Positions 1-64,000 of a DNA stretch of 64,000 nucleotides are shown one piece after another. This DNA comes from Candidatus Krumholzibacteriota bacterium (GTDB taxonomy: Bacteria > Krumholzibacteriota > Krumholzibacteriia > Krumholzibacteriales > WJIX01): the NCBI GenBank assembly GCA_034520215.1, contig JAXHNR010000002.1, positions 78,060 to 142,059 of the forward strand, given 5' to 3'. Position numbers and translations under genes: made by a program. Within the stretch, counting starts at the first letter, position 1. Each line of letters starts with the position of its first letter. Below the pieces are notes generated by a model, which ran no database searches, had not been told where the DNA came from, and saw only the letters and a program-made list of their open reading frames with translations.

Positions 1-67
1 TCTCCAGATCTTCGGCAATTTTCATTAATTCTTCAATTTTCTTGCTTTTCAGTTCTACTATATCCAT
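1..67 (-). CDS. Partial CDS (N-terminus only; gene runs off window start). N-terminal 22 aa MDIVELKSKKIEELMKIAEDLE resemble a Rho_N/SAP-like helix-hairpin motif.
   Basis: Reverse-complement of 1..67 gives ATG at 67..65 then MDIVELKSKKIEELMKIAEDLE; AAGGGG RBS-like ~10 nt upstream. Too short to name the product. Confidence 0.3.
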   Translation of the reverse strand, partial: MDIVELKSKKIEELMKIAEDLE

Positions 68-528
68 CAGCTTTAGCCCCTTTTGCGTTAATCCTTATGC
101 TTATTTAAGTTGAGAGGTAAAATCTCTTGTTCCCGTCAAATAAAAGCTAACCATTTACTGTGTAAAACAAACCCTAAGAGATATCCCGTAAGCGAAGTAA
201 CCTCAAAGCGAAAAGAAATTACCAATTAACTGTCACATGAGATCTCTATGGAATCATTTTTATTAGCGGTAAATACTTCTATTCCAATCCTCTTGCATTC
301 AGACGAATCTAATCATTTCTACAATTATCTGAAGGAGAATCAAGAACGGTAATGAAACGACATTCAAATCTGTGTTTATACTACCCTAACATAACCCCCA
401 TGTCAAGTAAAATTGGAGCAATAATCTTCATAACAGCATTTTTCACCGCTTATTAATAACCTTACCCGGCCAGGAGCTCTTAATATTTAAATCAATCTAC
501 TTAATTGATCAGAAGATTCAAGTAATTC

Positions 529-1590
529 TTATCCTTCATTCTTCTGGACCTCAAGATATTTTCTAAAGGTTTCTTCCGCTTTTATCTTGAACCCTTTTTC
601 CTTATACGCGAGACTTAGAATCTGCCATCCTTTCGGATCTCCCGGCGCTATCTTTTGCGTATATTCTTCTCCAAACATTATAGCCTGATCAAACAACTTC
701 GCCTGATAGTATGTCAAAAGAAGACTATAAGCGGCCATTTTGTCTTTCGGCTTGACCCTGTGAGCACTTTCGTAAGCTACGATAGCCTTATGAAACTTTT
801 TCTGCTTGCGATAGACAAGGCCGAGATTATGGTAAACAGCGTAATTTTCCTCGCCGCTTCTTTCATACGCGTCAACGGCAATTTCATAAAACTTAGCCGC
901 TTTCGCCCATTCTCCTTTTGCGCGGAAATCCTCTCCGGTACCCTCGATACTTTTAACCTTGGTCGGATCCTCATCAATTAGAGCTTCGAAACTCTCGGCA
1001 GCCCTGTCTATATTGCCCCGATCAGCTTCAATCCTCCCGATAATGGAAAGCGCGTTCGTATAATCCTCATGTTCTTTATCCAGGCGCAGCCGCAACGAAT
1101 CAGTTGCTTCATAGCTTTTTTCCAGATAAACAGAATCCTCATCAGAAAGTGTAAAGGCAATCGTTACAAGCCTCAACCAACTCTTTAACCTTCTCGGATC
1201 AGCGTTAGTAGCTTTATCAAATTCTTTAACAGCGCCTTTCAAGTTGCCAAGCTGATACTCGCTTAATCCGTTATTATAATGCCCTGCCCAATTCGATTTT
1301 ATATTATCTTCCACAAGTTTTTTTTTGTTGGGATCAAGCTCCGCCGCTTTTGTAAAATTTTCATAGGCCAGTCTCATGCTGTCCTTCTTACTATAAGAAT
1401 ATCCCAGCTGATAATACGCTTCAGCGTCATTAGGGTTTTTCTCCAAGCCAAGTTTAGCGCTCTTTATAGCCTTGTCGTAACTTTGAGTCTGATTATGCAG
1501 CATAGCGCTTGTCGTCTCTACGCTCTTGCAGCCATATAGACCGCCAATCACAATAAGGACAGCGGCAACTAAAAATAATGACTTTCTCAT
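529..1590 (-). CDS. TPR-repeat lipoprotein (signal peptide + LYGC lipobox)
   Basis: N-term MRKSLFLVAAVLIVIGGLYGC; repeated AxxYxxLGxxY TPR-like motifs through the protein. Confidence 0.6.
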   Translation of the reverse strand: MRKSLFLVAAVLIVIGGLYGCKSVETTSAMLHNQTQSYDKAIKSAKLGLEKNPNDAEAYYQLGYSYSKKDSMRLAYENFTKAAELDPNKKKLVEDNIKSNWAGHYNNGLSEYQLGNLKGAVKEFDKATNADPRRLKSWLRLVTIAFTLSDEDSVYLEKSYEATDSLRLRLDKEHEDYTNALSIIGRIEADRGNIDRAAESFEALIDEDPTKVKSIEGTGEDFRAKGEWAKAAKFYEIAVDAYERSGEENYAVYHNLGLVYRKQKKFHKAIVAYESAHRVKPKDKMAAYSLLLTYYQAKLFDQAIMFGEEYTQKIAPGDPKGWQILSLAYKEKGFKIKAEETFRKYLEVQKNEG

Positions 1591-1833
1591 CGGAACTGAT
1601 CCTCCTTTTTAAACCATAGTAAAGCTGATTGAACCTCACACTTGACAAATAACAAGATCACAATCTTTTAAAATAAAGTTGCTTCTGTAAAAATTACTGC
1701 TTCAACAAATAAATCCAATTGTAAAATGAACATCTTAATATACTTGATTACCGTTAAATTAGTACTCCGCCGCTTTCCTGTCAAGTCTCTTTCCGGCTTC
1801 TTAAATCAATATTACAGGGTGTTAGATTTCCAT

Positions 1834-3876
1834 TTAGAAAAAAGTTACAGGGTCAACATCCCAACGAATCTCCGTCTTCTTGAAATTTGACACACCTTTT
1901 ACGGCCGTATCTATCAAGATTCTCTTCGACTTCGAATCAAAGGTACCCTTAATCAGAATATGGTACCTGTATTTGCCTCTTAACCTTGCAATCCGGGCGG
2001 GCGTCGGGCCGAGAAAAGAAAGTTCTCTTTCCAAATCAAGATCACTTAGCGTCTCATAGATTTTGTCTGAGGCGGTTCGCGCTCTATCTTCAGAAGTTGA
2101 CATTACAGTAAATAATAGCAGGTCTGTTTCAGGAGGATAATTCAGCTCCCTCCTCAAAGAAAGTTCAGTTTCCGCAAAACCGTCAAAATCATGATCTATT
2201 AGATAATTGAAAAGATAATGCTCGGGAGCGTAAGTCTGAACCAGGACTCCCCCCCCCTTCTCTCCCCTTCCAGTCCTGCCCGCCGCCTGAGAAAGTAACT
2301 GAAATGTTCTTTCGGCCGCCATAAAATCCGGGAAATTAAGTCCGGAGTCAGCCGACAGAATCCCCACGGTTGTAACATTCGGATAATGGTGTCCCTTCGC
2401 GACCATTTGAGTGCCCAGAAGCAAGTCGGCATCTCCCCTGGCAAATCTTTCCAGTATTTCGCTGTGACCATCCCGTTTGGATGTCGTGTCAAAATCCATT
2501 CTGGCAATCCTCAATCCCGGCATAATATTTGATAATTCCACCTCCACTCGCTGAGTACCGACACCGGCATGAGATATCTTATATGACCCGCAAGCCGGAC
2601 ATTTCTCCGGATAATCATCTCTATATCCGCAATAATGACAGATCAAACCAGCCCCGCGCGTGTGATATGTCAGTGAAATAGAACAATTAGGGCAGGTGTC
2701 TATCCACCCGCATTTTCGACATTGAACAAAATTCGCGTGTCCGCGCCTGTTAAGCAACAGAATAGACTGTTCTCCGGCCGCGTGACTTTTCGCGATAAGA
2801 TCAAGCAGTTTATCTGAAAAAACCTGCCTGCTCCCGCGCATATCGACTATTTCTACAGGCGGCATCTCGCCCCCCGTCGGCCTGGTCCGCAGCTGGAAAT
2901 AGTAATCTCCGGAATTCTTGAATTGAAAGTATCTTGGAAGAGACGGGGTAGCTGAACCCATCAGCAAAACCGCGTTTTCATTTCGAGCCCTGTAGAACGC
3001 GACGTCAACAGCGTTGTAGTGGGGCTTTTCCTGCTGTTTATAAGATGCGTCCTGCTCCTCGTCAACTACAAATATTCCAAGGTCTTTCATAGGAACAAAG
3101 ACGGCTGACCTGGGGCCTATCACAATATCAAGCTCCCCCGTGGAAGCCTTTTTCCATATCGCGTATCTTTGAGCGCCCGTCAGCCTGCTGTGCAGTACAG
3201 CCACTCTATCTCCGAAGCGTCTTTTAAACCGTACTGTAATCTGAGGGATCAAAGCGATTTCCGGTATTAACAGTATTGCTCTTTTTCCGTAATTAAACGC
3301 CTCCTCAATACACCGCATATACACCTCTGTTTTGCCGCTTCCCGTAACCCCATGCAGCATAACACTCAGATGCTTCCCCTCTTTCATCCCTTCTGTTACA
3401 ACCTCAAAGGCTTTTTCCTGTTCATCATTAAGTTTTGGAGAGTTTATTTCCCGGGGGAAACTTCTTTGTGAAATTTCTTCCGGGCTGAACCGCTGTTTAC
3501 CTGTAATCCCCGCGGGAAGCATTACTTTTAGAATTTCACCTATCGGATGAAGATAATAATCAGCCATCCACCCCGCTAAATCAAGCAACTCTTCATTTAT
3601 CAAAGGAGTTTTGTCAACGAGGGCTGAAAGCTCCCGTATTCTGAAATTTCCCCGGGGTTTACCGCAGAATGAAAGAATATAGCCCGTCAGCCCCCTTCTT
3701 CCAAACTTCACCTTAACCCTGCAGCCGGGATTGACCAATTCCGCCATTTCCGGCGGAACTCTGTAAGTAAAAACCCTTTTTACGGGAACCGGCAAAACAA
3801 CGTTGACATATTTTTTTTTAAGATCTTCAGCTTCCATAGCAGACAGGAGTATATTATGAAAGCTGCCGCGGAGCAA
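1834..3876 (-). CDS. priA: Primosomal protein N' (replication restart helicase PriA)
   Basis: Walker A GVTGSGKTEVY, DEEQD box, Cys-rich zinc motif CPNCSISLTYH...CHYCG, C-terminal PriA domain. True start may be the internal MEAED (3837). Confidence 0.85.
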   Translation of the reverse strand: MLRGSFHNILLSAMEAEDLKKKYVNVVLPVPVKRVFTYRVPPEMAELVNPGCRVKVKFGRRGLTGYILSFCGKPRGNFRIRELSALVDKTPLINEELLDLAGWMADYYLHPIGEILKVMLPAGITGKQRFSPEEISQRSFPREINSPKLNDEQEKAFEVVTEGMKEGKHLSVMLHGVTGSGKTEVYMRCIEEAFNYGKRAILLIPEIALIPQITVRFKRRFGDRVAVLHSRLTGAQRYAIWKKASTGELDIVIGPRSAVFVPMKDLGIFVVDEEQDASYKQQEKPHYNAVDVAFYRARNENAVLLMGSATPSLPRYFQFKNSGDYYFQLRTRPTGGEMPPVEIVDMRGSRQVFSDKLLDLIAKSHAAGEQSILLLNRRGHANFVQCRKCGWIDTCPNCSISLTYHTRGAGLICHYCGYRDDYPEKCPACGSYKISHAGVGTQRVEVELSNIMPGLRIARMDFDTTSKRDGHSEILERFARGDADLLLGTQMVAKGHHYPNVTTVGILSADSGLNFPDFMAAERTFQLLSQAAGRTGRGEKGGGVLVQTYAPEHYLFNYLIDHDFDGFAETELSLRRELNYPPETDLLLFTVMSTSEDRARTASDKIYETLSDLDLERELSFLGPTPARIARLRGKYRYHILIKGTFDSKSKRILIDTAVKGVSNFKKTEIRWDVDPVTFF

Positions 3877-3885
3877 TCCTAAATA

Positions 3886-4263
3886 TTATTTTCTGGTGTA
3901 AAGGTATTCATTCACTTTTTCTATAAGCTTGCTCGGACTGAAGGGTTTTACAATATAATCTGTAGCTCCAACTTCATAACCGAGCCTCTTATCTATTTCT
4001 CTACCCTTTGCTGTCAGTAAAATAACAGGGATTTTCTTTGTCAACGGATCAGATTTGAGAGCGCGGCATGCCTCATACCCGTCAACTTTGGGCATCATTA
4101 TATCAAGTATTATCAAATTAGGCTGTTCTTTCCGAGCTTTCTCTATAGCTTCTTCTCCATTAGAGGCGGATACCACCTCATATCCTTCCGCCTCAATACT
4201 GAATTCCAGTATCTGAGTAATATTTGCTTCATCATCAACCACAAGAACTTTTCTTTCAGTCAT
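3886..4263 (-). CDS. Single-domain response regulator (REC/CheY-like)
   Basis: VLVVDDE...DIMMPKVDG...LTAKG receiver motifs; 4-bp overlap with downstream HK (operon). Confidence 0.8.
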   Translation of the reverse strand: MTERKVLVVDDEANITQILEFSIEAEGYEVVSASNGEEAIEKARKEQPNLIILDIMMPKVDGYEACRALKSDPLTKKIPVILLTAKGREIDKRLGYEVGATDYIVKPFSPSKLIEKVNEYLYTRK

Positions 4264-7200
4264 ACTTCCTCCTCCACTTTTTCTGTTTCTTCATTAATGT
4301 TATCGATTTTCCTGCTGAATTCAGGTGAATAAAAGTAGTCTTCCAGGTCTTCAATTTCTTCAAATCCTCTTAATTCATCCAGCACTTCCAGGAAAGCATT
4401 TACTATCTCGGGGTCGAATTTCTTCCCGGCGTTGGCGGAAATCTCCTCAGCCGCTTCATCCAGAGAATAGCCGCGTCTGTAGGGGCCGTGAGTAACAAGG
4501 GCCCTGAAAGAATCTATTACAGTTATTATTCTTGTTCCCATATCAGCTTCAGTAGATTTGATACCATCAGGATATCCCGTTCCGTCATAACTTTCATGAT
4601 GATTACGTACCATCTTCATTACTCTCTCGTCAAGCGCCATAGGGGAAAGAAGCAAATAACCGATATCGGTATGTTTCTTCAGTTTTTCCCACTCTTCTGC
4701 CGAGAGACTCTCCCTTTTACCCCTTATATATCCCTCTATTTTCATCATCCCGACATCATAGAGATTCATCCCGAGATAAAGAGCCGCCAGGCTGCTTTCT
4801 TCTATATTAAGGCGCTTTCCCGTCTGGACGGCCAGCCTGGAATACAAAGACAGGTTTTTGCTTCCAATACTTTCTCTGAAATTGAGAATACTCCTCATCG
4901 CCTCTTTTAAATCGGCAAAGTTTGTGGAAATAACTTCATACGCTTCAAGTTTGCTCAGCATCGCGCTTATTATCCCGCTCAATACCTCCAAAACCTCTTT
5001 TTCAGGACCGGAAAACCTTCTTCCCTCAACATGGTCGCTTACATTGAGTACTCCCGTCACTTTCCCGTTTTCCTTTAATGGAACTGAAATAAAGGAATTT
5101 GTGCCGTAATAAGCAGAATTATTAGAACGTTTATAATTGGCGTTCTCTTCTATATTTCTGATATATATAGCCCTTCCCTCCTGAAAAACACGCCCCGCTA
5201 TTCTTTCACCAACCTTAACCTTAGTATTCTGAACAAATTCAGGATCCATTCCCTTAGCCGCGACAACCCTGAGGACGTTTTCATCTTTATCCAGCTTCAT
5301 AATTGAGGCCTTTCTCGCCTGCAGAAAACCGGCCATCATCTCCACAAGAAGGGATAAGAATTTTTCCCTCTGATGTCCCGTCGTTCCAAAAACCTCTGAG
5401 CTATTGCGTCTACGAATTATTATATCATCCCGCACGGGAAGCAATACAATAAATTTAGCTCCCGCGCGCTTTAAGTTTTCAACCCAAATCCGTCCCTCAT
5501 GCCATTTAACAATATCTTTGCATATAGCAAGACCCAATCCGGATCCGCCGTATTCTCTGGTATTGCTGTTATCAACCTGGTAGAATCTTTCAAAGACCTT
5601 TTCCAGCTGCTGTTCCGGGATTCCCTTCCCCGTATCCTGAACTACTATTCTGACCGCGGAAGCTTCCTCGTCGAGGGAGATTGATATTTCTCCCTTATCC
5701 GGGGTAAATTTCAAGGCGTTTTTCATAAGATTATCAATCAGTTGATATATCATTTCCCTGTCAGCCTTCATTACAACATGCGATTTCGGTAAATGAAGAT
5801 TGCAGTTAATTCCAGCGGAAGATATTTCGTCTTCAAGATTATTATAAACGTCCTGGATAATATTATTAATATCGCACTTTCCTTTTTTGCGCTTCAGCTG
5901 TCCGCTTTCCATCGTTGAATAATCAAGAATATTATCGACAAGATCAATTACCCTGTTATTCTCCTCTGTCATCACGCTCAGAAAATCCTTTATTGTATCT
6001 CTCTTTATGGAAACGATATTTTCAATAATAGTTTCGGCGTATGCCTTTATCGAAGTAAGAGGAGTCCTGAGTTCATGTGATACTATCGACATGAAATTAG
6101 TTTTTAATTGATTGGCGTTTTCAAGTTCATCTTTACACTTTGACAGTTCGGCTTCTTTCCTGTAACAGTTTTCCTTGAGTGTTTCTTCGCGAATCAATTG
6201 AGCGGCCAGCCCTGAGCATAAACTTAGAAAAATCTGATCGGCATTGACTGTCTCGTCGAAAAAACCTATTATAAACGATCCCGCATTACTGGTTCCCTCC
6301 ACTATCGGATATATGAAGATGTTATCTTTCTTCCACGTAATCGATCCGGGAACAAAGACGCTGCTGTCACCCCCGAGGATGCCGCGGTTGAATTTATATC
6401 CGCCTCCCTCTTTAAATCTATCATCGAAATATTCAGTATATTTATCTTTAGGATGGGAAATGCCGGTCTCCGGCGGGACAGCCTCTCCGGCGCATCCTCT
6501 TAGATAAAAATGATCATCTTTGTATTTCTGAGTTCTTAATAACACAAAATCCGCTCCGGATTCTTCATAAACCGATTCGGCAATCTCCTGGTAGTTTTCG
6601 GAATCTTTCGGGTTCAGCAGGGTTTTTTCCCGCAGCCTGAGAAATTTTTCATACACCCGGTTTTCAACAACTTTCTCCCGGCGTACCATTGAACTGCCGG
6701 CTGAAGAGACGGCAAGAATCGCGAGCCCGCCTATATCAGAAAGAAAAATAAATTGTCTGCCCAACATTCCTTTTGGGATTAATCCCGCGAGAGATAAACC
6801 TTCAACTAACGCGGCCATACAGAACATAGCCGCTACAGTACTCCACAAAGCAGCGTTTGAAGAATCCTCTTTCTTTAATTCCTTTAGAAGCGCCGCCCAG
6901 AAACCAAGTGACGCGAAGGCCCAGGTTAGCAATATAAGATTTGAAAAGGAAAAGCCGATCCATGACAACGAGAAACTGAGAACCGCCAAAAACACACCGC
7001 CGACCAACCCGGCTGAAAGAATATTTTTGTTCCACCCGATTCTGAATTTTCCCTCGGCGGGCTTAAGGAAAGATGCCAATAAAATATAGAGTCCCGCCTG
7101 CCCGGCGGCAAAAGAAGCAATCGGCAGAAAAGATCCGCTTCCCAAAAGGGGACTAATAAATATCCATCTCGAAAAGAAGATAAAAACAAGGCCGGACAAG

Positions 7201-7337
7201 ACCTTCCAGCTCTTCGATTTATTCCCCGCGTCAAAACCCACCGCCACTGCCGTTACAGACATAAGCAGAAAAACAGCAAGGTATGTTACCGATCCCGAAT
7301 ACCCCGTGAATATTTCTTCTATTCCTGCTCCAAGCAA
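4260..7337 (-). CDS. Membrane sensor histidine kinase fused to GAF and C-terminal HD-GYP-like domain (HK-GAF-HD-GYP hybrid)
   Basis: ~6 N-terminal TM helices; H-box SHELRTPLTSI; HATPase_c (DTGKGIP, GGSGLGLAI); second GAF; HD-GYP core HHESYDGTGYP and downstream DSFRAL...YRRGY. The HD dyad reads YD (LYDVGMM). Confidence 0.75.
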   Translation of the reverse strand: MLGAGIEEIFTGYSGSVTYLAVFLLMSVTAVAVGFDAGNKSKSWKVLSGLVFIFFSRWIFISPLLGSGSFLPIASFAAGQAGLYILLASFLKPAEGKFRIGWNKNILSAGLVGGVFLAVLSFSLSWIGFSFSNLILLTWAFASLGFWAALLKELKKEDSSNAALWSTVAAMFCMAALVEGLSLAGLIPKGMLGRQFIFLSDIGGLAILAVSSAGSSMVRREKVVENRVYEKFLRLREKTLLNPKDSENYQEIAESVYEESGADFVLLRTQKYKDDHFYLRGCAGEAVPPETGISHPKDKYTEYFDDRFKEGGGYKFNRGILGGDSSVFVPGSITWKKDNIFIYPIVEGTSNAGSFIIGFFDETVNADQIFLSLCSGLAAQLIREETLKENCYRKEAELSKCKDELENANQLKTNFMSIVSHELRTPLTSIKAYAETIIENIVSIKRDTIKDFLSVMTEENNRVIDLVDNILDYSTMESGQLKRKKGKCDINNIIQDVYNNLEDEISSAGINCNLHLPKSHVVMKADREMIYQLIDNLMKNALKFTPDKGEISISLDEEASAVRIVVQDTGKGIPEQQLEKVFERFYQVDNSNTREYGGSGLGLAICKDIVKWHEGRIWVENLKRAGAKFIVLLPVRDDIIIRRRNSSEVFGTTGHQREKFLSLLVEMMAGFLQARKASIMKLDKDENVLRVVAAKGMDPEFVQNTKVKVGERIAGRVFQEGRAIYIRNIEENANYKRSNNSAYYGTNSFISVPLKENGKVTGVLNVSDHVEGRRFSGPEKEVLEVLSGIISAMLSKLEAYEVISTNFADLKEAMRSILNFRESIGSKNLSLYSRLAVQTGKRLNIEESSLAALYLGMNLYDVGMMKIEGYIRGKRESLSAEEWEKLKKHTDIGYLLLSPMALDERVMKMVRNHHESYDGTGYPDGIKSTEADMGTRIITVIDSFRALVTHGPYRRGYSLDEAAEEISANAGKKFDPEIVNAFLEVLDELRGFEEIEDLEDYFYSPEFSRKIDNINEETEKVEEEV

Positions 7338-7350
7338 AACTTCTCCCGGC

Positions 7351-10335
7351 TCAATGAAGAATTCTATTACTTAATTTGGCTTTCATTCTGTCAGTTATAT
7401 TCAAATACTCTTCTACTTCCATATGTCCTTCATCCATCAGAACATCTATAAACGCGCTGACAATTGCCGCGTCAAACTGAGTGCCCGCATTTTTTACCAA
7501 CTCCTCGACAGCTTCTACCACTGTCATCTCATCCCTGTAAGGCTTTTTGCTTACCATAGCGACAAACGCGTCAATAACAGCTAATATCCTTGAGCCTATC
7601 GGTATCTGATCCCCCTTAAGACCCATCGGATAACCTTTGCCGTCAAAATGTTCATGATGAAAGAGAACAATCTTACTTACTTTTTCCACAAATTCAAAGG
7701 GTCTGAGCAGGTCAGTTCCCCTTTGGGGATGACTTCTTATCTTGTTTATATCTTTTGACGAAAGAGATAATGTTTTATTAAGGATGTCTTCACTGACACA
7801 TGACATGCCGATATCATGCACGCTGGAGACAAATTGAATTACTCTAATCTCTTTTCTTTCCAGATCGAGCTTCTTGGCAATTTTAACGGTCCAATTAACG
7901 GATTCTTTCCTTAAACCTGATTTATCCCTCTCAAATATTTCCAGCAAAGAGCGCAGCGAATGTATCGTCTCTTTAAGAAAAGCGTTAAAGTCCTGTGACA
8001 TTCTCATTCTTTCTATGACTTTTGAAATTCTCATGCTTAGGCTTTTAAGTAAATCCAGGTCATCTTCATTAAAAGATTTGCCCGATAACTTATTATTCAC
8101 ATTTATTACACCCAGAATAGTCGAGCCGATCACAAGAGGAACACTTATAAGGGATTTTGTCTCGTATTGAGATTTTCTGTTTGAGTCGGTGATCCCGACT
8201 TCTTCAATATTTTCAATAAGCAGCGGTTTGCCGCTCTCAGCAACTTTACCGGCCACACTGCTGCCTACTTTTACTCTCGCGTTTCTGACTATCTCACTAT
8301 TCAGTCCGTAAGCATCTTTGATGAACAATTCTTTTCTTTCCTCATCGAGAATCATAATGGATACTATCTTCGCCGAAAGAACCTCAGCTACTACACGGAC
8401 TGAAAGTTCGAACATTTCGTTTATTTCATTTCTGGAATCTGTCGCGTCTATAAGGAAACCAAGTAGATTATTAAAGTTATGCTCCTTGGGAAGAGTAAAA
8501 ATAAATTCTGTTCCTTCGCCGACTTCGCTCGTTACTTTTATATACCCGCCGTGCTGCTCGACAATATTCTTTACTATTGCGAGGCCAAGCCCAACACCTT
8601 CGTTAAACCCGGTATGAGCTTGATAGAATCGTTTAAAAACATTTTTTAACTTATCTTTAGATATCCCTTTTCCTTCATCTCTGACGGTAACCTTTATTGA
8701 TACGGCGTCTTCTGCGGCTTCAATATATATTTTTCCTTTCGCGGGCGAGAACTTTATGGCATTCCCTATCAGATTTATAAACACCTGCTTTATCAAGTCT
8801 TCATCGCCGTCAACCCAAGGAATTTCGTCTGAAATATTCACAATCAGCCCGAGATCTTTATCCTTAAAATACGGCTGCATGGAAGATTCCACATTCTGAA
8901 TCAATTCCTTTAAATGGAAAACTTTTCTCTTCAGAGCCTTCCGCCCGAATTTTATCTTGGAAACATCAAGAACTTTATTAACCATACGGATGAGTCTTTC
9001 CGTCTCATTCGAAATAACACCCAGAAATTCTTCGCGTTCTTTGAAATCAGAATCAGCGGCGTGCTCTATCAGAGATTCAACATAGGCTTTGATAGACGTC
9101 AAAGGAGTCTTAAGCTCGTGGGAAAGATGTGAAATATATCCCATCTTCAATTTATTAGAGCTCTCGAGGTTTTCATTTTCCGTTTCAAGTTTATCTATCC
9201 GTCTGTTCATAACTTCGTGTAATTTGCTTTTCTCAATAGCTCCGGCAACCTGACCGCTTAGAATTGTAAGAAGCTTCAAGTCTTCTTCCGTAAAGGCTTC
9301 CTCGGTTACATCACCAACCATTATTATCGCCAGGCTGATATCATTTGAAATAACAGGTATAGCCAGTAGAGATTTGAGTTTATTCCCCTTAAGCAGTTTT
9401 GACGCTGAACCTGAAGGATGATCTTTAATACTGTTAATCACAAGACCTTCCTTCAACTTAACTACTTCTTTAATTAAAGGATCCTCTTTCATTTCAGGGG
9501 TTTGTTTTACGCTTCTGGCATCTTTTACGTCGAGTTCAATATATTTGAATACTTCATGTTTTTCAGTAAATAAAACAGCTCCGGCCCACGGCCTTCTCAG
9601 GAGAAGTGTTGTTTCCTTGCAAACCATTTTCATCAATGTTTCAAGGCTTATCACCGAATTTATTCCCAAGCTTATATCATATAACCTCGTTAATTCGAGT
9701 ATTCTCTTCCTGGATTGCTCTATTTTCTTTTCAACGTTCCGGAAATAGACTCTGAATTTCTCATGATACGTGTTGAAAAGAAAAATCATAAGCCCCATGA
9801 ATCCGGCTAGAGCCAGCAAAGTGCCGATTAGAAAGTGTTCGTTCATAATTGAAGAATAATCGCCCTGATAACAGGAAAAATGAGGAATTGAACCGCTTAT
9901 TTCAAGAAGGCTGAGCGCTCCTATAACAGTAACTGTTACTAATGTAAGAATGATCCCCGTGGAGATGGAAGGGATAAGTCTGCTGGAAAAGAACAACGGC
10001 AGAATTACTAAAAACAAAAACGGACTCCACGCAGAACCGGTCAGATATACGAGAGAGAGTACAGTCGCCAGATCCACCACTATTGCCAGCCAATTTAGAA
10101 GATTGATCCCTTTTTCACTTTCTTCTAAAATGAAACCTTCAAGCCCGGCAACAATAAAATTAAGTAAAGCGGCCCCCATAAACAAAAACACGACAAGATC
10201 TGTTCTGTAAGTAAACCCCGCTAATTCTCTGGCAAGGTATACTATGCAGAAAATCGCCACCAGCTCTATCATTCTGATGTTTATCGCGTTCGTCAGTTCC
10301 CGTAATTTGTTTTTTCTTGCAATTTCCTCAAACAT
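7351..10335 (-). CDS. Paralogous membrane sensor histidine kinase with GAF and C-terminal HD-GYP domain
   Basis: Same architecture as 4260..7337: TM N-term, GAF, H-box SHELKTPLTSI, HATPase_c (DEGKGIS, GVGLGLAI), GAF, HD-GYP with intact VHDIGM and HHEHFDGKGYP. The ORF track starts at 10425 but that overlaps the upstream gene by 83 bp; internal ATGs at 10335 (MFEEIARK) or 10359 are more likely starts. Confidence 0.7.
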   Translation of the reverse strand: MFEEIARKNKLRELTNAINIRMIELVAIFCIVYLARELAGFTYRTDLVVFLFMGAALLNFIVAGLEGFILEESEKGINLLNWLAIVVDLATVLSLVYLTGSAWSPFLFLVILPLFFSSRLIPSISTGIILTLVTVTVIGALSLLEISGSIPHFSCYQGDYSSIMNEHFLIGTLLALAGFMGLMIFLFNTYHEKFRVYFRNVEKKIEQSRKRILELTRLYDISLGINSVISLETLMKMVCKETTLLLRRPWAGAVLFTEKHEVFKYIELDVKDARSVKQTPEMKEDPLIKEVVKLKEGLVINSIKDHPSGSASKLLKGNKLKSLLAIPVISNDISLAIIMVGDVTEEAFTEEDLKLLTILSGQVAGAIEKSKLHEVMNRRIDKLETENENLESSNKLKMGYISHLSHELKTPLTSIKAYVESLIEHAADSDFKEREEFLGVISNETERLIRMVNKVLDVSKIKFGRKALKRKVFHLKELIQNVESSMQPYFKDKDLGLIVNISDEIPWVDGDEDLIKQVFINLIGNAIKFSPAKGKIYIEAAEDAVSIKVTVRDEGKGISKDKLKNVFKRFYQAHTGFNEGVGLGLAIVKNIVEQHGGYIKVTSEVGEGTEFIFTLPKEHNFNNLLGFLIDATDSRNEINEMFELSVRVVAEVLSAKIVSIMILDEERKELFIKDAYGLNSEIVRNARVKVGSSVAGKVAESGKPLLIENIEEVGITDSNRKSQYETKSLISVPLVIGSTILGVINVNNKLSGKSFNEDDLDLLKSLSMRISKVIERMRMSQDFNAFLKETIHSLRSLLEIFERDKSGLRKESVNWTVKIAKKLDLERKEIRVIQFVSSVHDIGMSCVSEDILNKTLSLSSKDINKIRSHPQRGTDLLRPFEFVEKVSKIVLFHHEHFDGKGYPMGLKGDQIPIGSRILAVIDAFVAMVSKKPYRDEMTVVEAVEELVKNAGTQFDAAIVSAFIDVLMDEGHMEVEEYLNITDRMKAKLSNRILH

Positions 10336-10342
10336 ATCTCTA

Positions 10343-11164
10343 TCACACCGTTTTTTCATGTGCCGGAGTATCCGAAACCAGCACCGGCACAGAGACGACC
10401 ACAGTTGTGCCAACTCCCGGAACACTTTGCAGATCTATTTTGCCGTTGATAAACGAAACGGCATCCGCCGCCATGGAAAGCCCCAAACCCAACCCGCATT
10501 TACTATCTGATGGGTCAACACGAAAGAAGGGAAGAAAAACCTTCTCTTTCATGTCTTGAGGAATTCCCGCGCCGTAATCATAAACATTTATTATAAGAAG
10601 TTTTTCATTTTGATCCGTTTTGTCATCACCGGAAAGTCCGGCCGTTACTCCCGGAGGCGTAGAACTTCCTCCGAATTTTTCAGCATTTGAAAAGAGATTG
10701 CCCAGCGCGACCTCAAGATATTTTTTTCTCAATTTTACCGGGGGAATATTCTTGTCTACTTCATTTACAATTTTCCCGGGATTCTCACAATACTTGCCGA
10801 GTACCTGATCCACCAAATCGCTGAATCTGACTTTCTTCATCTCACCAATTAGCTGCCCGGATTGTTTAATGCTGAGCATTCGAATGTACATCTCGACTAG
10901 AGACTCCAGACCATTTACGGCTTCCTCTGTTTTACGAAAATATCTTTTTTCCTTACTTCCCATTTTCGGAAAACTCGATTCGAGAAGCCCCAGATACCCT
11001 TTTATCGAAGTCAGAGGCCTGACAAATTCACTGCCTACCACCGAAAGAGCGGAATTGAATCTAACTTTGTAATTATCTATCTTTTTTTGAAGAGTTTTCA
11101 GCTTTTCCTCTAACTCCGGTGAAGTTGAAGATTGGGGCATCTCTTCTTTATTTATAATTGTCAT
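10343..11164 (-). CDS. Soluble sensor-less histidine kinase (coiled-coil + HisKA-like + HATPase_c)
   Basis: No TM or sensor domain; phospho-acceptor region FVRPLTSIKGYLGLL; ATP-lid YDYGAGIP...CGLGLGLS. Confidence 0.6.
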   Translation of the reverse strand: MTIINKEEMPQSSTSPELEEKLKTLQKKIDNYKVRFNSALSVVGSEFVRPLTSIKGYLGLLESSFPKMGSKEKRYFRKTEEAVNGLESLVEMYIRMLSIKQSGQLIGEMKKVRFSDLVDQVLGKYCENPGKIVNEVDKNIPPVKLRKKYLEVALGNLFSNAEKFGGSSTPPGVTAGLSGDDKTDQNEKLLIINVYDYGAGIPQDMKEKVFLPFFRVDPSDSKCGLGLGLSMAADAVSFINGKIDLQSVPGVGTTVVVSVPVLVSDTPAHEKTV

Positions 11165-11239
11165 TGAGCGCTTCCATTTCTGACATTAATTTCACGTGAA
11201 TACCTATAATCGATAACCTCCGGAGACAGTAAATATAGA

Positions 11240-12214
11240 TCACCTTTCTATCTCACTTTTTCCGGCATTGCTCTTACGCCTCTCTCTTACTAAGACGCTT
11301 CCGTCCATATTCTTGCCGAATTTCTTAAGTTCAGATGTTATATCACTTACGTGCGCGTAGTGTTTCAAACGTCCATTATTATTCGCTACAAACGCGATTG
11401 TCAGAGACATAAGGGGCACTTTGCTTATTTCTCCCGTCCTGTCCCGTATTTCCAGATACCCCTTGGCGATATCCTCTTCATCCATAAGCACGGAAATTTT
11501 ATTGCCAAACTCGTCAATGATGCGTCTCGCGATAATCTCAGCCCTGCTTACTGATGTAATTACCACAAAATCGTCCCCCCCTATATGACCGATAAAATCC
11601 TTTTTGTTTCCCGCTGAATAAACCGATTCGTTTATGATATCAGCAAGTAAGAGAATCGTTTCATCCCCTCTCTGGTAACCGTAATAGTCGTTGTATGCCT
11701 TGAAGTTATCAATATCCACATACAAGAAGGCGAAGGCCTCCGATTTTCCTATTAAACTCTCTAATTTCTGCCTGATGACCTTATTGCCCGAAAACCCCGT
11801 AAGCGGATTCGCGTCTTTTTGCTTTTGCCCCCAGTCAAGAACATTATTCACTCTGAGCAGGAGTTCGTCATTTGAGTAAGGTTTTATCAGGTAATCATTC
11901 GCTCCATTTTTAAGTCCCTGAATCTTATCGGGCATCTCGCTTTTAGCAGTCAGCATTATCACGGGAATCTGACTGGTTCTGATTTCTTCTTTCAGCTTCG
12001 CGCACACTTCAAATCCGTCCATTAAAGGCATCATAAGGTCAAGAATAATAAGATCGGGTATTCTTCCGCGTGCCTCGCGCAAAGCCTTTCTGCCGTTTTC
12101 CGCGCATATGACTCTGTATCCGTTTCTTTCAAGCTGAAACTTTAGAATCCTGCGTATATGTTCTTCATCATCTACTACTAATATTTCAGGCGTTTTTCTA
12201 TCTGTATATTCCAT
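11240..12214 (-). CDS. Response regulator with GGDEF-family output domain (GGDDF variant)
   Basis: REC: VVDDEEHIRR...DLMMPLMDG...LTAKS; GGDEF domain: NPLTGF...IGHIGGDDFVV (GG[DE]EF fourth position is D). Confidence 0.75.
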   Translation of the reverse strand: MEYTDRKTPEILVVDDEEHIRRILKFQLERNGYRVICAENGRKALREARGRIPDLIILDLMMPLMDGFEVCAKLKEEIRTSQIPVIMLTAKSEMPDKIQGLKNGANDYLIKPYSNDELLLRVNNVLDWGQKQKDANPLTGFSGNKVIRQKLESLIGKSEAFAFLYVDIDNFKAYNDYYGYQRGDETILLLADIINESVYSAGNKKDFIGHIGGDDFVVITSVSRAEIIARRIIDEFGNKISVLMDEEDIAKGYLEIRDRTGEISKVPLMSLTIAFVANNNGRLKHYAHVSDITSELKKFGKNMDGSVLVRERRKSNAGKSEIER

Positions 12215-12501
12215 CGAGTCTCCGCAAGTTGTTGTTCATTGACGCGTTACAGCCTTTAAAATCAAACTGAGTAAGACAAAAGATAAGCCAATTCAACTAT
12301 TGGATTTCCGCAATTTACATGCCAAGTCTATTCAAAAAGACGGAGGGCAGCGCAGCTCGAGGAACCAGGGTGTAATCATAACCATGACAGACCGTTACAT
12401 ATATATATATTTATTGTTAAAAGGCTTAATTCAGTGATCACCACAGTGCTTTTTGCACATGGATTTCCGATTTTGAAAATGGAATATTACTAAGAAGCGG
12501 A

Positions 12502-13512
12502 TCAGCTCCAGGATTTGAGCATTCCGCGTGAGAATGTGTTGAGATCTATATTGTCTGTTATCCCCGATTTAATCTTGTACATACCGGCGCATGCTATCAT
12601 CGCGGCATTATCCGTACAGTATTTAACATGGGGCCAAAATACATCAACCCCCATAGCTCCAAGCCTTTCGGCGGCCAGTTCTCTAAGCCGCCCGTTTGCC
12701 GCCACCCCGCCCGCGAGATAGAGTCTGCTGACATTTTTTCTGCCTGCCGCGATAACAGCTTTCAGAACAAGCACATCGGCTATAGCCTCCTGTGCCGAAG
12801 CCGCCACATCACTTACTATAGAAGGGGATAACTTCCCCAGTGATTCTATCTTGAGTCTCACGGCTGTTTTTAAACCGGAGAAAGAATAGTCACATTCACC
12901 TGAATTTTTAAGTCCTCTCGGGAAATCGAACAATTCCGGATCGCCCTCCAGGGCGGCCTTTTCAACCGCCGGCCCTCCGGGATAGGGCAATCCCAGAAGT
13001 TTTCCGATTTTATCAAACGCTTCCCCCGCGGCGTCATCCCTGGTCCCGCCCAAAAACTCATATACCCCTATTTTCTTTACGTATATAAGCTGTGTATGCC
13101 CCCCGGAAACCACCATCGCCAGAGATGGAGTTATGAAATTATCTTCCAGATCATTTGCCAGAATATGCCCTTCAAGGTGATGCACGCCGATCAGCGGAAC
13201 ACCGCTTCCATAAGAAAGCCCCTTCGCGAAAGAGAGCCCCACGAGGAGAGAACCTGTAAGCCCGGGTCCGTTTGTCACACATATTCCCGACAGATCGTCA
13301 AGATCAACTCCCCCGGTTTCCATCACACTCTCATAGAGGGGCAAAAGAGTCTTCATGTGCGACCTGGAAGCGATTTCAGGAACAACGCCTCCGTATTTTT
13401 CGTGAGCAAGCTGAGCCGCGGTCTTGTGAACAACAACCCCTCCGCGGTCGGAATAAAGGGCGCATGCTGTGTCATCGCAGGAAGTTTCTATCCCGAGGTA
13501 CAATTTCTCCAT
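12502..13512 (-). CDS. tsaD: tRNA N6-adenosine threonylcarbamoyltransferase TsaD (Kae1/YgjD family)
   Basis: LGIETSCDDTA N-term, HHLEGH metal-binding motif, length 336 aa. Confidence 0.85.
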   Translation of the reverse strand: MEKLYLGIETSCDDTACALYSDRGGVVVHKTAAQLAHEKYGGVVPEIASRSHMKTLLPLYESVMETGGVDLDDLSGICVTNGPGLTGSLLVGLSFAKGLSYGSGVPLIGVHHLEGHILANDLEDNFITPSLAMVVSGGHTQLIYVKKIGVYEFLGGTRDDAAGEAFDKIGKLLGLPYPGGPAVEKAALEGDPELFDFPRGLKNSGECDYSFSGLKTAVRLKIESLGKLSPSIVSDVAASAQEAIADVLVLKAVIAAGRKNVSRLYLAGGVAANGRLRELAAERLGAMGVDVFWPHVKYCTDNAAMIACAGMYKIKSGITDNIDLNTFSRGMLKSWS

Positions 13513-13527
13513 CTCTTAGCCCCTTCT

Positions 13528-14121
13528 CTATAACATTCTCCAAGGAGTCAGGTTCATGTATATGACGCGCGGAGCCCTGCGTTTATCCACAAGTGTTACA
13601 GAAGCGTTAGCTATTGTAATTCTGTGCATCATATCAAGATCCATCTTAAGGAAAGTTGTAATGACCGGTTTTATAATATCACTGTGAGATACTATCGCTG
13701 CCCTTCCTTCCTCTTTTAACGAAAGGTCATCTATAAACTCGACGGCGCGTTTGGTGATTCCCTCGATATCTTCATGTTCGGAGAAAGCAGAGCGCGTGGG
13801 CTTTTCAGTATACAGCTTAAAATCCGGGTCATCCTTAAGGTCTTTGTAAGTTTTGCCCACCCAATTCTCGAAGGAAGATTCGTCCAGTCTTGGATCTTCC
13901 CGTATATTAACCCTCAGCACATCAGATAATATATCGGCTGTTTGCCTGGTTCTCTTTAGAGTGCCGGAATATATTATTTCGATTCCTTCATCTGAAAGAA
14001 ATTCGGCGGTTCTTCGCGCCTCTTCCCCGCCGGTTTTATTTACGGGGACTTTGAGCCTGCCCATAACTCTTTTTTCCCTATTCCAGTCTGTCTGCCCGTG
14101 TCTTATAAAGTAAAGAAGCAT
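13528..14121 (-). CDS. Histidine phosphatase family protein (phosphoglycerate mutase-like / ribazole-phosphatase-like)
   Basis: LYFIRHGQTDWN (RHG catalytic motif), ~200 aa. Confidence 0.7.
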   Translation of the reverse strand: MLLYFIRHGQTDWNREKRVMGRLKVPVNKTGGEEARRTAEFLSDEGIEIIYSGTLKRTRQTADILSDVLRVNIREDPRLDESSFENWVGKTYKDLKDDPDFKLYTEKPTRSAFSEHEDIEGITKRAVEFIDDLSLKEEGRAAIVSHSDIIKPVITTFLKMDLDMMHRITIANASVTLVDKRRAPRVIYMNLTPWRML

Positions 14122-14240
14122 TACAGCAAACTCTCCTCAATAACTGTTTTAAGTATATTTATTGACATACCCGCGACTGAAATTGCCTGCGCTGAATCCT
14201 GTTCTTACTTTTACTCGATTCAGTCCCGGCTCTATCTCGC

Positions 14241-15335
14241 TTAAAATATATGTTCATATCCTGATTGTCCTATCTCTCTTTCCCGCCCCTTTCGATCTCT
14301 CAAAAAGACCTTTCTGTCACCGTCAGTTATTTTTCCTACCGGGAAAATTCCTTCCGCCTTAAAACTCCCGCCGGCGCCTCTGAGCGTGGCGATTTGACAA
14401 TATTCTTCCCCGCTGCTTAAGGCCAGAGAAATGATTAAATTCCTGCTGATTTCGGGTAAATTCAACAGCACACGGGGCACGGGCATATATTCCTCATCGA
14501 TTAAAGCTCCAACACCGCTCTCCGAGCACAAAGCGGCAAGATCTTTCCCGACTCCGTCACTGACATCTATCATAGATGTGATCTCTATCCCTTTAGCTTC
14601 AATCCCCGGTATATCCAGGGGGCGGGCCGGGGGAACAAGATATTGTCTGATTAAACCCAATCCTCCGGATACAACAGAAGGAATGCCCCTGTTGCCGCAG
14701 AACCGTTTTATCTCTTCAGGTCCGGCGGAGAGATCCATTTCAGAGACAAAATCTCTCAGAATCTTTCTTATTTTACGGTCTGAAGGAAGGATCGCGCCAG
14801 CAAGGTCATCCCCCTTATGAATCTCAAAAAGATCTTTTACAAGCCTCATACCCGAAAGAGAACCCCCGCACTCCCCTGTCATCACTATCAGATCGCCGGG
14901 GGCGGCGCCTTTCCTTCTTACCGCCTTTCCCGCGGGAACTTCTCCCGTGATGGCAATATTAAAAAAGCCTCCGCCCGGGCTGTATACCGTGTCGCCTCCA
15001 GCGAGCTCTATACCGTAATAATCACACCCCAGCTTCAACCCCTTTACAATTTCATCCAGTTCTTCCTGCTTGCACCCCTTGGTCAAACCGGCTGTTACAA
15101 GAATAGCCCTTGCCTTTGCTCCCATCGCGAATATATCGGAAACATTCGAAGAAATCACTTTTTGTACTGCCTGAGACAAAGTCGAAAAAGAAAGATCGTA
15201 ATGCACACCCTCTACGACGGCATCGGCGGCGAGAACTATTTCCCCCCTGCCGGAGGCCAGCAAAGCCGCGTCATCTCCGATCTGAGCTTCCGGAAAACCC
15301 CTTTTGAGTGTCTCTATAACAGTGCTCTCTTTCAT
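14241..15335 (-). CDS. thiL: Thiamine-monophosphate kinase-like PurM-superfamily protein
   Basis: N-term ...IGDDAALL...LAADAVVEGVHY matches ThiL signature (IGDDCALL...TD.LVEGVHF in E. coli); longer than typical ThiL (364 aa). Confidence 0.55.
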   Translation of the reverse strand: MKESTVIETLKRGFPEAQIGDDAALLASGRGEIVLAADAVVEGVHYDLSFSTLSQAVQKVISSNVSDIFAMGAKARAILVTAGLTKGCKQEELDEIVKGLKLGCDYYGIELAGGDTVYSPGGGFFNIAITGEVPAGKAVRRKGAAPGDLIVMTGECGGSLSGMRLVKDLFEIHKGDDLAGAILPSDRKIRKILRDFVSEMDLSAGPEEIKRFCGNRGIPSVVSGGLGLIRQYLVPPARPLDIPGIEAKGIEITSMIDVSDGVGKDLAALCSESGVGALIDEEYMPVPRVLLNLPEISRNLIISLALSSGEEYCQIATLRGAGGSFKAEGIFPVGKITDGDRKVFLRDRKGREREIGQSGYEHIF

Positions 15336-15443
15336 CTTTTCTCCATGAGAGATTTAAAAACGGGTAGTCGAGTTGTTAATAAAACCCCATATTCATATCT
15401 GTCCGGACGCGGCGCAAAAACCGCGGGCTTTTCTCAAATGTAA

Positions 15444-17024
15444 TCACGGGCTGCAGCCGGCAACATTTTCAATTTCTTTTACCGCGCGCGGAACCGCTCT
15501 CAAACAATCACCCGCTATCATCGAACGCTCTCCATAATCAAAGGCCGCTATATCTGCCGCCCGGGAGTGAATATATACACCCAGCCTCGAAGCCGACTCT
15601 CCGCTGCAGCTCTGAGCAAGCAATCCTCCGATTGTTCCGGTTAAAACATCTCCGCTTCCCGCGGTTGCCTGCCCCGGGTGCCCCGGAACATTCACGTATA
15701 CATTGCCGTCCGGCAACGCCACGAGAGTAGGAGAACCTTTGTGGACAAGCGTAATCCTGCTTCCTTCTATCAAAGAAGATATTGCTTTTATTCTCTCTTC
15801 GGGGGTTTCCGGAACTTTTTTCCCTGTAAGCCTTCTCAGCTCTCCCGAATGGGGAGTCAAAACAATTTCTTTATCCCTTGATAAATTCAAAAGTGTTTCA
15901 TAATCCCCTTCGAAAGAATTGATGGCATCGGCATCTAAAAGAACAGGGGCTCTGCAGCGGGAAACAAAATCTTTAATAAATCCCGCGGTTTCTTCATCCG
16001 TTGTAAGGCCCGGCCCGATAGCGGCAGCGTCATACCTGATCTTTCCGTTCAATACTCCGAGAGCGTCCTTTGAAATAGAACCATCCTGTGTTTCAGGCAG
16101 AGACACAAAGATTATCTCCGGCGCAGCCGATTGGACTGAACCTCGAATCGATTCGGGGCCGGCCATGTATACTATTCCGCATCCCGTCTTCAGCGCGCTC
16201 AGGGCGCTCAGCTGCGCGGCCCCGGAGTATCTCCTGCTTCCCGCTACAACGAGAAGAGAGCCGCACTCGAATTTATGAGCTTCAGGGGAACGAAGAGGAA
16301 AATCAGCCGAGGCCAGCAAAGCGTCAAGCATATGAACCTTCAGCCCGCTTTCTTCAATTACATTTTCAGGCACTCCTATATCTACAACTTCAAGATCTCC
16401 GGTATTACTCTTCCCCGGATTAAACAGCGCAGCGAACTTAGGCAGAGCCATTGTAGCTGTTAAATCAGCTTTTACCGCCGCTCCCATAATTTCAGCCGTT
16501 GTTCCGTTAACTCCGGAGGGAATATCCACGGAAAGAACCGGCAGCGGAGAGTTGTTTATAAGCTCTATTAGTTCTAAATATTTGTCCCTTACCGGACTGT
16601 TTATTCCAGTTCCCAGAAGGGCGTCTATGACGAGATCGCTCTTTTCAAGCTCCTTCGCCGCTAATCCTTCCCATCCGGGCCTGTAAAGTAATATTTCCTT
16701 TATTCTTTTCTTTTCTCTCAGAGTTTCAAGCCGTGAATAATTAGCGGAGGCGTCGGGGGAAAATTCTTCCGCTCTGTGAAGATAATATAACACTACTTCC
16801 GCGCCCGTTTCGGCAAGCAGCCTGGCAACGACAAGACCGTCGCCGGCGTTATTCCCCTTTCCGAGGAAAATCGACACATGAAGATTTTCCGGCACTTCAT
16901 AATACCCGGTGATCAATTCAAATATTCCCCGGCCGGCTCTTTCCATAAGCGTCAATCCCTTAACGCCGCCTCTGATAGTGGCCTGGTCGATTTTTTTCAT
17001 TTGGCCGGCAGTTACGACACGCAT
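15444..17024 (-). CDS. nnr: Bifunctional NAD(P)H-hydrate repair enzyme Nnr (YjeF-N epimerase + ADP-dependent dehydratase)
   Basis: YjeF_N motif GKGNNAGDG; C-terminal carbohydrate-kinase-like dehydratase domain (GPG..., GDVLTG). Start set to the internal MRVVTAGQ (track start 17054). Confidence 0.8.
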   Translation of the reverse strand: MRVVTAGQMKKIDQATIRGGVKGLTLMERAGRGIFELITGYYEVPENLHVSIFLGKGNNAGDGLVVARLLAETGAEVVLYYLHRAEEFSPDASANYSRLETLREKKRIKEILLYRPGWEGLAAKELEKSDLVIDALLGTGINSPVRDKYLELIELINNSPLPVLSVDIPSGVNGTTAEIMGAAVKADLTATMALPKFAALFNPGKSNTGDLEVVDIGVPENVIEESGLKVHMLDALLASADFPLRSPEAHKFECGSLLVVAGSRRYSGAAQLSALSALKTGCGIVYMAGPESIRGSVQSAAPEIIFVSLPETQDGSISKDALGVLNGKIRYDAAAIGPGLTTDEETAGFIKDFVSRCRAPVLLDADAINSFEGDYETLLNLSRDKEIVLTPHSGELRRLTGKKVPETPEERIKAISSLIEGSRITLVHKGSPTLVALPDGNVYVNVPGHPGQATAGSGDVLTGTIGGLLAQSCSGESASRLGVYIHSRAADIAAFDYGERSMIAGDCLRAVPRAVKEIENVAGCSP

Positions 17025-17025
17025 T

Positions 17026-17739
17026 TCACTCCCCCCTACTGTTGAGTTGATCAATAACCCCTAGAAGACTCGATATATCATCAATTTCGTAATCCGCACC
17101 CGAGGATTCGGTGCCAAATGTGTCGCCGTATCTTGCAAACACAGTCTTCATTCCAAGCTCTGAAGCGCCCGCGATATCCCTCTCGGGCCAATCTCCAATC
17201 ATCAGCGCTTCCTCCGGCTTTAAACCAAGTTCGTCCAGAACGGCTTTGAACGGGGCAGGACTTGGTTTCTGCTCTCCCGTATCTTCGAAGGCAAGAGCGA
17301 CATCAAACATGTGATGAAGCTTAAGATAACACAACCTGAGCCACGCTTCCTCGCGGGGAGCGTCGGAGACCACCGCGAGTTTAAACCCGCGCTTTAAGAG
17401 TTCTATCAATGTGCTGTTTACATGCGGGTAGAGAACTAAAGACGCTTCCCTGGCTCTTCTGTAAGCTACTATTCCCGCCGCCATGATTTTATAATTGACT
17501 TTGCCTATGAGTTTTACCAGAAGTTTGTTGAACACTTTCTGATGCTCTATTCCCTCTTCTTCGTATATCTTAAATATTTCTTCTTCTATCCTTTCATTGG
17601 AAAAGTCAAGCCCCGCGTCAACCATAGCCTTGACAGCCGCCTCTATGGCGGACTTCTTCATCCTCACGAAATCTGTTAGTGTGTTATCAAGATCAAATAT
17701 AATCAATTTAACCATATCTTTCTCCTTGCCGCGCGCCAA
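17026..17739 (-). CDS. HAD-superfamily hydrolase
   Basis: Motif I IIFDLDNTL (DxDxT), later VVSDAP... and GD motif. Confidence 0.7.
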   Translation of the reverse strand: MARGKEKDMVKLIIFDLDNTLTDFVRMKKSAIEAAVKAMVDAGLDFSNERIEEEIFKIYEEEGIEHQKVFNKLLVKLIGKVNYKIMAAGIVAYRRAREASLVLYPHVNSTLIELLKRGFKLAVVSDAPREEAWLRLCYLKLHHMFDVALAFEDTGEQKPSPAPFKAVLDELGLKPEEALMIGDWPERDIAGASELGMKTVFARYGDTFGTESSGADYEIDDISSLLGVIDQLNSRGE

Positions 17740-17761
17740 TATCCCAATATATTCTAATACT

Positions 17762-18595
17762 ATGCCACGTTATGAAAAGAATTATCCGGATGAAAACAAA
17801 CTGCCCGATTTAAAACCTTCCATCTTCGATCTAATTAACAACTATCTTCTTCTTTCCTATTCCGCGGCGTGTTTTATGATCTACTTTTCTGTCTCCAGCA
17901 TCCTTTATTTTAATAACTGGATTATTCTCTCCATAATACTGCCCGGGCTGATCGCCTTCGTTCTGCCTTTGTACCTCCTTGCAAAAAGGTTTTCCACGGG
18001 ATTCCTCTATGAATACCGGATAAAGTCTCCCGATTCTTCGATAGCCGTTCTGGTTATGCTTATCGCGTTAAGCGCCATCCTGCCCGTCGACGCGCTCTCC
18101 AGCTATTTTGAACAATACAGATCGGTCGATGCTGATTATACCAATTTACTGATATCAATCAAGCCCAAAGGGCCGGCGAGTTTTCTTGCAGCCGCTTTTG
18201 GCTTGGTAATCGCGGCCCCCTTCTCTGAAGAGCTTCTTTTCAGGGGGTTTATTCAAAGAATTATGCAGAGAAATACCCGTAAGATCCTTGCTGTAATATT
18301 ATCAGGCGTTATCTTCGGCGCTTCACATTTTGACTTAACCCTCATTCCCGGGATTGCTGTTCTGGGGATAATCTTAGGCTATATATTCTTAAGAACCGGA
18401 AATCTCTTTTATTCCTTTTCCGCTCACGCCCTTTACAATTTCATTTCCCTGCTCAGGCTCCATTACACGTCAGAGGCCGATATCAAGAGCGGTGAAATAG
18501 CATCACCGTCCGGAAGCTGGGTCCTTCTGTCAATTTTAGTTTTCTTTCTCGCAATATACCTCTTCGAAACGAAGACGGCTAACGGAGAAAATTAA
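17762..18595 (+). CDS. CPBP family intramembrane metalloprotease (CAAX protease-like)
   Basis: EExxxR motif (FSEELLFRGF), FxxxH (FGASHF), HALYN; multi-TM. The ORF-track start 17597 overlaps the convergent HAD gene; internal MPRYEKNY at 17762 is the likely start. Confidence 0.75.
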   Translation: MPRYEKNYPDENKLPDLKPSIFDLINNYLLLSYSAACFMIYFSVSSILYFNNWIILSIILPGLIAFVLPLYLLAKRFSTGFLYEYRIKSPDSSIAVLVMLIALSAILPVDALSSYFEQYRSVDADYTNLLISIKPKGPASFLAAAFGLVIAAPFSEELLFRGFIQRIMQRNTRKILAVILSGVIFGASHFDLTLIPGIAVLGIILGYIFLRTGNLFYSFSAHALYNFISLLRLHYTSEADIKSGEIASPSGSWVLLSILVFFLAIYLFETKTANGEN

Positions 18596-19893
18596 GGAAA
18601 GTGAGATCTAAGATCCTGCTTCCCTTTTTCTTCATCCACAAAATATAACAACACGGCGCCCGTTATGAAAAGCAGGGAGATCGATGAAATACCGATTCTG
18701 GTGGACGTTTCACTGCTGAACCCCGCTCTTCTTGCAAAGAGGCCGAGGCCGCCGATTAAGACCGGCCCTATAATTGCCGCGAACTTTCCTATCATATTAT
18801 AGAACCCGAAATATTCAGCCATTTTCCCCTTCGGTATAATTTTCGCGTAAAAAGAACGGCTCAGGGCCTGGATTCCGCCCTGAACGAGCCCCACAACAAC
18901 AGCTAATAAATAGAATTCCTCTCTTCCGCTTATAAAAGCCGCCCACACTGAAACAAAGAGATAAACTCCTATAGCGAAAAATATTCCCCTTCGAGCTCCC
19001 ACCTTCACACCGAGGGCGCCGAAGGCCATCGCGGACGGAAACCCCACAAATTGAGTAATAAGAAGAGCTATAATTAAATCGTTCCTTTCGAGCCCTATCG
19101 ACAGACCGTAATCAACCGCCATCCTGACAACTGTATCAACGCCGTCTATGTAAAACCAGTACGCGAGCAGAAACATAAAAATCGTTCTAAGGCTTCTTAT
19201 TTCCCTGAACGTTGATCTCAACTCTGAAATCCCGGACTTTATTATTTCTCCGGGGCTGCCTGCCCTTTTCCCCCGAGGTTCTTTTACAAAGAGAATCAGC
19301 GGAATTGTAAAAAGAGCCCACCAGATTCCCACCGACAGAAAAGAATATTTAACCGCCGCCTCTGAAGACGATAAGCCGAAAGCCGCCGGGCGCAGAGTCA
19401 TCCATATATTCAGCGCGAACAGGATTCCTCCGCCGAGATATCCGAGGGCATATCCAAGAGAAGAGGTAAATTCCATTCTTTTCTCTGATGAGACAAGCCC
19501 GATAAGGGAATCGTAAAAAATGTTTCCGCCGTTGAAAGCAATAGAGGCAGCCGCGTAGAACAGTAAGGCGAATTCCCAGTTGCCCTCAGCGACAAAAAAG
19601 AGGGCGGATGTTAATACCGCCCCCGTAAAACCAAAAAAGACAAGAAACCTTTTTCTTGCCGATCCCCTGTCCGCTATCGCTCCCAGAACAGGCGCCAAAA
19701 GAGCAATGCTGATGCTGGCAAGTGAAACGCCTATTCCAAGTCTGGCCGTACTGACAGTCGCATCCACATCCCCGCACCAGTAACGCTTAAAAAATACCGG
19801 GAAAAATCCCGCGATCACCGTCGTGGCAAAAGCGGAAGCCGCCCAATCGTACATACTCCAGCCGAAAACAGCCTTTTTATCATCCTTTCTCAC
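18592..19893 (-). CDS. MFS transporter
   Basis: ~12 predicted TM helices, 433 aa, MFS-like loop (GAIADRGSARKR). Confidence 0.7.
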   Translation of the reverse strand: MRKDDKKAVFGWSMYDWAASAFATTVIAGFFPVFFKRYWCGDVDATVSTARLGIGVSLASISIALLAPVLGAIADRGSARKRFLVFFGFTGAVLTSALFFVAEGNWEFALLFYAAASIAFNGGNIFYDSLIGLVSSEKRMEFTSSLGYALGYLGGGILFALNIWMTLRPAAFGLSSSEAAVKYSFLSVGIWWALFTIPLILFVKEPRGKRAGSPGEIIKSGISELRSTFREIRSLRTIFMFLLAYWFYIDGVDTVVRMAVDYGLSIGLERNDLIIALLITQFVGFPSAMAFGALGVKVGARRGIFFAIGVYLFVSVWAAFISGREEFYLLAVVVGLVQGGIQALSRSFYAKIIPKGKMAEYFGFYNMIGKFAAIIGPVLIGGLGLFARRAGFSSETSTRIGISSISLLFITGAVLLYFVDEEKGKQDLRSHFP

Positions 19894-20015
19894 GTGTCCC
19901 CCGCTTCGGCCCGGAAATTCTCATTTGGCTATATCAGAAGGCGAAAAACAATTATGGCGTATATCAAAAAGGGAGCCGTTCGGCTCCCTAAAAGGGCAAC
20001 AATTTCCAGAAGTCT

Positions 20016-20207
20016 TTATTTGTTTGATAACCCCAGTTCTTTTCCGATACTAATCTCCCCGTTATCTATCCTTATATTGAAGCCGCAGTCCGGGTTATTA
20101 CATACCCAGGCCTTATAAGTGATAGGGGCGCCGTCTCTTCCATAATCTGAAAGAGGGAGAAGTATTCCCTTTTCACACTTCAAACATCCGGTAAACCTGT
20201 CTGACAT
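20016..20207 (-). CDS. Small zinc-ribbon protein (63 aa)
   Basis: CLKCEKG...CNNPDCGF Cys pairs. Confidence 0.4.
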   Translation of the reverse strand: MSDRFTGCLKCEKGILLPLSDYGRDGAPITYKAWVCNNPDCGFNIRIDNGEISIGKELGLSNK

Positions 20208-20387
20208 TATCCCGATCCGGTATCTGCTCCTTCCGGATCTTTCACCTCCGTCTACTCGTTAATCCCAGCCATTCCCATTCTCTATATTTAACATTTTTCA
20301 TCTTCGGAACTTTTTGATAAACTGTCAAGTAAAAAAGGAGGCATTATCAAAACTATAAACAGGCAGGCCGCTTTTCTCTTCGACGGG

Positions 20388-20843
20388 ATGCTCGGCAGAC
20401 TATGCCGTAAAATGAGACTCCTGGGATTTGATTCCAGGATTAACCCGACCTCTGAAACGGGACGTTTTCTTATAAATGCCGAGAGGGAAAACCGTCTGGC
20501 TGTTACACTTTCAAAGCGCCTGACAGACAGGCCGGGCAGAGCTCCGCTGATTCTTGAAAGCGCCGGAATATTTGATCAAATCACAGAACTTATCCTCTCT
20601 CTGAAACAACCTCCGGCGCTTGAGCCATTCACGCGGTGCCTCGAATGCAACACAATTCTCACGGAACTTCCCGCTAGAGAGGCCCGGCTTCGTGTTCCGG
20701 ACTATATCGCCGAAAATTTCAATGAATTCTTAGAGTGCTCTGAATGCGGCAGGGTTTACTGGAAGGGCACGCATTTTACCGCGATGACAGATGAGGTAGA
20801 AAAGATAACGCGGCGGATATATCGGGTTAGGCGTAAAATCTGA
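20388..20843 (+). CDS. Mut7-C RNase-domain (DUF82) protein with C-terminal zinc ribbon
   Basis: N-term MLGRLCRKMRLLGFDS matches Mut7-C ubiquitin-like/RNase signature (LGKLARWLRLLGYD); C-term CLECN...CSECG. Confidence 0.65.
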   Translation: MLGRLCRKMRLLGFDSRINPTSETGRFLINAERENRLAVTLSKRLTDRPGRAPLILESAGIFDQITELILSLKQPPALEPFTRCLECNTILTELPAREARLRVPDYIAENFNEFLECSECGRVYWKGTHFTAMTDEVEKITRRIYRVRRKI

Positions 20844-21025
20844 CGGCTCTTTGTCTTGCGGGTCCATTACATCGTATTTCATGTATTCGAATGGTCCTGC
20901 TTCAAAATATGCGGCTCCTCCCGGCCGGGCTCCGGAATTTCCATATCGATCAGTTCCAGGGGGTTATTTTCCTCTTCCATATTCTTGATTTCCTTTAATG
21001 CCATCGCTTTCATCGGGTGCTTTCC

Positions 21026-22288
21026 TTAAGTCTTCTGTTCCTTTTTTTCCGCGGCGGGAAAAAGGATGTTGTTTAGAATCAGCCTGTACCCCGGAGAATT
21101 AGTATAGCGTTCCAGTCTTGTAGGCAAATCTCCCACAAAGTGTTTATAATCTTCCGGATCATGCCCGCCCAGAAAAGTGAATGTCCCTTTCGCGAAATTG
21201 CCGTGTATGTAGCGCGCCTCGCCTTTTCCCTTTACCTGGCCGAGTATCAGCACTCTGTCTTTTATAAGACTCTTTTTAAAAGAGGTTGTCTGTCCCATAA
21301 ACCCTTTTATCACTGACACGTGATTCTGCACCAGCATAGTCGGAACCGGATCATGCTTGGCCGAAAACTCGAAGAGTGTAAAGAAATCATTTCCCTCTGA
21401 TCTTTTTGCCGCGGTTTCGGTCATATCTATATCCGAATATTCGTAAACATGAGGGTTTGTTATTAAGGTAAACCCCTCGAAGGCGAGGCAGTTTTCGTAA
21501 TCCAGTTTGTTCTGGCAGTCTGGTGTCATGCCGTCATGGTCAAATTCGCGGGGGACAATATCTATTCCCCGGGCCGCCAGAGCGATATCAAATGAATCGC
21601 AGCCGCTGCACATGGCAAAGAGGAACCCGCCCGTTCTCACATATTCCTTGATCGCCCTCGCCACCGCCTTCTTTTCCTCCGACACCTTGTCGAACCCGAG
21701 AGAAGAAGCCCTTCTTTCAAAAATTATCTGCTGCTTTATATACCACTCCTTACGCCTGTAAGAAGCGTAGAACTTCCCGTACTGGCCGGTAAAATCCTCG
21801 TGGTGCAGATGCAGCCAGTCATAATTTCCGAGTTTGCCCGTCAGGACCTCGCGGTCATAGATGACATCGTAGGGAATCTCTGAATATTCAAGAACCAGCA
21901 TAACAGCGTCATCCCAGGGCTGTTTGTCGGGAGGGGCGTAGACAGCCACCTTCGGAGCCTGTTCGAGAAGAACGGTTTCCATATTGCTCTGTTCTATTTC
22001 ACCGTAGATCGAAGCAATCTCACTGCCGCTGAGTTTAACGACCTCGACACCCATGGCGCGGGCCCGGGAAGCGGCGATACCTATTTCGGGAAGCAGAAAT
22101 GATCCGCCCCTGTAATTCAAAAGCCATTTTGCCTCCCCCCCCCTTTCCAGCACTTTATATACAAGCCCGTAGGCCTTCAGATGATTCGTCTGGGAGAGAT
22201 CCATCGGCACCAGATAATCGGCGTATGCCGCCTGCGGCAAAAATAATCCCAACGACAGCGCGAGCATTACTGTTATCAAAAGCTTCAA
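21026..22288 (-). CDS. Secreted hypothetical protein (signal peptide), possible class-I glutamine-amidotransferase-like/ThuA-like fold
   Basis: Signal MKLLITVMLALSLGLFLPQAAYA; GGFLFAMCSGCD nucleophile-elbow-like segment (weak). Confidence 0.4.
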   Translation of the reverse strand: MKLLITVMLALSLGLFLPQAAYADYLVPMDLSQTNHLKAYGLVYKVLERGGEAKWLLNYRGGSFLLPEIGIAASRARAMGVEVVKLSGSEIASIYGEIEQSNMETVLLEQAPKVAVYAPPDKQPWDDAVMLVLEYSEIPYDVIYDREVLTGKLGNYDWLHLHHEDFTGQYGKFYASYRRKEWYIKQQIIFERRASSLGFDKVSEEKKAVARAIKEYVRTGGFLFAMCSGCDSFDIALAARGIDIVPREFDHDGMTPDCQNKLDYENCLAFEGFTLITNPHVYEYSDIDMTETAAKRSEGNDFFTLFEFSAKHDPVPTMLVQNHVSVIKGFMGQTTSFKKSLIKDRVLILGQVKGKGEARYIHGNFAKGTFTFLGGHDPEDYKHFVGDLPTRLERYTNSPGYRLILNNILFPAAEKKEQKT

Positions 22289-22309
22289 TCTGTTTTAAGC
22301 CTCCTCGTT

Positions 22310-24250
22310 TTAATTCAATTTGAGCCTACCGCTCAAATCTGAATATTTCTTCCTGATTCGTGATATAAAAGGGTTATCGGGGTATCTTTCTATTGATATC
22401 CCGTAATGTTTCAGAGCTTCCCGGGGCCTCTCTGAAGAAATAAGATCCGCGAGCTTTTCCAGCGCCGCCGGAGCGGTAGAACTCATCGGGTAATCTTCGG
22501 CGATTTCCGTCAGATCCGCTTCAGCTTCGCCTCTCATACCGCTATCAATTTCCAGAGAGGCGCGCGTAAGAAGCGCCCTCGGTATTAGCGGTGATTCCGG
22601 AAAACGCCTCTTTAACATTCTGAGAGAATCTATCGCTTTCATCAACTCATTTCTTCCGGCAAAAAGCCTCGCAGCCGCAAAAAGATCGAGCGCCCCTTCA
22701 TCTTCATCTATCTCCCGCCTTATAAGCATAGCCATATCCAGAGCGTCATTCGCGTGATTACTCGAATAATATTCTTCTGCCGTCTTTGAAAATCCCTCTA
22801 GAGCCTCACTGTACTTTCCGCAGTAAAATTTTTGCTCGGAGAGCCTGTAGGCAGCTTCGGAAGCCACGGTTGAATCACTGCCGGAAGCAAGAGCTTCAAG
22901 CTCCTCTGTTATTTTTCCTTTGCATCCGGATATCGAAAGGGCTCTGGCGCGCGTAATTTTAGCTTTCCTTTCGTGTTTTTTTTGCCGCCATTTTGAACGG
23001 CCCAGAATATCAAGAGCTTTCGCGGGACGCCCCATCCCTTCCAGTTGAATTTGAGCCATCAGCAGACGCGCCTCGCCTTTATAGGAAGGGTTCTTGACGC
23101 CCGCCGCGGCGTCAAAAGCCTCCTTAAGAATTTCGATATTATACGGCCACCGGCGCCTCGCCCGGAAAAATTTCAGCTCGGCCCTCAGCAGGGTCACTCT
23201 CGGCGCCTGCGGGCTCTCTCTGTAATGCTCAAGAAAACGGCGGGTAACTTCAAGAAGGAACAATTCATAATCAATATCTCCCATCTTGTGATCCATTCGC
23301 GCCGCGGCAGATATGAAAGAATAGTAGAGATTTTCCCCTCTCTTATCTTTATTTCCGGCGCGAAGGACTTCCCGCGCTTTTTTATACCTGCCGCTCTCTA
23401 CAAGAAAAAGAACCTTCACATAATGTAAGTAAGCGCTGTCTTTTCCAAGCCCGCCGGTTAAATCATCGTACAGCGGCAGAAGCGTGCTGTCTCTTCCCGA
23501 TTCTCTGAAGATCTCGAGAATTGTCTCCGCGCCTCTTAAATCCCTTATTGCTCTCTCCCCGGACAATCTCTTAACCTCATCCTTAAAGGCGGCTTCTGAC
23601 CTTCCCAGGATTCTTTCCCATTCCACGACCTTTATCATTCGGGACGTGTAATACCGCCCAACCGCCCCGTCTCTCATTACAGAGACGGCGTCATCGTACA
23701 TTCCGGCTTTCCACAGCAGCGCGGCCACGTCATCGTAATAAGCAATATTTTTATCTCCCGCGGCCAGAAGGCTTCTCCATGTATTTCCCGCTTTTTCCTC
23801 TCTGCCCATTTCCATATATGCTTCGCCGAGACTCTTTATCAAGCTGACGTCGAACTTTCTTTCCTCGAGTTTCTTCTCGATAAAAGATACCGCTTCCTCA
23901 GCTTTTCCAATCCTTATATAGACATCCGCGAGCATCCTCGCGGCCGCAACGTTACGCGGGTATTCCCGGCAGAGTTTCTCCAGAATATCGAGAGCTTCCC
24001 TGTATCTTCCTCTCTGCAAGAGATTTCTCGCTTTAATTCTCCTCTCGGCAGCCCCTTCCCTGTCAGTCTGCTTTGCCCCCTCACCAGAGGCGCCCTTTCT
24101 AACATTAACCCCTTCATCCTGCTGAGTTCTCCCCCGCCCGGGAACTGACAGAACAAAAAGAACCGCGGCCAAAAAGACCCCTGAACATCTTATAATTCTC
24201 TGTATATCCGCGGGGAATATTCTGATTTTATTGTCAGTTCTGTCAGGCAA
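22310..24250 (-). CDS. TPR-repeat protein with N-terminal signal anchor
   Basis: Multiple Ax(2)Yx(6)G TPR-like repeats; N-terminal hydrophobic segment. Confidence 0.6.
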   Translation of the reverse strand: MPDRTDNKIRIFPADIQRIIRCSGVFLAAVLFVLSVPGRGRTQQDEGVNVRKGASGEGAKQTDREGAAERRIKARNLLQRGRYREALDILEKLCREYPRNVAAARMLADVYIRIGKAEEAVSFIEKKLEERKFDVSLIKSLGEAYMEMGREEKAGNTWRSLLAAGDKNIAYYDDVAALLWKAGMYDDAVSVMRDGAVGRYYTSRMIKVVEWERILGRSEAAFKDEVKRLSGERAIRDLRGAETILEIFRESGRDSTLLPLYDDLTGGLGKDSAYLHYVKVLFLVESGRYKKAREVLRAGNKDKRGENLYYSFISAAARMDHKMGDIDYELFLLEVTRRFLEHYRESPQAPRVTLLRAELKFFRARRRWPYNIEILKEAFDAAAGVKNPSYKGEARLLMAQIQLEGMGRPAKALDILGRSKWRQKKHERKAKITRARALSISGCKGKITEELEALASGSDSTVASEAAYRLSEQKFYCGKYSEALEGFSKTAEEYYSSNHANDALDMAMLIRREIDEDEGALDLFAAARLFAGRNELMKAIDSLRMLKRRFPESPLIPRALLTRASLEIDSGMRGEAEADLTEIAEDYPMSSTAPAALEKLADLISSERPREALKHYGISIERYPDNPFISRIRKKYSDLSGRLKLN

Positions 24251-24251
24251 T

Positions 24252-27200
24252 TTATTCCCCCCTCTCTCTGACCTTCCTCGAGAGCGCCCGGAAGTATAAA
24301 TCTATCAGATCTTCATATTCTCTGGGCCCTTTCATTCTCATCCCGCTTCTAATCATTTCAAGAATAGCATCACTGTTTTCACTCGTCCTCGCGGCCCTTC
24401 CGGGGTCATCGCCCCATAGAATCTCCGCGTTCCTGCTGACCCTTTCTCTTTTATAATCTCTTCTGTTTATCGATCTCTGCGCCTGAAGCATTCTGCCGAG
24501 CACTCTCTCTTCCATCCCAATTAAATCCTTATCGAGTTTCCCCTCGTCAAGTTTTTCCGCGATGCTGTCCATCTGTGAAGCAAGGCCTTCTATTTCGCCA
24601 AGGAGGTCTTCGCCGCCAACACTTTCCTCTTCAATCTGCTCTGCTATTTCCTTCATCTTCCTCTGCTTTGCCGCGAGGCGGGACATCTTCGCCCTCTGGC
24701 TCATCGAGAGGCTCGACCTGTTCTGGTTTCCATACATTTTCTGAAGCTGCCTGTCTATGGCCATCTGCCGGTTTAGCATATCGCTTATTTTCTTCTTTGC
24801 ACCGCCTCCGCCTCCGTTGCTGGACGAGTTGGCTCTCAACAATTCAATAACCCCTTTGTTAAGATGCCCCAGAGCGTAGCGCGAGGAATCACGGGCTTTG
24901 CCGTGGCGCCTGTTTTCTATTGCGTCTAAAACTCCTTCAGCCCCGCGCGCGGCACAACCCAGGTGAGTAAAAACAAGACGTGATCTGAACATTGATTTTC
25001 TGGTAATTTCGTAGAGTTCTTCTACTATATCTCTGATAGCCGCTTCAACAAACATTTGCTTTTCAGAGGCGGTTCCTTCCGCCGGCGAGCCGGCGCCCGC
25101 GAGGTCTTTCGCCACCTCCTCCTGAAGCTTTGACGTTTCAACAAGCATGTCCGCGGCGTGCTGAATACTTTTCTTTACGCGATCACTCAACCTCATACTC
25201 ATTCCCTTCTGGCATCTCCCAAGAGAAGTATAAAGACCGAGCATTTCATCCACCGCGTCTTTCTGAGTACACCGCGCCCCGTTTCTTTCTCCGCTTTCCA
25301 TCTGCCCCGCCGCTTTATTCATAACGGAGTCCAGCTTCGCTTCTTCGAGCTGTTTATGGGCTCTCTCTAATTCACTATTTCTTTTATTATCTTCGGACTT
25401 TGATAAACTGCCGAGGTCTTCTTCATATTCCTTCGCCTCCTTCGCCAGATCTTTCTGGTCTTCAGACAGCTTCTCGAGATCTTCAGCTTCAGCGGAATCC
25501 CTGAGAGCTTTCTGTCTTTCGAGCATACTCTCCATTCTCCGCATAAGTTCTTCCATCTTTTCTTCCCGCATAACCTGTTTGAGGTAATCAATGGTCCGGT
25601 CCAGCTCTTCGGTCATCTCCTCAGTTGAAATTTCAAGATCCTCCATCGCCGACGTGATATCCTCTTCGGACAATTCGTTCATGATCCTGTTTGTTTTCTC
25701 GATAAGGTCCTTAAGCGTTTCACTCTCCAACCTGCTTATAAGCTGCTGAATCCTCTCTAACTTTTTGCCGATCTTCATCGATGTCATTCTGTTCTGCTGA
25801 AGAAGATTAAGCGATTTTTCCATCCTGGAAGCTGATTCAAGAGCTTTTTGCCGCAGCTTTTTGAATTTTTCCAGAACATTCTTCCCTTCCCGCTTCTTCC
25901 CCCAATCCATTTCAGGCTCAGCTTTGAATCTGTCCGAAAGTTTCTTGAGTTTTTCCTTTGCCTCCTGACCCGACCGATATAAATCATCTATCTGATTTGT
26001 CTGCCTCTCTTGACTTTTTCTGTGACTGGCATACATCTGTGAAAGTGAAGGGACGTCCATATAGCGGAGCTCGGTTCTGGAGTATCCCGGCCCGGAAAGA
26101 ACGTTGCTGTCGAACGCTTCAAGGTAGTAATAAATTCTGTCTCCCGGCATAACGGAGTTTCCTTCCAGAGACCACTCGAAGACTTCTTTGACAACGCCGT
26201 TATTCTTTCCTTCAGCTTTAAAGAGGACAATTGTCTTATATTCCTTCTCCTCTATTTTGAACTTCAGATTTATTCTTGAAACAGAATAATCGTCAACCGC
26301 TCTGTACTGCAATGAAGCCAGAAGGGACCTCGGCAGCAGCGCTCCATCCTCCGGTGTAATAACTTCCACTTCAGGAGGGAGGTCATAAGTTACTTCCAAA
26401 GGGTGGAATATCCTGTGTTTGTTCTCATGCCCCTCGCTGTCTGTTACACTCACATGAAAGGTGTCCTTTGCCCCAGCAGTAAAAGAAGCGCTGAATTTAT
26501 CACCGGACACTTTGACTGGAAGGTCTTTAGCCCTTGTAAACATGAGGGTTCCCTCTTTTATTATTTTACTTGTCTTGCCCGATATATTTATGCTTGTCCC
26601 GAGAGGAACTCTCATCCTTCCGGCAACAGTTTCTACGGTTTCAGAGGGCATACGAGTATAATCAGGGTAGTCAAGCCGGGCACTCAACCGGTTTATAACG
26701 GGAAAGTATGTAACATCCACACCGAATGTGTCAGAAGATCCGCCGTCAGATTTAAAACAGTAGATCAAATCGTCTTGGGGCGACTTGAGGGTTTTTCTAT
26801 AAACAGCGAAGGGGATATTCCCCGCGGATACCGTGTCGGGGGCAATTTTTTCCTCCTTCCATACCCCGTCAACAGAGCTGGTGCATAGTGTTACATCTTT
26901 CGCCTCAGCTCCAAAATTAATACCCTCAACATAAATGTCCTCTCCCTCGAGCAATGAAATATTCCCGGAGGCGGCCAATATATTTGCCTTCTCAGAGCCG
27001 GTGAAACTAACGCCCGGATCTGAAATAAAAGAAATGATCTCATTTACACTCTGAGGGGCAAATAATGCCTGGCAAACAAACAATACTCCGAGAAGAATTC
27101 CGGCGGCTGCCCACCCTGACCTTCCCTCAGCGGCAAAGATATTCTTTTCTTTCAGTTTTTTGATATCTATGTTTGCCCGTCGAATTGCCTCATCTATAAG

Positions 27201-27632
27201 ATACCGCGAATAGCCGCCGCTTCCCTTTTCCTCCCTTGAAAATTCAAGGGCTGACCCGAAAAGACTTCTATATCCTCCCGTTTTTCCGTCGAGCAGCGCG
27301 GCTAATCCGCTTTTGTCCGCGACATGGAAAGATGGAGATAATAAGGAATAAAGCAGCGCGCAGGCTACGCCCGTCCAGAAAAACAGGAAGGCGAAAAAGG
27401 GGAAGAAACTCCAATTCGAAAAGAGACTATTTAACGCGAGAAGAAGAAACAGAAGCAGAAACACAACCGAGGAAAGAACCGACAGGAGTCCTCCTGCCAG
27501 GGCTATACGGCGCCGCAGGGCCGAATTGGCCAGCTCTTTTAAGAAAACCTCTTTAATATTCTTTTCACTACCCATAGCAATACAACGAGGGATCCGCCTC
27601 AAATCTCTACCCGACAGGGACATATAAGGCAA
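24252..27632 (-). CDS. Large (1126 aa) membrane-anchored coiled-coil protein, DUF4175-like
   Basis: Two N-terminal TM segments, beta-rich middle, ~350-aa E/K/R-rich coiled-coil (KLKKLSDRFKAE...EELMRRMESMLERQKALRD), poly-Gly near the C-terminus. Resemblance to DUF4175 is from memory, not searched. Confidence 0.45.
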   Translation of the reverse strand: MPYMSLSGRDLRRIPRCIAMGSEKNIKEVFLKELANSALRRRIALAGGLLSVLSSVVFLLLFLLLALNSLFSNWSFFPFFAFLFFWTGVACALLYSLLSPSFHVADKSGLAALLDGKTGGYRSLFGSALEFSREEKGSGGYSRYLIDEAIRRANIDIKKLKEKNIFAAEGRSGWAAAGILLGVLFVCQALFAPQSVNEIISFISDPGVSFTGSEKANILAASGNISLLEGEDIYVEGINFGAEAKDVTLCTSSVDGVWKEEKIAPDTVSAGNIPFAVYRKTLKSPQDDLIYCFKSDGGSSDTFGVDVTYFPVINRLSARLDYPDYTRMPSETVETVAGRMRVPLGTSINISGKTSKIIKEGTLMFTRAKDLPVKVSGDKFSASFTAGAKDTFHVSVTDSEGHENKHRIFHPLEVTYDLPPEVEVITPEDGALLPRSLLASLQYRAVDDYSVSRINLKFKIEEKEYKTIVLFKAEGKNNGVVKEVFEWSLEGNSVMPGDRIYYYLEAFDSNVLSGPGYSRTELRYMDVPSLSQMYASHRKSQERQTNQIDDLYRSGQEAKEKLKKLSDRFKAEPEMDWGKKREGKNVLEKFKKLRQKALESASRMEKSLNLLQQNRMTSMKIGKKLERIQQLISRLESETLKDLIEKTNRIMNELSEEDITSAMEDLEISTEEMTEELDRTIDYLKQVMREEKMEELMRRMESMLERQKALRDSAEAEDLEKLSEDQKDLAKEAKEYEEDLGSLSKSEDNKRNSELERAHKQLEEAKLDSVMNKAAGQMESGERNGARCTQKDAVDEMLGLYTSLGRCQKGMSMRLSDRVKKSIQHAADMLVETSKLQEEVAKDLAGAGSPAEGTASEKQMFVEAAIRDIVEELYEITRKSMFRSRLVFTHLGCAARGAEGVLDAIENRRHGKARDSSRYALGHLNKGVIELLRANSSSNGGGGGAKKKISDMLNRQMAIDRQLQKMYGNQNRSSLSMSQRAKMSRLAAKQRKMKEIAEQIEEESVGGEDLLGEIEGLASQMDSIAEKLDEGKLDKDLIGMEERVLGRMLQAQRSINRRDYKRERVSRNAEILWGDDPGRAARTSENSDAILEMIRSGMRMKGPREYEDLIDLYFRALSRKVRERGE

Positions 27633-27647
27633 CAGGCATAGTTTGTT

Positions 27648-28346
27648 CTAGTAAGTTATCGCGTAATAGAGTATGTTCACAGCCATTCTAACCGCCATCT
27701 CCCTCTTTTCCGCGGGGTCATTATGAACATCGGCGTCTTCGAGCCCGTCGCCTATATCGCTCTCATAAGTATAAAAAATCATCAGTCTGTCTTCATCGAA
27801 CACACCAAGACCCTGAGGAGGTTTTCCGTCATGCTTGTGAATTTTCGGCGGGCCTTCAAGGTCATAAACACAATGATATATCGGATTATCAAAAGACACT
27901 TCTACGAGCTCTCTTTCAGGGAAAAGCTCCTTTACCATTTTCCGGAAAGATAAGTCCATCCCGTAATTATCGTCCGCGTATAGAAACCCTCCTCTGAGAA
28001 GGTGTGTTCTTAAGGTCCGCAGCTCTTCCGGCGTAAGTTTTACATTCCCGTGGCCGGTCATATATAAAAAGGGATAATTGTGCAGATCGGGATCGGTTAA
28101 TTTTACCGTCTTCTCATTTTCTTCTGTATTTATCCCCGTTCTCCTCTGAAACTTCTCTAAGAGATTGGGCAGCGAGGACGGATCACTGTACCAGTCTCCT
28201 CCCCCTCCGTACTCGACCCGCCCGATCGATATTCTTAAGTTTCCCGGCGGCGTCATACCTGCAGGCGCCGGCGCCGAAAGAACAGAGAATCCGAGTACAA
28301 TAAAGAAAACTGAACAAATCTTATATATATAGCTTTTTAAGATCAT
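27648..28346 (-). CDS. DUF4159-like secreted protein
   Basis: Signal peptide; RVEYGGGGDWYSDPSSLPNLL and YPFLYMTGHG segments recalled as DUF4159-like; typically partnered with DUF4175. Confidence 0.45.
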   Translation of the reverse strand: MILKSYIYKICSVFFIVLGFSVLSAPAPAGMTPPGNLRISIGRVEYGGGGDWYSDPSSLPNLLEKFQRRTGINTEENEKTVKLTDPDLHNYPFLYMTGHGNVKLTPEELRTLRTHLLRGGFLYADDNYGMDLSFRKMVKELFPERELVEVSFDNPIYHCVYDLEGPPKIHKHDGKPPQGLGVFDEDRLMIFYTYESDIGDGLEDADVHNDPAEKREMAVRMAVNILYYAITY

Positions 28347-28361
28347 GAGCGTCTGAACAAT

Positions 28362-31300
28362 CTACAAAGACGGTAACGTTACAATTACTTCAACACCCTG
28401 AGTGTCCGTTCTGTTCCTTAAAATTATCTCTCCCGCCATCTGGTCGACGATATTTCTGCATATTGCGAGTCCGAGACCCGTCCCGGTTGTCTTTGTCGAG
28501 AAATAGGGCTCGAAGAGTTTCTCCTCTACTTCACTCGAGAGACCCGTCCCCGTGTCCAAAACTTTGATCAGCGCCTTATCATCAACGCGGCTGGTTTTGA
28601 CAACAATCCTTCCGGGGCCTTCTATAGCCTCAATAGAGTTTTCGATTAGATTGTTAAACACTTTTCTCAATCCTTCTCTATCTGCATTGACCTCTATCTC
28701 TCCGTCCGGCTGAAAAACAATATCGATTTTTTCAATACCTCTGTATGACGAAATCTGTTCTTCGATAAACTCGTTCAGCTGTACCTTTTCAGCTTTCAGC
28801 TCCGAAACTCTTCCAAAACTCGAGAACTCGGAAGCTATGCGCCGCAGAATATCAGTATGCTTCATAATCGTATCTATACCGCTTTTGAATATCTCCTCGA
28901 ATTTTTCATCCTTTTTGCCGTAAGCCCGCCGCATAAACTGCGCCGAAAGTTTTATCGGTGTAAGAGGGTTTTTAACCTCGTGAGCTATCTGCCTTGCCAT
29001 TTCCACCCAGGCCGACAGCTTCTTTGATCTGATCAATTCTGTAAGGTCGTCAAACACGACTACTGTCCCGGCCTTTCCGCCGCTTTCCGGAAGAGAGGTC
29101 ACGACCGCTTTTATAGTCCTCTTCGCCTCGTCCGAATAGAGATCCACTTCTCTTACTTCGCCGCGCGCCCTGCCCAATGAAAAGAGATCGAAAAATGGTC
29201 TCAGCTCTTCCCGCTTGATATCTGAAGGTTTAGTCCCTATTACCCCTTCTCTCGATATGTTGAGGATTTTCTCTCCGGCCGGATTAAATGTAATAATCGT
29301 GCCGCTCTCATCGGAGGTTATAACTCCTGTAGCGGCGTTATCCAATATGGTTGCCAGATATTTCTGCCTGTCCAAAAGCTCCCTTCTCGCTTCCCTGAGC
29401 CCCGTCGTCATAGAATTAAAAGAATCGACAAGCTCACCTATCTCATCCGGTGCGCCGGCTTCCAGCTTGAACTCGAGGTCCCCTTCAATAATCTTTCTTG
29501 TCCCGCCTCTAAGCTGTGCTATCGGGGTGAATATCCTCCCGGCGAGAAAGACTCCGAGAGTTACAGAAGCCGCGAATAAAAGTGCTAAAAGACCCATCAG
29601 AAGCCCGCGGGTTTTATGTATCTCTTTCTGAACGAGTGTGGCCTGATACAGCAGCGGAACGGATAGAACTCCGAGCACAGAACCTTTCAGAGGTTTCATC
29701 GAAATTCCGGCAACATGATACGAATACTCGCCGAGCGATTCTGTGCCGATAACAGTTCTGCCTCCGCCGAGGGCGGCATCCGCGAACATCAAAGGCTCCA
29801 TCAGCGCATTTAGAAAGCCGCCCGTAAAAAGATCTCTCTGGCTTGAAGCGTTGATCATGCCTTTGTAGTAAATATTTACATTCTTCCCGAGTACCTGTGC
29901 TATCCCCCCGACAAATTCATCATCCATCCTGCGGCGGTAATAGAGATATCCCCCTGACGCGCCGGGAATAGAAATCGGTATTACCACCCCTCCGAATAAA
30001 TAAGGCGGGGAATACGTTATGGTAACTTCTTCCATTCTGCCGGTCTCAAACAGGTTCAGAGCATCTTCGATCCTGAAATTGCTCAGACTTTCATCCAGGA
30101 GTATCTCCGATCCGGTAAAGAGGGTGAACTGCGTAACTTCCTCCCTCGAGATATCCCTTATCCGGGGGCTTTCTTTACCTTCCAGAATGTCATTAAGATA
30201 CTGGCTTCCTGCGAAGGATTCAGCCTCGGATTTTATTGAATGCTCGATCAACGAGAATGCCGATTCAACCCCCGCTTCAGCTTCCCGGTTCGCTTCAGCT
30301 TTGTAGCGTTTTTTTATAAATCTGTTGGAAAACGCCCCCATTGCTACAACGGGAAGTATCGAAACAATAAAAAAGGACAGCAGTAATTTCTGCTTGAACC
30401 CGAGGGCTCCGGAGAAAGTCACATCCGGCGTCACGCTTCCCAGAACAGGCAGTTTCCGAATAACAAAAAGTACAACGAGAGAAAAGATCGTAAGGATAAC
30501 CTCAAGTGATACTACGGTTGCCCATTCAATAGTTCTTCCCGCCAACCCGGGGATCTGGTATCCCACGAGATACCCTTTCTCATCTTTGTCCAGATCCATT
30601 ATACAGCGGTATTTCTTCTCTCCGGCATCGATCTCAAACCATTCTCCGCTCTTTCCGGGAACAATGGCTCCGGTGTAGAGGAAAGGACTGGAAGATTCCT
30701 CGACCGCCCCCGATTCTATTCTGGCAACAAGCAAATTGTGCGGTTCATCCACTCTCCGGCGGAATCCCCCCTTCTCTTCCTTATGGAAAATCTCGGGTGT
30801 CTCGGGACTCCTTCTAGCCAGTAATCCGGTGTTCTCGAAGAAATACGGAATTTTTATCTCAACCTTGCCTATCTGTTTTCCTTCAATACTGTAAATCGGC
30901 GAAACGCCGATAAAGTAATAAGCCGCTCCTTTATTCGTTTCCTCCCTCTTCTGAATCACTCTCGGGCCCGGGAAAGATGTCTTATCTCCGGGCAGGTCAC
31001 GCGCGATGCCCAGCGGAATCCCCAGTGAAAATGTCGAGAATTTATTCCCCTTGTTGTTGTAGACGTCAATGAGGCACGGCAGATCGAATTTTCCGAGATT
31101 ACTCCCCGTCCATATTTCAAATGCCGCGGATTCTTCCTCTGAATCTACTAAAGAACTTACATTCTTATCATGAGATATATCTCTGCAGACATCCGGAAGA
31201 AAAGTGCCGATCCAGCTGTCTTCAGGATGGTTGAATTCATCAACCATCTCCCTGATTCTTCTCTTCTTTAATCTGTCATACCCTCCTCTCGCCGTCCCGT

Positions 31301-33227
31301 ATATAAGTAACGAGAAGATAAGAACAAGAAAGAAGGAAGAAAATATCACCGTTATGATCTCTTCTTTTCTCAGCATGGGGAAAATTTTCAAAGACATAAG
31401 CAGAATCGCGGCCACTGGTACAAGCTGTGTCCAGTTACCATTCAGCAGAAATGCCAAAAGAGACACCGTCAGAACAATTACAAGAACGAGCTCTTTCAAG
31501 CCGCCGTTCTTCCAGGCCAGAATCAGCCGTGAAACAAATATCAAAACAATAAAAATCGCTGAAACCGCGAAGAGAAGAGCGAGATGAAGAGAAAGAACCG
31601 GAGTTTCAAAAAAGCCGATATCAAGACCTACTATTTTTGGATTCGCGTTTCTGACAAGCCTCGATACCAGTTCAGAAGCGGCAACCGTTCCTGAAAATAG
31701 GAAAGCGGCGAGAAGGACTATTTTGCCCGCCGCTATGGCGGGATTAAACGAACCGGCGCGTAATATTCTTCTTTCCAGCACTCCCGGATAGAAAGTGCGA
31801 AATACCTTTATAGAACCAAACACAAAAAATAAACCAAAAAGAGATGTTAAAAGAAAATCGCCCGTCGTACGGAAAAGCCCCCCCGGCATATCATCCATGT
31901 ACATTACAGGATCGAAGAGATTCGTGCCGAGAAACGAACTCGGCATATTGAGCGACAGGAGAATGTGCCGAATCAAAGAAAGGAAAAACAGAAGGAGAGC
32001 AACCCTTCTAAGCATGAACCAGAATCCCTTCCCGCTTTCAAGCTTTCTCCTTGAATAAGTTCTGTAAATCCATATTGCGAGAATTGTTACAATCAATGTC
32101 AGCAACAACCCCGCCGTCAATGCCTTTTTTTCTTTCTTAAGTCTTTGTACTTCGTTGAAACTTCTTCCCCTCACGCGCAACCGGGCTAAGGGAAACCCCT
32201 CGGCCGAATTTATCACTCCGTAAAATCCTATTTCCCCGTTCGGATCAAAGTAAACCTTTGGTTCCTTTTCGTCCCCGACATCTCCCGGGAAGTCCTGCCT
32301 TCTAACCCCCCCAACCTGAAACGTAAAATCTATCTTTGCGTCATGTTCGGCTGAGAGAATTTCTTCCAGTCCTCTCTGGCGGATAAATCTGTTTTTCTTA
32401 ACGTAATTTACCTCCACGGGAGTATCCACAACAACTCTTCCCCAGTCATACTTCTGTTCTTTTATGAGCAAGGTGTAGATCTTAGTTTTCGCGGCGAAAG
32501 TGCCACGGGAGGAATGCGGCATTTCCCCTAAAAAACGGGGTTTTCCGCCCCACGCGACCCTTTCTCCGTCCTTTGTATAAATCTGCACACCTATTTCATT
32601 GCCGGATTCTACCCCTTCATATTTCCCCCTCGCCACTGAATCGACCTCGCGTATCAGGTAGGCCCTTTCAGTCCGGGTGAGTTTATCAACCCCGATATCT
32701 TCAACTATTTTACCTGATTTATCCGCGGCGGCTGCGATGAAGGATTCAACATCCTCTAACCTCTCTTGCGCGTCCGTGTATATTTTCTCCAGATGACTAA
32801 TCTCTTCACGCTTCCAGCTGTCCCTGTCGCCGGCGGCGGGGAAGAGCAGCAATATCAATCCCATCAAAAGCAAAAGTGAAATTACTAGAACCGGCTCTTT
32901 TTCTCCACCCGGAGCCGTTATTTCATCTTCTCTTATCCCCTTTTTCTTATGAAGGCCCGGCCCGACGATATCTTCCAGTTTTTTTGGATACCATTTTTTC
33001 CGGCTCTTAAGCTGTCCGCCTTTTCCGAGAAGCATTTTGCCGGGGGGAGGAAGAACAATAAAGGCGATAAATCCCGCGTCCAGAAGGATAAACATCAGCC
33101 AAAGAGGTGACGGCAGGCTTGTATTGCCGAGGGATAAAAAAGAGACTAAAAAAGCTATAGAGCCGGCGAGGAAGGCCCAAAGAGAGATATAAAAGAATTT
33201 CTGTTCTTTTTCATAATCCAAGCGCAA
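28362..33227 (-). CDS. Giant (1621 aa) polytopic sensor histidine kinase: >1100-aa multi-TM N-terminal region + HAMP + PAS + HisKA + HATPase_c
   Basis: H-box QIAHEVKNPLTPIKLSAQFM (NtrB/NtrY type), PAS (ILDNAATGVITSDESGTIITFNPAGEKIL), HAMP (DEIGELVDSFNSMTTGLREAR), ATP lid DTGTGL...GTGLGLAICRNIV; many TM helices in the first 1100 aa. Confidence 0.75.
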   Translation of the reverse strand: MRLDYEKEQKFFYISLWAFLAGSIAFLVSFLSLGNTSLPSPLWLMFILLDAGFIAFIVLPPPGKMLLGKGGQLKSRKKWYPKKLEDIVGPGLHKKKGIREDEITAPGGEKEPVLVISLLLLMGLILLLFPAAGDRDSWKREEISHLEKIYTDAQERLEDVESFIAAAADKSGKIVEDIGVDKLTRTERAYLIREVDSVARGKYEGVESGNEIGVQIYTKDGERVAWGGKPRFLGEMPHSSRGTFAAKTKIYTLLIKEQKYDWGRVVVDTPVEVNYVKKNRFIRQRGLEEILSAEHDAKIDFTFQVGGVRRQDFPGDVGDEKEPKVYFDPNGEIGFYGVINSAEGFPLARLRVRGRSFNEVQRLKKEKKALTAGLLLTLIVTILAIWIYRTYSRRKLESGKGFWFMLRRVALLLFFLSLIRHILLSLNMPSSFLGTNLFDPVMYMDDMPGGLFRTTGDFLLTSLFGLFFVFGSIKVFRTFYPGVLERRILRAGSFNPAIAAGKIVLLAAFLFSGTVAASELVSRLVRNANPKIVGLDIGFFETPVLSLHLALLFAVSAIFIVLIFVSRLILAWKNGGLKELVLVIVLTVSLLAFLLNGNWTQLVPVAAILLMSLKIFPMLRKEEIITVIFSSFFLVLIFSLLIYGTARGGYDRLKKRRIREMVDEFNHPEDSWIGTFLPDVCRDISHDKNVSSLVDSEEESAAFEIWTGSNLGKFDLPCLIDVYNNKGNKFSTFSLGIPLGIARDLPGDKTSFPGPRVIQKREETNKGAAYYFIGVSPIYSIEGKQIGKVEIKIPYFFENTGLLARRSPETPEIFHKEEKGGFRRRVDEPHNLLVARIESGAVEESSSPFLYTGAIVPGKSGEWFEIDAGEKKYRCIMDLDKDEKGYLVGYQIPGLAGRTIEWATVVSLEVILTIFSLVVLFVIRKLPVLGSVTPDVTFSGALGFKQKLLLSFFIVSILPVVAMGAFSNRFIKKRYKAEANREAEAGVESAFSLIEHSIKSEAESFAGSQYLNDILEGKESPRIRDISREEVTQFTLFTGSEILLDESLSNFRIEDALNLFETGRMEEVTITYSPPYLFGGVVIPISIPGASGGYLYYRRRMDDEFVGGIAQVLGKNVNIYYKGMINASSQRDLFTGGFLNALMEPLMFADAALGGGRTVIGTESLGEYSYHVAGISMKPLKGSVLGVLSVPLLYQATLVQKEIHKTRGLLMGLLALLFAASVTLGVFLAGRIFTPIAQLRGGTRKIIEGDLEFKLEAGAPDEIGELVDSFNSMTTGLREARRELLDRQKYLATILDNAATGVITSDESGTIITFNPAGEKILNISREGVIGTKPSDIKREELRPFFDLFSLGRARGEVREVDLYSDEAKRTIKAVVTSLPESGGKAGTVVVFDDLTELIRSKKLSAWVEMARQIAHEVKNPLTPIKLSAQFMRRAYGKKDEKFEEIFKSGIDTIMKHTDILRRIASEFSSFGRVSELKAEKVQLNEFIEEQISSYRGIEKIDIVFQPDGEIEVNADREGLRKVFNNLIENSIEAIEGPGRIVVKTSRVDDKALIKVLDTGTGLSSEVEEKLFEPYFSTKTTGTGLGLAICRNIVDQMAGEIILRNRTDTQGVEVIVTLPSL

Positions 33228-33307
33228 CAGGGCTCCAGGTACAAACAGTTAAACGACTTACAAAGCACTCCACCTGAAAACTCAAAAGAGATCATTCCTG
33301 ATTACAT

Positions 33308-34477
33308 TTATGCCTTGGATCTCCGGGCTTTTGCAATTCTGTTCTGCCATTCGACAAGGACCGGGCTTGCCACAAATATAGATGAATAGGTTCCGACGAC
33401 AACCCCTATAAGCAGAGCAAACGCGAAATCGTGAATAACTTCACCTCCGGTAAAATAGAGGAAAAGAACCACTATCAGAGTTGTAAGTGATGTAACTATC
33501 GTTCTGCTCAACGAGTCGTTTATGGAAATATTTATCATTTTATTATATGATTCCCGGCGGCGAATACTGAAATTTTCCCTGATTCGGTCAAATATAACAA
33601 TAGTATCGTTCAAGGAATATCCGACTATAGTAAGAAAAGCGGCTATAACAACAAGAGAGAGTTCCTTGCCGGTTATCGAAAAAATCCCCAGCGTTATAAG
33701 TATATCGTGAATTAATGCTATGATAGCCCCAACCGCGAATCTGAATTCGAACCGCCAGCTGATATATATAAGTATTCCGAAGAGAGAAATTACAATAGCC
33801 GCCCAGGCTCTTTTCTTAAGTTCTTCCCCTATCTTGGGGCCCACAGTTTCAGTGCGTCTTACTGTGATCTCTCTGGACGGGAAACTCTTGTTTATCTGGG
33901 TCTTTAATTTATCAGCGGCTTTAGATTCTATCCCCTGAAACGGGAGATTAAAGGCTATACGGCTTTCCGTTTCCATAGTTGCCGCCGTTATTCCAACGCC
34001 GTTTTCTTTAATATCTTCTTTCAGCGTTTCGAGAGGAGGAATATTTCTTCCCTCAACCACTATAAGATTCCCGGCTTTTTCACCGCCGCTTAGGTCATCC
34101 ACCATTTCCTTGATTGACAATATCTCCCAGCCGCTTTCAGGCGCGACACTATTAAGCGCGTCGAGGAGGTTGCCGGCAGCTATCCTGCCTTCTTTTATCT
34201 CTTCAACCTTTATAAGATATTCATTATTCTGGCCGAACTCCTGAATATTGGCATTTTCATACCCGGCTTTTCTCACAACATCCCGCAGGTCGTTAATGGG
34301 TACCGCTTTATCAAACATGATCTGCACAAGCGTTCCGCCTTCAAAATCGATACCAAGATCGGGGCCTCCGCGAATCAGAAGTGATCCCAGCCCGGCCAGG
34401 ATTACTATCAGGGAAATAATGAAAGCTTTATTCCTGAATTCCACAAAGTTAATTTCTGTTTTGCCAAAAAATCTCAT
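33308..34477 (-). CDS. secF: Protein translocase subunit SecF
   Basis: SecF N-term (FFGKTEINFVEF...), six-TM SecD/F core; directly downstream of secD. Confidence 0.85.
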   Translation of the reverse strand: MRFFGKTEINFVEFRNKAFIISLIVILAGLGSLLIRGGPDLGIDFEGGTLVQIMFDKAVPINDLRDVVRKAGYENANIQEFGQNNEYLIKVEEIKEGRIAAGNLLDALNSVAPESGWEILSIKEMVDDLSGGEKAGNLIVVEGRNIPPLETLKEDIKENGVGITAATMETESRIAFNLPFQGIESKAADKLKTQINKSFPSREITVRRTETVGPKIGEELKKRAWAAIVISLFGILIYISWRFEFRFAVGAIIALIHDILITLGIFSITGKELSLVVIAAFLTIVGYSLNDTIVIFDRIRENFSIRRRESYNKMINISINDSLSRTIVTSLTTLIVVLFLYFTGGEVIHDFAFALLIGVVVGTYSSIFVASPVLVEWQNRIAKARRSKA

Positions 34478-34498
34478 GCTTTCTCCTCAATTCATATA

Positions 34499-36232
34499 TC
34501 ATATACTGAGCTTCTTCACTCGACCACTTCTTGTCCAAAAATCGAAAACCATTCTGCTGAACACCAATGCCGTAAAGATACATCCCAGAATCCCTATGCT
34601 CAGTGTAGTGGCAAAACCCTTCACGGGCCCTGTTCCGAATTGCCAGAGCACAAAAGCTGTTATAAGAGTAGTCAGGTTAGCATCCACAATCGTCGTAAAA
34701 GCCTTAGAGAAGCCGGCATCCACAGAAGATCTTACTGTCTTCTTCTTGTTTAATTCCTCTCGAATTCTCTCAAATATAAGAACATTCGCGTCAATTGCCA
34801 TTCCTATAGTCAGAATAACTCCGGCCAGTCCGGGCAGTGTCAGCGCCGCTCCCAGGTAGGCGAGAAGCCCGAATACTATAAGAAGGTTGAATATCAAAGT
34901 AGCTGAAGCGATGACTCCGGATATTTTGTAATAAACAAATATAAAAAGAACTACAACCGCCAGCCCGAGCAGCGCCGCTTTTATACCCATTCTGATAGAG
35001 TCGCGGCCTAGAGTCGGCCCGACAGATCTTTCTTCTATAATCCTCATGTCGGCGGGCAAGGCTCCGGCCCTCAATACTATTGACAAGTCCCTGGCCTCTA
35101 TGTCGGTGAAATTCCCTTCGATAACTCCCCGGCCGCTTGGTATTTTACTCCTTATTACAGGATAGGATTTAATTTTCCCGTCCAGTATTATCGCCGTAAA
35201 TCTTCCCACATTTTTGCCCGTAAAAGAGGCTAGATGCCTGGCGCCTGTTCTATTGAAATTGAATTGCACCAGAAGTTTCTGCGGGGCTTCGGGGTCCGGT
35301 TTCGGGGTCGCGTTATTTAGATTCTTTCCGGAAACCATCTCGTCATTCGCCAAAAGGAAGAGAAATTTGCCTCTTCCCCCTCTTTCAGACAGAGGTACCC
35401 ATTCATCGAACCACATAAAATCACTGTCTTCGGGAATCACTCCCATTCCATCAAGCCGGGAGAGGAGCCTTCTAACGCGTTCTATATTATCCTCTTTTAC
35501 AACAACCCAGTCCCTGTAAAATCTAAAAAGAAGGGAGGTAAAAGGTTTTTCCTTATTTACAGTTTCTAAGGGGATATTCCCCAGACCGGCCTTATCACTT
35601 TCTCCGAGAAGAAGAGAGTCAGCATCGCTCCGGGCGCTCTCGAAATCTGTGCCCGCCGTATCTTGAGTTTCTTCGGAAAGAGCCGGTATTGCCCCCAATG
35701 TGTCTGCCGGCTGGTCTTCCACTTCGACAATAGAATCCCCGTGCTGCTTTAAAAGCGCTTCATCGAACCTTTTGAGAACCGCGGCCAGTTCCTTCTGTTC
35801 ACGCACCAGACGCCATTCAAGCATCGCGGTCTCACCGATCAGTCTCTTCGCTCTCTCCGCGTCCTGCAGGCCGGGCAGCTGCACGATAATTCTGTTTCTT
35901 CCCTCTTTCTGGATAACCGGTTCCGACACTCCGAATTGATCCACTCTATTTCTTATTACTTCAAGGGCTCTGTCTACTACATCCTTCTTCTCTTCTTCTT
36001 TCAGTTTTGAGTCGTCAACTTCCAGCACGAGATGCATTCCGCCCTTAAGGTCAAGCCCGAGCTTAAGAGATTTGTTCATAAGTTCATCAAACTCTTCGGG
36101 CTTTTCGATCCTCATCTTCTCTTTTTCCTGCTCAGACATAGTTACAAGCTTGAAAGTAGGGTAGAGAAAGTAGAGTGCCCCGATAAAAACCAGAAACACA
36201 ATAATCAGCTTTGTTCGCAAATCCTTTTTCAC
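34499..36232 (-). CDS. secD: Protein translocase subunit SecD
   Basis: N-terminal TM then LKLGLDLKGG periplasmic domain, C-terminal 6-TM SecD/F core; adjacent secF. Confidence 0.85.
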   Translation of the reverse strand: MKKDLRTKLIIVFLVFIGALYFLYPTFKLVTMSEQEKEKMRIEKPEEFDELMNKSLKLGLDLKGGMHLVLEVDDSKLKEEEKKDVVDRALEVIRNRVDQFGVSEPVIQKEGRNRIIVQLPGLQDAERAKRLIGETAMLEWRLVREQKELAAVLKRFDEALLKQHGDSIVEVEDQPADTLGAIPALSEETQDTAGTDFESARSDADSLLLGESDKAGLGNIPLETVNKEKPFTSLLFRFYRDWVVVKEDNIERVRRLLSRLDGMGVIPEDSDFMWFDEWVPLSERGGRGKFLFLLANDEMVSGKNLNNATPKPDPEAPQKLLVQFNFNRTGARHLASFTGKNVGRFTAIILDGKIKSYPVIRSKIPSGRGVIEGNFTDIEARDLSIVLRAGALPADMRIIEERSVGPTLGRDSIRMGIKAALLGLAVVVLFIFVYYKISGVIASATLIFNLLIVFGLLAYLGAALTLPGLAGVILTIGMAIDANVLIFERIREELNKKKTVRSSVDAGFSKAFTTIVDANLTTLITAFVLWQFGTGPVKGFATTLSIGILGCIFTALVFSRMVFDFWTRSGRVKKLSI

Positions 36233-36660
36233 TTTACCTCACTTTATTAAAACTTAAATCACAAACTTTATCGTATAATTCCAGCTCATATACACACACT
36301 TATCCGTTAAAAGACCGTACTCTCCCCTTAACGGTTTAGAATATCTAATTTACAACAATTTTACCTCTATAGTCAAAGATAAAATATAATAGAAGCTCAT
36401 AAAATTTTCCCTTTCCCCATTATAACACTAACAATCATAAGATATTATCCACGGCCGGGGGCCTAATCACCCTTTTTTTCGGTTTTCCCGGATAATGTAG
36501 GTATCGCCGCAAAAGCCGCCGCGGCCGCCTTTAACACAGCCGGGCGCGTAAATCTTGACAACCTTAGCGCCGGAAAGCAAACCGGGTCCGGCATATTTCT
36601 TTCTTGAATCGGCGGGCAGGCAAGCTTATATTAAGCACTAACCACAGAAAGGAAAATAAT

Positions 36661-36870
36661 ATGCAGCCCCTAAACTACCTTTGCCCCAAGTGCGGAGGCA
36701 ACCGTTATGAAACGGGAGAGATCCGCACCACCGGCGGTTTTCTAAGTAAGATTTTCGACGTTCAATCAAATAAATTTACTACGGTCGTATGCTCGAAGTG
36801 CAGATATACGGAAATCTATAAAGCAGACAGCAGTATGCTCGGTAATATCTTCGATTTCTTTACAGATTAA
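36661..36870 (+). CDS. Predicted nucleic-acid-binding Zn-ribbon protein (69 aa)
   Basis: CPKCGG...CSKCRYTE two CxxC pairs; AGGAAAATAAT RBS before ATG at 36661 (track start 36604 is further upstream). Confidence 0.55.
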   Translation: MQPLNYLCPKCGGNRYETGEIRTTGGFLSKIFDVQSNKFTTVVCSKCRYTEIYKADSSMLGNIFDFFTD

Positions 36871-37033
36871 TATTTGTTTTATTCATGCCGCGAGAGGTTT
36901 TTATGTTTTCTGATACAGGGGTTTTTATATATTTTTATTCTGTTTTTGTGTATGATTGCAAACGCGGCCATTGCCGAGCGGAGATCGAAGGATTTGAAGC
37001 ATTTCTTAAACTGGAAGCGGAAATTATCTCAAT

Positions 37034-38341
37034 ATGAGTGACTCGGATATTCTGAAAAAGCGAAACAGAGAACTTAAGGTTTTCAATTCAATCGCGAGAG
37101 AACTTAACGCTACAGTAAACCTCAGTGAAACCCTCCAAAAGGCGCTCACTGAAACCCTTCAGCTTATGGAGCTTGAAACCGGATGGATCTACCTCCTTGA
37201 TGACGAGTCCGGCGAAATGACTTTGTCTGCCGATGAAAATCTCCCCCCCGGCCTCAAAGAAAACTCTGAAGTTATGGAAGGTCCGTGTAACTGCCAGAGA
37301 AAATTCGCCAATGACAAGCTGACCTTCCCCGTCAATGTGGATAGTATCGCCTGCAGCCGTTTAAGTAAGTTAAATAAAGGGAATAACGGGCTTAAATATC
37401 ACACCAGTATTCCTCTCTATACGCGCAACGGAGCCAAACTCGGCATTCTGAATCTGGCAAGGCGGAAGTGGCACAAAATGAACGATAATCAACTGAATCT
37501 TCTTAATACTATTGCCGATTTCATAAGCGTGGCTGTTGAAAGATCAAAGCTCTTCGAGGAACTTCAGAGAATTAAACAGAACAAAATCGACGTTATGGAG
37601 CATGAGCTTCAGGCCGCCCGCGATATGCAGATGTCTCTTCTTCCGGACAAGCCGCCAAAAATCGCCGGAATAGAACTCTCAGCCGTCTGCGTTCCTTCAA
37701 GAGAGGTAGGGGGAGACTACTATAACTATCTCCGTCTGGATGATAATAAATTAGCTATAGTACTGTCCGATGTCTCCGGGAAAGGGATGCAGGGAGCTAC
37801 AATTGCCATGAGGTTCAACGAAATTCTCCGCTATGAAGTAAGGGGGGTTACCGATCCGGCGGAAATCCTTAAACGGCTCGATAAATCCTTACTCTCGATA
37901 ATGCCGCCCACTATGTTCATAACAGCCGGAATCGCCGTTCTGGATACCGAAGAGAAATCGCTGAATATAGCAAGCGCCGCTAATCCGGAAATATACCATT
38001 ACTCGGCAAAAAAGAACAGCGTTCGGCCGCTCGAGATCACAGGGCTGCCGCTTGGAATCTTAGAGGAACAGATATCGGATGAGCCTTTCAAAAGCGGCGA
38101 AGTATTATTAGAACCGGGCGATGCGGTAGTTTTCACCTCTGACGGAGTCGAAGAAGCAAGAGATGAGGCAGGATCGTTCTACGGCCGCGAAAGACTCTCA
38201 GACGTTATTCTAAGAATCTGCGGGGAAAAGAAGGGAGCGGAAGAAATCCGCGCCGGAATCACCGAGGATTTAAAAGATTTTACTTCAGATTCACCACAGA
38301 GTGACGACATAACCATTATAGTTCTCTCGGTCGATCCTTAA
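37034..38341 (+). CDS. GAF-domain PP2C-type serine phosphatase (SpoIIE/RsbU family)
   Basis: N-terminal GAF; C-terminal PPM/SpoIIE domain with GGDYYNY and SDGVEEA motifs. Confidence 0.75.
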   Translation: MSDSDILKKRNRELKVFNSIARELNATVNLSETLQKALTETLQLMELETGWIYLLDDESGEMTLSADENLPPGLKENSEVMEGPCNCQRKFANDKLTFPVNVDSIACSRLSKLNKGNNGLKYHTSIPLYTRNGAKLGILNLARRKWHKMNDNQLNLLNTIADFISVAVERSKLFEELQRIKQNKIDVMEHELQAARDMQMSLLPDKPPKIAGIELSAVCVPSREVGGDYYNYLRLDDNKLAIVLSDVSGKGMQGATIAMRFNEILRYEVRGVTDPAEILKRLDKSLLSIMPPTMFITAGIAVLDTEEKSLNIASAANPEIYHYSAKKNSVRPLEITGLPLGILEEQISDEPFKSGEVLLEPGDAVVFTSDGVEEARDEAGSFYGRERLSDVILRICGEKKGAEEIRAGITEDLKDFTSDSPQSDDITIIVLSVDP

Positions 38342-38360
38342 AGATCAGAAAAGCTGTTGC

Positions 38361-38711
38361 CTAATCCTTCTGGGAATTGGCTTTCTGTTTACGTTTGCAT
38401 TTATACATATTATTTTCAGCTTCCTTTAGGACTTTATCCATCCCCGTATTCATGTTTTTCTTGGTTGCAGTCCCTAAGGCCAGGGAAAGAGCTTTCCCTC
38501 TAATGAAAATTTCTTTGCACCCGGCAAATATCCTTTCGCATATTATCTTTAAATCATCATCTGTTGCTTGAGGCAAAAAGATGATAAATTCATCCCCTCC
38601 ATAACGGGCAACAATATCTTCCTTTCGGCAGGAACTTCTCAAAACTTCCGCTGCTTCCTTTATTGCTTCATCTCCTTCCCTGTGTCCGTACCTGATGCTC
38701 GGACCGGACAT
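38361..38711 (-). pseudogene. C-terminal fragment of a GGDEF (diguanylate cyclase) domain; truncated gene remnant
   Basis: ORF begins inside the domain: ...GDEAIKEAAEVLRS...VARYGGDEFIIFLP; no N-terminal half (DxLTGLxNR) is detectable upstream, where a GC-rich DUF456 gene sits. Confidence 0.5.
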
Positions 38712-38868
38712 CTCAGGTCGTTTCCATCGTTTTCCCCATGCGCACTAGGATCCGGTGTTTGATCAGATCCCGGCGCAGCGGGATAACGCCATCCGGTATA
38801 ATCCGCGTTGTTCCAGGATACGAACTCCCGCTGGATTCCCTTGGACGTACCACTGGCGGTATGATTGA

Positions 38869-39384
38869 TCAGGTCCAGGACCGAACAATGAATATCACGA
38901 GTATTCCCGTCGCGATGGCGAACTTGGCGAAAAAGGCCCATAGCTTGCCGACGAATGCCCAGAACCCCACGTTGATAGCGTTCTCCATCTTCTTGTACTG
39001 GATGTATTCGGCGGCTACCGCCCCGGCGAAGGCTCCGAACAGCCCGAAGATCACGCTTCCTATGACCGGCATGGCGGACGTCCCCAGCACAGCTCCGACA
39101 ATGCCGCCAGCCAGCGCCCCGACAGCACCCCACTTCGAGGCGCCTTTCTTAATCGCGACGGCCGACCCAAGCAGCACTTCTATGACCTCCCCGATCACCA
39201 CCAGCACGACCATCACCACCCACCACTGCCACCCGATAACGGTGAACTTGTTGGCCAGATCATATATTAATATGACTCCCAGACTAATCCATCCTCCCGG
39301 CAGTCCCGTAAATATGAGAAGATTTAAGAGGAATACCAAAAAATAGAGGAGGACGAGTCCCGTGTGCTGCAGAACCGATACCAA
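38869..39384 (-). CDS. DUF456-family small membrane protein
   Basis: Gly/Ala-rich TM helices, N-terminal FTGLPGGW motif typical of DUF456; markedly higher GC and different codon usage than flanks. Confidence 0.55.
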   Translation of the reverse strand: MVSVLQHTGLVLLYFLVFLLNLLIFTGLPGGWISLGVILIYDLANKFTVIGWQWWVVMVVLVVIGEVIEVLLGSAVAIKKGASKWGAVGALAGGIVGAVLGTSAMPVIGSVIFGLFGAFAGAVAAEYIQYKKMENAINVGFWAFVGKLWAFFAKFAIATGILVIFIVRSWT

Positions 39385-39530
39385 AACCTGCTCCTTTCAC
39401 AAGTCCATATAACATGAACAACTCGCCGTAATGAAACAGCCGCCGACTAGAACGATGACAGCTCTTATCTTGAACATGAACCTTAAAAATTCTAAGACAT
39501 CCGTCTTTTTATGTCAACGGCATCCCGGCC

Positions 39531-39837
39531 AGGACTTTCCCCAATTTTTATTACCACGCAGGAGATTAATTAATTCGTAAAGTATGCGGCTGAATGATAT
39601 TTTCAAAATCGTGGTCAATTCCCCCGGCGAGTGAATTGTACGCTCTGCGCCTCGGGCTCGCTCTTTCTGCCCCTTCGGGTCAGAAATCCTTGCCCGCTCG
39701 CCCTCCGGAGGGTTTTGAAAATATCATTCAGCCGCACTCATCAGCAATGAAAGCCCTATTCCACTTACTAATCCTGATAACTGATTGTATCTCGCAATGT
39801 TATTACAATACTTGCCGAATTTTCAGAGGGAACTCCA
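39531..39837 (+). mobile_element. 307-bp MITE-like non-autonomous element, copy 1, flanked by 10-bp direct repeat CATCCCGGCC
   Basis: Direct repeats at 39521..39530 and 39838..39847; ends GGACTTTCCCC.../...GGGAACTCC; internal 25-bp inverted repeat GCGGCTGAATGATATTTTCAAAA / TTTTGAAAATATCATTCAGCCGC around a GC-rich core; ~85-90% identical to copies 2 and 3 over the 3' two-thirds. Confidence 0.7.
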
Positions 39838-39959
39838 ACATCCCGGCCTCTCAGAAACAGACATAATATAAAGAAGTTGCCTTGAGGCCTTCTTTGGCTT
39901 ATAATCTCAAACCGTTAAATAATTAGCTTGTTTTTTATAACCGGTCTGGATGTTTACGA

Positions 39960-40226
39960 ATGAAAACTTTTATTACTATTTTTGCCACAGTTCTTTTCGC
40001 GGAGCTTGGAGACAAAACACAGATCGCCACTTTGCTCTTCGCGACAGATAAAGAGAATCCTAAATCAATGGTGTTCTTCGCCTCCGCGGCCGCGCTTGTC
40101 ACAGCTTCGGCGATCGCTGTCATGCTGGGAAAGATGTTCGAAAATTATGTAAATCCTAAATATCTTTCATGGATAGCGGGCGCGGGGTTTATTGTTATCG
40201 GGATCTGGACGATCGTTAAAGCTTAA
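39960..40226 (+). CDS. UPF0016 (GDT1/TMEM165) family membrane protein, single-repeat form
   Basis: Signature AELGDKTQIATLLFA (E-x-G-D-K-T), 88 aa, 3 TM. Confidence 0.65.
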   Translation: MKTFITIFATVLFAELGDKTQIATLLFATDKENPKSMVFFASAAALVTASAIAVMLGKMFENYVNPKYLSWIAGAGFIVIGIWTIVKA

Positions 40227-40347
40227 ATGTAACGGTTTTTTCAATACGCTGTGGGGGTCCTTTGCGGCAACTCTTCTTTCTTTTCTTTAGTATAATCTGA
40301 TATACATACTATACTTTCTATACTTTTTTATCTTAAAAAACTATCAT

Positions 40348-40680
40348 ATGAAAGGAAACCTGAAGAATGAGACCAGCATTAAATTTTGGGGTATAAAAGC
40401 AGAAAACGCGCGGTGGCTCACAATTCACGGAATCACTATCGAAGTTGAAAATAAACTCGAAGGGTTAGCCGTGAGCGGCATATACACAGGCGCGGATAAT
40501 CTGAGCGGTTTTTCCGCGTCAGCAGTTAACTGTTTTTATAACCGGCAGACAGGCATCACCGCGGGTATCTTTAATTACGCGGAAAATCTATCCGGAGTAC
40601 AGATTGGCCTCTTAAATATAGCCCGGAATAATCCGGCCTGGGCGCGATATCTTCCCGTTTTTAACGCTCATATCGATTAG
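40348..40680 (+). CDS. Hypothetical repeat protein (NLSGxQIGLLN-type tandem motifs); possibly a fragment
   Basis: Repeated G..G..N...ENLSGVQIGLLN segments; no signal peptide; short. Confidence 0.35.
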   Translation: MKGNLKNETSIKFWGIKAENARWLTIHGITIEVENKLEGLAVSGIYTGADNLSGFSASAVNCFYNRQTGITAGIFNYAENLSGVQIGLLNIARNNPAWARYLPVFNAHID

Positions 40681-40899
40681 CGAAAATCTTTTTCTCTTTT
40701 CAAATCATTATTACTTGACAGATGCACCCAAAAGGCTTTCTTATAGAAGTTGCGGCATGCTCTGTCGCGGCATGTCCGGATTGAATTTTCAAGCGATCAG
40801 TTGTCTTTTCTGACTTTAAGGTCCGGGGCGGCCGAAAAAACTATAGAAACTTTCTTTTTTGCTTTTTCTCTTTAAATTTATAAGAGGAGATGAACGGTT

Positions 40900-41979
40900 A
40901 TGAAAAAAGACGAACTTAAAAAAATGACAAAGAAAGAGCTTATAGCCCTCGCCCGGTCAAAGAAGATCCGCGTTACAACGAGAATGCTGAAAGCTGATTT
41001 GATCGACACGATCTACAAAGCTATCAGGTCAGGTAAGCCGAAGAAAGCAGCCGGCGGCGAGCCTAAAAGAAAAAAGGGGCGATCCGGTAAGCGTCCCTCC
41101 GCTAAAAAAACAGCAAGGAAGAAAACGGAAAAAAGCGCCATTGACTCCGGTGACCGGACAATCAGGCAAAAAGCTGTTGCCGGAAAATATTTTCTGAAAA
41201 AAGATTCTGGCCCGGATTTAATAAAAAACGAGACTTCGAGCCTTCCGGAATACGATATTACACGTATTGTGTGTATGGTCCGGGATCCACACTGGATATT
41301 CGCATACTGGAAAATATCTTCAGAAGAATATAATACTCTGAAAAGGAAATTCGGCTCATCACTTAAAAACTTTAGAACTGTTCTCCGTGTATATGAGGAC
41401 TCCGAAGGCGGAAAGAAACATTTCGATATCGATATCCCGGGCGATTCAAACAACTGGTATATCAATGTATCTGAGAGGTGCAGATACAGAGTGGGGATAG
41501 GAATGATTTCGCCCGATGGAATCTACGAAGAAATAGCTCTTTCCGATACTGTCGAAACTCCGCCCGAAGGGGCAAGCAAATACAGCGATGAAAAATGGTT
41601 CGTGTCCGATGCCGCTTTCAATGAAATCATTTCAGCTTCCGGGGACTTGAAGGAAAAGACCGGCTCTGAAGAATATTTAAAGGCTGAAAAGAACTCCAGC
41701 ATAGACTCTGAAACTGTTTCATCGTTCAGCGGCACCGAAAAAGGCCGGGAAGAGGATCCGCGGCCGTCTATTAAAATGGAGCTCGTCGTTTACGGAGCCG
41801 CCGGGAAGAACTCCCGGATCAATCTTCTTGGGAAAGATATCGAACCTAACGAGGACGGTTCTTTCTCAATCCGCATGGCCCTTCCCGAGGGTGAATTCGA
41901 ACTTCCCGTAAAACTGGTTTCCTCAGACGGCAAATTGAAAAAAACAGTTAAAGCAAAGATTAAAACGGAAACCCCTTAA
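40900..41979 (+). CDS. Rho_N-like + K/R-rich linker + DUF4912-like protein
   Basis: N-term MTKKELIALARSKKIRVTT (Rho termination factor N-terminal-like), basic low-complexity linker, then DITRIVCMVRDPHWIFAYWKIS domain. Confidence 0.55.
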   Translation: MKKDELKKMTKKELIALARSKKIRVTTRMLKADLIDTIYKAIRSGKPKKAAGGEPKRKKGRSGKRPSAKKTARKKTEKSAIDSGDRTIRQKAVAGKYFLKKDSGPDLIKNETSSLPEYDITRIVCMVRDPHWIFAYWKISSEEYNTLKRKFGSSLKNFRTVLRVYEDSEGGKKHFDIDIPGDSNNWYINVSERCRYRVGIGMISPDGIYEEIALSDTVETPPEGASKYSDEKWFVSDAAFNEIISASGDLKEKTGSEEYLKAEKNSSIDSETVSSFSGTEKGREEDPRPSIKMELVVYGAAGKNSRINLLGKDIEPNEDGSFSIRMALPEGEFELPVKLVSSDGKLKKTVKAKIKTETP

Positions 41980-41995
41980 AGGAAACGGTTTTGAT

Positions 41996-43600
41996 ATGAC
42001 TAACGGTCACAAAGGTTATCTAAGTCTGGTATTACACGCCCATCTGCCATATGTGCGGCATCCGGAGCACGCACGTTTTCTCGAAGAAGACTGGTTCTAC
42101 GAAGCGCTCACAGAGACCTACATTCCGCTTCTTGATATGTTTAACAGGCTGAAGGATGAAGGCGTTGATTTCCGCTTCACAATATCGCTTACCCCAACAC
42201 TTCTGTCAATGTTGGCGGATCCCCTTCTGCAAAACAGATATATCCGTCATCTGGACAGCTTGATAGAGCTTACCCGAAAAGAAATGACCCGTACCAGGTG
42301 GATGCCGGACCTTCTCGCTCTGGCGCGAATGTATCACGACAACTTCATAAAATGCCGCGGTATCTTTGCCGAAAAATACCACAAAGATCTCATCTCCGCC
42401 TTCAGATTCTTTCAGAATGAAGGAAACCTGGAAATACTGACGTGCGGCGCCACCCACGCTTTCATGCCTCTTGTAAAAAACAGAAAAGCCGCGGATGCTC
42501 AGATTAGAATCGCCGTCGATCAGTATAAAAACTTCTTCGGAAAGAACCCCGCCGGAATCTGGCTGGCTGAATGCGGCTACACACCCGGGTTGGAAGAGAT
42601 TCTGAAAGCAAACGGAATAAAATACTTCTTTACCGATTCCCACGGCATACTAAACGGCGAGCCGAGACCACGCTACGGCGTGTTCGCTCCCGTGAGCTGC
42701 CCGAACGGCGTCGCCTTATTCGGCCGCGACAACGAATCTTCAAAACAGGTCTGGAGCGCCAAAGAAGGCTACCCGGGAGATTACCAGTACAGGGATTTCT
42801 ATAGAGATGTGGGGTTCGATCTGGATTACGATTATATTAAACCCTATCTTCACGGTGACGGCAACAGAATCAGCCTGGGTATAAAATATTACAGAATAAC
42901 CGGCAAAGGCGAAGAAAAACAGATTTACGACCCCTCTGCCGCCGCAGAAAAAGCCGCCCTTCACGCGGGCAACTTCATGTTCAACAGAGAAAAACAGATC
43001 GAGCATCTCGAAGGATTCCTCGGAACCAAACCGATAGTTGTTTCTCCATACGACGCTGAGCTTTTCGGTCACTGGTGGTATGAAGGCCCCTTGTGGCTGG
43101 AACATCTTATGAGAAAACTGCATTACGATCAGAACTCGATAGTTCCGGTAACTCCGAGCGAATACCTGCGGGCCCGATCTGAAATTCAGGTAGTAAAACC
43201 GTCTATGTCCTCCTGGGGGTACAAAGGGTATAATGAAGTGTGGCTGAACGGAAGTAATGACTGGGTATATCCCCATCTGCACATCATGGAAGACAGAATG
43301 GTTGAGCTCGCCGGCAGATTTCCCTCAGCCTCCGGACTGCCCGAAAGGGCGCTTAATCAAGCCGCGCGCGAGCTACTTCTCGCCCAAAGCAGCGACTGGG
43401 CTTTCATAATGAAAACGGGAACAATGGTAGAGTACGCCCACAGCAGGACGAAAAGCCATATATCCCGCTTCGACAGATTATACCATTCCATTCTTTCTTC
43501 CCGTATAAATGAATCGTGGCTCAAAGAAATAGAAAGACGGGACAACATATTCCCCAACATTGATTACAAGGTTTACTCATCAACCGAGAATCAGTCATGA
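41996..43600 (+). CDS. Glycoside hydrolase family 57 protein (GH57 1,4-alpha-glucan branching-enzyme type)
   Basis: GH57 hallmark YLSLVLHAHLPYVRHPE; 534 aa typical of GH57 GlgB-like enzymes; 4-bp overlap with next GH57 gene. Confidence 0.75.
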   Translation: MTNGHKGYLSLVLHAHLPYVRHPEHARFLEEDWFYEALTETYIPLLDMFNRLKDEGVDFRFTISLTPTLLSMLADPLLQNRYIRHLDSLIELTRKEMTRTRWMPDLLALARMYHDNFIKCRGIFAEKYHKDLISAFRFFQNEGNLEILTCGATHAFMPLVKNRKAADAQIRIAVDQYKNFFGKNPAGIWLAECGYTPGLEEILKANGIKYFFTDSHGILNGEPRPRYGVFAPVSCPNGVALFGRDNESSKQVWSAKEGYPGDYQYRDFYRDVGFDLDYDYIKPYLHGDGNRISLGIKYYRITGKGEEKQIYDPSAAAEKAALHAGNFMFNREKQIEHLEGFLGTKPIVVSPYDAELFGHWWYEGPLWLEHLMRKLHYDQNSIVPVTPSEYLRARSEIQVVKPSMSSWGYKGYNEVWLNGSNDWVYPHLHIMEDRMVELAGRFPSASGLPERALNQAARELLLAQSSDWAFIMKTGTMVEYAHSRTKSHISRFDRLYHSILSSRINESWLKEIERRDNIFPNIDYKVYSSTENQS

Positions 43601-46101
43601 AGGAAAAGATTGATAAAAAACACCTGATTATTCACGGACACTTTTATCAGCCCCCCAGAGAGAACCCATGGACACAAAGAATAGACAGGCAGGAGAGCGC
43701 CGCTCCTTACCATGACTGGAATGAGAGAATAACCCGTGAGTGCTATCTTCCGAATTCCTGTTCCAGGCGTCTCGACGGATTCGGCAGGATAGAAACTCTC
43801 GTAAACAATTACACCCGCTTAAATTTCAATTTCGGCCCGACCCTCTTCAGATGGCTCGAGAAGCACCACCCCTCCCTCCATAAAGAGATCATCAGAGCTG
43901 ACAGAGCCGGCGCGGAACTGAATAAGGGACACGGCAACGCTATCGCTCAGGTTTATAACCACATAATCATGCCCCTTGCCTCAAAGAGGGATAAGGAAAC
44001 ACAAATACGCTGGGGGGTCAATGACTTTAAGCGATGTTTCGGACGGGAACCGGAAGGTATCTGGCTTGCCGAAACAGCCGTCAACCAAGAGACGCTTGAC
44101 ATTCTGATCGACTGGGGGTTCCGCTTTATCATACTTTCCCCCCACCAGGCGAAGAGCTTCCGCCCGCTCGGGGGAAAAGGGAAATGGAAAGATGTAACAG
44201 GCGGCACTATCCCCACGGGTTTCGTTTACCGCTGCCGCGGCGGCAGTGCTGAAGCCGGCAATAACTATATCGACATATTCTTTTACGACGAAAGGCTGTC
44301 ACAGGATATCAGCTTTAATCACCTGCTCAGGGACGGCGACCGTTTTGCCGAATCTATCGCTTCATCATACCGGCGCGGCGGAAACGACCTTGTTGCAATA
44401 GCAACCGACGGTGAAATTTACGGTCATCACGAACCCTTCGCGGATATGGCCCTCGCTCATCTTTTTGAAAGCGCAGCGGAAAAACATAATTTGACAATTA
44501 CAAATTTCGGCGCCTACCTCGACACGCACGAACCGGAGTTCGAAGTAAAACTTAAAAAAGGGGGAAACAATCTGGGAACAGCGTGGTCGTGCTCGCACGG
44601 ATTAGGCCGGTGGAAAGAAGACTGCGGCTGCAATGTGAACGCGCCCGAAGGGTGGAATCAAAAATGGAGAAAGCCTCTGAGGAACTCCCTTAATATTCTA
44701 AGAGACCGCCTCGCGAAGATATTCGATGCCGAGGGGGGCAGACTGCTCGAGGACCCGTGGAAGGCCCGCGACGATTATATCTTTGTTATGAACAGCGGCA
44801 GCACGGACGAGGTAAACTCTTTTCTCGCCGAACATTCAATAAAACCCCTTTCCCGGGAAGAAAAAATCATAGTTTTGAATATGCTCGAATCCCAGAGGAA
44901 CGCCTTGTTTATGTTTACCTCATGCGGGTGGTTTTTCAACGACATCTCCGGACTGGAATCCGTTCAGCTTATTAAATACGCCGCCCGCGCCATTGAGCTC
45001 GCGGGAGAGGAATACAGCGGGGGGCTGGAAGAAGAATTTCTTGCCGAATTACAGAAGGCCGAAAGCAATCGTGAAGATGTCGGAAACGGAGCTGAAATAT
45101 ACAGATCCAACAAGAAATTTTCATCAATCACCCCGTCCTTCATCGCCGGACAATACGCCTTATCCTCTCATCTTTCATGTCCAGAGGCTTCTCCCGAGAT
45201 GTTCGGCTGGTCTTTCAACAAGCTCGATTCATACTCTAAGGAATCGGGCGGAGGAATGATCTACTGCGGGCTGCTTGAAATTGAACCGCCTTTGATACCG
45301 GAACTTTTCACGTTCGGGTATCTTCTTATGATGGAAGAAGAAATTCAAGTTATCTGCCTTACCAGAGAATTTGAGGATTACGGAGAATTCGAAAAAATTA
45401 AAAAGAAAATCTCGGCTCTTCCTTCCGGAAGTAAAAGGAAGGATGTTCTGAAGTTTTCCGTTGATCATTTCGGGGGTCACGTTCTCTCAATCAGAGATCT
45501 ATTCCCCGAAGACAGAGACGCCATCCTCACGTCTATAACCGACAACAAACTCGAATCTCTCGAAGGCCTTCTTAAGGATATTTATCTTAAAAACAGAGAG
45601 TTCCTCCGACTCCTCAGCGAGTCATCCCTTACTCCTCCCGAGAGCATCCTCGTTCCCTCCCGCGTGTATCTCGAAAGGAAACTTTCTTTTGAACTTAGAA
45701 ACTGGCAGAAATCACTCCGGCCCGCTGGGATAGAAGGTATAAGAAAAATAATATCGGATGCTTCCTATTACGGAATCGATATAGACAAAAGCTCCGTTTC
45801 TGAGCTGTTTTCCGTCTTCTTGCTGGAAAATATCAAGAGGCAGAAGGAAAAACTTATTGCCGAAGAATCAGAGGCGATGATTCAGTTTGTCAATTTCTGC
45901 GGCGATATAGATATTGAAATCAAAACGGGGATGATTCAGAACCATATATTCACTATCTTAAATTCTACCTTCAAAGAGGAAGCGGAAAAACTCCCGCCCC
46001 GCTCAAAGAGAAGCGGAAATGAAGTGAAGCCGGTTCTTGAATTTCTCAATCTGGCCGAAAGATTCAACTTTAACATCAGCGCCTGGAAAGAACTCCTTTA
46101 G
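43597..46101 (+). CDS. GH57-family glycoside hydrolase with long C-terminal extension (DUF3536-like)
   Basis: N-terminal LIIHGHFYQPPRENPW GH57 catalytic motif; 834 aa. Confidence 0.7.
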   Translation: MKEKIDKKHLIIHGHFYQPPRENPWTQRIDRQESAAPYHDWNERITRECYLPNSCSRRLDGFGRIETLVNNYTRLNFNFGPTLFRWLEKHHPSLHKEIIRADRAGAELNKGHGNAIAQVYNHIIMPLASKRDKETQIRWGVNDFKRCFGREPEGIWLAETAVNQETLDILIDWGFRFIILSPHQAKSFRPLGGKGKWKDVTGGTIPTGFVYRCRGGSAEAGNNYIDIFFYDERLSQDISFNHLLRDGDRFAESIASSYRRGGNDLVAIATDGEIYGHHEPFADMALAHLFESAAEKHNLTITNFGAYLDTHEPEFEVKLKKGGNNLGTAWSCSHGLGRWKEDCGCNVNAPEGWNQKWRKPLRNSLNILRDRLAKIFDAEGGRLLEDPWKARDDYIFVMNSGSTDEVNSFLAEHSIKPLSREEKIIVLNMLESQRNALFMFTSCGWFFNDISGLESVQLIKYAARAIELAGEEYSGGLEEEFLAELQKAESNREDVGNGAEIYRSNKKFSSITPSFIAGQYALSSHLSCPEASPEMFGWSFNKLDSYSKESGGGMIYCGLLEIEPPLIPELFTFGYLLMMEEEIQVICLTREFEDYGEFEKIKKKISALPSGSKRKDVLKFSVDHFGGHVLSIRDLFPEDRDAILTSITDNKLESLEGLLKDIYLKNREFLRLLSESSLTPPESILVPSRVYLERKLSFELRNWQKSLRPAGIEGIRKIISDASYYGIDIDKSSVSELFSVFLLENIKRQKEKLIAEESEAMIQFVNFCGDIDIEIKTGMIQNHIFTILNSTFKEEAEKLPPRSKRSGNEVKPVLEFLNLAERFNFNISAWKELL

Positions 46102-46136
46102 CGTACAGCTCACTTTTATTATAATATATCCTGCCT

Positions 46137-48176
46137 TTGCTCTTATTGAATCCGATTCAATTCGGGGGGTTTGCGGTGAATACCGAGGAAGCTAAAAAGA
46201 GGATAGATGAACTCAGCGATAGAATCAATAAATACGACTACCTATATTATATAAAAAACGATCCTGAAATCGCTGATGAGAATTACGATGAGTTGAGAAG
46301 GGAACTTATCAAACTTGAACGGTTATACCCGCGGCTGAAGAATCCCGATTCTCCAAGTCAGCGTGTCGGGGCTCCTCCGGTTGATAAATTTGATTCAATA
46401 AACCATATCAGACCGATGCTGAGTCTGGCATCCACGACAAGCCAAGAGGAAATAAGAGAATTCGATTCCAGAATGAAACGTCTCGCCGGAAAGAAAAGGA
46501 TCAAGTACACGGCTGAACCCAAGTTCGACGGGCTCTCGATTGAACTTGTATATGAAAACGGACTGCTCTCTAAGGGCTCTACCAGGGGAGACGGAAGAAC
46601 CGGAGAGGATATCAGTGTAAATATCAAGACGATCTCCTCGGTCCCCTTAAAATTGAGAGTTTCCGCTGCTGTTTCTGTGGTTTCCGTAAGGGGAGAAGCA
46701 ATAATGCTCCTTGAAGATTTTCAAAAACTTAACGGAAGAATGATCGAAGCGGGGGCATCCCCGTTTGCCAATCCCAGAAACGCCGCCGCCGGATCTCTCC
46801 GTCAGCTTGATTCTAAAGTTACGGCCGGGCGGCCCCTCACATTTTACGGTTATGAAATTATGTATATGGAAGGAGAAAGCGCTCCCGCCTCACACACAAA
46901 AGAGCTGGAACTTCTGGAAGAATGGGGATTCAAGGTATATTCCGAATACAGGTTATGCGAAAATATCGACGCTGCCATTGATTTTCACTCCACGCTGTCA
47001 AAAAAGAGAGACACCCTTCCCTTCGAAATAGACGGAGTCGTAATAAAGGTCAACTCTAAAGAGCTCACCGAAAGCGCCGGGGCGCGCTCAAGGTCTCCCC
47101 GCTGGGCGATAGCCCTCAAGTTCAAACCGCGCAGGGAGATAACCACAGTTGAAGATATTGTGGTGCAGGTAGGGAGAACCGGCAAGCTGACCCCCGTCGC
47201 CCTTCTCAAACCTGTCGACGTAAGCGGCGTAACGGTAAGCCGGGCGACACTTCACAATGCCGACGAGGTGGCGAAAAAGGATATCCGCATCGGCGACACA
47301 GTTAGAATCGAAAGAGCGGGAGACGTTATCCCCGCCGTTGTCGAGAGAATAAAAACGGGCAAATCAAGAGGGCCCAAGTTCAGCATGCCCGCGGAATGCC
47401 CCGTCTGCGGTTCTTCAATTATCCGGGAGGGAGCCTATCACTTCTGCTCCGGAGAGCTTTCCTGTCCTTCACAGCTCAAACGGAGTATTACTCACTTCGC
47501 TTCGAGGGGAGGTATGGATATCGAACATCTCGGGAAAAAGACCGCTGAACTGATGGTCGAAAAGGGGATTCTAAGCTCCGTGGATGAAATATTCCGGCTC
47601 GATTATGAAACGGTAATGACATTGGAAGGATTCGCCGAAAAATCCGCCCGCAACCTGCTGAATGCTATTGAAGAATCCAAGGAAATATCTCTTTCCCGCT
47701 TTATCTTCGCCCTTGGAATACGAGGTGTGGGAGAACACGCGGCCCGGCTTCTCGCGCGGCACTTTGGATCTTTAGAAAGACTCGAAGAGGCTTCCCGCGA
47801 AGATCTTTTAGAAATAGACGAGATAGGCCCCGGCGCGGCGGGAAATATCAGAAGGTTCTTAAGCGATGAAAAGAAGAAAAAAATAATTAAATCTCTTCTC
47901 TCTTCGGGAGTAACTCCCTTTATAGAAAGGGAAAAGGATTCCTCTGTATTCAGCGGCTATACCTTTGTGTTCACAGGCGCCCTTGAAAGATTTACGAGAG
48001 ATCAGGCAAAAGAGCTGGTTGTCTCTCTCGGAGGAAGAGTCTCTTCAAGCGTCAGCGGAAAAACAGACTATCTAGTCGCGGGCGGCGCGCCCGGTTCAAA
48101 ATACGAAAAAGCTGTAAAACTCGGTGTTCCTATCATTTCTGAAGACGAATTCGAAAAGCTCTCAAGGGGAGTTTAG
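46137..48176 (+). CDS. ligA: NAD-dependent DNA ligase LigA
   Basis: Adenylation KxDG motif (EPKFDGLSIEL), Zn finger CPVCGS...FC, HhH and C-terminal BRCT; 679 aa. Confidence 0.9.
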   Translation: MLLLNPIQFGGFAVNTEEAKKRIDELSDRINKYDYLYYIKNDPEIADENYDELRRELIKLERLYPRLKNPDSPSQRVGAPPVDKFDSINHIRPMLSLASTTSQEEIREFDSRMKRLAGKKRIKYTAEPKFDGLSIELVYENGLLSKGSTRGDGRTGEDISVNIKTISSVPLKLRVSAAVSVVSVRGEAIMLLEDFQKLNGRMIEAGASPFANPRNAAAGSLRQLDSKVTAGRPLTFYGYEIMYMEGESAPASHTKELELLEEWGFKVYSEYRLCENIDAAIDFHSTLSKKRDTLPFEIDGVVIKVNSKELTESAGARSRSPRWAIALKFKPRREITTVEDIVVQVGRTGKLTPVALLKPVDVSGVTVSRATLHNADEVAKKDIRIGDTVRIERAGDVIPAVVERIKTGKSRGPKFSMPAECPVCGSSIIREGAYHFCSGELSCPSQLKRSITHFASRGGMDIEHLGKKTAELMVEKGILSSVDEIFRLDYETVMTLEGFAEKSARNLLNAIEESKEISLSRFIFALGIRGVGEHAARLLARHFGSLERLEEASREDLLEIDEIGPGAAGNIRRFLSDEKKKKIIKSLLSSGVTPFIEREKDSSVFSGYTFVFTGALERFTRDQAKELVVSLGGRVSSSVSGKTDYLVAGGAPGSKYEKAVKLGVPIISEDEFEKLSRGV

Positions 48177-48231
48177 CGGCTGGAAAGAAGATTAAAAGTT
48201 CCGCGTAATACTCAATTCATATTGATGATCT

Positions 48232-49116
48232 CTATTCACCGTCTTTATAGATACTCTTTATTCTGCCCCAGCTTGTCTTTTCAGCGGCTGAGGAGCCGTC
48301 CCACCCGGCAATGAGCGCCGCCATCCACCAGACCGCTCTGCCCTTCTGCTTGCAGCTTTCTATTGTCGTGTGCGCCGCTTCATCGCCGTTAAACTGTTCA
48401 TGCTCAACCGGCACGGAAGTCCCGTCGTAATCGTACGTATTCTGCTCCCACGACTCTGCCACAGGATTATACCACCAGGCGTCGAGATCGGCGAAGTCGT
48501 ATAGAACCCTGTTATTATCCAGGCAATGCTGTCTTATCTCTTGATTCCTGAGATATCTGTTGTATCCCTCTGCTCCCGTATACTGGGCATTGCCTGTCAT
48601 GTAAACGAATGTAACGCCCGGATATTCCGCTTCTAGCACACTTATCGAGTCAAGGTATGCCCGCGTCTGCTCCTGCGAATAGCCATTAAGCTCGGTGCAC
48701 CACGACCACATCGAAACGTTTATTTCCGGGTTGGCGTCAAGAACCGCTCTGGTCTTGTCCATCCCGCTTGCTGTGCTCCAGTATTCGTAAGTTGAGATAT
48801 ATGTGTCGCTGATCTGCCCGCCGTAAATGCAGAAAGCGCCCTCTTCTGTCGGCAGGGTATTATCTCCTCTCGCCACGCTGTACTTAGAATCGCCGGTTTC
48901 TATATAACTAAGCCCGGTTACAAGCTGACCCCCGTGAGAGGTGTGAGCGTAGTGAAGTTTTATAACCGCTTGAACAGAATCTATCCAGGCATCGGGGATA
49001 TCTGAAATTCCCTCGCATGTATGATCTATTATTACAGGTTCACCGCTCTGCCGAGCGTAAGATATATCCGCCGACACTAACCAGAAAAATGAAAGAACTA
49101 TTATGAGTTTTCTCAA
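48232..49116 (-). CDS. Secreted hypothetical protein
   Basis: Signal peptide MRKLIIVLSFFWLVSADISYA; no motif recognised. Confidence 0.45.
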   Translation of the reverse strand: MRKLIIVLSFFWLVSADISYARQSGEPVIIDHTCEGISDIPDAWIDSVQAVIKLHYAHTSHGGQLVTGLSYIETGDSKYSVARGDNTLPTEEGAFCIYGGQISDTYISTYEYWSTASGMDKTRAVLDANPEINVSMWSWCTELNGYSQEQTRAYLDSISVLEAEYPGVTFVYMTGNAQYTGAEGYNRYLRNQEIRQHCLDNNRVLYDFADLDAWWYNPVAESWEQNTYDYDGTSVPVEHEQFNGDEAAHTTIESCKQKGRAVWWMAALIAGWDGSSAAEKTSWGRIKSIYKDGE

Positions 49117-49381
49117 ATCTTCCCCCTAAGTATATTCCTACTGTTTATATCATAACTGAATAATTATACGGGACATCTGAAGTTCTATCACTTCCCCTTA
49201 TGGCCCTCTATTTTAACCATTATACACCATTTTCCCCCCAGTTTCAATAATTAGATTATTTGCCCCATATCAGCGGTCCTTATCTGAAAAAAGTGTTGTT
49301 ATAGAATGCTGTATTGGTATATTTAAAGAAACAAATTCATAGAGTTTAACTTATTTTTTTAAATAAGCCTGGAGAGTCAAA

Positions 49382-50494
49382 ATGATTATAGGTGTACCAA
49401 AGGAGATTAAAGAGGATGAATACCGCGTTGCTCTTATCCCCGTCGGCGCGGAAACCCTTGTAAAAAACGGCCATAAGGTTCTCGTGCAGAAAGGGGCGGG
49501 AAAAGGGAGCGGCTTTGAAGACAAGGAATACCGTGAAGCCGGCGCGGCAATAGTCGCCAAAGCTGCTGATATCTTCCGCCGCAGCGACATGATCATAAAG
49601 GTAAAGGAACCTCAGCCCGTTGAGATCAAAAAGTGCCGTAAAAACCAGATTATATTTACCTACTTCCATTTCGCCGCCAGCCGCTCACTTACCGAAGGCA
49701 TGGCACGGAGCGGAGCAACGTGTATAGCGTACGAGACAATGGCGGATGAAGACGGTTCACTGCCTCTTTTGATACCTATGAGCGAAGTGGCGGGAAGGAT
49801 GGCCGTGCAGGAAGGCGCGAAATACCTCGAACGTCCCATGGAGGGAACCGGTCTTCTTCTCGGCGGAGTGCCGGGGGTTGAACCCGCCAAGGTTGCCATA
49901 ATCGGCGGAGGTATAGTCGGGGCAAACGCCGCGAAAATGGCCGCCGGGCTGGGAGCGAAAGTGACAATCCTCGACATCGATCTCGAGAGATTGCGCTATC
50001 TCAGCGACGTCCTGCCGGCTAATGTAACTACGTTAATGTCCAATCCGGAAAATATCCGCAGATCGGTAGCTGAATCGAATCTCGTAATAGGAGCTGTTCT
50101 TATAAGGGGAGCAAAAGCCCCGCGTCTGGTTACGAAGAAAATGCTCAAGTCTATGAAAAAGGGTTCCGTCATTGTGGATGTCGCTGTTGATCAGGGCGGC
50201 TGTATAGAAACCATTAAGCCCACAACACACACCAACCCGACTTATATCATTAACGGCGTAGTCCACTACGGCGTCGCAAATATGCCGGGAGCTGTCGCGA
50301 GAACCTCAACATACGCTCTTACAAACGCCACTCTTCCTTTCGCCGTCAAGATCGCAAACGACGGCTTTGAAAAGGCGGCAAAGAAGAGCGGAATTATATG
50401 GACGGGTGTAAATATACTAAACGGCAGCATTACCGACAGAGCGGTAGCTAAAGCCTTCAGGAAGAAATACACACCGCTTGAAGAACTTCTGTAG
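49382..50494 (+). CDS. ald: Alanine dehydrogenase
   Basis: N-term MIIGVPKEIKEDEYRVALIP, NAD-binding VAIIGGGIVGANAA, 370 aa. Confidence 0.9.
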   Translation: MIIGVPKEIKEDEYRVALIPVGAETLVKNGHKVLVQKGAGKGSGFEDKEYREAGAAIVAKAADIFRRSDMIIKVKEPQPVEIKKCRKNQIIFTYFHFAASRSLTEGMARSGATCIAYETMADEDGSLPLLIPMSEVAGRMAVQEGAKYLERPMEGTGLLLGGVPGVEPAKVAIIGGGIVGANAAKMAAGLGAKVTILDIDLERLRYLSDVLPANVTTLMSNPENIRRSVAESNLVIGAVLIRGAKAPRLVTKKMLKSMKKGSVIVDVAVDQGGCIETIKPTTHTNPTYIINGVVHYGVANMPGAVARTSTYALTNATLPFAVKIANDGFEKAAKKSGIIWTGVNILNGSITDRAVAKAFRKKYTPLEELL

Positions 50495-50530
50495 CGCACA
50501 TTTTGCCGATACAAAATAGAAGAATAATTA

Positions 50531-50570
50531 AAGGTCTTCCGAATGAAACGGAAGACCTTTAATTTATATT
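50531..50570. terminator. Bidirectional rho-independent terminator between convergent ald and acyl-CoA synthetase genes
   Basis: Perfect 12-bp stem AAAGGTCTTCCG / CGGAAGACCTTT with 7-nt loop AATGAAA; T-rich AATTTATATT on + side, A/T-rich on - side. Confidence 0.7.
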
Positions 50571-50596
50571 CACTCTATAAGCCAAGAAACAGGAAA

Positions 50597-52498
50597 CTAA
50601 TCCTTTTTCGGATAACCTTCACTGTGAAGGTGCTCTTCTATCTCTTTAAGTGTGTCCGGGTCGTCTATAGTCGACGGAACTTTGAAATCCTTGCCGTCCG
50701 CTATCTTCCGGATCGTCCCTCTCAATATCTTTCCAGACCTCGTTTTCGGCAGTCTTTCCACTACTATCGCCTTTTTGAAGCTGGCGACCGCTCCTATTTC
50801 ACCGCGCACCATTGAGATAAGTTCACTCGCGATCTCATCCTTATCCCTGTTTACACCGTCTTTGAGTACTACAAATCCCACTGGCAGCTGCCCCTTGAAA
50901 GAATCGGCGACCCCCAGAACGGCACATTCAGCTATATCGGGATGAGTGGCGATAACCTCTTCCATTCCTCCGGTTGAAAGCCTGTGGCCGGCGACATTTA
51001 TAACATCGTCAACCCTCCCCATGATATAAACATATCCGTCTTCGTCTATAAAGCCGCCGTCGCCCGTAAAGTAGTACCCCTTGAACATATCCGTGTAAGA
51101 TTCTTTGAATTTCTCGTCGTTACGCCAGATTGTAGTCAGCGTTCCCGGGGGAAGCGGAAGTTTGATAACCACTATTCCCTCTTCTCCGGCAGGGAGCTTC
51201 TGTCCCTGATTATCAAGAATCTCGACCTGATAGCCGGGCACGGGCTTGGTAGAGGAACCCGCTTTTACTTCGAACTGTTCTATCCCCATACAGTTCGCGA
51301 CAATTGCCCATCCTGTCTCTGTCTGCCACCAGTGATCTATCACGGGAACTTTAAGTAAATCTCCCGCCCAGTCATAAGTGTCGGGGTCAAGTCTCTCTCC
51401 GGCCAAAAACAAATATTTAAATCCAGACAGGTCATAGTCTTCAAGCAGTTTGCCCTCGGGATCCTCCTTCTTTATTGCCCTGAAAGCTGTTGGAGCGGTA
51501 AAAAGGGCCTTGACCCGGTGCTCCGATATTACACGCCAGAAAGCGCCCGCGTCGGGTGTTCTTACGGGTTTACCCTCGTAGAGGATGGTAGTACATCCGT
51601 GAAGTAGAGGTCCGTAGACAATATACGAATGGCCGACCACCCAGCCCACATCAGACGCGGCCCAGTATACATCTCCCGGGTCGATCCCGTATACGTTCTT
51701 CATGCTCCACTTCAAAGCTACCGCGTGTCCTCCGTTATCCCGTACAACACCCTTCGGCATACCCGTAGTTCCGGAGGTATAAAGAATATAAAGGGGATCA
51801 GTTGACTTGACGGGTACACAGTCAACGGGCTTGCTCTCACGGGTTATTTCTTCCCAGTCTATATCCCTTCCCTCTATCATTTCCGCCGGAGCCTCTTTCC
51901 GCTGAAAAACAATACTCTTTTCCGGCTTGTTCTTCGAAAGCTTAATTGCTTTATCAAGAAGGGGTTTGTATTCTATCACTTTTTTTACTTCTATTCCGCA
52001 TGAAGCAGAGACGACCACCTTGGGATTGGCGTCGTCTATCCTTATGGCCAGCTCATGGGCCGCGAAACCTCCGAAGACCACGGAGTGAATAGCCCCTATC
52101 CTGGCGCACGCCAACATAGCGACAGCGGCCTGAGGAATCATCGGCATATATATAACGACCCGGTCTCCCCTGCCGACACCGAGCGAGGAGAGAGCGCCCG
52201 CGAATCTGCTGACTCTGCCCAAAAGATCGCTATAAGTGAACTTTTCCTTTTTCCCTGTTACCGGGCTGTCGTAGATAAGCGCTGTTTGATCCGCCCTCCC
52301 GTTTTCCACGTGCCTGTCAAGCGCGTTATAACAGGTGTTCATTTCGCCGTCGGCAAACCACCTGTAGAAGGGTTTATTTGAATCATCGAGTATCTCAGTC
52401 GGGGGTTTGTACCAGTCAATACCCTCTGAGGCTTTTTTCCAGAAAATTTCAGGGTTTTCTATAGATTCATTATACTGCTCTTTGTAATCGCCTTTCAT
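50597..52498 (-). CDS. AMP-forming acetyl-/propionyl-CoA synthetase (Acs/PrpE family)
   Basis: YTSGTTGMPKGV AMP-binding motif; N-term YKEQYNESIENPEIFW; C-term PKTRSGKILRGTIRKIA (Acs-type lysine motif); 633 aa. Confidence 0.8.
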   Translation of the reverse strand: MKGDYKEQYNESIENPEIFWKKASEGIDWYKPPTEILDDSNKPFYRWFADGEMNTCYNALDRHVENGRADQTALIYDSPVTGKKEKFTYSDLLGRVSRFAGALSSLGVGRGDRVVIYMPMIPQAAVAMLACARIGAIHSVVFGGFAAHELAIRIDDANPKVVVSASCGIEVKKVIEYKPLLDKAIKLSKNKPEKSIVFQRKEAPAEMIEGRDIDWEEITRESKPVDCVPVKSTDPLYILYTSGTTGMPKGVVRDNGGHAVALKWSMKNVYGIDPGDVYWAASDVGWVVGHSYIVYGPLLHGCTTILYEGKPVRTPDAGAFWRVISEHRVKALFTAPTAFRAIKKEDPEGKLLEDYDLSGFKYLFLAGERLDPDTYDWAGDLLKVPVIDHWWQTETGWAIVANCMGIEQFEVKAGSSTKPVPGYQVEILDNQGQKLPAGEEGIVVIKLPLPPGTLTTIWRNDEKFKESYTDMFKGYYFTGDGGFIDEDGYVYIMGRVDDVINVAGHRLSTGGMEEVIATHPDIAECAVLGVADSFKGQLPVGFVVLKDGVNRDKDEIASELISMVRGEIGAVASFKKAIVVERLPKTRSGKILRGTIRKIADGKDFKVPSTIDDPDTLKEIEEHLHSEGYPKKD

Positions 52499-52685
52499 GC
52501 GTCCTCCTTACAATCATCCCGCTTATTAAAAAGACGGCGCTCTTAAATCAGCACCTTGCTTGTTTTTCGTTCATCATTGATTTTACAGTATGTATAATAA
52601 TTATTTATTACACGGGCGACAACCATTTCCCGACATAAACCGGTAATCGCGGTCTTTTTACATCCCGCGCGGCGAAGAGAGGTTG

Positions 52686-53405
52686 TCACCGCTTTATAAT
52701 TTCTACCATTTCCCTTACAGCCCGCTCAATTCCCACAAATACGGCTCTCGAGATGATGCTGTGCCCGATATTAAGCTCTTCTATTTCTGTAATCAGCACT
52801 ACCGGCCTGACGTTATGGTATGTAAGTCCGTGTCCGGCGTGAACGTGAAGCCCGTATTTGACTGCTGTTTTCGCCGCGTCTTCCAGTCTTCCCAGTGCGG
52901 CATCACGATCCCCGCGGCTGATATTCGCGTATTCTCCCGTGTGGATTTCTATCGCGTCAAAACCCATCTTCGCCGCCGCCTTTATCTGGGAAATTTCCGG
53001 ATCTATAAAAGCCGTTGTCTTTATCCCGCCCCCTTTCAGAGCCGTCACAATATCGCCGTATTTACTGCCGTCGGCGAGAAGGTTCAATCCGCCCTCAGTT
53101 GTCAGCTCCTCTCTCTTCTCGGGAACCAGCGTTACAGAATCTGGATGCATTGCCATGGCTATCTCCTGCATTTCGGCACTCGCCGCCATCTCCTGGTTGA
53201 CCATAGTCTGAGCCATTTCACTTATAAGCCTGACGTCACGGTTCTGTATATGCCTTCTGTCTTCCCTCAAATGAAAGGTTATCTGATCGGCGCCCCCCTG
53301 TTCAGCCATCATCGCGGCGGTCACGGGATCCGGTTCAATGGTCTTTCTTGCTTCTCTCAAAGTGGCAATATGGTCTATATTTACTCCCAGTCTCATACGT
53401 TTCAA
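52686..53405 (-). CDS. pdxJ: Pyridoxine 5'-phosphate synthase PdxJ
   Basis: MRLGVNIDHIATLREAR...PDPV...HLREDRRHI closely matches the PdxJ N-terminus. Confidence 0.9.
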   Translation of the reverse strand: MKRMRLGVNIDHIATLREARKTIEPDPVTAAMMAEQGGADQITFHLREDRRHIQNRDVRLISEMAQTMVNQEMAASAEMQEIAMAMHPDSVTLVPEKREELTTEGGLNLLADGSKYGDIVTALKGGGIKTTAFIDPEISQIKAAAKMGFDAIEIHTGEYANISRGDRDAALGRLEDAAKTAVKYGLHVHAGHGLTYHNVRPVVLITEIEELNIGHSIISRAVFVGIERAVREMVEIIKR

Positions 53406-53415
53406 ATCCGCCTCC

Positions 53416-54660
53416 TTATCCTTTGCTGTTTTTTGATATCCTCGGTATCTCCCTTAAATTTACAAAACTTATCCCCCTTTTTCCAGCTTCGTCTTCCATC
53501 CACAGCAGATCTTTGAAACTTTCCCGCCTTACATGCAGAATCCCGAGCGCCCAGCCTCTTCTTTCCGCGATATCCATTATTTTCACCATATTACTCCTGA
53601 CATCCGCCCCCCTGTTATCGAGAAAAATATCGTTCCTCAGAGACGGCATGCCCATTGAAGGGGCGATTTTACCCGCGACCGACTTAGAAGAGGTAAGACT
53701 GTCGAAAAAGAAGAGGTTGTGCTTTCGGCATACCGAGAGGACCGCTTTCATCACCCTTGAATCCTCGGTAGCTTTTGACCCCTGATGATTGTTCATTCCC
53801 ACAACTCCCGGGGTATTAGAGATCGCGTCTTCAACAATTCCTTTAATCCTCTCATCACTCATAGAGACCCGCACAACAGGAACGCTGCCGCAGTCATCCG
53901 CTCCCCCTCTGGGTTCCATGGGCAGGTGACACAAAGCATCTTTCCCGGCTTTGTCTGCAAGCCGGCAGATATCCTTTGAATATTTAAGCCCCGGTATGAC
54001 AGATACGGTAATGTTTATATCAAGCCCGAGAAAATCCCTCACCAGTCTATTGTTGAAAAAACCGAAATCATCCACCACTAATGCCACAACCGGCCGCTTT
54101 TCAGGAGCAAGAACAGCATCAGCGCTTTTTGATATAATACACCTGTGAGTAACGCGGTTTCTTGTCCCTATCTCCATCTCTATTTTGTTTCCGGAGTCCC
54201 TTTCATAACAGCTTCTGACGCGCCCCCCTATTTCTTCGACCTTCATGTCTATTATATTATTTATCTTTATCAATGAACAGTCGGCGGGCACGTTGGTTCT
54301 CACAAGATATATATACCCGGATTCTACTCTCTCACCCGGTATGATCTCAATCGTATCCTTCTTGATTCCGTATTGTTTAAGAGCTTCCAGAAGACTGCCG
54401 GCGATATCTCTCCGTACATCTTCGTACTTTCCGCCGAAACCCATATCAAGCAAAAATATTCTTCCGTGAGTGGTGCTGAAATATCTTGCCGTTCCAAAGG
54501 CAATTATGACAAGAAGTGCGAGAAGCCCCGCGAATATCTTGAGTCTTGCCGCTATCTGCTTCTTTGTTTTCCGCTTCTTCGCGGCCAATTGGAAGTCTCC
54601 CTTCGAAATAGAATAGTATTTGCCGTTATAGAAGATGATCGTATGACGAGCGCGCGGCAC
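53416..54660 (-). CDS. Divergent polysaccharide deacetylase family protein (YibQ-like) with N-terminal TM segment
   Basis: TM near the N-terminus; C-terminal VALVVDDFGFF...HLPMEP YibQ/DUF610-type motifs. Confidence 0.6.
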   Translation of the reverse strand: MPRARHTIIFYNGKYYSISKGDFQLAAKKRKTKKQIAARLKIFAGLLALLVIIAFGTARYFSTTHGRIFLLDMGFGGKYEDVRRDIAGSLLEALKQYGIKKDTIEIIPGERVESGYIYLVRTNVPADCSLIKINNIIDMKVEEIGGRVRSCYERDSGNKIEMEIGTRNRVTHRCIISKSADAVLAPEKRPVVALVVDDFGFFNNRLVRDFLGLDINITVSVIPGLKYSKDICRLADKAGKDALCHLPMEPRGGADDCGSVPVVRVSMSDERIKGIVEDAISNTPGVVGMNNHQGSKATEDSRVMKAVLSVCRKHNLFFFDSLTSSKSVAGKIAPSMGMPSLRNDIFLDNRGADVRSNMVKIMDIAERRGWALGILHVRRESFKDLLWMEDEAGKRGISFVNLREIPRISKNSKG

Positions 54661-54723
54661 CTCGCGCAGTGCATGGATTATAAATACTCCGCGGGTGCAA
54701 TGTCAAGAGAGGTAAAATATTTT

Positions 54724-55030
54724 GTGGAGTTTCCCCAATTTTTATAACCTATAAGGTAGTCGATGATTTGTAACAGTATGCGGCTGATTGATATTTTCAA
54801 AATCGTGGTCGATTTCCCCGGCGAGGAAACCGCCACTCCCACCTCGGGCTCGCTCTTTCTGCCCCTTCGGGCCAGAAATCCTTGCCCGCTCGCCCTCCGG
54901 AGGGTTTTGAAAATATCAATCAGCCGCACTCATCAGCAATGAAAGCCCTATTCCACTTACCAATCCTGATAACTGATTGTATCTCGCAATGTTATTACAA
55001 TACTTGCCGAATTTTCAGAGGGAACTCCAA
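54724..55030 (+). mobile_element. 307-bp MITE-like element, copy 2, flanked by 14-bp direct repeat AGGTAAAATATTTT
   Basis: Direct repeats 54710..54723 and 55031..55044; ends GTGGAGTTTCCCC.../...GAGGGAACTCCAA; internal inverted repeat GCGGCTGATTGATATTTTCAAAA / TTTTGAAAATATCAATCAGCCGC (compensatory changes relative to copy 1). Confidence 0.75.
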
Positions 55031-55044
55031 AGGTAAAATATTTT

Positions 55045-55093
55045 CGAGCTCTCAGGGGAGAGCTGTAAAAAAGCCCTCTGTTTTCGAGGGCTT
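55045..55093 (-). terminator. Rho-independent terminator(s) downstream of lipoprotein gene 55137..55793
   Basis: On the minus strand AGCCCTC-GAAAACA-GAGGGCT followed by TTTTTTAC; a second hairpin CAGCTCTC-CCCT-GAGAGCTC just downstream. Confidence 0.55.
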
Positions 55094-55136
55094 GAATATG
55101 AGAATTATAAATCTTTTTATAATTAGTTCCGGCGCA

Positions 55137-55793
55137 CTATTTGGGCACATCCCGCGCACGGTATAAAAGATACTTTTCCGGATCTTCGGGGTCGGGGCCG
55201 ATGAAAAATTCAACATCGGAATCTCCGTTGTAGATTTTTGTCTCTCCCGGATTATCAGGGTCAGGTAATTCAAAGGTAAAAAAGTAATTTACCTTTTTAC
55301 TCCAGAAACCATCTCCCATACCACTCTCTTCAGTCCAGTCAGAGTCAAGACCAGAATATTCACTCAGAGTAATGTTTAATGTTCCTACGGCATTATTGAA
55401 TATTCCTTGTGTCCCCATCCACTCCTCTTGGTACGAAAGGATTTCCCCATATTCACTTACATCAGTTGGCTGATTGTACCAGATATAGCCGTCAGAAAAT
55501 TCCGGTTCCGGCCGCTGATCCGGTTCAAGAAGCAGTTCCTTGTACTTTTCTATATCTTTTTCCTCATAGACCCTGTCTATAATTTCAATACAATGATCCT
55601 TCTCCGTTCGATCGGGCCACGGTTCTTCATTTACCGGCTGATCTGTTGTTTCCTTTGGGTCAAGTATACATCCTGATGTTATAATAACCGAGAAAATCAA
55701 GGTTAAACTCAGTGCCGCCTGCAGTAATCTTCTAATCTTCATTGTCTGTATACCTCCTGGGCACATACAAATCACATGTTTATAATACCACAT
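55137..55793 (-). CDS. Acidic lipoprotein (218 aa), bracketed by element copies 2 and 3
   Basis: Signal + lipobox IITSGC; Asp/Glu-rich mature part; own terminator. Confidence 0.6.
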   Translation of the reverse strand: MWYYKHVICMCPGGIQTMKIRRLLQAALSLTLIFSVIITSGCILDPKETTDQPVNEEPWPDRTEKDHCIEIIDRVYEEKDIEKYKELLLEPDQRPEPEFSDGYIWYNQPTDVSEYGEILSYQEEWMGTQGIFNNAVGTLNITLSEYSGLDSDWTEESGMGDGFWSKKVNYFFTFELPDPDNPGETKIYNGDSDVEFFIGPDPEDPEKYLLYRARDVPK

Positions 55794-55830
55794 ATATAAA
55801 TAATATACAAGCTTGAAAATAATATTACTA

Positions 55831-56137
55831 TGTGGAGTTTCCCCAATTTTTATAACCTATAAGGTAGTCGATGATTTGTAACAGTATGCGGCTGATTGAT
55901 ATTTTCAAAATCGTGGTCAATTCCCCCGGCGAGGGAATTGCCACTCCCGCCTCGGGCTCGCTCTTTCTGCCCCTTCGGGTCAGAAATCCTTGCCCGCTCG
56001 CCCTCCGGAGGGTTTTGAAAATATCAAACAGCCGCACTCATCAGCAATGAAAGCCCTATTCCACTTACCAATCCTGATAACTGATTGTATCTCGAAAAGT
56101 TATTACAATACTTGCCGAATTTTCAGAGGAAACTCCT
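55831..56137 (+). mobile_element. 307-bp MITE-like element, copy 3, flanked by 9-bp direct repeat TATTACTAT
   Basis: Direct repeats 55822..55830 and 56138..56146; hairpin GTGGTCAATTCCC-CCGGCGAG-GGGAATTGCCAC at 55913..55943; inner inverted repeat 55883..55911 / 56013..56037. Confidence 0.75.
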
Positions 56138-56180
56138 GTATTACTATATATCTTAAAAAAACTGCCACCCTGTTTATTTA

Positions 56181-56783
56181 TCAATCCGCACCGCTTAGTC
56201 TTCCGCGCAGAAGTCCAGACGTACCATAGTCTTGAAGGATATCCTTATCTTCCCACTCCACAAGCTTCCACCCCCCCTGACCTGCGGCTTCGAGTGTAAA
56301 TCTCGCCACACCCCCGTAAATTACCTCTCCTGAGCCTGAATCCAGCGTAATCAAATATTCCCCTTCAAACCACGGCTGATCCCCCTCGGCGTTCTCCTCA
56401 TCAAAGGAACCGCCGTTTTCAGTCCCTGAGCCGAAAAATATCTCCCTGCGGGCAGCATAATCCGATTTCAGCCGGTCGAGCATATTCATCTCCCGCTCTT
56501 TGTCCCATCCGCTTAGATCCGGATACTGCATTTCGTCCTCTGTCCGGGGGATAAATATGAAACCGTCGGAAATTGTTCTTTCGTAATTCGAGTTTCCGGG
56601 TTCCGAAAGGCCTGAGGACAGGTTCTTGAATATATCCCTTGGAACTTCGGGCTCCACCCAGGTGTCCTCACCTCCAGCTCCCGGGTCCTGCGCCTCTCTG
56701 GGTTCGAAAAGACATCCTCCCTGCGGCAGGGCGAACGCTGAAATCATCAAGCTCAAGAGTATTATACCTCTGATATTCCGCAT
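56181..56783 (-). CDS. Acidic lipoprotein (200 aa), possible distant paralog of 55137..55793
   Basis: Signal peptide ending ...FALPQGGC; acidic Gly-rich mature region; weak shared SDG[YF]I[WF] segment. Confidence 0.5.
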   Translation of the reverse strand: MRNIRGIILLSLMISAFALPQGGCLFEPREAQDPGAGGEDTWVEPEVPRDIFKNLSSGLSEPGNSNYERTISDGFIFIPRTEDEMQYPDLSGWDKEREMNMLDRLKSDYAARREIFFGSGTENGGSFDEENAEGDQPWFEGEYLITLDSGSGEVIYGGVARFTLEAAGQGGWKLVEWEDKDILQDYGTSGLLRGRLSGAD

Positions 56784-56795
56784 ACTTATCTTCTC

Positions 56796-58766
56796 CTAAA
56801 AATCAAACGTCAGTTTCATATTAATGTCCCAGTATTTTCTCATAGCCTCTGAGATGCGATTTCCGTAATTCCTTACATAAGCCACGTCAAGTTTTATGTT
56901 CCCGTTTCCCACTACATCTTTCTCCCCTTCGAAGCCGACCTTCAAAGTTCCTGAATCGTAGAAATTCGAGTTCGTAACGATCCTCTCTTCGTTCTCCACG
57001 CCGAGACTGTTCCTCTTTTCGGTCCGGAATAGCGCGCTTGAAAAGAGGTTGAGAAAATCGGCCGCTTTGTAATCAACATTCATCTTCAACCGGTGTTTGA
57101 AGTTTTCCCTCGTCCTGTTGTAATGTTTTTCGTCTTCAACGGTCAGGTAGCTTCCGGAATCCCTCATGTCGTACTTATGATTGATACCAAAGTTCAAACC
57201 CCTCTGAAACCTCATTTTTGCTTTCGTGTCAAGTATTGTCGTCCTGTCGAGGTAGTTCTGGTTTCTGTCGAATGTAAACTCTGTATATTCCATTTTTACC
57301 TCATAGCTCTGCGAAATGGTTATCCAGCCGGCCGGTTTGATGCTGAATTCCGGAATAAGCCTGTAAATATATTCAACATTATTATCACTGGACAGCGAGG
57401 CGTCGATATTCCTGGTTTCATACCTGCTGGCTTTAACTTCGACCTTCGCGTCAACATTTTCGAAAGGTTGCGCGGACATTTCCGCGCCGCCTCCATAATA
57501 GTAGTAATCCACGTCACGCGGGTTTTCCTCGTACTTCTTATAGAATTTCTGGCTTAACGACATGCGCCCGTTTGCCGAAATACTAAGGTCTTCACCGAGC
57601 ATCTGAGAAGCCCTGAATCCGAGCTTATTGTCATCCTCGCTGTAACTCGAAACAGAATTAAACCCGTAATCCATATCCGTTCTTGTCTTCTCAAACGTAA
57701 ATGTGGCGGAACCTCTTTCACTGAACTTGTAAATTGTATTCGCTTTAAGATTGTCCTTTGTGTAGCTTTTCGACAACCTCTTGTCCACATCGTATTCCTT
57801 GTCATCGAGTGAATGCTTGAATTCTATTTCCACCGTGACAAAACTGGCGGGCTTGAATCCCGAGTTTACACTTAAAATCTCTCCCTTTTCGTCTATCTGC
57901 TCCCTCTTCGCCAGCTCCGGGTTGTCAAGAATTTCAAGCGAATTTCCCCGCGGCGGCTCCACCCTTTTTATATCTCCGCTTTTCCTCTCATATTCTACCC
58001 TTAAATACTGTTCCTTACTCACCTCATAACCGGCATTTATCTTCAGCGTGTCGCTCCTGCTCGGTATGTCATTAAACTCGATCGAGCCGATCTCGCTGCT
58101 CTCCCTCGATATCAAAGTTCCGTACCCTCCGCTCAAGGTCAAGTCATCCCCTATCCTGTAGCTCATATGTCCGTGGGCCGAACCAGTCATTTTTCTGTCA
58201 TATTTAAAATCCTGCTGGCCCTGGACGTAATCACCCTCAAGAGAAATAAGTGATTTAGCGTTTTTGAAAATGGGTTTATTATAATCGAATTTTACCCCCG
58301 CCCTCTCATTTTCGAAGATAATATCCTTGCCGAACCTGGACAGCGAAACGGTCTTGCTCTTCCTGTAATCCTCTCCGGCGCTGAGAGAAATCATATAATG
58401 GTCCGGCTTGATCTTGACGGCTGAGTTCTTGAAACTCTCAGAGAGATCTACCATATTTCTCGTTCTGTTTTTTTCTTTTTTTACATTAATACTGCTGTTT
58501 ATAATCCATCCGCCTCCCGGATTGATAATCACCTTCATGCCGCTTCCCAGGCTTATTTTCGACATCCCGGCCCTAGATGTGACGTTCCATTTCGGAGTAA
58601 AAAGCCGGGGGTTTTCCTGATCAGCAGATTTTTCTGTTTTAAGCGTATCTCCCTTAGAAGAGCTCGCCGCGGTCATTGTCGAATCGCTTCCGGCGGCGCG
58701 TACTCCCGCGCTTCCGGCAAATAATAGCAGAATCATAACTCGAAGCAGCTCTTTACGCGATTTCAT
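56796..58766 (-). CDS. Outer-membrane beta-barrel protein (C-terminal Phe)
   Basis: Signal peptide (MKSRKELLRVMILLLFAGSAGVRA; internal start chosen over the track start at 58802), alternating amphipathic beta-strand pattern rich in Y/K/D, C-terminus ...LTFDF. Confidence 0.55.
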   Translation of the reverse strand: MKSRKELLRVMILLLFAGSAGVRAAGSDSTMTAASSSKGDTLKTEKSADQENPRLFTPKWNVTSRAGMSKISLGSGMKVIINPGGGWIINSSINVKKEKNRTRNMVDLSESFKNSAVKIKPDHYMISLSAGEDYRKSKTVSLSRFGKDIIFENERAGVKFDYNKPIFKNAKSLISLEGDYVQGQQDFKYDRKMTGSAHGHMSYRIGDDLTLSGGYGTLISRESSEIGSIEFNDIPSRSDTLKINAGYEVSKEQYLRVEYERKSGDIKRVEPPRGNSLEILDNPELAKREQIDEKGEILSVNSGFKPASFVTVEIEFKHSLDDKEYDVDKRLSKSYTKDNLKANTIYKFSERGSATFTFEKTRTDMDYGFNSVSSYSEDDNKLGFRASQMLGEDLSISANGRMSLSQKFYKKYEENPRDVDYYYYGGGAEMSAQPFENVDAKVEVKASRYETRNIDASLSSDNNVEYIYRLIPEFSIKPAGWITISQSYEVKMEYTEFTFDRNQNYLDRTTILDTKAKMRFQRGLNFGINHKYDMRDSGSYLTVEDEKHYNRTRENFKHRLKMNVDYKAADFLNLFSSALFRTEKRNSLGVENEERIVTNSNFYDSGTLKVGFEGEKDVVGNGNIKLDVAYVRNYGNRISEAMRKYWDINMKLTFDF

Positions 58767-59578
58767 CCTATCTCCAAATACGAAGAAAACAAACAGAACC
58801 AATCGTCCAGGGTTAATTCTTCAGCCCTCTTGCCGAGATCGACTCCCGAGAGGTCTTCGAGCCTTTCAGCCCTTTCCCTTTTATCAGAGTCTTTTTTTCT
58901 GAAAAGAACATTTCTCAGTTTCTTCCTCCGCTTCGAGAAGGCCTTCTTCAAAAACTTAAAATACAGGCCTCTGTTCTCCGGCGCCCTCTCCTTCGGGTCT
59001 CTGGTAAACCTGAGCACCGCGCTTTCTACGCCCGGCCGCGGGTAGAACGAGCCGGCGGCAACCTTCAGCACCTTCTCGACTTTCAGGTAGCTCTGCAGGA
59101 AAACGGACAGAAGGCCGCACCTGCTGTCACCCGGAAGAGCCGCGACGCGCTCTGAGACTTCCTTCTGGACCATAATAACCGCCCGGGTGCAGCCCTCCCA
59201 CTCGGGAATTCTGATGAGGATACTGCTGGTAAGCATATATGGAATATTTCCGATTACTTTGTACTCCTCCTTTTTTCTTCTCAGCGCTTCCGCTTCAAAA
59301 TCTACTTTAAGCACGTCTTCATTAACTACTTCAACCTTATCATCCCTGAAAACACACTTCAGATCATCGGCGAGGGCCCTGTCAATCTCAAAAACCACAA
59401 GGTCAGCTCCGCTTTCTGAAAGGCGCGAAGTAAGAGCTCCTTTGCCCGGACCTATCTCGAAGACTAATTCTTCAGGGCCGGGATCAATCGCCTCAACTAT
59501 TTTGCCCGCGACAGAGTCGGTCACAAGATAATTCTGCCCGAGGCTCTTTTTCGGTTTCCTGTGCATATTGTCTGCCAA
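58763..59578 (-). CDS. rsmA: 16S rRNA (adenine1518/1519-N6)-dimethyltransferase RsmA/KsgA
   Basis: KKSLGQNYLVTDSVAGKIV...VFEIGPGKGALT SAM-binding motifs. Confidence 0.85.
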   Translation of the reverse strand: MADNMHRKPKKSLGQNYLVTDSVAGKIVEAIDPGPEELVFEIGPGKGALTSRLSESGADLVVFEIDRALADDLKCVFRDDKVEVVNEDVLKVDFEAEALRRKKEEYKVIGNIPYMLTSSILIRIPEWEGCTRAVIMVQKEVSERVAALPGDSRCGLLSVFLQSYLKVEKVLKVAAGSFYPRPGVESAVLRFTRDPKERAPENRGLYFKFLKKAFSKRRKKLRNVLFRKKDSDKRERAERLEDLSGVDLGKRAEELTLDDWFCLFSSYLEIG

Positions 59579-59753
59579 GGACCGATCCTCCCTCTTCCCT
59601 TATTATCAACAAGCGCAGGATCACCCGCCCGCCCTTGTTGAAGCCGGGCCTGGATAATTCAGACTTGCCGTTGCCTTTAACATTCTAACATACTACCATA
59701 ATCAAATGACGGCGTACTATAAATACTGTCTTTTCTCTTTTCCAAAAAGATTA

Positions 59754-61151
59754 TCACACTCGAGGATTATTAGGGGGATCCAGCTGCCAGTTTCTTACTT
59801 TAAATTCCACATCCGGAATATTTTCAGCCGCATTCCTGCATTTCTCAATATCAACTCCCGGGAAATCCACCGCTGTAACAACACAATTCATATCTGACTC
59901 GGCCGCTCTGGTAATAAATTCCATTACGGCATCATAGGCCTTATAGCCCGCGTCGGGCCTGCAAAGCCGCAGATAGCTGTCTCTGTCGAAGGCATTCATG
60001 CTTACCGAAACAACATCAAAATACTCCTCGAGACGGGGCACAATATCAGACTTGTTTATCATGTTCCCCTGTCCGTTCGTGTCCAGTCTGACAGGTATGC
60101 CGTACTTTTTCAGGGTTTCAGCCACTTTCAATATTACGTCAAGCCTCGCGGTCGGTTCTCCGTATCCGCAGAATACGATTTCCTTAAAAGCCCGCCGGCC
60201 CAGCTCTTCCGCGGCACTTTCTATTATATCTTCTATTTCCGGCTCGGTGAGCAAATTCAGGTTATAGCCGTAAAGCTCATTATTCTTTTTTCCCGCGGGA
60301 CAGAACCGGCAATCATTTGTACAAAAATTAGTTACGTTAAGATAAAGATTATCCTTTATCGAGTAGCTTATACTCTCGGCGGGAGAGTTTTCATTCTGAA
60401 GAACTCTTCTATAATTTGATTCTGTCGCTCTTTCGATATCTTCCGGGGAAACGCCTTTTATATCAGCAACTTTCTCGGCAACAAGTTTGACGTAGGACGG
60501 CTCGTTCCTCTTCCCTCTGTAAGGGACCGGTGGCAGATAGGGACAATCTGTCTCGAGCACAAAACCGCTGGAAGGAAGGCGTTTGACTGCTTCGGGAAGA
60601 CGGGAGTTTTTATATGTAACGGGGCCTCCTATTCCAACAAGAAAACCAAGCCCGAGAATCTCTTCCGCCTCTTTAGTTCCCCCCTGAAACGCGTGAAATA
60701 TCCCCCCTACCTCCCCTGCCCCTTCCCGCTTAATTATCTCAATAACGTCATCGAAGGCTTCCCTGCAATGCACTACTATAGGTTTCCCGAAATAGATCGC
60801 GATAGCGATCTGCTTTTTGAATATTTCCTGCTGAACATCGCGCGGCGAAAGGTCCCGGTAGTAATCCAGCCCTATTTCCCCGACAGCCAACACTTTCTTT
60901 CTAAAAAGGGCCTTCTTTATCTTATCCTCAATATCCATATTCCACTTTTCGGCTTCATGAGGATGTATCCCCACAGCCGCGAACAGGGGACCGTACTTTT
61001 CACTGAGAGCTAAAGTCTCGTCAATCGATTCCGGGTCAAAACTGATACCGACCATTTCCCCCACGCCGGATGAAAGCGCACGCTCTATGACACTCTCGCG
61101 GTCTTCCGCGAATTTCTTCATATTCAGGTGTACGTGTGAGTCAATAAGCAT
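59754..61151 (-). CDS. TatD-family metal-dependent hydrolase fused to a C-terminal radical-SAM domain
   Basis: Complete TatD N-domain (MLIDSHVHL...GEIGLDYY...VHCREA...ETDCPYL, ~255 aa) followed by ~200 aa containing CTNDCRFC (CxxxCxxC) and a GYGEP-type segment. Confidence 0.7.
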   Translation of the reverse strand: MLIDSHVHLNMKKFAEDRESVIERALSSGVGEMVGISFDPESIDETLALSEKYGPLFAAVGIHPHEAEKWNMDIEDKIKKALFRKKVLAVGEIGLDYYRDLSPRDVQQEIFKKQIAIAIYFGKPIVVHCREAFDDVIEIIKREGAGEVGGIFHAFQGGTKEAEEILGLGFLVGIGGPVTYKNSRLPEAVKRLPSSGFVLETDCPYLPPVPYRGKRNEPSYVKLVAEKVADIKGVSPEDIERATESNYRRVLQNENSPAESISYSIKDNLYLNVTNFCTNDCRFCPAGKKNNELYGYNLNLLTEPEIEDIIESAAEELGRRAFKEIVFCGYGEPTARLDVILKVAETLKKYGIPVRLDTNGQGNMINKSDIVPRLEEYFDVVSVSMNAFDRDSYLRLCRPDAGYKAYDAVMEFITRAAESDMNCVVTAVDFPGVDIEKCRNAAENIPDVEFKVRNWQLDPPNNPRV

Positions 61152-61176
61152 ATCTCTTCAGTCCTGACTCCGTGCT

Positions 61177-62694
61177 TCAGTCGTTCTTATCAATCCTGGG
61201 AAAAAGCGGATCCGGTTTACTTAGTCCTTTTATTCCGGATTCATCGAGCGGCAGGGAATCCAATGTGAGATCTTCCGCCCCCAGCCCCCTTAGCATCTCC
61301 GACATTTTATCCGGCATGAACGGAGAAAGAACCACTCCCGCGGTCTTAAGAACCGCGAGCAACTGACGGAATACTTCCGACAACTTTTCGTCCGCGCTTT
61401 CGTCTCCACCCAGTTTCCAGGGTTTTTCCTCCTCGATAAACCGGTTCGCTCTCTGAATGACCCGCCAGAAGGCATCCAGTGCTCTTGAAAACTGCATTTC
61501 GTCCATAAAGCGTATATATTCCGAAAACGCCTCGGAAAGGGGTTTATAAAGAGCCGATTCCGGGCCGAAGGGCCCCGTCTCAACATTACCTCCCAGATAT
61601 TTCACGATCATCGAGGAAGTTCTGCTGAAAAGATTGCCCAGCTCATTGGCAAGCTCCGCGTTATATCGGTTAACCAGCAAATCGATTGAAATATCTCCAT
61701 CCCTGTCAAAAGGCACTTCCCTCATCAGCAGATATCGTAATCCGTCTGTTCCGAATTTTCCTTCAATAATCTCAGGGTCCAGCACGTTGCCTCTCGTCTT
61801 GCTCATTTTTTCACCGGAAAGAGAGATAAATCCGTGAGCAAAAACGCTTTTAGGAAGCGGCTCTCCGGCGGCCATTAACATCGCGGGCCAGATTATACAA
61901 TGAAATCTGGTTATATCTTTTCCGATTACATGAATGTCGGCGGGCCAGTATTTTTCGTACATTTCTCCGTCTCTTCCGTAACCAAGAGCCGATATGTAAC
62001 TTGTCAGAGCGTCGAACCACACATAAATCACGTGCCTGCTGTCAGTCGGCAGCGGAATACCCCAGTCTTTCCCTATTCTCGAAACGGAGATATCCTCCAA
62101 CCCTCCTTTTATCACGTTTACTATTTCATTACGCCTCTTCTCAGGACGGATAAACCGGGGGTTTTTCTCGATATGTTCGAGGAGGGGAGCTTCAAATTTT
62201 TTGAGAGCAAAAAAGTAGTTCTCCTCGTCTATTTCTTTGGGTTCCTGCTTATGCTTGGGGCAGAGACCGTCAACCAGGTCTTTTCCACTTATGAATTCTT
62301 CGCATGATTCACAGTAAAACCCTTTATATCTACCCCTATAGATATACCCCGCGTCATCAATTCTGGAAAAAATTCTCTTTACACTTTCAACGTGCCTCTC
62401 TTCAGTCGTATGTATAAAATCATCAAAGGATATGTTCAGCCCCTTCCACACTCCCCTGAATTCCCCTGACATCTCACGGCAATACTCCAGTACGTCAACA
62501 CCTCTTTTTTTCGCTTCATTGGCGACATTGGCGCTGTGTTCATCATTTCCCATAAGGAAAAAGGTGTCAAACCCCTGCTTTCGTTTATAGCGGGCCATTA
62601 CATCGGCTCCGATCTTCTCATAGGCAGTCCCCAGATGAGGTCTCTGGTTTACATAATCAATCGCCGTTGTTATGTAGAATGTTTTTCTTCCCAT
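61177..62694 (-). CDS. metG: Methionine--tRNA ligase (short form, no C-terminal tRNA-binding domain)
   Basis: Class-I HIGH-type motif NQRPHLGTAYE, KMSKT motif (GEKMSKTRGN), Zn knuckles CESCEEF...CPKH; 505 aa. Confidence 0.9.
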   Translation of the reverse strand: MGRKTFYITTAIDYVNQRPHLGTAYEKIGADVMARYKRKQGFDTFFLMGNDEHSANVANEAKKRGVDVLEYCREMSGEFRGVWKGLNISFDDFIHTTEERHVESVKRIFSRIDDAGYIYRGRYKGFYCESCEEFISGKDLVDGLCPKHKQEPKEIDEENYFFALKKFEAPLLEHIEKNPRFIRPEKRRNEIVNVIKGGLEDISVSRIGKDWGIPLPTDSRHVIYVWFDALTSYISALGYGRDGEMYEKYWPADIHVIGKDITRFHCIIWPAMLMAAGEPLPKSVFAHGFISLSGEKMSKTRGNVLDPEIIEGKFGTDGLRYLLMREVPFDRDGDISIDLLVNRYNAELANELGNLFSRTSSMIVKYLGGNVETGPFGPESALYKPLSEAFSEYIRFMDEMQFSRALDAFWRVIQRANRFIEEEKPWKLGGDESADEKLSEVFRQLLAVLKTAGVVLSPFMPDKMSEMLRGLGAEDLTLDSLPLDESGIKGLSKPDPLFPRIDKND

Positions 62695-62717
62695 CTCCTA
62701 TAAACAGCTCCCTTCAC

Positions 62718-63602
62718 TTATTCTGCTTTTTTATTGTCTGTGTTTTCAGTTGTCTTTTTCTCGCCGGCTGAATCTTCTTCAACAGACTCGTCGAGAAAAG
62801 ACCTAGCCGGAATTTCCACTGTTTCTCCATCCATGTCAGTCATAATAACGCTTCTTTTGAAGAAATTTGTCTTCTCCACTCTGTACTGTTTGTCCTTGTA
62901 CCTGACATTACTGCCGCTTTTAGGTATACCCTTCATAAAATCCTTGTACTCATCCAGTTCAAAGGCGAGACAGCACATCAGCCTGCCGCAAACTCCCGAA
63001 ATCTTTGCCGGCGTCAGAGGAAGATTCTGTTCCTTCGCCATCTTAAGCGTGATCGGGTTAAAATTCTTTATAAAAAGAGAACAGCAGAGTCTTCTCCCGC
63101 ACATCCCGACTCCGTCAAACCTTCTGGCCTCATCCCTTACTCCAATCTGGCGGAGGTCTATCCGTGTTTTGAAAACCGCGGCCAGATCCCTTACCAATTC
63201 CCTGAAATCTATCCTTTTATCTGAAGTAAAATAAAATGTTATTTTGTTCCCGTCGAACTGCCACTCTACATCAACCAGTTTCATTGGGAGTTTATGTTCA
63301 TCCACTTTCTGCTGGCAAATCTCGAGAGCCTCATCTTCTTTTTTATGGGCTTCTTCGATTTCCTTCATATCGGAGTCAGTTGCATGTCTTAAGATATGCT
63401 TCTCAATATCTTTGAGCTCTTCACCTCTCCCCGTGTAAATATCCATGATTATACCAATATCTTCACCCCTGTCTGCTTCCACTATACAGTAGTTCCCCTC
63501 TTTCAGATACAGCTGTTTAGCGTTAAGAAACAGTTCTTTCCTTAAAGATTTGAATTTGACTTCGACTATTTCCATAACTCTCTCCGGGGGCTGAATATTC
63601 AT
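62718..63602 (-). CDS. PSP1-domain protein (RicT/YaaT-like)
   Basis: Conserved Cys cluster GVCGRLMCCLAFE and FDGVGMCGRRLCC typical of PSP1/YaaT; located next to holB as in B. subtilis. Confidence 0.75.
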   Translation of the reverse strand: MNIQPPERVMEIVEVKFKSLRKELFLNAKQLYLKEGNYCIVEADRGEDIGIIMDIYTGRGEELKDIEKHILRHATDSDMKEIEEAHKKEDEALEICQQKVDEHKLPMKLVDVEWQFDGNKITFYFTSDKRIDFRELVRDLAAVFKTRIDLRQIGVRDEARRFDGVGMCGRRLCCSLFIKNFNPITLKMAKEQNLPLTPAKISGVCGRLMCCLAFELDEYKDFMKGIPKSGSNVRYKDKQYRVEKTNFFKRSVIMTDMDGETVEIPARSFLDESVEEDSAGEKKTTENTDNKKAE

Positions 63603-63664
63603 ATCAATACTCTACGGTTTTAGCTTATAGAACCAAAACCTGCCGCTATGGATATGGCTTCAAT

Positions 63665-64000
63665 TTAATACCACTCGCCCGCCAAATCAAGCATGAGTTG
63701 GAGGAGGGTCAGTTCGACATCGGCGTTTCTGGAAAGATTTTCAGACGCTTTGAATATTTTTTCTAAATCGGCTGGTATATTCCTCTTCTTGGCCCCGGCT
63801 ATTCTTTCTCTTCCCAGTTCGGCTAGGACCGCCTCTTGCAGTTCTCCCCTTTTCTGATCACTTTTCATTAAAATGCGAAAGACTCTGGCGATTTCCTCAA
63901 GGAGTGCCGCGAGCTCTTCACGGTCGTACTCTACGGCCAGCGCTTCTGTTTCAAGAGTAATATTTCTTCCTTCCCCGTCGAGGATTAATCCGACGATCCG
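63665..64000 (-). CDS. Partial CDS (C-terminal part; open to window edge), likely DNA polymerase III delta' subunit (HolB) by synteny
   Basis: The frame stays open from 64000 down to the stop at 63665 (...RIVGLILDGEGRNITLETEALAVEYDREELAALLEEIARVFRILMKSDQKR...). The call rests on holB-ricT-metG-tatD-ksgA order, not on motifs. Confidence 0.4.
   Translation of the reverse strand, partial: RIVGLILDGEGRNITLETEALAVEYDREELAALLEEIARVFRILMKSDQKRGELQEAVLAELGRERIAGAKKRNIPADLEKIFKASENLSRNADVELTLLQLMLDLAGEWY

Follow-up and report, generated by a model that had tools for sequence, protein, structure and literature searches.

The two same-orientation repeats that bracket a lipoprotein gene in the window (the whole stretch of 64,000 nucleotides that was analysed) are MITE insertions, that is, copies of a small non-coding transposon. 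We consider it likely that they are independent promoter-proximal insertions, that an IS4-family parent mobilized them in trans and that the element carries an RNA-like module of 156 nt. The bracketing of the gene by two 307-bp mobile-element copies was noted in a sequence-only reading of this DNA and was confirmed by a repeat search and alignment. That reading also proposed that the repeats act as a recombination switch; promoter-targeted, oriented insertion is a better explanation of the bracketing.

Anatomy of the element copies

The window contains three copies of the repeat, all in the same orientation, as found by repeat search and alignment (Table 1; the boundaries are our reading of the element ends in the alignment). 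A 20-nt end motif of the repeat has three matches, against 0.02 expected, which is far beyond chance. Copies 2 and 3 are identical at 295 of 307 positions (96%); the identity of copy 1 to each of them is about 91%. The starts of copies 2 and 3 are separated by 1108 bp. The 801-bp segment between them (55031–55831) holds a single gene and its terminator hairpins, in agreement with the sequence-only reading.

On the plus strand, copy 3 starts with GTGGAGTTTCCCC and ends with GGAAACTCCTG; the transposase-sense strand of the parent insertion sequence (IS) is at this copy the minus strand of the window. The terminal inverted repeats are short and imperfect (about 10–18 bp; TTGGAGTT(T)CCCC/GGGGAAACTCCAA), with one terminus reading TTGGAGTT(T)CCCCAA and the opposite terminus being its complement. 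The target-site duplications are 9, 14 and 9 bp in length for copies 1, 2 and 3, respectively. At 307–309 bp the element is of MITE size and is without a transposase gene, and its internal ORFs are not conserved: the coding potential offered by two ORFs, one of 59 aa (plus strand) and one of 83 aa (minus strand), was rejected because the frame is broken by a 2-nt indel inside copy 1. In addition to the three copies in the window, five dispersed copies are present in the Krumholzibacteriales MAG JAWODM01 and others in the metagenome contigs L021, L026, L030 and L038. The size, the terminal inverted repeats, the duplications together with empty sites, the dispersed copies and the existence of an autonomous element with the same ends all identify the repeat as a MITE. 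An IS200/IS605-type or IS110-type element with a guide RNA was ruled out by the inverted ends, the duplications and the parent DDE transposase. A search for tRNA and tmRNA genes found none. No viral contig carries the internal module; three 19-mer matches are attributable to chance and lie inside a phage ORF.

Table 1. Features of the three element copies and their surroundings (positions in the window).
Feature	Position	Strand	Basis or remark
MITE copy 1, 309 bp	39530..39838	-	Repeat search, alignment
Copy 1 target-site duplication CATCCCGGC	39521-39529 and 39839-39847		
Structured module in copy 1, 156 nt	39582..39739	-	Covariance model, 170.8 bits
Promoter-like TTGACA-17-TAGAAT, upstream of 171-aa membrane-protein ORF (38869..39384)	39489..39517	-	
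Divergent polysaccharide deacetylase (Pfam Polysacc_deac_2), gene downstream of copy 2	53416..54660	-	
Sigma-70-type promoter of divergent polysaccharide deacetylase gene	54677..54706	-	Perfect TTGACA-18-TATAAT
MITE copy 2, 307 bp	54724..55030	-	Repeat search, alignment
Copy 2 target-site duplication AGGTAAAATATTTT, 14 bp	54710..54723, second copy 55031-55044		
Structured module in copy 2, 156 nt	54776..54931	-	Covariance model, 190.7 bits
Two hairpins after the lipoprotein stop codon	55047..55093 (55047-55064; 55067-55093)	-	
Enclosed 201-aa acidic lipoprotein, U5O15_07255	55137..55742	-	NCBI call of identical protein P0153 is 201 aa
Promoter region of 201-aa lipoprotein gene	55782..55819	-	Sequence reading; conserved in L040 and L041
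MITE copy 3, 307 bp	55832..56138	-	Repeat search, alignment
Copy 3 target-site duplication TATTACTAT	55823..55831, second copy 56139-56147	strand-less	Sequence inspection
Structured module in copy 3, 156 nt	55884..56039	-	Covariance model, 188 bits
200-aa acidic lipoprotein, upstream neighbour	56181..56783	-	
656-aa putative outer-membrane protein, U5O15_07265	56796..58766	-	

Parent insertion sequence and transposase

The autonomous partner of the MITE is an IS of 1.5 kb, which in L019 (497–1974) encodes a 418-aa transposase. The right end of the MITE is shared exactly by the IS in L019, L002/L005, L024 and L036, and in L002 and L019 this shared end directly adjoins the stop codon of the transposase gene; in our reading, the MITE also resembles the IS at the left end, over ~100 nt. 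The L019 transposase matches the Pfam family DDE_Tnp_1 (PF01609; E = 3.9e-8, 33.7 bits against a cut-off of 23 bits) and contains the Y(2)R(3)E(6)K (YREK) motif as defined in PMC2266710 (YIKRWDVEETIRCIK). The best Foldseek matches of its AlphaFold model (mean pLDDT 74, with N-terminal residues 40–62 poorly modelled) are to Tn5 transposase (E = 1.5e-18, TM 0.67). The duplications are 8–12 bp in length at most sites and 14 bp at one, consistent with the length of about one helical turn (8–13 bp) that is characteristic of the IS4 family. The DDE_Tnp_1 domain, the YREK motif, the duplication length and the Tn5-like fold thus all point to this family. The best NCBIfam matches are likewise IS4 models, the highest scoring 47.7 bits against a cut-off of 160, which falls short of membership in a named model. 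As judged from these scores, the transposase represents a distant clade and is not a member of a named IS4 subgroup.

Homologues of the transposase form a metagenomic clade (2,357 at E <= 1e-20), and a plasmid collection held none. Short transposase fragments searched against Pfam and NCBIfam gave nothing. There is no transposase gene in the 64-kb window, so that any current mobility in this genome would be presumptive; we infer that the MITE is mobilized in trans by the parent IS4-family transposase. A sigma-factor-like DNA-binding domain at the transposase N-terminus was considered and found no support: Pfam gave only weak, scattered matches, and a profile search of the PDB returned a non-significant match to SigA (E = 0.5) that lies outside the -35-binding region.

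The enclosed gene and the history of the insertions

The enclosed gene most likely encodes 201 aa (55137–55742) and not the 218 aa assigned to it previously. The ATG at 55742 has AGGAGG upstream and a lipobox (ITSGC) downstream. With this start, copy 3 ends 89 bp upstream of the start codon rather than 38 bp. The other end of copy 3 lies 42 bp beyond the stop codon of the 200-aa lipoprotein gene, a distance earlier given as 44 bp. Of the two hairpins that follow the enclosed gene, the one at 55067–55093 is succeeded by a T-run and is intrinsic-terminator-like, with a partial match to the Trp_leader terminator. The 201-aa and 200-aa lipoproteins are both acidic (the two pI values are 4.2 and 4.3), and a comparison showed that they are not paralogues; family searches with both proteins and with the outer-membrane protein produced no match. 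The structure model of the enclosed lipoprotein is of low confidence and weakly NTF2-like. The protein is fast-evolving, being 66–68% identical to its orthologue compared with 84–86% for the neighbouring proteins. The exact proteins of the locus are recorded in one assembly only.

Two relatives provide a view of the locus without the element. In L040, the outer-membrane protein of which is 86% identical to that in the window, the gene order is the same and includes the lipoprotein gene, and both copy 2 and copy 3 are absent. The empty site for copy 2 is a single AAATATTTTACCT, and that for copy 3 is one unduplicated, diverged target. In L041 the lipoprotein gene is present and copy 3 is absent. 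The terminal inverted repeats of each copy, the duplications that belong to each and the empty sites in L040 therefore identify these as independent, recent MITE insertions: as judged by this comparison, copies 2 and 3 and the copy at 39.5 kb were inserted independently, copies 2 and 3 recently, and the enclosed lipoprotein gene is ancestral at its locus.

These observations bear on the possibility that copies 2 and 3 make up, with the gene between them, a composite transposon which brought the lipoprotein gene, or can move it, as a unit. Read in the transposase sense, the arrangement is bounded by the left end of copy 3 and the right end of copy 2, which would be usable in principle, and Tn3-derived elements provide documented cases of composites with a MITE at each boundary (PMC13367494). 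A composite should have one duplication around the whole unit. Instead, each copy has a duplication of its own, the sequences at the two outer flanks are different (ATAGTAATA versus AAAATATTTTACCT on the minus strand), and the gene occupies the same place in L040 and L041 without the element. It follows that the arrangement was not brought in as one piece, and we regard a composite transposon as scarcely credible.

The independent insertions also weigh against the proposed switch, in which the direct repeats would turn a surface lipoprotein on and off, or change its copy number, by RecA-dependent deletion or tandem amplification. The repeats are indeed direct, 96% identical and, at 307 bp, long enough for homologous recombination, and genes for fast-evolving acidic lipoproteins are of a type that is sometimes varied. 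Deletion or duplication through RecA is physically possible at these repeats, as it is for any dispersed repeat. However, copies 2 and 3 each keep their own matched duplication, so that no recombination has taken place between them in this lineage since insertion. The relatives L040 and L041 keep the gene without the repeats, and the arrangement is therefore recent and lineage-specific, not a conserved device. Deletion would, moreover, be an irreversible loss, and the arrangement follows directly from promoter-targeted insertion. A selected switch is thus highly improbable.

Position of the insertions relative to promoters

All three copies lie close to promoter-like sequences on the same strand. 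The -35 box of the deacetylase promoter begins 3 bp past the copy 2 duplication, and this promoter is conserved in L040. The -35 box of the promoter-like sequence at 39489..39517 likewise begins 3 bp past the copy 1 duplication. The situation at copy 3 is more complex. The hexamer TTTTCA (55819..55814) lies 3 bp past the duplication and is followed, after 17 nt, by TATATG; it overlaps with a second set of boxes consisting of TTGTAT (55810..55805), 17 nt and TATTAT (55787..55782). Copy 3 therefore adjoins a 4/6 box only, and a better-conserved -35 candidate is found 9 bp further on; any choice between the two boxes as the one in use would be made from sequence. The promoter-like boxes lie outside the element, between the copy 3 duplication and the start codon, and are kept in relatives that lack the element, so the element inserted upstream of an existing promoter. 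An earlier suggestion that copy 3 could supply or disrupt the lipoprotein promoter is thereby narrowed: the copy does adjoin the promoter region, and neither supply nor disruption is borne out.

The same layout recurs among copies elsewhere. It consists of the right end of the element, a duplication of 8–14 bp, a spacing of 3 bp and a TTGACA-like -35 box, beyond which a -10 box is usually found, with the downstream gene co-oriented. A hexamer matching TTGACA in at least five of six positions occurs 13–19 nt from the right end in 22 of 46 unique right-end flanks, compared with 3.6% expected (P = 4e-20). All 22 boxes fall inside this 13–19-nt window, 18 of them at offsets 13–15. Such a box is found at only three of 26 other ends, and these three are, in our reading of the sequences, right ends of the P0105 subfamily, which the filter missed because the terminus is preceded by T's and not A's. 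Where the duplication can be seen on both sides, the distance to the box is (again in our reading) exactly 3 bp at ten of 11 sites. The sequence TAnnnT follows 16–18 nt downstream in 18 of 26 such boxes, compared with 5.1% of random TTGACA-like hexamers. The position rule is also kept in transposase subfamilies that are only ~55% identical, where the downstream genes are co-directional. The rule is broken at L022, L029, L054 and L064/L065; a number of the short contigs from metagenomes are probably chimeras joined through the repeat.

The majority of copies occupy short intergenic stretches, and selection against insertions inside genes contributes to the observed distribution. The association with promoters could therefore be one of survivorship, with insertion being random or AT-biased and only the harmless copies upstream of promoters persisting. 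Purifying selection certainly removes insertions within genes, and most of the boxes are real promoters with a -10 element, an enrichment that survival would also be expected to produce. Survivorship cannot, however, explain why the hexamer lies at a fixed 3 bp from the duplication, why a single orientation is seen or why the left-end side has no box, and it is difficult to reconcile with a rule that is kept across ~55% identical subfamilies in unrelated hosts. In addition, the strong conservation of the target arms in some IS4/IS4Sa members shows that sequence-directed targeting is known in the family (PMC2266710). We consider survivorship as the source of the association to be improbable.

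We propose instead that insertion of the MITE, and likewise of its parent IS, takes place in a single orientation immediately upstream of sigma-70-type promoters and leaves the core promoter intact, with the -35 box, or the polymerase bound there, presumably being what is recognized. Two successive promoters on the same strand would both have been hit, and the copies in the same orientation would therefore bracket the lipoprotein gene. Literature searches returned no account of -35-directed insertion or of a bacterial element that is targeted to such boxes.

A structured module inside the MITE

Where the parent IS has its transposase gene, the MITE has a module of 156 nt with five helices, which is conserved across diverged lineages and is absent from every autonomous IS searched. 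In the alignment of the module, which was fitted to the model, 95.2% of cells are paired, and 29 of 54 pairs change on both sides, compared with 6.9 +/- 1.8 in shuffles (none of 500 reached the observed number) and at most ten in slid controls; this covariation represents about five independent lineages. Compensatory changes are found in all five helices, so that the stems vary with compensation and the junctions and loops are conserved. On the transposase-sense strand there are 32 G.U cells versus seven A.C cells. The outer stem is a near-perfect inverted repeat of 23–28 bp, the inner part of which keeps a conserved TTGA(A/C)A. Taken together, the pairing data suggest that the module most likely folds as RNA read in the direction of the downstream gene.

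A search of Rfam 15 gave no match at the gathering score in the window, and nothing relevant at E <= 10 for copy 2 or at E <= 1 for three diverged copies. Prediction and inspection of the MITE interior gave no convincing conserved promoter and no promoter or terminator for a discrete RNA. At copy 1 the gene upstream is divergent, and read-through therefore cannot supply the RNA there. Our guess is that the long closing stem might allow a core of ~105 nt to be processed from read-through transcripts; alternatively, this stem might insulate the transcript. Two other readings of the module were discarded. A hammerhead ribozyme, suggested by CUGAUGAG beside the outer stem in some copies, was rejected as the motif is unconserved elsewhere and no GAAA follows the stem. 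The idea that the inner palindrome stems from a second MITE nested in the first was rejected as the stems vary and the core is conserved.

The module could instead be a feature of the DNA: a nested palindrome, a cruciform, a protein-binding site kept by conversion or a fold of single-stranded DNA. The near-perfect outer inverted repeat would suit this, as would the lack of both an Rfam match and a promoter or terminator for a discrete RNA; the conserved TTGA(A/C)A could be a DNA site, long inverted-repeat arms can stay complementary through DNA-level processes, and a fold of single-stranded DNA would also be in keeping with a G.T bias. Against this, variable, compensating stems combined with conserved junctions and loops are the reverse of what a nested transposon would give, the four inner helices, which are not simple palindromes, also covary, and the ratio of 32 G.U to seven A.C cells favours one strand. 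Cut-and-paste transposition of the IS4 type is not known to use internal single-stranded folds. A purely DNA-level role is therefore rather unlikely, and folding as RNA is the reading that we prefer.

Comparison with known systems

The MITE resembles the IS231-derived cassettes of the Bacillus cereus group, which are also short and non-autonomous, have IS4-family ends, generate duplications of about one helical turn and are moved in trans; in IS231 relatives, too, additional passenger DNA separates the left end from the transposase gene (PMC2266710). It differs in that the passenger is a structured non-coding module and not a gene, that the host is an uncultured Krumholzibacteriota lineage and that the transposase is distantly related to the named IS4 groups and without a plasmid homologue. 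With the IS4/IS4Sa elements (IS4 and ISRm22) the present clade shares conservation outside the duplicated target, a variable duplication length (10–13 bp for IS4 and 8–10 bp for IS4Sa; PMC2266710), 5'-CA ends and a size of ~1.5 kb. In contrast to these elements, the conserved arm is here a generic sigma-70 -35 hexamer, confined to one side, at a fixed distance of 3 bp and in strict orientation; the word 'promoter' is absent from the IS4 review (PMC2266710).

Elements that home to generic intergenic signals are similar in that a recurring non-coding signal offers them a safe place to land and that they have many oriented intergenic copies. Class C group II introns home behind terminators, and IS1397 and ISKpn1 into REP sequences. 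According to PMC12288879, ISPpu9 (IS110 family) inserts in REP sequences as well, and in Pseudomonas putida the ISPpu9–Ssr9 pair has a small-RNA gene that travels with the IS and has extra copies without the transposase. What sets the present clade apart from these systems is that its signal is a promoter -35 box and its enzyme a duplication-making DDE transposase. ISPpu9–Ssr9 is comparable in having an RNA-type module that accompanies an IS and copies without a transposase; it differs in its IS110-family recombinase, REP targets and circular intermediates, whereas the RNA-like module described here is found only in the non-autonomous derivative.

The Correia elements of Neisseria, ERIC and bcr1 of B. 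cereus are transcribed bacterial MITEs that fold as RNA; they are intergenic and co-transcribed with the adjacent genes, form stable hairpins, can be cut by RNase III and alter mRNA stability. Their hairpins derive mostly from the terminal repeats, whereas here an internal five-helix module covaries independently of the ends. Among eukaryotic retroelements that target promoters, Ty3, Ty1 and Tf1 integrate a short, fixed distance ahead of the regions where transcription starts and spare coding sequence. Their integrases are tethered by transcription factors; for the DDE transposase considered here, tethering to RNA polymerase or sigma factor and direct reading of the DNA are both conceivable.

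It is possible, and we put it forward tentatively, that the IS4-like clade and its MITE constitute an undescribed promoter-homing transposon that plants a structured RNA upstream of many promoters, where it could affect the adjacent genes or be set free as a small RNA. The transposase, alone or via the sigma-70 RNA polymerase, would then read the -35 box and insert 3 bp upstream in a fixed orientation.

Implications

The bracketing of the lipoprotein gene is in itself ordinary, a gene that happens to have a recent MITE insertion on either side. For annotation, the lesson is that target preference can leave same-orientation repeats on both sides of a gene as a by-product and not as a device. 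The precise, oriented position rule is common to a large metagenomic transposase clade. The covarying five-helix module has spread to promoter-proximal sites and has no described relative, which makes it a candidate for a new class of RNA. If the position rule reflects true target choice, the clade would represent a bacterial DDE transposon that homes to promoters. It would then bear on how mobile elements avoid damage to their hosts and on how regulatory DNA upstream of genes is rewired, and it may offer a lead for tools for orientation-specific, promoter-proximal DNA insertion.

Repeat copies and the enclosed lipoprotein gene

A repeat scan of the whole window returned a single family of about 300 nt with three copies in the same orientation, which we describe below as a miniature element (MITE). 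Copies 2 and 3 are identical at 295 of 307 positions, and copy 1 matches each of them at about 91%. A single minus-strand gene lies in the 801 bp that separate copies 2 and 3. Two hairpins stand 3' of its stop codon, and a T-run comes after the second; the sole Rfam match at these hairpins is to the terminator part of a leader model. The repeat observation of the sequence-only reading, one gene between two direct copies, is confirmed with small corrections only: its length of 218 aa is better given as 201 aa, as AGGAGG lies 8 nt before the inner ATG, from which a lipobox-containing signal peptide follows, in agreement with the NCBI protein. Both lipoproteins of the locus are acidic, as that reading had it (pI 4.2 and 4.3), and they are not paralogues. 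Only nine homologues of the enclosed lipoprotein were found, and its predicted structure is of low confidence (pLDDT 65) and weakly similar to NTF2-like folds. Family searches with both lipoproteins and the neighbouring 656-aa outer-membrane protein gave no assignment.

Features of the locus and of the parent element, with the promoter-side layout at each insertion site
Feature	Position	Duplication (minus strand)	Spacer	Promoter-like hexamers	Downstream gene	Remarks
MITE copy 1	39530-39838	GCCGGGATG	CCG	TTGACA-17-TAGAAT	171-aa membrane protein	ends read by eye and alignment
MITE copy 2	54724-55030	AAAATATTTTACCT	CTC	TTGACA-18-TATAAT (perfect match)	deacetylase	ends read by eye and alignment
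MITE copy 3	55832-56138	ATAGTAATA	TTA	TTTTCA-17-TATATG	201-aa lipoprotein	ends read by eye and alignment
Enclosed lipoprotein gene	55137-55742					minus strand; 201 aa; identical NCBI protein U5O15_07255 (201 aa)
Complete parent IS	497-1974 of metagenome contig L019					418-aa ORF

The MITE and its parent insertion sequence

The ends of each copy are short, imperfect inverted repeats, TTGGAGTT(T)CCCC and GGGGAAACTCCAA, and each copy is bordered by a direct duplication of its own (CATCCCGGC around copy 1, AGGTAAAATATTTT around copy 2 and TATTACTAT around copy 3). No conserved ORF is present among the window copies, and copy 1 has a 2-nt indel. The element also occurs on five contigs of one Candidatus Krumholzibacteriales MAG (92-94% identity, 8-10 bp duplications) and in several metagenomes.

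In this related MAG the same right end lies directly after the stop of an ORF truncated by the contig edge, and the complete parent IS was found on L019. Its 418-aa product matches Pfam DDE_Tnp_1, and its best NCBIfam matches are IS4 models, far below their cut-offs. Its sequence includes Y(2)R(3)E(6)K, the motif by which the IS4 family is defined (PMC2266710), and a structure model (43 homologues, mean pLDDT 74) matches the Tn5 transposase (E = 1.5e-18). As judged by domain match, motif and predicted fold, the parent ORF is a transposase of a distant IS4-family clade. Metagenomes contain more than 2,300 homologues, mostly on contigs of about 1.5 kb, as expected of a repeated element; none was found in a plasmid collection. 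As read by eye, the right ends of MITE and parent are identical, and about 100 nt of the left end correspond more loosely, with a conserved AAGTGGAAT. Because these ends are common to both, the MITE is a non-autonomous derivative. It is a new MITE of the same distant clade. The window has no transposase gene, and the MITE is presumably moved in trans by the parent transposase.

The left ~125 nt of the autonomous IS (L019:497-698, and likewise contigs L005, L061 and L064) contain an internal inverted copy of the terminus, GAAAAATTGGGGGAACTTCCTG, followed by a hairpin in which the ribosome-binding site of the transposase gene is paired (GGATCTCCTTT...AAAGGAGATCC, then ATG); this looks like protection from activation by outside transcription. 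On two contigs (L043:105-1040 and L044:105-1157) an IS110-family transposase gene adjoins the IS4-like element, and those samples therefore contain mixed transposon clusters. Five short metagenome contigs (L043, L046, L050, L053 and L055) show a right end followed by a left end, with only one spacer of duplication length between them; these are probably assembly artefacts through the shared duplication, and may alternatively be transposon circles or tandem dimers.

Empty sites in relatives

Relative L040 has the gene order of the window (ksgA, outer-membrane protein, lipoprotein, lipoprotein, polysaccharide deacetylase, pdxJ), with intergenic gaps of 97 and 274 bp at the two insertion sites, too short for the element. 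In the window, ATAGTAATA flanks copy 3 on either side and AAAATATTTTACCT likewise flanks copy 2; L040, aligned by eye, has one ACCGCAATA at the former site and one AAATATTTTACCT at the latter. Copy 3 is missing from another relative, L041 (68% identical), as well. Copies 2 and 3 are thus separate, recent insertions, and the lipoprotein gene is an old resident of the locus.

The sequence-only reading took the pair as a potential RecA-mediated on/off or copy-number switch. Direct repeats of 307 bp at 96% identity are able to recombine, but each copy has its own matched duplication, the enclosed gene is ancestral at the locus and neither deletion nor duplication is seen in L040 or L041; moreover, a deletion would be a one-way loss rather than a switch. 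We therefore find the switch unsupported and a selected role of this kind very improbable. The transposase could in principle use the outer ends of the pair, in the manner of a composite element, but the separate duplications and the differing outer flanks of the pair speak against this.

The order around ksgA and pdxA/pdxJ is kept in both relatives, with ksgA, the 656-aa outer-membrane protein, two lipoproteins, the yibQ-like deacetylase and pdxJ conserved (window 52686-59578); in L040, pdxA is found about 9 kb upstream of ksgA. Divergence is faster in the enclosed lipoprotein, 66-68% identical to its L040 orthologue, than in the adjacent lipoprotein (84%) and the outer-membrane protein (86%). 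E. coli has the linkage lptD-surA-pdxA-ksgA. Because this resembles the pdxA/ksgA neighbourhood here, the outer-membrane protein and one lipoprotein might, by analogy and without a family match, be candidate LptD/LptE analogues.

Insertion upstream of promoters

At nearly every copy, the right (promoter-side) end is followed outward by the duplication, three bases and a TTGACA-like hexamer, usually with TAnnnT 16-18 nt further on. Among 46 unique right-end flanks, 22 have a TTGACA match of at least 5/6 at 13-19 nt from the end (3.6% expected, P = 4e-20); all 22 right-end matches fall within this interval, 18 of them at offsets 13-15. Only 3/26 other ends have such a match, and we read these three as right ends of the P0105 transposase subfamily that escaped the filter owing to T's instead of A's before their terminus. 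The spacing before the hexamer is exactly 3 bp at 10 of the 11 sites with a duplication visible on both sides (by eye), and a -10-like box at the right spacing follows 18/26 hexamers; for random TTGACA-like hexamers from this DNA the figure is 5.1%. Exceptions are L022, L029, L054 and L064/L065. Autonomous copies of two subfamilies only ~55% identical in protein follow the same rule, with examples upstream of rplU, a TetR gene and an epimerase gene and one directly after a terminator; the downstream gene is co-directional in every example. Oriented insertion 3 bp upstream of -35 boxes is an unusual trait of this element.

The duplications vary from 8 to 14 bp while their promoter-proximal boundary is fixed, so strand transfer is positioned on the promoter side and loose on the other. 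For IS4 and IS4Sa elements, a review that does not mention promoters (PMC2266710) describes both duplications of variable length, about one helical turn, and strongly conserved target arms; literature searches returned no report of a -35-directed bacterial element. The hexamer may be recognized either directly or via bound RNA polymerase; a search of the transposase N-terminus for a sigma-like domain found none.

The lipoprotein and deacetylase genes each have a minus-strand promoter, and fixed-orientation insertion upstream of both leaves same-orientation copies around the lipoprotein gene; all three window copies point one way because their target promoters do. This mechanistic reading replaces the functional one. 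Copy 3 had also been suggested as possibly supplying or disrupting the lipoprotein promoter, which is not supported: the core promoters are intact and conserved in element-free relatives. The TTTTCA box at copy 3 overlaps that gene's conserved TTGTAT-17-TATTAT. Upstream activator or UP-element DNA is moved 307 bp away, with a possible effect. The GTG start of the deacetylase ORF lies only ~17 nt past the -10 box of the perfect promoter (54660-54677), so its transcript would be almost leaderless; the L040 gene starts ~70 nt further away from its promoter.

An internal structured module

About 160 nt of the MITE, absent from the autonomous IS copies searched, form a module with a 23-28 bp closing stem around a GC-rich core. 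It folds far more stably than shuffled sequences on both strands (z of about -6.6 to -6.8). The diverged copies L030, L038, L026 and L021 keep the junctions and loops (GAGCGGGCAAGGAUUUCUG, AGAAAGAGCGAGCCCGAGG, loop CUCGCCGGGG and ACnnCGAUUUUGAA), and their stems are altered with compensation. Ten copies were used to build a covariance model, which detected a far more distant eleventh (L021); this one lies inside a MITE with its own 12-14 bp duplication adjoining TTGACA. In the alignment of all eleven, which holds about five independent lineages and was fitted to the model, 95.2% of cells pair and 29 of 54 pairs change on both sides (6.9 +/- 1.8 in shuffles, 0/500; at most ten with slid partners), with compensatory change in all five helices. 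There are 32 G.U cells on the transposase-sense strand versus 7 A.C cells (G.U if read from the opposite strand), which assigns the fold to the window minus strand, the direction of the downstream genes. No Rfam match to the module was found. We read it as putative RNA cargo, structured and new.

A search of the MITE for conserved promoters or terminators of its own found none. Copy 3 lies inside an apparent operon with no terminator after the 200-aa gene, so read-through into it is possible; copy 1 is beyond read-through from any upstream gene. As a guess, the long closing stem might be a stalk for processing, by which the core is released from read-through transcripts. Within the closing stem's 3' arm (54787-54810, 55895-55918 and 39593-39616), TTTTGA(A/C)A is invariant in the inner part; it amounts to a -35-like hexamer in sense orientation, with TACTGT or TACTAT 16 nt later in some lineages, and might represent an outward promoter, a binding site or just a portion of the junction. 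One copy, on contig L002 of the related MAG (6474-6539), stops inside the fifth-helix loop and continues as unrelated CACTGGTATAACCTAGTGTCAAGACGC... to the contig end, through either a second insertion or an assembly break.

Two unusual traits of this element are worth following: its -35-oriented insertion and its covarying, RNA-like cargo.

Follow-up and report, generated by a model that had tools for sequence, protein, structure and literature searches.

A promoter-seeking MITE of Krumholzibacteriota carries an internal, separable and conserved three-way-junction module

Three copies of a short mobile element are found in the stretch of DNA analysed here (64,000 nucleotides of contig JAXHNR010000002.1 from a Candidatus Krumholzibacteriota bacterium, hereafter the window). 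The segment 55887-56036, for which a structured RNA had been predicted, is the inner module of the third copy, a 307-bp MITE (55832-56138). The best explanation overall, to which we give a probability of about one half, is that this central MITE module has a selected fold and works as a single-stranded hairpin, perhaps in read-through RNA.

The element is a MITE, that is, a non-autonomous transposon, of Krumholzibacteriota. This identification, which we regard as nearly certain, rests on the terminal repeats, the target duplications, the copy number and the empty sites. The terminal inverted repeats of 11-15 bp read GGAGTTTCCCC... and ...GGGGAACTCC (the right end, which faces the left end GGAGTTTCCCC..., is also written ...GGGAACTCC, and GGAGTTTCCCCAA is the MITE terminal repeat sequence). 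In L-type copies these repeats are TTGGAGTTTCCCCAA and TTGGGGGAACTCCAA, of which the window copies carry slightly degenerate versions. Among copies, the element measures 234-308 bp, typically about 305 bp, and shows no conserved reading frame. Direct repeats of 8-10 bp (14 bp once), beginning 2 nt outside GGAG...CTCC, flank 10 of 13 copies. Besides the three window copies, at least two more are present in the same MAG (P0001 and P0005), five in JAWODM01 and others in metagenomes. No match to the TIR was found outside the known copies when the window and the fetched loci were searched, so that no autonomous IS partner was seen there.

The three window copies all lie on the + strand. Copy 3, delimited by the repeat family, the alignments and an orthologous empty site in L008 and L010, has terminal inverted repeats GTGGAGTTTCCCCAA (left end) and GAGGAAACTCCTG (right end) and stands between two unstranded 9-bp target-site duplicates, TATTACTAT, at 55823-55831 (single in the L008 empty site) and 56139-56147 (from the empty-site comparison). 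Copy 2 (54724-55030, inner module 54779-54928) is flanked by the 14-bp duplication AGGTAAAATATTTT (54710-54723 and 55031-55044), and copy 1 (39531-39838, inner module 39585-39736) by CATCCCGGCC (39521-39530 and 39839-39848). Orthologous loci without copies 2 and 3 occur in a Krumholzibacteriaceae MAG (L008) and on a metagenome contig (L010); in these empty sites the target segment is single and both intergenic regions are short. Copies 2 and 3, in direct orientation (54724-56138), flank a lipoprotein gene (55137-55793), 100% identical to U5O15_07255 of a Candidatus Krumholzibacteriota MAG at NCBI. The probable start codon of this gene, at 55742, is accompanied by the ribosome-binding site AGGAGG and a lipobox. 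A composite transposon made of these two copies around the gene was considered and rejected, because the gene is syntenic in a relative without the elements: a 68%-identical orthologue is found in the same gene order in the Krumholzibacteriaceae MAG and in several metagenome contigs. Copies 2 and 3 are thus two independent promoter-proximal insertions.

The 25-bp inverted repeat on which the original prediction was built is present (arms 55887-55912 and 56011-56036) and encloses a core of 66% G+C, against about 35% for the arms and flanks. The prediction had weighed it against the terminal repeat of a transposon, arguing that a transposase-binding repeat would conserve sequence and not complementarity. 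This argument fails, since in a DNA inverted repeat complementary arms are identical arms; moreover, the repeat is internal, the real terminal repeats being the outer GGAGTTTCCCC and GGGGAACTCC. The idea that the inner repeat is itself a nested MITE was also rejected, as it has no flanking duplication and was never found alone with those arms in the genome scan.

A genome-wide scan using a pattern of the arms only returned five copies, all in one MAG (Ca. Krumholzibacteriales JAWODM01). The spurious ORF that covers the G+C-rich core was used as a query against protein databases and the DNA encoding the matches was then taken. This peptide search led to eight further, far more divergent copies (L007, L013, L014, L018, L019, L020, L021 and L022), and a protein-database search with a chimeric query of all other frames gave nothing. 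A BLAST search of plasmid and phage collections with the element produced no match. Pattern scans of viral contigs (arms, TIR, two core segments, L020 arm) retrieved nothing but one chance 18-mer match to the L020-arm pattern (L023), and the metagenome scan retrieved only an unrelated A+T-rich palindrome (L006). Overall, no sequence relative was detected outside Krumholzibacteriota by the genome, metagenome, viral, plasmid, phage and Rfam searches. In all, alignment A10 contains 16 distinct copies, drawn from at least five assemblies and metagenomes. They represent only about ten independent lineages, and recombination between copies is evident.

Several copies have a composite history. Copy 1 is a mosaic, with a left flank 66% and a right flank 99% identical to copy 2, its left half belonging to another subfamily. 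Copy 3 and P0001 carry the P2 variant of copy 1 (P2 is the first hairpin of the core, see below) in a copy 2 backbone, and L021 has two arms from different subfamilies. Such mosaics point to recombination or conversion between copies. Irregular ends were also encountered: L003:2395-2760 and L013 have no recognisable target duplication, and in L004 12 nt, made up of the terminus and part of the target, are duplicated again (TTGGAGCGGCAG). These features suggest recombination between copies or imprecise repair. At L005:1117-1223, a partial copy of the second subfamily directly adjoins a full copy, and its right end GGGGAAAGTCCT matches the left end of copy 1, AGGACTTTCCCC; here the insertion of a newer copy took place next to an older copy's end.

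The insertion sites follow a simple rule. In 11 of the 13 copies with recognisable ends, a hexamer resembling a -35 box is found exactly 3 nt beyond the target duplication (4-5 nt in two copies). The hexamer is TTGACA in seven cases, TTGACT in two and TTGAAA in two; it is oriented away from the element and has a -10-like hexamer 15-18 nt downstream. Nine copies have it beside their left end, two beside their right end. These flanks are those of the window at 39512-39517 and 54701-54706 and of L001-L004, L013, L014, L018, L021 and L022; one more copy, L019, has the same geometry when inspected by eye. Both window hexamers are host TTGACA boxes on the - strand, 3 nt outside the duplication. The one beside copy 2 (54701-54706) belongs to TTGACA-18-TATAAT, the promoter of a deacetylase gene (53416-54660), and the one beside copy 1 (39512-39517) to TTGACA-17-TAGAAT, the promoter of a DUF456 gene (38869-39384). 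For L022, the gene served by the adjoining promoter encodes a tRNA. In the empty site of copy 2 (L008 and L010) the host promoter TTGACA-N18-TATAAT is intact; the promoter therefore pre-exists and the rule reflects a choice of target, not a promoter carried by the element. A fixed spacing from a short host motif is also a property of the IS1202 family, which inserts 5 bp from XerC sites (PMC10132070); here the motif is the -35 box TTGACA, 3 bp from the duplication. Our literature search found no described element with a preference for -35 hexamers.

The module itself, of about 150 nt, is a three-way junction composed of a closing stem (P1), a hairpin (P2) and a helix (P3) that bears another hairpin and precedes a G+C-rich palindrome. 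In copy 3 (coordinates on the + strand), P1 is formed by the 5' arm TGCGGCTGATTGATATTTTCAAAATC (55887-55912) and the 3' arm GGTTTTGAAAATATCAAACAGCCGCA (56011-56036), with one A.A mismatch. The core between the arms amounts to 98 nt (55913-56010), or about 102 nt if the arms are taken as a 23-nt repeat. It is bordered by an A4 tract, invariant in 15 of 16 copies, and by a T4 tract, invariant in all 16. In intact lineages P1 measures 24-26 bp and exists in at least three different sequences, complementarity being kept. P2 (55913-55944) is a bulged 12-bp hairpin, GTGG-T-CAATTCCC / loop CCGGCGA / GGGAATTG-CCAC, in which the bulged T is conserved and the loop identical in 14 of 16 copies. The stretch TGCCCGCTCGC is, like the P2 loop, nearly invariant across copies. 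The junction is completed by P3alt, in which GGGC (55954-55957) pairs with GCCC (56000-56003), the latter overlapping the palindrome CCCTCCGGAGGG. This palindrome (P4, 56001-56012) is followed by TTTT and has undergone one double change, in L018.

The second hairpin, P3b (55964-55986), reads TTTCTGCCCC-TTC-GGGTCAGAAA in copy 3, with a 3-nt loop and a C.T mismatch. A hyper-stable C(UUCG)G tetraloop had been pointed out in this region. The letters CCCC-TTCG-GGG are indeed present (55970-55979), but a tetraloop is not conserved: the register common to the copies, TTTCTGNCCC / GGGNCAGAAA, is a 10-bp stem, perfect in L007, L020 and L021, that carries a variable loop of 3-4 nt, the loops seen being UUC(G), UCC(G), UGU, UGC, UGAC, CUGAA, UGG and ACA. 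Two further pairings were considered and rejected, namely the RNAalifold helix CGGGC/GCCCG (GCCCG at 55992-55996), which has no double change and six broken cells, and a pseudoknot between the P2 loop and CTCGCC, which, on inspection of the alignment, is broken in L014 and L018.

Folding of both strands had been proposed as a check of the original prediction. The free energy of the 155-nt stretch is -75.4 kcal/mol (z = -7.3) for the + strand and -84.5 kcal/mol (z = -9.2) for the - strand, values that no sequence among 200 shuffles equals. The exchanges that had been noticed between window copies are real as well: the A/T swap between the arms of copies 1 and 2 with its matching change (columns 21/154 of alignment A5), and the covarying P2 pairs that distinguish copies 3 and 2 (A-T versus G-C in columns 44/64, C-G versus T-A in columns 48/60). 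The proposal that pairing is preserved rather than sequence extends far past the three window copies. A nine-copy alignment has 53 pairs, 98% paired, of which 11 show double changes. The 16-copy alignment A10 has 89.5% of its cells paired. Changes on both sides affect 22 of its 52 pairs, a figure that none of 500 shuffles reaches and that compares with 2-8 in slid-partner controls. These double changes are distributed over P1 (11), P2 (6), P3alt (3 of its 4 pairs, in L020, L018 and L014) and P3b (2). The arms of L020, unrelated in sequence to those of the other copies, are complementary at 24 of 25 positions.

The divergent copy L007 is informative in this respect. Compared with the other copies, its identity rises from 52-56% in the flanks to 65-74% in the arms, 82% in P2 and 88-90% in the central core. 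Almost all of its stem substitutions are matched on the opposite side or mend a mismatch, and its sequence, folded alone, adopts the architecture of the other copies. Decay is also seen. Private disruptive mutations or recombinant arms occur in w1, w3, L002, L003, L013, L018 and L021; the hairpin P2 contains an A.C mismatch in copy 2, and its 3' side has decayed in copy 1 through a 2-nt insertion and substitutions. Since single copies have decayed, selection seems to act on propagating lineages and not on each locus. From these data we infer that the fold itself is very probably under selection, the unit acting as a single-stranded hairpin.

The original prediction went further and read the compensatory changes as selection on a folded RNA. 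The conserved structure holds up. As to the molecule, the non-Watson-Crick cells of the four helices were sorted by type. In RNA, the + strand would have G.U at about 13 of these events and the - strand at about 16, and transversion mismatches number about 32; wobble-type mismatches are equally common on both strands and no commoner than transversion mismatches, so that RNA and single-stranded or cruciform DNA are not distinguished. Compensatory change alone does not discriminate between them, and the sequences cannot show whether the module works as RNA or as DNA. The odds that the module acts as RNA may be put slightly below even.

The main rival explanation assigns the module to the mobility of the element at the DNA level. 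It would be a cruciform, a folded single-stranded DNA or a site for a symmetric protein, serving as a hinge that joins the ends of the 300-bp element or as a cis site for the transposase. The absence of strand asymmetry among wobble mismatches agrees with such a role, as does the folding of both strands with DNA parameters, which is equally good (z = -8.6 and -9.4). Conservation between lineages while single copies decay would also be expected of a function serving the element, not the host. However, L020 possesses the module without MITE ends, and the orientation of copies shows no replication-strand bias of the kind associated with single-strand transposons. Cruciform extrusion across a 100-bp spacer is kinetically unfavourable, and no requirement for internal hairpins is known among DDE-type elements that duplicate their target. 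Finally, the asymmetric bulge and the loop, both conserved, are better accounted for by a single-stranded hairpin, of RNA or of single-stranded DNA, than by a duplex operator. We consider a DNA-level role unlikely, while keeping it as the foremost competitor of the reading preferred here.

A second alternative is that a free-standing small RNA gene hitch-hikes in the MITE, its product being made from a promoter of its own or released by cleavage of the 25-bp stem, and acting in trans. A core conserved well above its surroundings, the near invariance of the P2 loop and of TGCCCGCTCGC, and the occurrence of the module outside the MITE in L020 would all suit such a gene, and the closing stem, of constant length (24-26 bp) and arbitrary sequence, resembles a processing stalk. 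Against this, a scan of the module for internal promoters gave no strong or convincing sigma-70 promoter, and none is conserved in or beside it. The best candidate, TTGAAA-16-TACTAT (9/12), belongs to a single subfamily and faces away from the core. Moreover, the helices have decayed in several copies, neither strand can be assigned, and no Rfam family matches. The covariance-model search that had been suggested gave no gathering-score match to Rfam 15 in the window and nothing meaningful at E <= 10 on copy 3; at E <= 1, only flanking tRNAs were matched in the eight divergent copies. A tRNA/tmRNA scan gave nothing. Taken together, a small RNA gene appears improbable.

The promoter-like sequence just mentioned lies on the - strand of the left arm of L-type copies (L004:3439-3466, L005:1034-1061, L002:2851-2824 and L003:2501-2474), where it is weak, outward-facing and aimed at the neighbouring gene. 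The corresponding -10 box of the window copies is TACTGT, below the threshold of the scan. An internal sigma-70 promoter in the arms was rejected, because in L007 an AT-to-TA swap is compensated in the other arm yet would damage the -10 box.

Even less probable, in our opinion, is the absence of any selection on the fold. Complementarity would then have arisen by template switching in quasi-palindromes, conversion of arms and recombination between copies, and core conservation would reflect a recent spread. The mosaic structure of copy 1, copy 3 and L021 and the lack of any preference for wobble pairs over other mismatches speak for these processes, and short-loop hairpins are classic substrates of palindrome correction. 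However, they leave unexplained the 88-90% identity of the unpaired core next to flanks of about 52% in the same copies, the invariant P2 loop and bulge, and the closing stem of L020, of constant length and wholly different sequence. As for a small protein gene, to which the - strand ORFs at 55828-56037 and 54678-54929, publicly annotated by NCBI as "hypothetical protein" (U5O15_01510, U5O15_10115, R6U43_00365 and R6U43_01900), and the open frames of 40-89 codons called in several copies might point, it has next to no likelihood, because the start and end differ in every copy, the ORF extends into flanking DNA, 1-nt indels break or shift the frame in w1, L019, L022 and L018, indels between copies are not multiples of 3, no Pfam domain is found and all six frames are open as a result of the G+C-rich core; the annotation is almost certainly wrong, an artefact of this palindromic core.

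In the reading that we favour, a selected fold working as a single-stranded hairpin, the module would act in RNA made by read-through entering from either side; this is our best guess. Entry from both sides is proposed as the reason why neither strand tolerates wobble pairs preferentially. All copies are intergenic, and in four of them the upstream gene reads into the right end. The canonical terminator of the gene upstream of copy 2 precedes the element, so that little read-through is expected there. The locus L020 is of special interest. The conserved core (L020:1931-2078) is found there without MITE flanks, the only such case, and its arms (TAGCAGTTAACCCTTGAG.AAAACC) have the unrelated sequence noted above. 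A malK-like gene converges there with a permease gene, both being ABC-transporter genes; the 151 bp that separate them are taken up exactly by the module, and one arm begins with the TAG stop codon of the malK-like gene. With genes converging on it, both strands must be transcribed into the module at this locus.

What the module could do in such transcripts may be considered helix by helix. The long perfect P1 stem might be a double-stranded RNA site for RNase III-type processing or for stabilisation. P2 (- strand) and the palindrome (+ strand), the terminal hairpins with U4 tracts, might be weak outward-facing terminators that insulate the neighbouring promoter. A U4 tract does follow P2 on the - strand and CCCTCCGGAGGG on the + strand; the terminator scan calls no hairpin in the module, and L007 is devoid of the - strand U tract after P2. 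Termination alone does not account for a P1 that is constantly 25 bp long. A specific role at 3' ends or as an insulator is accordingly put forward as a tentative and rather doubtful suggestion.

A broader and still less likely idea is that of a portable structured nucleic-acid device tied to a promoter-seeking transposon. In one version, the device would be a mobile bidirectional insulator or processing hairpin, enabling the element to settle 3 bp upstream of a -35 box without disturbing expression. In a bolder version, it would be a folded RNA or single-stranded DNA cofactor that helps to recognise promoter DNA. If there is such a device, L020, with its swapped closing stem between convergent genes, could be a domesticated or an ancestral copy.

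Comparable folded repeats are known in other bacteria. The bcr1 element of the Bacillus cereus group, MITE-like and about 155 bp long, is transcribed; compensatory changes keep its double-stranded structure, and some copies have lost stability (Delihas, 2011; PMC3184786). The present element resembles bcr1 in being short, non-coding and mobile, in its flanking direct repeats and in its compensatory changes. It differs from bcr1, with its 5-bp repeats and whole-element fold (PMC3184786), by a fold that is internal to a 305-bp element, by separate TIRs, by duplications of 8-10 bp and by promoter-proximal targeting. Transcription of bcr1 is documented in the literature, whereas the present element is known from its sequence. 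In Neisseria, the hairpin RNA of Correia elements (CREE/nemis) binds RNase III and is cleaved or protected, and these elements can influence adjacent genes (PMC2649163). The element described here shares with them its MITE nature, its position beside genes and the combination of an inverted repeat with a conserved core. In Correia elements, however, the hairpin is made of the terminal repeats themselves, whereas here it is internal and has a G+C-rich three-way-junction core. Furthermore, Correia elements create promoters at their ends, whereas the promoter next to the present element belongs to the host and is already there in the empty site. Correia elements duplicate TA. The duplications of 8-14 bp found here, against TA for Correia and 5 bp for bcr1, and the internal position of the fold place the element outside both families, as does its taxon. 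The ERIC (or IRU) sequences of enterobacteria are imperfect palindromes of about 127 bp, with a sequence highly conserved among species, that are located in transcribed intergenic regions and presumably act as RNA hairpins. Unlike them, the present element has clear terminal repeats and target duplications, and Rfam and the BLAST collections revealed no sequence relationship.

Hairpin-forming MITEs are well known, and a bare folded repeat would be ordinary. Less ordinary is an internal and separable three-way-junction fold, closed by a stem whose length is fixed and whose sequence is free, that is kept across divergent lineages of an uncultured phylum. The module is a well-supported candidate for a new structured motif. 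It is conserved and separable inside a MITE, and thereby carried by a promoter-seeking transposon. The target rule close to TTGACA would, for its part, be an unusual route by which a transposon reaches safe or regulatory landing sites.
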